From NCBI GenBank assembly GCA_000388065.2, contig KB932201.1: a DNA stretch of 35,660 bases; one strand, 5' to 3'. Positions 1 through 35,660 of this stretch are shown in pieces. A program made the position numbers and the translations under genes. This DNA comes from Fonticula alba ATCC 38817. Lineage: Eukaryota; Protista; Nucleariida. The notes beneath the pieces were generated by a model. The model saw only the letters and a list, made by a program, of their open reading frames with translations, ran no database searches and was not told the DNA's origin. Each line of letters begins with the position of its first letter. The first letter of the stretch is position 1.

Positions 1-12575: not shown

Positions 12576-13376
12576 GCCAACTTGCAAGGCCGGGATGGTG
12601 GTGGGCGGGAAGGAGGCGAAGAAAAGGAGGAGGGGGGGGGCGAAGATGTTTCCCGTCAGGCGTGTGGCAAGGGTGGATGGTACTGAAAAGAACGACGGTG
12701 CAAGGTGATCTTGTGGCCGAAAAGGCCTGGCCCCTTTGCCATGGGGGGGGGGGGGGGATGGGTCAACGTGGAAAAGAATGGACGTGGCCCCGGCATGGGA
12801 GTCCGCCGGTGACAAGGCGATGCGTTGGCAACAGAGGCAGCCGGCTTGTGGGGTACACATGCCAGGGGGTGCGCCCGGCGCCGACAGAAGACGGGGGGCA
12901 GATATCGCACGCGTACATGGCATACACACGTCTACGTTCGACAAACACACACGCGTGCGCGCACGCACACGCGCACACACGTATGCATTTTCGGAAACAT
13001 ATACAAGGTGAAGAAAACGGGGAGAGGCTCTCATCTCGCAGGGGGGAATGTATTTTATATGGCGGAGGGAGGGAGAGAGAGGAGGAGAGGGACATCTGCT
13101 AAGGCAGTAATACGCGCGCCATGCGGGGGGGGGGGGCGAGGGGGCCGCGCGTGTATGCGTTTATACTCCTGCCGATGCCCTCGCCACCTGTTCTGGCGGG
13201 CAGTGTCATACACTGTGGTCCGGCACCCGGGGTGCATACAAACGGAGAAAGGGGGCGCCAGGGCCAGCCCGGAGAAGGATCTCCTCTCGGCCCTTGTGTG
13301 CACAGGCTAGCAGCATGCACATGGGCATGTGGTGGGCCAGGGGAAAACACCCACACATACACTCACAGGCATACAC

Positions 13377-15538
13377 TTAGTTGGTGGGGGCCGGGGCGGT
13401 GGCAAGCTCGGTGAGCTGGCGCTTCTTCAGGAGGGGCTTCACGTAGGGGATGAAGTCCACACCGACGAAGGGCTGCAGGACGGTCGGGACGCGCAGGCCC
13501 TCCGGGGTCTGGTAGTTCTCGAGCAGGCAGCACAGGGTGCGCTCGGTGGCAGTCAGGGTGGCGTTCAGGCAGTGAACGTAGACCTTGTCCTTGCCGTGCA
13601 TCTGCGATGGGTCGAATGTTGGTGTGATGGCAGTGAGGATGCCGTTGCCATTGTCGTGGTCGGGGGAAGAGCGAGACAGAGAGCGAGACAGAGAGAGAGA
13701 GAGAGAGACAGAGAGATAGAGAGAGACAGAGAGATAGAGAGACAGAGACAGAGAGACAGAGAGACAGAGAGACAGAGAGACAGAGAGACAGAGACAGAGA
13801 CAGAGACAGAGACAGAGACAGAGACAGCAGGATGGGGAGGTTAGAAAGGGAGGAAGAAGAGCAATCCCGGCATGGCAGACGGGCGGACAGGGGGACGGAG
13901 GGAGAGGGTGCGGGGGAGGGAAGATGATCGGTGCCGCAGGAACGCACGGTCTTGTTGCCGTAACGGATCTCCAGGTTGCGGGACTGGTAGTCAGTGCAGT
14001 TGGAGCAGGACACAAGCTCGCGGTAGGCGCCGAAGGCCGGGAACCAGGCCTCAAGATCGAGCTTCTTGGCAGCGGCGTTGTTCAGGGCGCCGGAGGCGAT
14101 GTTGACCACGCGGTAGGGGATCTCCAGAGACTGGTAGAACTCCTCGGCGGAGCCGATCATCTCGTCGAACATCTCCCAGGACTTGTCCGGGGCGCAGAAG
14201 ATGAACTGCTCGACCTTCTCGAACTGGTGCACGCGGAAGATGCCCCAGGTGTCCTTGCCGTGAGCGCCGGCCTCCTTGCGGAAGCAGGTGGACACACCAC
14301 CGTAACGCAGGGGGAGGGACTTGGGCTCGAGCCACTCACCACGATGGTAGGCGGAGATCGGCTGCTCGGAGGTGGCGATCAGGTACTTGTCGGCACCGGC
14401 ACCGGTGATCTTGTAGAGGGCCTCGTCGAACTCCTCCAGCTGGGCAGTCTCGGCCATGATATCCTGGTTCATCATGAAGGGAGTCTGCAGGATGTCGTAC
14501 TGGCGCTTGCGCAGGAAGGCAATGCCATAGTTGATGAGGGCCTGGTTCAGGATGACACCCCAGTTCTTGAGGAAGTACCCACGGTGACCGGCGATCTTCT
14601 GGCCGCGCTCCGGGTCATAGCCGTCCAGGCGCTCGAGAACCTCGAAGTGGAAGAGGAAGTCCTCACGACGGGTGCCCTCCTTGAGCTCCTCGGGCCAGAA
14701 ACGCTCCATGACGTTGTCATCCTACGCCAGTCGCCGGGCCAAGCCCCGCCAGGGGAGGGGGGGGGAGATGAAAGGTGAGCAGCCTGAGCAGCCTGAGCCC
14801 TCCCCGCATATATGTGGGATGGCCAAATGCTCGGAGACAGGGGGGGGGGAAAGGAAGGGCCGAGGGCCGATGCATACCTCGGTCTGCGAATCGGGGACGG
14901 TATCGTGGACCATGTTGCCGAGGGCCTTGAGGCGGCGGTTCAGCTCGGTCTGGGTGTCGTTCATGTTGGTGGTGACATCGGCACGCTGAGCCTCGAGAGA
15001 CTTCTTCTCCTCGAGGAGCTCATCGCAAGCCTCCTTGGCCTGGGTGCGCGAAAAGCCAGGGGAGGGGAGGAGAGGAGGGGGGGGGCCGGCGGGAAAGGCG
15101 AAAGATGGATCAGCGATGGCAAATCATCGAGGTGAGTGAGGGAAGGGAAGTGGGCCGGGTCGATCGGCCAGATGTGACGCACCTTCATGGCGGCACCGAT
15201 CTTCTTCTGGACGGCGTTGATCTGCTTGTTGAACTGGTCAACATCGTAGCGAACTGCCGGAGGGGGGCCGAGGGAAGCAGGAAGGTCAGCGCATGCACGA
15301 GAGACCGGGGAGGAGGAGAGAGAAAGAAGGAAAGCGCCGGAGCAGGGGGCAAGAGCCAAGGCAAAGGGAGAGGAAAGGGAGCGGAGGGGACGTGGCCAGA
15401 CTCACGGGAGATCCACTTGGTGTCAAGCTCGATGATGGCGTCAACCTCGTTGACGTCCTTGCCGCGCTTGCGCTGCCACTCCTTGACGAGCTCGGGGTTG
15501 CCGCCCTTGTCGGCACGAAGAAGGTTGATGTCAAGCAT
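13377..15538 (-). CDS. SARS1: cytosolic seryl-tRNA synthetase (class II), 4 introns
   Basis: [26 protein letters not shown]-terminus, [15 protein letters not shown], motif 2 [41 protein letters not shown], motif 3 [22 protein letters not shown]. Confidence 0.97.
13669..13826 (-). repeat. compound (CT)/(CTCTGT)n microsatellite in the last SerRS intron
   Basis: Tandem agagac/agagag units on the + strand. Confidence 0.9.
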
Positions 15539-16686
15539 GGTGAGGAAGGGAGAGGGGGGGGGAGTCTCCGTCGTAGATGGGGAAGATATCTCGGAAGGGG
15601 ACAGGGGATGGAGGGCGGCCCGCCGGGCGGGCCCGCCGGCCAGGTGGGTGGCAAAAAAAGATACCAGGCAAATGGCCGGGTCTAGGCTCGTTTGGGGGGC
15701 GCGGGCGCGCGGGCGCGCGGGCGCGCGGGGGGGGGGGGGCGGGGGACTTCGCCGCGGGTCGGGGCAGCCCCCACCACAAGTGGCGGGGATGCCGGCCCCC
15801 ACGCCCACACACGCCCGAGTCCCCCAACCGGGGTGCTGCTCAAGCACGCACACAGGGGGTGCACCCGGAGCACGCCAGTTCTGGAGCGGGCCGCCGGCTG
15901 GCCGTCCGGCGAGGGCGAAGTGCGCCGGCCGGCACGCGTAAGCACTGGGTGATTTTGGGCTCCTTTTCGGCGGCCACCTAGCTGCCGGGGTCAAGGGCGC
16001 AAGGGGGGCCAGGCCCGCGTGTGCCCTGCCTGCCCCAGGCCGATCATTCCCGGGTGTTTCTCCGCTGCACCCGGGGGCGGCAACCACAGCCACGACGGGG
16101 GGGCGGGGGGATGAGGCCGACGGAACCACTCTCGCCAGCCTGCCAGACCGCGATTCACGCGCGCCCCCATGCGCACATGCCGGGCACACCTGCGTCCCCT
16201 GGGTTGCCCCGGACGGGGGCAGGGTCCAGGCGCGAAGACCATTCCCTACCGGATATCCCGCGCCCGGGCAACACCCGCCCGGGTCCAGGGACACCCGCCC
16301 GGCTTTCGCCGCTCCCCTCCCGGCCGCCCCGGTGCCGACGGCGCACCCACCGGGGCGGACACGGCGTGCTTGCCGGTCCACGGAGCATCTCCGGCGGTCT
16401 CCCAGCGGCAGAGGGTGCCATCCGGAAAATTGGATATTTGCCAGGGCCAATCCCTAAGCTCAAATGCTATTCCCCCTGGCACACGCTTAAAGTGCTCCAA
16501 TATTGGACTTGTACGAGGAAGGGTTGGCAGCTGCCCGGGGAAACGGAGCCTCGCCAGGGGACATGCCCCGTGTGGGGCGGGGGGGGGGGAAAGGGACAAA
16601 CCTACACGGTGTTACTCAGTCCAGCCGTCGGGCGGGTTGTCGGGGGAGGTTGGGCAAGGCAGTCAAGGCCGGGCTGCTGGTCGGAA

Positions 16687-16899
16687 ATGCCTTCGAACGT
16701 TCGACATGACGATCAAATGGCCTACATCTTCGGCTACCGGGAGCGGGAGGCGATTGCCGACTGGAGGGAATCCCTCAACATGCGGGGCACAGAGCCTGGC
16801 GCTGTTAGCCGCGGTCCTTCTCGGGGCGTCCCCGAAGGAGACACGCCGCCGGATCTCGCAGACAGACCCAACATGGTCAGCCTCTCCTTTGGCATATGA
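16687..16899 (+). CDS. putative 70-aa small ORF (MPSNVRHDDQMAYIFGYREREAIADWRESL...)
   Basis: ATG to TGA, non-repetitive, many C/G-ending codons, in a 2.3 kb otherwise empty intergenic region. No homology recognised. Confidence 0.25.
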   Translation: MPSNVRHDDQMAYIFGYREREAIADWRESLNMRGTEPGAVSRGPSRGVPEGDTPPDLADRPNMVSLSFGI

Positions 16900-17899
16900 T
16901 CCTAGAACCGCATTTGATCCGGTGGCACCTGATCCGAGGCGGGTGCCCAGCACACGCCGAACCCGGCCGGGTGCTGCTCGGTCCAGAACGCCCGAGGAAT
17001 GGCGAACAGCCTGCCGGCTCGGTGTTTGTCACGGGCGGGCTGCGGCAAAGGCGGCGGAGGATGGTCACCACGCACAGGGCGAGGGAGGGGGGGCGGCCAG
17101 CCCCGGGGGGGGATATATGGGGCGCGCTGCGGCGTCGAATTCCGCCGTCTGAGGATACTTCGCTATGTGGGGCCTCTTGATGGGCGGGGCGGGGCGTGGC
17201 GAGGGGGGAAAGTTTACCCCCGATGTCCAGGGGATCGATCTCCAGGCAGGACGCCAATTCGCCCGTCTGCCGGTCCTGGTTTCCATTCCGGCGTGCAAGG
17301 GGCGCGGCGGATCGACAACCCGGCAAGGGGCAGATCGCGTCGACGACCAGCCTTTTGCCCCCCCCCCTGCGATCTGGTGAACTGGATTGCGATCCGGGCC
17401 AACAACGTGTCCCCCCGGGCCGACGAGCATCTCGCCCTCGCCCAAACAAGGGACGCGGGGGGCGACGGAGAGGGAGGGCGGGACCGGGGCAGGCGCGGAG
17501 GGGGGTGCGGCGGGCCAGACCTCAGGCACCGGTCCGGTTGGTGGGCACGTCCACGCACCCGGCCCTTCCTCCCCCGCCACACACACACACACACACACAC
17601 ACCCAAAACGCACTGGCGGGGTGCGTTCTTGCTGCGGCCGAGATTGCGCCGGGTCGGACCGGGCCGGGTCGATCGCCCACATCTCCCCTGAGTGTCCCCT
17701 ACAAGTGGCCCCAGCCCGGGCGGCGGCCCAAATGAGGCCCACCAGCAAACCTCGCACATCAACCTCCCCCCCCCTGTGTACTCACAACATACAGGCCACA
17801 TACATTCGCCACCACCACCACCACCACCCCCCACCACCACCCTCTCCCCCCTCGTGCAACACGCCCACTTTCTCCCCCTCCCTGCCGCTCTCCCTTGCC

Positions 17900-18494
17900 A
17901 TGTCCTCTGCTCCCATCAGCTCTGTGCTTACCGCGCCGTCGCTGTCGGTGTCGCGCGCCCTCGCCGCCTACCGCGCCCTGCAGCGCGCGCGCCTGACCGC
18001 CTTCCGCGGCGATTCCCATGCTCTGGAGGGTGCGCCTGTGGCCCTGTGTCCCCCCTTGGCTCTTCCCATGCACTGCCCGTACTTACCGCGCATTCGCCCA
18101 TCCATCCACCGGCGACAACCTCACCAACCCAGCCGCCCAGGTGAAGATTCGTCAGGCCTTCGCCCAGAACCACGAGCTGAGCGATCCCGATGCCGGTGCC
18201 GCTTGCGAGCAGGCCCACGCTGTGGCCACCTTCCTGCTGCGCAACGTTGCCCAGGCGGTCCGCACCCAGGAGAATGTTGCTTCTTCGACCGGCGAGACTG
18301 GCGATGTTTACTGTGCGTCCTGCGAGAGACCCCCGACATCTATTGACACTTTCTCCCGGTGCTAACCCCCCTCGCCGGATCTCCATTCAGGTATCACCAT
18401 CGATCAGAACCGCCATGAGCTCCACGAGAAGACCCCTCCCCTGCGGCCCACCCGCGGCGCTGCCAAGAAGTGCAGCTCGGGAGGCTGTGCCTAA
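17900..18494 (+). CDS. LYRM7: LYR-motif protein, mitochondrial complex III Rieske chaperone (LYRM7/Mzm1); exons 17900-18029, 18133-18312, 18391-18494
   Basis: ALAAYRALQRARLTAFRGDSHAL...KIRQAF...VATFLLRNVAQA...Y-ITID matches the Mzm1/LYRM7 pattern. Intron phases are consistent. Confidence 0.85.
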
Positions 18495-18829
18495 GCAATG
18501 TTCCGTATGGGCCCCCACCCCCCAGGCCTTTATCATGCGATGGACCCTCCTCTCCTCCTACGCATGACCACATACACACATGTTGCGCGCCCCCCTGCCT
18601 CCCTTGAGCTCTTGCCTGCACGAATGAAGCCCGAAATACCCTGTATGGCCCCCCCCCCCCTGTCTGAGTGACGTGAAAAGCGCGTGGGGAAAGGGCGGAA
18701 GGAGAGGGGACATGTATGGTGGGGGAAAGGTACGGGGGCCGCCCCCAGAAGGGGGAGGGGGGCGGAGGAAGGGCAAGGGAAGTTCCCTCAGGTTGGAGAG
18801 GGGGGGCGGGAGAAGGAACCCCAAAGCAC

Positions 18830-21800
18830 TCACACGGGTGCATCGCCGACCAGCTCCGGGGACACGCTGGCAGAGGAGACCGAGGGAACCGGCGAAGACC
18901 GATCGGCAGCCGGGAAGGCCGCATCGACCACGACCTTCGGATGCCCGTCACCGCCGGACAGCGAGCTGATCGAGTCCAGCGCAGCGCGAATGCTCGGCTC
19001 GAAGTGCACCGAAGGGATGGCCACAATGCCGGCCTTGGACATCCGGTCGAAGACCGCCTCATGGTAACGCACGAAGTAGGTGTGGATGTTGCGCTTGTCA
19101 TAGGCGGTGGTGACCTCGTACATGATCTGAACAGCACTGTGGGGCATGCAGGGATGAGGGAGGGGGGGGGGAGCCAGGAAACGAGGGGGAGTGAGCACAG
19201 GAAGGGGCGGGCTGGGTTGCCAAGGGAGAGGCAGACCGGCAGGTTGAGGCAGGAGGGAGGGTGTCAACGCACGTGGCATCGATCTCGTGCATACGCTCGA
19301 TGTCGAAGATGATGGCCGTGAAGTGGACTGGGCGCTTGTCCTGGCTGGGGTGGGACTCGAGCTTGCCGAACATCTCCACGCGGTAGAGGCGATCCTTCAG
19401 GAGGCCGGTGTTGGCGAAGTAGAGCGACTCCATGACACGCAGAACGATGACGCCCTCGACCTGAGTGGCCTCCGGGTGGCGAGTCTGGTCCTTGAACTTG
19501 TCGGTGCCGTCAATCTGGCCGAGGACACGGACAACAGGCTTGGTGGCCTCCTTCATGACGAGGCCAATCGACAGGAGGATGGAGAAGAAGACGCCAATCT
19601 GTGTTGTACGCGCGTACGTGCGATGTGTTCGAGGGCAAGGGCGGATGAGCACAATGAACGGGGACAACGACACAAGGGGCAAACAGGATGAAGGAGAGGG
19701 AAAGGGAGGGGAGAGAGAGAGAGAGAGAATGCTGGGGTGTTGCGTACCTCCACCGACACAAGAACGGTCACCAGGAAGGTGGCCGCAGCCATGGCCAGAT
19801 CGGAGTAGGCACGGATGCGCCACATGAAAAAGTAGTCGTGCCACTCGAGCAGGCTGTACGCGGCGTACATGACGATGGCAGCCAGCGTGGACAGAGGGAG
19901 CCACTGGAACATGGGGAGAAGGAAGAGAATAGTGAAGAGCACAAAGATGGAGGCGATCAGGCCGTGCATCGGGGACTTGACACCGACATCATCGGCAACC
20001 TACATGTGTGTGTGTGTGTGTGTGTCGAATGATGTGGGGACCAATGGGTCAGAAAGACGCGCCAAAGAGGCAACACATGAGGCAGGAATAGCGAGCAATT
20101 CCAGCAGCGAGCACGCACAGTGGTACGCGTCATGGACGCAAAGGCCGGGTAGCCACCGAAGAAGCTATTGATGATGTTGCCCACACCGTAGGCCACGAGC
20201 TCGCGGTTGTCATAGACAGGGTAGGAGTTCTTGGTGGCCATATCCTTGGCACTGATGATGGACTCCACGAAGCCGACAATGGTGATGACCACGGCCGACA
20301 TGGTGGCATACGAGACATTGGAGGAGTTGAGCTTCGGCAGGGCCGGCACGCGGAAGCCACCCTCCAGCTCACCGAGGACCGGCAGGCCCTGGTTGTGCAG
20401 ATCCAAGGACCAGACCAGCAGCTCGGAGATAAGCATCAGCACCAGGATCGAGGGGAAGAGCTTGAGGGCCTTGACGTTGGGGAAGCTGCGTCGGAAGGGT
20501 GAAGAAGAGAAACGGCCGGAGCGAGGGCGAGAAAGAGGGGCATCAGCGCATGGATGACGGGAGGACAGATCGGCAGGGGGGGGGGGGGGGGCGAAGCAAC
20601 CGGACGGCCACCGGGGACAGGGCAGACGCACCGGCCGCGGATGTAGCGGAAGACCAGCAAGGCGCCGAGACCGAGGAAGCTGAAGAGCACCGGCATCCAC
20701 TGGGTCTCGTCAAGGTGCTTGAACACGAAGATGAGCTTTTCCAGGGTGGCGGCCTTGGGATCCCAAGCGGAAGTCAGGCCAAAGGCCTTGGCGAGCTGCT
20801 CGACGAAAACCACGATCGCCACACCGGTGATGAAACCACGGTTGGTAGCACTGAAGTTGATGGGGAGGGGCAGAGGGGAGGGAGGAACAGGCGGGGNNNN
20901 NNNNNNNNNNNNNNNNNNNNNNNNNNNNNNNNNNNNNNNNNNNNNNNNNNNNNNNNNNNNNNNNNNNNNNNNNNNNNNNNNNNNNNNNNNNNNNNNNNNN
21001 NNNNNNNNNNNNNNNNNNNNNNNNNNNNNNNNNNNNNNNNNNNNNNNNNNNNNNNNNNNNNNNNNNNNNNNNNNNNNNNNNNNNNNNNNNNNNNNNNNNN
21101 NNNNNNNNNNNNNNNNNNNNNNNNNNNNNNNNNNNNNNNNNNNNNNNNNNNNNNNNNNNNNNNNNNNNNNNNNNNNNNNNNNNNNNNNNNNNNNNNNNNN
21201 NNNNNNNNNNNNNNNNNNNNNNNNNNNNNNNNNNNNNNNNNNNNNNNNNNNNNNNNNNNNNNNNNNNNNNNNNNNNNNNNNNNNNNNNNNNNNNNNNNNN
21301 NNNNNNNNNNNNNNNNNNNNNNNNNNNNNNNNNNNNNNNNNNNNNNNNNNNNNNNNNGGGGGGGGGGGGGCGTGGCACAGAGAAGGCAGGTGCGAGGGGT
21401 GGCACACGCACCGACAGGTGCCGAGGATGGTGTAGATGATGAGCGGGATGAAGGCCGTGTAGAGGCCAAACACCGGGCTGAGATTGGCCAGACCGGCGTA
21501 GGAGACCGCCTGCGGAATGAGCAGGCAGGAAACCGTGACAGCGCCCAGGAAGTCGATGATGAAGTTGGACAGCGTGTAGTTGGGCAGCCACCCGAGGATG
21601 GGGATGTAGTAACGCGCGCGGCGGCGGAGGTTGGCTCCATCGAGCGGCTCGCCGTACTTGTCGGTCAGCGAGGAGAGGAAGCCGAGGGAGTTGGTCTCGG
21701 CGTCGGGGTTGGGAGCCGACATGTCCGGGGAGCCGAAGGAAGAGGCTGGAACGGCGCGACAGCAGGGGAATCGGGGCGGGGGCGGGGGCGGGGGGCGGAG

Positions 21801-22015
21801 GGAATCCGGCGACTTGGTGAGTATCAATCCCAATGCCAGGAGCATATGGGCCAGGCCAGGCGCGCAGTCGTACCCTGGTAGTCGTCGCCAAGCAGATGGG
21901 CACGCTCGTCGGTCGGAGGGCGGGGCTCCGCCGAGCCGGCATGGTAGTCTGAGGAGTAGGCATCAGGAGCATCCGAGTTGTTCAGGCCCAAATGGGGCGA
22001 GTCGTCGCCGGACAT
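18830..22015 (-). CDS. SLC26/SulP anion (sulfate) transporter with C-terminal STAS domain; middle hidden by a gap
   Basis: RYYIPILGWLPNY, GAVTVSCLLIPQAVSYAGLA..PVFGLY, GFITGVAIV, GFVESI, NRELVAYGVGNI..FFGGYPAFASMTRT, LPLSTLAAIV, STAS motif ESLYFANT and AIIFDIERMHEIDAT. Start has gccgccATG context. Confidence 0.92.
20897..21357. other. assembly gap inside the SLC26 gene
   Basis: N run flanked by G runs. Confidence 1.
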
Positions 22016-22361
22016 GGCGGCGGGCGCGCCGGGCAAAGGCGGCAGGAGGGAGAGGGGTGGGCGGGGAGATCTGCTCCTCCCGGGGCGATGTTGAAGGGGA
22101 GAGTGAGGGGTGGGAAAGGGCTGGAGAAGGGGATGAGGGGGGGGGGGGGGGGGGGGGCGGCGTGGAGGCCGGGGCGATGTGTTGGATGAGGATGCTGATT
22201 GGCCCGGGCTCCAGTCGGCGGAGGTGGAGGTGGGGCCGCAAAAAGGAGTGGGGATCTATGCTGCCTCTGGCCGGCAAGAGAGGGGCCCGAGCCCCATGCA
22301 TGGCTCGTCCTGGTGGGATCTCTCCCAGCTGCCCCTCTCCACGGGGAGGCGGGGGGGGGGG

Positions 22362-22447
22362 NNNNNNNNNNNNNNNNNNNNNNNNNNNNNNNNNNNNNNN
22401 NNNNNNNNNNNNNNNNNNNNNNNNNNNNNNNNNNNNNNNNNNNNNNN
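22362..22447. other. assembly gap
   Basis: N run flanked by G runs. Confidence 1.
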
Positions 22448-23759
22448 GGGACAACTGGCATCAAGGATCGCCTGCGGATCTGTGCGCTAGCACCGGGCAT
22501 GGGCGTATCCGGCGCCAACGGCATGGATTGGTCGCTCTGGCGGGCGCGGGCCTTTCCCGTGGCCCGTTCGTCTGGCCCTCGCTTTCGGCAGCCCGTCGAG
22601 GCTCCGACGACGGGGGGCGAGCCACCGAGGCAGCAGGCGCACAGCGATCCCGCGGCGGGGCCCTCTCGTTGGCAGCAGTTCACCCCCGGGGGCCAGGACG
22701 GCGTGGCGGGAGGTGCAGAGCAGCCGCCTCTCGGATGCCTGCGGCCAGGGCGGGGGCCGCGCCGGCACCAAAGCGCGGCAAGTCTGCGTCTGTGCGTGTG
22801 CGCGTGTGTACACGCTCGGGCGCGTGGCTGCGCGTCCGCTCACACCCGCGGGCATCGGGGCACCCTAATGCGCGGGGGAACGGGGCCCCCGTCGGAAAAT
22901 CGGCGGGCCCGGCCCGAGAAAGCCCAGGCCGGGGTGGTCAATATTCCGAGCCCCGGACCAAGTCCCAGGCGGGGGGGGGGGGGGGTAGTGTTCCACGCCC
23001 TATGCCGGTGGGAATTCCCTCGAACGGTGGCAGCTTCAGGCTGAGGGGCCAAGAGAGAGGGAGAGAGAGAGAGGGAGAGAGAGGGAGACGAAGCTCCCAT
23101 GGGCGAGGAAATAAAAATTCACCAGGCTGGTGGCCCCCCTGCTTGCCCCCGCCCGCTCGCCCCCTGCAGAATGAAGGGCGCATCGGGCGCATATCTCGGC
23201 TGGGCCAAGGGCAGTCGTCATGGCCCCATCGTCGCGAACACGTCCTCTGCCGGAGCCAGGCCAGCGGGCGTCCCCCCTCCCCCCGCCAGGAATTGCACAG
23301 CCTTCGGTTGGTCTCCCACAACAGAATGGGGGCTTTGGGATCCGCGCTCGACCGGCTGTGGGAGACCCTCGGGAAAATAATGAAAAAAAACTCCAACGGG
23401 TGAGAATGTTTACCTATCAGGAACATAGCCGGAGCTCCGGCGGGGGGGGGGGGGCGGGGTGGTGAGGGCCACCGCGCGCATGCCAGGCATGTGCTTCCTA
23501 AACGCAGTCGTCGCCCCTCCGTCCCCGTCCACAAGGGGACCCGGGGGTGCGAGGCAAGCGGCAGGAGGGGAGACACGGGCGCCCTGCGAAAAACAGGCCC
23601 CGACCCTGTGTCCCTCTCTGGGACGGAGAAGGAGGATCGGCGTACAAGAGCGACGTGCACTCGAACACGCCCGCAGTCCGAGGGACCACCCAAGCAAAAA
23701 CACCCAACGGAAGGAGCCGACACGCGGGCCCGCTCTGAAGTGTGTCTGGGCGTCTATGT

Positions 23760-23795
<36 letters not shown>

Positions 23796-25299
23796 CTGCC
23801 CCCTCAGGCGGGGGGATACAGGAGCACGCTGGGACCTTGGGCCTCGGGCGCTCTGGGCGGAATCGGGCACCACCGTAAATTGGGGGACGACCGCAGCCGG
23901 AACTTGGCTCCAGCGCGCTGAATGCTAGCACTCGCACATTTCACCCCGGCCCTGTGTGTCTTTCCCCAAATACAAGGCCCATTATTTATTCAACAGAGGC
24001 CAGGTCTTTTTTAGTTTCCCCTGCCCCCGCTCCGCGCCCTCTGGCGGCCCGGCTCCCAGGCCGGGTTCCCCGTTCCCTCCCCCGGTCTGCCAGCCTTGTC
24101 GGTGTTTTTAGGACCGACCGTCCGGGCCTGGACGCCGTGGGTTCCCCCCCCCCCGGACGGCGCCCGGTGTGGTCCGTGGATTATGGTTATGGAACAGCAT
24201 TCGATGATCACCAGGCGTAACTGGGACGGTCATGTGCCACGCGAATCACACGCGTCCACACTTCGCGTTCCGTTCACTTTAGCGATTGCGCGCGCATTTT
24301 TCCTCCAACGTTCGCGCGCTCGCTCGTTTGCCCGCGCCCGTCAGACCTTGCCTTCCCCGGGGGGGGGGGGGAGGGGCCGGGGATAGGAGGCGATGGGCCG
24401 TTTTTCCCAGCCGGGGTTGTCCGGGAGCCTGCCGCCTGGTCGGACCCCACGCCCCTTGTTTCTCTCGAAGCACCCCCCCCGGGGGGGGGAGAGAGACCAT
24501 TCTCGCGCGCCCACCGTGGACCGAACGGACGACCTGCTTTTGTTCTTCCCCTTCTCCAGGCGTCCTTCTTGATGTGCGGCTTGCCATGTGCCCCGTGCGT
24601 GAGCAGTCATGGGGCTCCTGTGGTGTGGGGGCTGCTTCTCCGACGGTGTCTTCTCGGCTCTTCGCTCCCTCTTCGGGGCCGGGCGCCAACGTGGCGGAGC
24701 CGATTGTTGACAGCTGTTGAATCCTCGCTGTTTGGATGCTCAGCCTCCGGTGTGAATGTGGTTGGCTGTGTTGAGCCGCACTTGCGAATGGGCTTCTTCA
24801 CGCGCCTCCCCGCCTTCCTCCGCCAGCCAGGCTCAGAGCACCACGGTTTGCTTCCTTCCGCTGCACTCCAAATTTCCCTCCCCCTCCCCCTCCCCCCCCC
24901 TTCTCCCACGCCTCCCTTCCCCCCCTCTCCAACGTGCGCCTCCCTTCCGTTTTGTCTCTCTCTCTCTCTCTCTCTCTCCCCCCCCCCCCCTCTCTCTCCC
25001 TCCCTCTCTCTCGCCCCCCGCCTCCTCCTCCGCCTCCTCTTGCTGGGCATCCTGTCGGCGTCTCAGCCGAGATCGAGTCGATTGGCAGCCTCTCCGAGCA
25101 GCAAAGCCAGCAACTTGAGGTGTACAACCGAGCCATCCACCAGACCGAGGGCCTGGGCGAGCGACTAGCCGAGCTGGAGGCTTCGCGCGCAGCCCCCCCC
25201 CCCCCCTGCTTTGCCTCTCTTCCTCCCGCCGCTGAGCCTGGGCAGCCGTCTGACGCCCCGACACCTTGCACCCTATTTCCCCCTCCCTCTCCCTGCAGC

Positions 25300-25973
25300 A
25301 TGAACAAGTCCCTCGACGAGCTGCTTGCCGAGCGTCGTTCCGCGGTTCGTTCTCTTCATGTCATATCGCCAGCCCTCTCCTTTTGCCGCAACCACTTGTC
25401 CTGTGTCTAACCCCTGCTCCTCCCTCCTTCGCCCCCCCCCGTCCCCGTCCCCGTCCCCGCCCCCCTTCACTCCCCTCCGGACTGACACCGGCTCACAGGA
25501 GCGCGCCGCCCGCCAGAAGAAGAACGCCGAGAACAACAGCAACGCCCAGAACTCCACCCCCAGCGCCCGCCGCAACCGCAACCGCCGCCCCAGCCCCGCC
25601 TCTGTGGCGACGTCCGGCGGCCGTGTCGGTTCTCCCGGCGCGCCCGTCCCCCGCTTCCAGAACGTATGTCTCTCCTTCTCTTAGCTTCGAGCGTTGCGCT
25701 GGCGCGCGTGTGAACGCGCGCCCCCGTATGCTCGTACCCTCCCCTCCTTCTGCTCCTTCTTCCCTGCCTGCGAGCCCCACCGGCCCGGGTCCCACCTTGT
25801 CGGAGACCCATGGCGCTATCGAGCGCCGTCCTCTATGGGTTCTTCTCCCTCCCTGTCTATCTCTCTCCCTCTCTATCCCCCGCTTGCGTGCACGCTTCAC
25901 GCCGGGGGCCGCGAGTATGTGAGTGATTGTACTGTCTGGCCCTCTTCTCCCTGTGTATGGATGTGCGCGTGCA

Positions 25974-26021
<48 letters not shown>

Positions 26022-28682
26022 TACGTGCGTGCGTGTATGTGTGTACGTGTGCGTGTGCGTCTACATGTGCGTGTGTCTGTGCATGTGCGTGCATGTGCCT
26101 GAGTGAGCGCATGCCCCCTTTCCATTCTCGCTTCCCCTCTCCTGGGACGTCCCCGTGGCCCGGGGTCCCTGCGCATAATCCGATGAGAGATCTGTCGATC
26201 GTGTGTCCCAGTGGCACCGGTATCGGCGTTTGCCAGGAAGAAGTGCCAGCAAGATCGGCGCGAGGGATGATGCAGCCGAATAGCCCCTTGGTGTTCATGT
26301 TAATCAGGGGATGCCAGAGCCACAGGTCACTTGAGTCTCTGAACGGGGCCCCTTCGAACTACCGTCCGTCATCCTCTCTGGCATGGCAACGGGTCATGAT
26401 GCAGGAAAATGAGGGGCCCCGCGCCTATTCCGGCTCCATGAGCCCGGCGACACACATCCGCGGCAACCGATGGAATTCGCCCGGGTGATTATGCATCCCC
26501 TCGATCGTTTCTATTGGCAGCTCCCTGGCGTATGCTTCAGCATGTGCATATGTGTGTCCCTGCACCGACGCTCCTCCTCAAAGGACACATGCAAGCGCAC
26601 GGATACATGCACACGCACACGCACACGCACACGCACACGCACACGCACACGCACACGCACACACGCATATGTATGCTTCGCTTCAGGGTTTACATACCTA
26701 TGTACTCGCGTAGGCTCGCATCTGCTCGTCCGCGCGCGCACGCGCGCACACACTCCACGCACGCATACCAGGTGAGCGTGGTCTTGGCTGTGTGTGGTCC
26801 CCAGACAAGATGATGGGGGGACGCACCTCTCCCTTTCCCATTCTGCGTGCGTGCATGTGTGTGTATATCCGCATGCATGCGCGCAGGTGCGGACTTCTGC
26901 GCCCATATTGGCCGGCCTTCTCTGGAGGGCCCTTGGCCGGCCTCGAGGGAGAGGGCGTATTCCTTGCTTGTGACAGAGAGAGAGATACATGCAGCCATGC
27001 ATGTGGGGGGTGTTCACACACACACACACACTCTCTCTCTCTCACCAGCTGCAAGGCCGCCAGCCACTGTACACACCGGTCGTTGGATGGACTCAGCCCA
27101 GTTGCACAGGTCGACTGCTCGGCGTCCCTTTCGTTCTCCCTCTCCTGGCGTGGGTTGCCCAGCCGGTCGAGAGGGGTGCACATGCATGTCGGCGCACGCT
27201 GATGTCCTCCTCCCTGTCCCGTGTCTTTGGCAGGCGCGCGCCTGCCTCCTCTCCCCCCGTGGGAGGGGGGGTCCCTGAGAGAGAGCATGGGAGACCGTGT
27301 ATCGTATATGCGCGTATGCGTGCATGTACGCATGCATGTGTGTGTCTATGTGCACGTTTGTGTAGGTGTTTGCACGCGTGCATGTATGTTGTGCATATCC
27401 ATGAGGCCACAGTGAAATGGGGCAACGTCGAGGCTGCCCTCCCCCGCCTCGGCTTCTGTCCCTCGCCTGTGATGTTCTTCTGCATGCTATGCACTGCCGT
27501 CTCCCTGCTCTCCCTGCTCTTCTTCTCTCTCCTCCTCATCTCGACGGCTGTGGCTCTGTGTGCTTTGCGTCATCTCTTTCTGGTGTTGGTCCCACGGCGG
27601 CTGGGTGGTCTCCCCCATGTTCACACAGGTGTACTCGCGCATGCGCGCGTGCCTGCAGCATCTCTCCCTCCTCCCTCCCTTCCTCTCCCTTTCCCTCTCC
27701 TTCTAAGTTTGCCCTGTCGTTCTTACCTCCCACTTTGGTGCCGGTCGCGCCTCCCTCCCCCTTCTTTCTCCCTCTCTCTCCTCCCCCCCTCTCTCTCTCT
27801 TTCCTTCCGTCTTCCCCCCTCAGCACCAGCTGCTGCAGAACCAGCAGCTCATGTCCACCCTTGCGGCCACTCTGCAGCAGCAGCAGCAGCAGCGCCCCGA
27901 CGGCCAGGCTCCCCGTGCCTCCTCCATCGTCCTGGTCTCCAACCTCAAGTACACTGTGACTGAGGCGGACCTGCGCGTGCGTCCCTTCTGCTTGCTCCTC
28001 CATCTTTCTCTTTCTCTCTCTCTCTCTCGGGACGAGCAGGAAGAGGAAGGAGGAAAGGACCTCCCCGTCTCTTGTCATACTGCCATGCATCATATTCACC
28101 TCTCGCACTCCGTCATGTCGTCCCCTCAACGGATGAATCCACACGCATCGGCGCACCACACATTCTCAGGATCTCTTCTCCAGCTTCGGCCCGATCAGTC
28201 GCGTCACCATCTTCCACACTGTTGATGGGCGCTCGATCGGCGATGCTCAGGTGAACTTCCGCAACCCGGTGCACGCCGAGCGCGCCGTTAGCGACCTGTC
28301 TCGCGGGATTGTCCTTGATGGTCGCCAGCTCCGTGTGGCCCTGAAGCCCATGCCGGTGGATGCCTCGGCGGCTACTCCCAACCCGGCGGCTCTCCTCTCT
28401 CTGCTCCAGCCGCTGCTGGCCTCGGCCGCCGCTGGTAGCCGTCAGAACAGCGGCCCCCTTGGCGGCCACTCTGCTGCTGGCAAGGCCACTGTCGCTGCCC
28501 GTCGCCCTGGTGCCGGAAATGCCGCGGCCGGCGCCGGCAAGGCTGGCAAGGCCAAGCCCCGGGCCAACGCCCCTGCCTCGACTGCCGGCAAGGCTGGGAA
28601 GGCTGCCCGCCGTGCCGACGAGCCTCGCACCATGACCATCGAGGAGCTGGATGCCCAGCTGGCCGACTACCACAAGGGTTAA
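25300..28682 (+). CDS. ALYREF: mRNA export adaptor ALYREF/THOC4/Yra1 (UBM-RRM-UBM); exons 25300-25344, 25499-25663, 27824-27976, 28170-28682
   Basis: N-terminal box MNKSLDELL, Arg-rich linker, RRM (IVLVSNLKYTVTEADLRDLFSSFGPISRVTIF...GRSIGDAQVNF), C-terminal box TIEELDAQLADY-stop. All three introns are phase 0 GT-AG. Confidence 0.9.
25974..26034 (+). repeat. (GCGT)n microsatellite
   Basis: About 15 tandem GCGT units. Confidence 0.9.
26609..26664 (+). repeat. (GCACAC)n microsatellite
   Basis: About 9 tandem GCACAC units. Confidence 0.9.
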
Positions 28683-28756
28683 AGCCCAGCTTCGTGCATT
28701 ATCAGGGCATAGGCGCCTATGTGCATGTATCCATGCGCTTACGCACGTACGCACGC

Positions 28757-28794
<38 letters not shown>

Positions 28795-29519
28795 AAGCAT
28801 CGATCGGGCTCCTCATCCCCAGGGGACGCTCTTCTCCCATGGCCCCCAGCGTGTGATGATGTGCCCGTTTGTTGGTCTGTGTGTCCCCCTTCTCCTGCTG
28901 CCCCCTCTCCTCCTACACGCAGTGATCCTGTCAGAGGTAGGGGGGAGGGGCGCGGGGGTCGGAGCCAACTACACGTCAGTCTCTTTCGGTTGGCCTCTGC
29001 CGCTGCCACGTTTCGCCCATGAGTGGTGCCCCCCTCTCCTCTCCCCCCTCTCGGGCGCGGCAACGACTGCCTTCCTCCCTGCGCACCCACGACGCCCTCT
29101 TTCCCCCTTTTCCTCTCTCTCCATCTATCGGATCTTTTTTAATACACATCACAAAGTTTGCACACCGATGCCCGTTGAATGTAGTGTCTTGCTCCCACTC
29201 TCCCCCCCCCCCCGCCCGGTGTGGGAGTTGACCGGGTTCCAGCACGCTCGATCATTCGTGGGCAGTTCAAATCCTGGTTTTTGTGCAGCCTCTTTTTCGC
29301 CCTCCTCCCCCAAGATGGCCAGCTAGCCCTCTCCTCCCGAACATCATTGTCTTTTCTCCTCCTCCCTCGTTTCTTGCCCCCCTTCCCCCCCCCCCCCCCC
29401 GCACCTCTCCCTGTATCTCTCTCGGCCTCGCGTGCTGCTGCCCGCCCTCCCGAGCGCAAAATCCCCTTCAAGCCCCTCCACTCCGCATCCCACCTCCCTC
29501 TTCCCCGACCGTGACTGAA

Positions 29520-32500
29520 ATGAGCCTCCTGTCTCGGTCGGTCCTTCGCCGGGCTCCGTGGCCCCTTTGCCGCCAGATGCTGGGCGCGCCCCGGCCGATG
29601 GCATCAATTGCCGAGCTCCAGCCTCGGCCTCCGGGCAATCTGGCGGTCGGGTCTCCTCAAGGGCTTGGGTCTCGTATGGGCCCCAATTCCTACCATGGAC
29701 GTCCTTTCCACCATCGCTCCCAGCCGCTTGGGGCTGCCTTTTACACCACCAGCACCAGTGCCAGCGGTCCTGGCGCCTCTCCGGATGAGAACTCCCGCAC
29801 TTTGTCCCCCTACAATGATGATGGCGATGGCCATGGCGATGGAAGTATGAGTGAGGGTTTTTTTCTTTCCGCCAGCGAGGAGGAGCCCGAAGAGCACATG
29901 GTCGGGCTTTACTCGCATTCACGCTCCGGCTTCGACCTGGATATGGCCCTGGAGTCGGATCTCAATTCGGATTTCGATTTCGAGTCGGAGCTGGACTCGG
30001 ACCTCGAGTCGGACGTCGAGTCGGATCTCGAGTCGGACCGGGGCTCGGATCTTGAATCACGCTCCGACTCCACCCTGTCCATGGGCTCGGGCGGCATTTC
30101 CCGGCCGGAGCCCGGTGCGGGCCCACATCCCAAGGCTCAATCTGCGGCTTTGGACCATCGAAATGGTGCCGGCCATCTCCCTGATGGACGGTCATCATCT
30201 CTGGGCCCGGGCTTCCGGCGGGATGCTCCGCCCCTGACCGAAGCCCCGCGCTTGAGTTTGCCCTGGATCGCATTCCAATGTGTGGAGCTCGCCCGCGACC
30301 CTGAGTATGGCATGTCTCTGGGAGACATTGCCATGGAATTCGACGTCCCGGCTGACAAACTTACGACCCTCTTGGAGCTGCACACGCCCTATGCGGCGCT
30401 CTTCGACGCGACCGCCAGCGAGTCGGTGGTCAAATACCGACAGGTCCTTGAGATGGCGGCCGCCGAGCCCGGCATCACGTTGGCCGACCTGGCGGCCGTG
30501 GCCGACTTGTCCCTGACCCGTGTGGCGAATCTCATTCTGATCCACCTGCCTGGGCATGCCCTCCTCCGGGGGGATCTGCATGGATTGCCGGCTTGGCTGA
30601 CTGCGCGCATCCGCGTGAACAACTGGCTGGCCGACGAGCTGTCCGGGGCCGACCTCTTTGACACGCTGCCGATCGGCCAGCTGTTTGAGAGTGCCGGCCT
30701 GGTCGAGCGCGAGCTGGTCGGGGCCCTGGCGGCCTTGCGTGCGCAGGAGGCCGCCGAGCTTCTTCTTGAGACGCCGGTCGAGGTGCGCGAGCTCATTGTC
30801 CAAACAGCCGAGGAGGCGGTGACCGCCGCCTCGTTCGGGGATGCCACCAATTCCGACCCCCCCTCTATCCTGGCCCTCAGTGTGCAGCACAACCTCCCAG
30901 TTCATGCGGTCCTGGAGCTTCTCCGCGCGGAGGTCCCGGGCTTCTTGATGCTGGATACGGCGGCATCTTCGCGGGCACCGGAGCTGGCCGAGGCCGTGCG
31001 GCGAATCCTTGTGGATCCCCTGCACTCGCGAGCCATGCTGACCACCCTGCTGGGCTGCTCGGCCTTCGATCTGGACCTCCTGCTCCGGCCTGTGGCCCTG
31101 TCCCGGGCCATGTTCAGCCTGATGCCCGGGGTGGTTGATCGGGTTCTGACCACGGTGCAGGCCACGGCCAGGGATGTGATCGCCAGTGCCGACGAGTCAA
31201 CCGGCCTGGTTTCCAGCCCGAAGCTCGACATCGAGCAGCTGGCCTCGCATCATGACATCAGGCCACACGTTCTGTGGCAGATCCTGACTGGCCACTCGGT
31301 GGGCATCCCGATGCCGCTGCCTTGGCTGTCTCTTGGCCCTGAGCAGCGTCAATTGGCGGATTTACTGGAGATGAATCCGGACCTGTCGGTGGAGGCAGCG
31401 GCCGAGAAGATGGGCATTCCCTTCCGCACGGCTTGTAGCATAGCCACCGCGCCGCCGCTCAGCCTGCCGAAGTACTCCCTGCGTCTCGCTACCCGAGAGC
31501 AGCAGGAATTGCTCAGGCTGGCGGGGGAGATCGTCATTCCGACCGAGCTGTCGGCTACCGACAAGGGGGATGTCCCTCCGGTACCCACTCCCCGGGATTT
31601 GGGTCTGCGTGCCGGGCTGGCGGTATCTCGGGTGATGCCGACATTGGAGCGCTTTGGCCCGGGGACCTTGCCGAATTGGCCGGCCCTGGAAAAGGCCCTG
31701 CAATCCAGCCTGCAGGCGGCCCTGATGGAGTTGACCACCAACCAGGAGCGGCTGCCCTTCTGGAAGATTGCCTTCATGCATGGGTGTTCGGTGTCCTACG
31801 CCCGGCAGATGGTCTTGTCATCCTCCCAATGGGGGACACTCAATGCCTGGCACCGGCTCCAGCACATTTACAAGAGGCCGCCCATCCCCGAGGGGCTCAA
31901 GCAGGATGTGGCACGGCTGCTGGAGCAGGAGCCGGATTTGAGCTTGGCCGTCATGGCCAAGCGGCTGGATGCTCCGCTGTCGCTGGTCCGACGCTCTGTG
32001 CGGTCTATCCGCACGCCGCCCATTCCGCCCGAAGTGCTCGGTCGCGTGACGGACCTGCTCCGGGAAAAGCCCCTAAGTCGCCTTGAGGACGTTGTCACGG
32101 AGCTGGACCTGCCGATAGACCTGGCTCGGCGGGCCTTGCGCGAGAGTCGAGCCGCCCTCCGGGCAACCCCCCTGGACAAGAAGCTGGTCAACGAGGTAAT
32201 GGCGCTGCTTCGGGCGGACCCGACAGTCCGAGTGTCCGATGTGGCCAATTCGTTGGATATCCCGCTGTTTGTGGCGCGACGTGTTGTGCTGCACGTGCGG
32301 CGCACAATTCGAGCATCTCCCCTGCCGCCGGAGCTCATCAACCAGACGATGGCCATCCTGCAGGTCGAGCCAACCATCACCCCGGCCCAGGTGGCCTCGC
32401 ACTTGAATACCTCCGAGGACCTGGCCCGGTGGCTGCTGGCTGAGGCGGTGCGCCTGTCCACTCGCCGGCGTTGGATCATCAACCAAGCCCAAGTGGACCG

Positions 32501-34199
32501 GGCGTTGTATTTGGCCCAGAAGGCCAGCCCACCACTGACGTACAGTGAAATTGCCGAGCAAGTGGGCATCTCCGTGCCCCGCGTGCGAACCATCATCCGC
32601 ATTCACCTGCCCGAGCATCGTCCCGCCCGGCGCCGGGGGCTTCTGGATTCCCTGTCCGACAGTCAGGTCAACCAGGTGTTGGCTTTGGCCCGGAAAACCC
32701 AGCCGGTGCTATATCTGACGGAAATTGCCCGGGAGACTGGGATCTCCATCCGGCTTGTGCAGCAGCTACTGCAGAGGGATATGCCGGATCGTGTTCCCCG
32801 GCAGATGGTCCACACGGGCCCGGAGCTGATTCATCAGCTGTCTCAACTTGTCAACAATTCCAGCTCGAACTCCACGGTGCTGGGCCTGTCTCGCGCCACT
32901 GGGGTAGGCCGAACGCGCTTGCGTCAGATCCTGGCCGAGCACTTCCCCGGGCTGTTGCGTTCGCGTCAGGTGTCCCGGAAGAGTGAGGCCCTGGCCCTGG
33001 CGATGGCCCGACGTCCGGATCCCCCGACGTTGCACAGCATTTCGCAGGCCACCGGCATCGGGAAGGTCACCCTGGCTCGACTGCTCGAGCACCATGTGCC
33101 GGAGTATGCGGCTGCTCGAATGGCTCAGAAGCCCCCGCGGCGCATGGCGCCGGAGGTGATTGCCCGGCTTCGGGACATGGCCTACAATACGCACATGCCG
33201 GTGGTGCAGATGGCCGAGGAGCTGAACCTATCGTTGGGCATTGCCCGGGCGGCGTTGCGCGAGCATGCGCCCGACATGCATCAACACCGTCGAAGCATGA
33301 AGAAGTCGATGTTGCAGCCGCTTTTGCAGGCCATGGATGGCGCCCTTCCCCGGGTCGCGGTCATCAAGGAGGCGGCCGCTCGGGTGGGGATATCGCAGCA
33401 GGTGGCCCGGCGGTTGCTGGCGGCCGAGGGGCTGCTCATGTCGGATCGTCTCGCCCCGGGCGGGGACTTGTATGATGCAGTTTTGCGCCTCGTCAACCCG
33501 GGCTTCAAGGAGATGGGTCTTGGCATTACCAAAGAGAAGGCCGATGAGATGAAGTTCATTGCCAAGGAGCTAAATCTCCGAGTGGAGGAAGTCCGGAAGG
33601 TTTTGCATGCGGCCGGCTTGTATCAGGATGACAACGGCGGCAGCGACTTTGACAGCGCCATTGACCCCGACACCACGAGCATCGACAGCACTGGCAGCGC
33701 CACTGTCACCACCTCTGCCACCAGGGGCAGCAGCAGCAGCAGCAGCGGCAGCGGCAGTGGCGGCGGCAGCGGCAGCAGCAGTTTCGGTGACAATACAAGG
33801 GACTCGAAGGTCGTTGAAGGTGCAGCGGCTAATGGGTCTCCCAGTGCTATGCACATTCATGGAGAGATTCTGTCCATGGCACGGGAGATACCCACACCCA
33901 CTGTCCGAGATATGGCCCAGCGTTTGGGCATGTCGCCTGCACGGATGTCGAGTCTTATGCGGGAGATCTTCCCCGACTTCCAGCAATTCCGGGCCCACCA
34001 GCGGGAGATTCGCGAGGCAGTGGCGATTCTCTTCTGCCACTGGCCGCTGTACTCGGCGGAGACCGGCCGACAGGCCTTCGATGAGGCTATTGAGCAGTTG
34101 GCCGTCGACAACAAGACCGACAAGGCCACCGTGCTTTCGGCCCTTCGCCACGATGTGCCATTGTTATACTATTCCTACTTCCCCCCCTCGTCGCCATAG
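29520..34199 (+). CDS. 1559-aa single-exon protein: mitochondrial-type presequence, acidic repeat, about 22 tandem helix-turn-helix-like units
   Basis: Uninterrupted 4.68 kb ORF. Recurrent motif such as LTYSEIAEQVGISVPRVRTII, LYLTEIARETGISIRLVQQLL, MPVVQMAEELNLSLGIARAAL, PTVRDMAQRLGMSPARMSSLM. The ORF is certain; the function is inferred. Confidence 0.85.
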   Translation: MSLLSRSVLRRAPWPLCRQMLGAPRPMASIAELQPRPPGNLAVGSPQGLGSRMGPNSYHGRPFHHRSQPLGAAFYTTSTSASGPGASPDENSRTLSPYNDDGDGHGDGSMSEGFFLSASEEEPEEHMVGLYSHSRSGFDLDMALESDLNSDFDFESELDSDLESDVESDLESDRGSDLESRSDSTLSMGSGGISRPEPGAGPHPKAQSAALDHRNGAGHLPDGRSSSLGPGFRRDAPPLTEAPRLSLPWIAFQCVELARDPEYGMSLGDIAMEFDVPADKLTTLLELHTPYAALFDATASESVVKYRQVLEMAAAEPGITLADLAAVADLSLTRVANLILIHLPGHALLRGDLHGLPAWLTARIRVNNWLADELSGADLFDTLPIGQLFESAGLVERELVGALAALRAQEAAELLLETPVEVRELIVQTAEEAVTAASFGDATNSDPPSILALSVQHNLPVHAVLELLRAEVPGFLMLDTAASSRAPELAEAVRRILVDPLHSRAMLTTLLGCSAFDLDLLLRPVALSRAMFSLMPGVVDRVLTTVQATARDVIASADESTGLVSSPKLDIEQLASHHDIRPHVLWQILTGHSVGIPMPLPWLSLGPEQRQLADLLEMNPDLSVEAAAEKMGIPFRTACSIATAPPLSLPKYSLRLATREQQELLRLAGEIVIPTELSATDKGDVPPVPTPRDLGLRAGLAVSRVMPTLERFGPGTLPNWPALEKALQSSLQAALMELTTNQERLPFWKIAFMHGCSVSYARQMVLSSSQWGTLNAWHRLQHIYKRPPIPEGLKQDVARLLEQEPDLSLAVMAKRLDAPLSLVRRSVRSIRTPPIPPEVLGRVTDLLREKPLSRLEDVVTELDLPIDLARRALRESRAALRATPLDKKLVNEVMALLRADPTVRVSDVANSLDIPLFVARRVVLHVRRTIRASPLPPELINQTMAILQVEPTITPAQVASHLNTSEDLARWLLAEAVRLSTRRRWIINQAQVDRALYLAQKASPPLTYSEIAEQVGISVPRVRTIIRIHLPEHRPARRRGLLDSLSDSQVNQVLALARKTQPVLYLTEIARETGISIRLVQQLLQRDMPDRVPRQMVHTGPELIHQLSQLVNNSSSNSTVLGLSRATGVGRTRLRQILAEHFPGLLRSRQVSRKSEALALAMARRPDPPTLHSISQATGIGKVTLARLLEHHVPEYAAARMAQKPPRRMAPEVIARLRDMAYNTHMPVVQMAEELNLSLGIARAALREHAPDMHQHRRSMKKSMLQPLLQAMDGALPRVAVIKEAAARVGISQQVARRLLAAEGLLMSDRLAPGGDLYDAVLRLVNPGFKEMGLGITKEKADEMKFIAKELNLRVEEVRKVLHAAGLYQDDNGGSDFDSAIDPDTTSIDSTGSATVTTSATRGSSSSSSGSGSGGGSGSSSFGDNTRDSKVVEGAAANGSPSAMHIHGEILSMAREIPTPTVRDMAQRLGMSPARMSSLMREIFPDFQQFRAHQREIREAVAILFCHWPLYSAETGRQAFDEAIEQLAVDNKTDKATVLSALRHDVPLLYYSYFPPSSP
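29952..30058 (+). repeat. in-frame 12-nt tandem repeat (gagtcggayctc-like) encoding an acidic (E/D)SD(L/V/F) tract
   Basis: Encodes ESDLNSDFDFESELDSDLESDVESDLESDRGSDLES. Confidence 0.85.
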
Positions 34200-34590
34200 A
34201 GCAGGAGCTGGGTTTTGGCCGGTTCCATGCTGATTCAAGTGCTTCTTTTGCTTTCTCTCTCTCTCTCTCTCCCTCTCTCTCATTGTCCCCCTTCCCTCCC
34301 CCATGTCGTGTTGGCACATATGTGCATGTGCATGGATGAATATAGATTGTTACATGTTCTTCATGTGGCACACGAGCTCTTGAGGTGGGGGACGATGTTT
34401 TGGATGTATTTTCCTGGCCAGATGTGGTGGGGGCGATATTGGTACGCCACTTTCGCTCACTTCTCTCTCTCTCTCTCTCTCTCGCTTCCTGGCCTGTCCC
34501 GCTCCTCGGGGCAGAGGACGGCACATTGAAAGGCGTGAGCGCATGGGGCCGAGAGGGGAGGAGGGAAAGCCAAGTGGTAGGAGAGCCGGT

Positions 34591-34853
34591 CTACACGGTG
34601 CGGCGGACTTCGAAGAAGCGCTTGAGGAAGACAAACTGAACAACGACCACCAGCAGCAGGATGACCAGCTGAGCGATGGACCAGTACTTGATGCGAGAGT
34701 TGGAGGACTCGGCCGTGCTCCGATGGGTGGCCTCACGAACGCGCAGGTACCGCACCGACTCGCGAATGGCCTTCGAGCCGTGGAGAAGCTCATTCAGCTC
34801 GGCCTCGAGCTGGGGATCACGAGAGACTACGAGGAGGCGCAGGAAGGGTGCGT

Positions 34854-34889
<36 letters not shown>

Positions 34890-35652
34890 AGGGGGGGGGG
34901 AGAAGGCCCGGGGGCGGTTAGAGTGATGCGAGCGCCTGGGCGGGGGAGGCGGTCGCGGGAGGCGAGGCGGGCGGGTGGGGCGGGAGAACGGAGTCCATGT
35001 ACCATTCTGGTTGTTGCGGCGCGAAAGGGGATCCGTGCGGACCGTGAAGGAGAGGATCTTGCGCGTGCGCGAAGACAGGCGGTTGCTGAAGCAGTAGCGG
35101 TAGCGGTTCTTGCCCGGAGTATCGGAGTCATTCTCGGAGGAGGTAAAGGCGAAGGTCTCGGAGGTGGCCTTCTCCGTTTGGTGGAGGATGTTGCTGGAGG
35201 GGGAGTAGAGCTGCACGTGTGCATGGGGGCGATGGGGAGGAAAAGCCGTCCCAAGCACCAGCAACGACAGCAGCGACGGTGGCAAGTGTGTCAGGGTACA
35301 GGGCGGCAGACGGCATGCCAGGGGCGAGGCTCGCCACAAAGGGGGTGCATGGGAACGCACATAGAAATCCACATCCAGCTTGCCGCCCTGGGTCACCTCG
35401 AAGGTGACACTCATGCGATCGCCGGGGGACAGCTCCTCAAAGAAGCAGCGCTCCTCGTTGGGGCCGAGGATCAGGGTGAAGGCCGAGGTGAAGCTGGGCC
35501 GATGCAGGGGAATCCGGGCGTTAGAGATGCGGCAAGGGGAGGCCAGGAGGGTGCGCTTGGCTGGAGGGGGGGGAATACCTGACTAGCGACGCGATCAGCA
35601 TCGTGAACAGCAGCACCAGGCGTCCCAACCGGAAAAGGGGCGAGGAGGACAT
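34591..35652 (-). CDS. TMED2: p24 family cargo receptor, beta subfamily (TMED2/Emp24), 3 introns
   Basis: Signal peptide MSSSPLFRLGRLVLLFTMLIASLV; GOLD domain EERCFFE...FEVTQGGKLDVDF...YRYCFSN; coiled coil YLRVREATHRSTAESSNSRIKYWS; TM helix and tail FLKRFFEVRRTV-stop. Confidence 0.92.
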
Positions 35653-35660
35653 GGTGACTC

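Follow-up and report, generated by a model that had tools for sequence, protein, structure and literature searches.

What kind of protein does the long uninterrupted reading frame at 29520-34199 encode, and in which compartment might it act? The frame lies in the window, the whole 35,660-nucleotide stretch of Fonticula alba ATCC 38817 contig KB932201.1 analyzed here, and an earlier note made from the letters alone had described it as about 22 helix-turn-helix (HTH) units behind a mitochondrial-type presequence. The coordinates given there were exact, and the translation is 1559 amino acids long. Read from N- to C-terminus, the protein is laid out as follows.

29520..34199, + strand: whole ORF, 1559 codons plus stop, no intron seen; first ATG at 29520, stop ending at 34199.
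29520..29699, + strand: predicted leader, aa 1-60; residues 1-31 hold 5 Arg and 0 Asp/Glu; GC3 0.60.
29700..30251, + strand: spacer of low complexity and net charge -23, aa 61-244; Pro/Gly/Ser stretch first, acidic Ser-Asp/Glu repeat of the DLESD type after it.
30252..31874, + strand: N-terminal array, aa 245-785; 9 candidate units (2, 4 and 7 solid; 1 good; 6, 8 and 9 marginal; 3 and 5 unsupported); net charge -23.
31875..32471, + strand: sub-array A, units 10-13, aa 786-984; short 47-52-aa units with R-(T/A/S)-P-(P/L) linkers.
32472..33458, + strand: sub-array B, units 14-19, aa 985-1313; canonical 53-58-aa units, the best HTH matches.
33459..33635, + strand: marginal unit 20, aa 1314-1372; placed in register by hhalign at E 0.002.
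33636..33839, + strand: Ser/Gly-rich low-complexity linker, aa 1373-1440; GCA/GCAGCG repeat at 33727-33781.
33840..34196, + strand: C-terminal pair, unit 21 (aa 1441-1494) solid and unit 22 (aa 1495-1559) marginal.

The two halves of the protein differ in charge, with a net +25 on the C-terminal array against -23 on the N-terminal array, and 11 of the 22 candidate units are net negative, 8 of these lying in the acidic N-terminal half. No Pfam family was matched when that half was searched alone. The units of sub-array A share a mean mutual identity of 32%, as opposed to 17% with those of sub-array B, in which helix 3 of every unit is followed by an h-P-[DEG]-h cap and each unit has a basic linker. 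Further downstream, the piece spanning residues 1314-1559 matches Sigma70_r3 at E 2e-4, and unit 21 scores 66.6 bits with a leave-one-out E of 1.8e-9. The spacer contains a 12/24/36-nt tandem repeat (29976-30052); NCBIfam matches on its Ser-Asp tract to the SD-repeat adhesins SdrC, SdrD and ClfA are compositional only.

Looking for transcription of the ORF, we found RNA-library contigs that match its body, unspliced, from 30245 onward. These contigs cover 30245-34250 and are identical to the genome, at low depth and with DNA carry-over possible. No RNA contig lies over 29468-30203, leaving the 5' 730 nt without RNA support, and 29480-30250 is in none of the listed RNA runs, though four runs hold 38-58% of the ORF body. 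The raw RNA reads of runs X23 and X24 (“organism B”) left the gene uncovered, poly-C artefacts apart. GC3 is of the coding type (0.74-0.85) from about 29880 onward and stands at 0.78 in the body versus 0.60 in the leader, in a genome of 63% GC. The long frame has its first ATG at 29520, where position -3 is an A, and upstream of it lies a poly-pyrimidine tract with a 3-codon uORF; the codon score of frame 0 is best from 29520 and worst upstream, while across the leader it is only slightly above that of the other frames. Translations from 11 alternative Met starts gave no exact match in the protein collection searched, and the ORF protein had no self match among 1.8 billion representative proteins.

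The repeating unit is about 52 residues long and runs in the order helix 1, Pro-rich loop, helix 2, G-h-S/P turn, helix 3. Helix 1 presents a hydrophobic LLxLA face, helix 2 reads LxxIAxxL and helix 3 xxxVRxhLxxh, and in canonical units helix 3 is followed by an h-P-[DE]-[YF] cap and a linker rich in Arg. This cap occurs in 8 units here and in 10 of the paralogue H696_00212, against a shuffle mean of 0.15-0.25. Column entropy is highest at helix-3 positions 1-3 and 6, whereas the hydrophobic core and Arg35 are conserved; the same analysis finds the Pro cap in 18 of 19.

A unit HMM seeded on 11 units recovered all 11 in leave-one-out searches (E 2e-4 to 1e-12), and it also found non-seed units in the N-terminal half at 306-351, 442-478 and 606-643, with first-pass E values of 8e-9, 0.03 and 1.5e-3 (1e-15, 5e-11 and 1e-8 after iteration, which is circular). 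Across 300 shuffles the N-terminal half never exceeded 3 bits, compared with 22-44 bits for the real units, and so on both leave-one-out and shuffle evidence the internal repeats are significant. Alignment with hhalign placed unit 1 (E 5.5e-5) and units 20, 9, 8, 6 and 22 (E 0.002-0.06, the last value being that of unit 22) in the correct H2-turn-H3 register, and gave no support for units 3 and 5. The same 22 candidates noticed earlier could be laid out by eye, and 20 of them stood with some profile support while units 3 and 5 did not. Since the tally is 14 solid, one good, five marginal but in register and two unsupported, 22 is an upper bound, and the protein is some 15 to 20 HTH copies head to tail. 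Central spacing, put at about 45-55 aa in the earlier note, is in fact 47-58 aa, and pairwise identity between units is 15-37%.

That these units are tri-helical HTH domains, as had been suggested, is borne out by both sequence profiles and structure prediction. The whole protein scores above the Pfam cut-offs for HTH_24 (52.7 bits versus 21.9), Sigma70_r4 (36.6 versus 24.1) and HTH_23 (28.0 versus 24.6), with HTH_24 matched by 5 of 14 single units (unit 14 alone reaching 23.8 bits), and the unit profile matches solved HTH regulators as well as CENP-B and LacI heads. An AlphaFold model of three units (985-1151) has a pLDDT of 87.6 and a pTM of 0.56, so that inter-unit geometry is moderately confident only; its helices (H5-17/H24-31/H35-45, repeated in the next two units) follow an H13-H8-turn-H11 pattern per unit. 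In VIA comparisons, single units align with the HTH heads of NiaR, TtgV, Lrp and IstA (rmsd 1.2-3.0 A), and two or three units with Tc3, Cdc5/c-Myb, DUX4 and Pax, in both cases at Z about 6, a value within the range of common helical arrangements. AlphaFold DB matches to the model are tandem-HTH proteins, and Foldseek of the three-unit model against the PDB returned nothing at E<0.001, the informative alignments being the local and VIA ones. In a 1131-residue single-sequence model (aa 245-1375; pLDDT 45, pTM 0.25) only the all-helical pattern is usable. Neither model predicts a strand for a beta-hairpin wing after helix 3, where the Pro cap and linker are found instead.

The only clear relative among the 1.8 billion representatives is the Fonticula alba paralogue H696_00212 (phmmer E 1.7e-9, four stretches), 13 units of which are matched by the unit HMM of the 1559-aa protein. 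Both proteins repeat one type of unit, some 50 aa long, in which H1, the Pro loop, H2, the G-h-S turn, H3 and the h-P-[DE]-[YF] cap follow one another, although unit identity between them is only about 24%, and the longer protein, unlike H696_00212, adds the acidic degenerate N-terminal array, the Ser-Asp tract and the short-linker sub-array of units 10-13. Word-indexed homology searches with the whole array, the C-terminal array and the paralogue returned only the paralogue itself, the index being swamped or too insensitive for such repeats. We found no full-length match to a characterized family and no published description of such a tandem-HTH family; the ‘helix-turn-helix repeats’ of trypanosome mtTF1 in the literature are a generic helical solenoid. 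Within this undescribed Fonticula tandem-HTH family, no member larger than the 1559-aa protein has been seen so far.

Outside Fonticula, the only matches in the same collection are weak and come from prokaryotic and phage-context tandem-HTH arrays: PHROG 323 (‘transcriptional regulator, D5-like’), PHROG 14131 (‘DNA binding protein’), DUF7317-type Bacteroidota proteins and the metagenomic proteins P0002-P0007. These are likewise head-to-tail HTH arrays of equal period, and three of them share a Pro cap after helix 3 (P0002, RHRPDL; P0005, RIDPDA; P0007, RNRPDL), but they are smaller, with 5-11 units in 280-620 aa and prokaryotic or phage-like contexts. The whole protein matches PHROG 323 at E 1.1e-5 and PHROG 14131 at E 2.9e-6 with no stretch individually significant, H696_00212 matches those PHROGs at E 9.5e-18, and generic HTH proteins score at least as high per unit as these arrays; tblastn against phage genomes gave no match. 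Given these relatives the architecture is not unique, and the earlier statement that HTH domains normally occur in one or a few copies was too strong, as tandem arrays of 5 to more than 10 units occur in prokaryotic and phage-context proteins.

Myb/SANT tandems (c-Myb R1R2R3, Cdc5/CEF1, SNAP190), Tc3/Pax and the Pipsqueak Psq repeats also consist of tri-helical HTH modules of about 50 aa with short linkers and read contiguous DNA, with 2-5 units each as opposed to 15-20 in the Fonticula protein. Two- and three-unit structural alignments to Myb, Tc3 and Pax reach Z 5.8-6.6, but at a multi-unit rmsd of 9-12 A, and therefore the inter-unit geometry is not common to both; among 49 match columns there is no conserved Trp column corresponding to the Myb Trp triad, and the Pfam search gave no Myb, Psq or paired match. 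The best sequence and single-unit structural matches are instead the bacterial and archaeal HTH_24 (Lrp/AsnC), IclR and Sigma70 region 4 heads, with Lrp and TtgV superposing on single units at an rmsd of about 3 A over 46-54 residues. Unlike the Lrp/AsnC, IclR and Sigma70 proteins, the Fonticula protein has no predicted wing and no effector or dimerization domain, and carries many units per chain.

We take the locus to be a genuine Fonticula alba gene encoding a very long tandem array of tri-helical HTH modules, and put the probability of this reading as a whole, with the binding mechanism set out below, at roughly 0.6. The basic C-terminal array and the hypervariable start of its recognition helix fit a modular nucleic-acid reader. 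Binding of nucleic acid by the array is likely, and DNA rather than RNA would take the larger part of that likelihood. In this model, about eleven basic C-terminal units (aa 786-1313 and 1441-1494) would line an extended nucleic acid, most likely double-stranded DNA, each placing helix 3 into the groove, while the basic linkers, together with an Arg conserved at helix-3 position 5, would hold the backbone. Local preferences that differ from unit to unit may come from the hypervariable helix-3 positions 1-3 and 6, as in the tandems of Myb R2R3, Tc3, Pax and Psq but in a far longer chain. Neither the acidic, degenerate N-terminal units nor the Ser-Asp tract is likely to bind nucleic acid; these parts may recruit partners or shield the basic array. 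Against the view of the protein as a nucleic-acid reader stands the fact that half of it is acidic and without a Pfam HTH family match.

Two compartments compete for this protein, and of these the mitochondrion is rated only marginally ahead, at somewhat below even odds. Because residues 1-31 contain five Arg and no Asp or Glu, the leader resembles a mitochondrial presequence; it is also rich in Ser, Leu, Ala and Pro, and its residues 25-29, R-x-M|A-S, look like an R-3 cleavage site. The protein might thus be imported through this presequence and act on mitochondrial DNA or the RNA made from it, as part of a repeat family dedicated to the organelle and analogous to PPR, OPR and mTERF proteins, an account that we regard as possible. 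The position and context of the first ATG and the frame-0 codon score, described above, agree with it, and families of helical nucleic-acid-binding repeat proteins that have expanded within one lineage are typical of organellar gene expression. The analogy to PPR, OPR, HPR and mTERF proteins, which are lineage-expanded modular repeats, many with organellar leaders, is at most functional. PPR, OPR and HPR units are two-helix and mTERF motifs about 30 aa, all forming solenoids, whereas the Fonticula unit is a 52-aa self-contained three-helix HTH; the motif sizes used for this comparison were 35, 38 and ~30 aa helical hairpins for PPR, OPR and mTERF, and neither PPR nor mTERF appeared in the Pfam search at E<=1. 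However, the mitochondrial reading is a guess from the first ~31 predicted residues only, which lie outside the RNA contig coverage, in a region missing from the listed runs that hold much of the body and with a GC3 below that of the body. Arg/Pro/Ala/Ser-rich N-termini would also arise easily at 63% GC, a 180-residue acidic low-complexity tract follows the leader, and the annotated N-terminus of H696_00212, the one paralogue read, is acidic (three Asp in its first 10 residues), contains KRPR and shows no presequence. A literature search found nothing useful on the Fonticula mitochondrial genome.

A nuclear location is a little more doubtful. Here the family would consist of fast-evolving, species-restricted DNA-binding proteins, serving either as transcription factors or to repress and bind repeats or mobile elements, following the logic of KRAB zinc-finger arrays or of CENP-B- and Myb-type proteins derived from transposase HTH domains; we give this account slightly less credence than mitochondrial import. 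It draws on the units being most similar to transposase, resolvase, sigma-r4, IclR and AsnC HTH heads, on the UniRef name of H696_00212 (‘Transposase IS30-like HTH domain-containing’) and its NLS-like KRPR, and on the hypervariable contact positions set on a conserved scaffold. The acidic Ser-Asp/Glu tract before the array is likewise reminiscent of an activation or chromatin-protein region. Conversely, the N-terminus as translated resembles a presequence rather than the start of a nuclear protein, the 1559-aa protein has no classical NLS by eye, and no transposase catalytic domain occurs in the protein or nearby.

HTH and winged-helix domains are also able to bind RNA or proteins, as when the SelB winged helices act on SECIS RNA and ScpB on ScpA without DNA binding, and it is conceivable, if unlikely, that the array has lost DNA binding and is an RNA-binding or purely protein-binding scaffold such as a ribonucleoprotein or ribosome-associated platform: the structural matches include SelB WH2-4, ScpB and the Myb repeats of spliceosomal Cdc5, the units have diverged widely from one another and half of them are net negative, but the C-terminal units retain the HTH signature (turn Gly, Arg at helix-3 position 5), basic linkers and a strong positive charge, and all best sequence matches are DNA-binding heads. 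We rejected a transposase or other enzyme, as profile searches matched no catalytic family, in line with the earlier note's failure to see a catalytic motif.

HTH domains are the commonest DNA readers and yet, to our knowledge, nearly all described cases are single or paired modules; long arrays in one chain belong to zinc fingers, TALEs and PPRs. With as many as about 20 HTH units, the Fonticula proteins form a eukaryotic family in which a conserved scaffold carries variable contacts and whose weak look-alikes are confined to prokaryote and phage arrays. Were the protein nuclear, it would belong to a lineage-specific transcription-factor or repeat-binder family, unusual still but less far-reaching. 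If the leader is real, the family would offer a fourth structural solution to organellar genome management, after PPR/OPR/HPR and mTERF, in a lineage sister to Fungi. The most ambitious version of this idea seems improbable to us: a new class of organelle-targeted modular readers that differ from helical-hairpin repeat readers in having a self-contained HTH as the repeating unit, with a per-unit code in helix 3 and possibly a prokaryotic or phage origin via bacterial prey, such that a 20-unit protein reads 60-100 nt or more, or coats the mitochondrial genome. The array could represent an architecture of prokaryotic or phage origin that expanded in an amoeba feeding on bacteria, and should a few bases be read per unit, it would count as a natural modular reader of DNA (or RNA) of a new kind.

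Marked out by eye, the 1559-residue product of the HTH gene (29520-34199, +) contains 22 candidate helix-turn-helix (HTH) units, numbered here from the N-terminus. A unit HMM seeded on eleven clear units recovered every one of them when it was left out in turn (E 2e-4 to 1e-12), and also detected three non-seed units in the N-terminal half, with first-pass E-values of 8e-9, 0.03 and 1.5e-3 that became 1e-15, 5e-11 and 1e-8 upon iteration, a step that adds these units to the model; shuffled versions of this half scored at most 3 bits in 300/300 trials. The internal repeats are therefore significant by self-comparison. When units of the Fonticula alba paralogue H696_00212 were included in the profile, hhalign placed unit 1 (E 5.5e-5) and units 20, 9, 8, 6 and 22 (E 0.002-0.06) in the correct helix 2-turn-helix 3 register and lent no support to units 3 and 5. 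The earlier note's count of about 22 units thus holds in part, with 14 of the 22 candidates solid, one good, five marginal but in register, and units 3 and 5 unsupported; its central spacing of about 45-55 aa agrees with the 47-58 aa found. Pairwise identity between units is 15-37%, and the repeats are, by their sequences, old. Units 10-13 form a tighter sub-array, its members sharing 32% identity with one another and 17% with units 14-19.

The tri-helical HTH fold proposed for these units is borne out by both profiles and modeling. The whole protein exceeds the Pfam cut-offs for HTH_24 (52.7 bits vs 21.9), Sigma70_r4 and HTH_23, while the same search matched no catalytic family, in keeping with the catalytic motifs reported absent; searched alone, 5 of 14 single units match HTH_24. 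The unit profile matches solved HTH proteins of the IclR, CENP-B, AsnC/Lrp, LacI and sigma factor types, the best being 9sgv_A (E 6e-5). A three-unit model of aa 985-1151, built on an alignment of non-overlapping three-unit blocks from the HTH protein, the paralogue and metagenomic arrays, reached a pLDDT of 87.6 and a pTM of 0.56, each unit comprising helices of approximately 13, 8 and 11 residues and no strand. Under VIA-align, single units superpose on the HTH heads of NiaR, TtgV, Lrp and IstA (rmsd 1.2-3.0 A, Z ~6), and two or three units superpose on the Tc3, Cdc5/c-Myb, DUX4 and Pax tandems only at high rmsd, and therefore the module is shared and the geometry between modules differs. 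Foldseek of the three-unit block against the PDB gave nothing below E 0.07; searches of the AlphaFold DB clusters and the ESM Atlas yield tandem-HTH proteins, including three AlphaFold DB matches with A0A058Z... accessions that we take to be F. alba entries. A 1131-residue single-sequence model (pLDDT 45) is usable only as an indication that the chain is all-helical. On its profile scores and three-helix model the protein belongs to the HTH superfamily, and the module is a known fold; the strandless model of aa 985-1151 lacks the winged-helix feature, and checks for Myb, PPR, OPR and mTERF membership were each negative.

Column statistics over 26 units show hydrophobic positions conserved in each of the three helices, a turn Gly in 18/26, Arg at helix-3 position 5 in 14/25 (Arg or Lys in 60%), and a nearly invariant Pro two residues past helix 3 (18/19), which is followed by D/E/G, an aromatic residue and an Arg-rich linker. 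Entropy is highest at helix-3 positions 1-3 and 6, which correspond to the positions at which canonical HTHs contact bases. The C-terminal array carries a net charge of +25, against -23 on each of the N-terminal array (aa 245-785) and the Ser-Asp tract preceding it, and the N-terminal array searched alone matched no HTH family in Pfam. Given this pattern of conservation and variability, the charge split and the missing Pfam match, we propose that the C-terminal 11-12 units would form the nucleic-acid-binding part, with the N-terminal half a degenerate and probably non-binding extension.

The HTH gene lies in eukaryotic DNA of GC ~0.6-0.69 in gap-free bins, apparent low-GC bins being due to four N-run assembly gaps (1389 bases in total: 3416-3627, 4100-4729, 20897-21357 and 22362-22447), and its neighbors are ordinary nuclear genes.

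Annotated features of the window
13363-14709 (-): class II aminoacyl-tRNA synthetase core (tRNA-synt_2b, E 6.5e-38)
20436-21845 (-): sulfate permease fragment, broken by an assembly gap (E 3.6e-23)
28251-28682 (+): ORF with RRM-like start and Gly/Ala/Lys-rich tail, upstream of the HTH gene (weak FoP_duplication match, E 0.006); likely to be the final exon of an RNA-export adaptor of the ALY/REF or FoP type
34350-35414 (-): emp24/GOLD (p24 cargo receptor) gene, downstream of the HTH gene, apparently with introns

(CA)n and (GT)n microsatellites occupy both intergenic sides (28752-28792 and 34848-34889). The reading frame runs uninterrupted from 29283 to a stop codon whose last base is 34199. 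Its earliest ATG, at 29520, has A at -3 and lies 3' of a poly-pyrimidine stretch with a uORF of three codons. A C-run of ~20 at 29380-29400, in the putative 5' UTR, draws artefactual poly-C reads out of unrelated RNA runs. Soil and sediment metagenomes (runs X6 and X11) contain 47-89% of the gene's sampled words, and thus F. alba or a strain nearly identical to it.

Two RNA libraries made in 2012 from the same organism yielded contigs that match the ORF unspliced, with no mismatch or joint, between 30245 and ~34250 at a low word depth of 1-5.6. DNA carry-over is a possible source; however, depth is uneven, being roughly 20-fold higher (~100) at the emp24/GOLD neighbor, where contigs extend into 34391-34600, which argues for RNA. 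No contig in these libraries crosses 29468-30203, and 29480-30250 is absent from every listed RNA run, four of which contain 38-58% of the ORF body. Depth falls toward the 5' end, so that the 5' part may have been lost through 3' bias. GC3 is 0.60 over aa 1-120 against 0.74-0.85 further on, and codon usage disfavors frame 0 upstream of the ATG, favors it slightly from 29520 and strongly from 29880. On this compositional evidence, coding certainly begins 5' of the stretch with RNA cover, with 29520 as its probable start.

A mitochondrial location, with a probability of roughly 0.4-0.45, is slightly likelier than a nuclear one. The predicted residues 1-31 contain five Arg and are free of Asp and Glu; residues 25-29 form a plausible R-3 site. 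However, the 5' end of the ORF is without RNA contig cover, Arg/Pro/Ala-rich N-termini arise easily at this GC content, and the leader is followed by a long acidic tract. The N-terminus annotated for H696_00212, whose first exon is a predicted splice that may be wrong, likewise tells against mitochondrial import: it has a KRPR motif, and three of its first ten residues are Asp. A nuclear protein is almost as probable as a mitochondrial one.

When aa 245-1375 were compared by phmmer with 1.84 billion representative proteins, only seven matches reached E<=1e-3, none of them a full-length match to a characterized family. The best, and the sole clear relative, is H696_00212 (E 1.7e-9; 13 units, and a Pro cap past helix 3 as here), which maps to F. 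alba assembly GCA_000388065.2. The remaining six, 280-620 aa long, are tandem-HTH arrays, of which two look haloarchaeal and two others lie amid short ORFs in phage-like contexts, one adjoining a RusA gene. The Pro cap recurs in three metagenomic arrays, P0002 (L002 6001-6840; RHRPDL), P0005 (RIDPDA) and P0007 (RNRPDL).

The P0002 and P0005 genes are surrounded by short unannotated ORFs, and their neighbors (RusA for P0005; DUF4145 and DUF2806 for P0002) suggest prophage or phage regions; the P0007 contig, at 1.6 kb, is too short to tell. The C-terminal array matches PHROG 14131 ('DNA binding protein', E 2.9e-6) and PHROG 323 ('transcriptional regulator, D5-like', E 1.1e-5), the latter also matched by the paralogue (E 9.5e-18); for the HTH protein, no individual stretch reaches significance in these matches. 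The capped arrays may represent a phage multi-HTH family, so far undescribed, with kinship to both PHROGs. Language-model neighbors are Bacteroidota multi-HTH/DUF7317 clusters, at lead-level scores only. Unit by unit, the prokaryotic and phage arrays score no higher than generic HTH proteins do, and a tblastn search of phage genomes found nothing; we therefore limit our claim to a common architecture and a possible common origin, rather than homology or transfer.

We found no description of such a tandem-HTH family in the searchable literature. What appears unusual is the presence of 15-20 HTH modules in one chain and the family's expansion within a single eukaryote. As prokaryotes and phages have similar but shorter arrays, we regard the protein as a variant on a known theme. 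It is the largest member so far of its family, split into acidic and basic halves, and its locus adds prokaryotic and phage look-alikes, together with a caveat on the leader, to the picture of the Fonticula tandem-HTH family.
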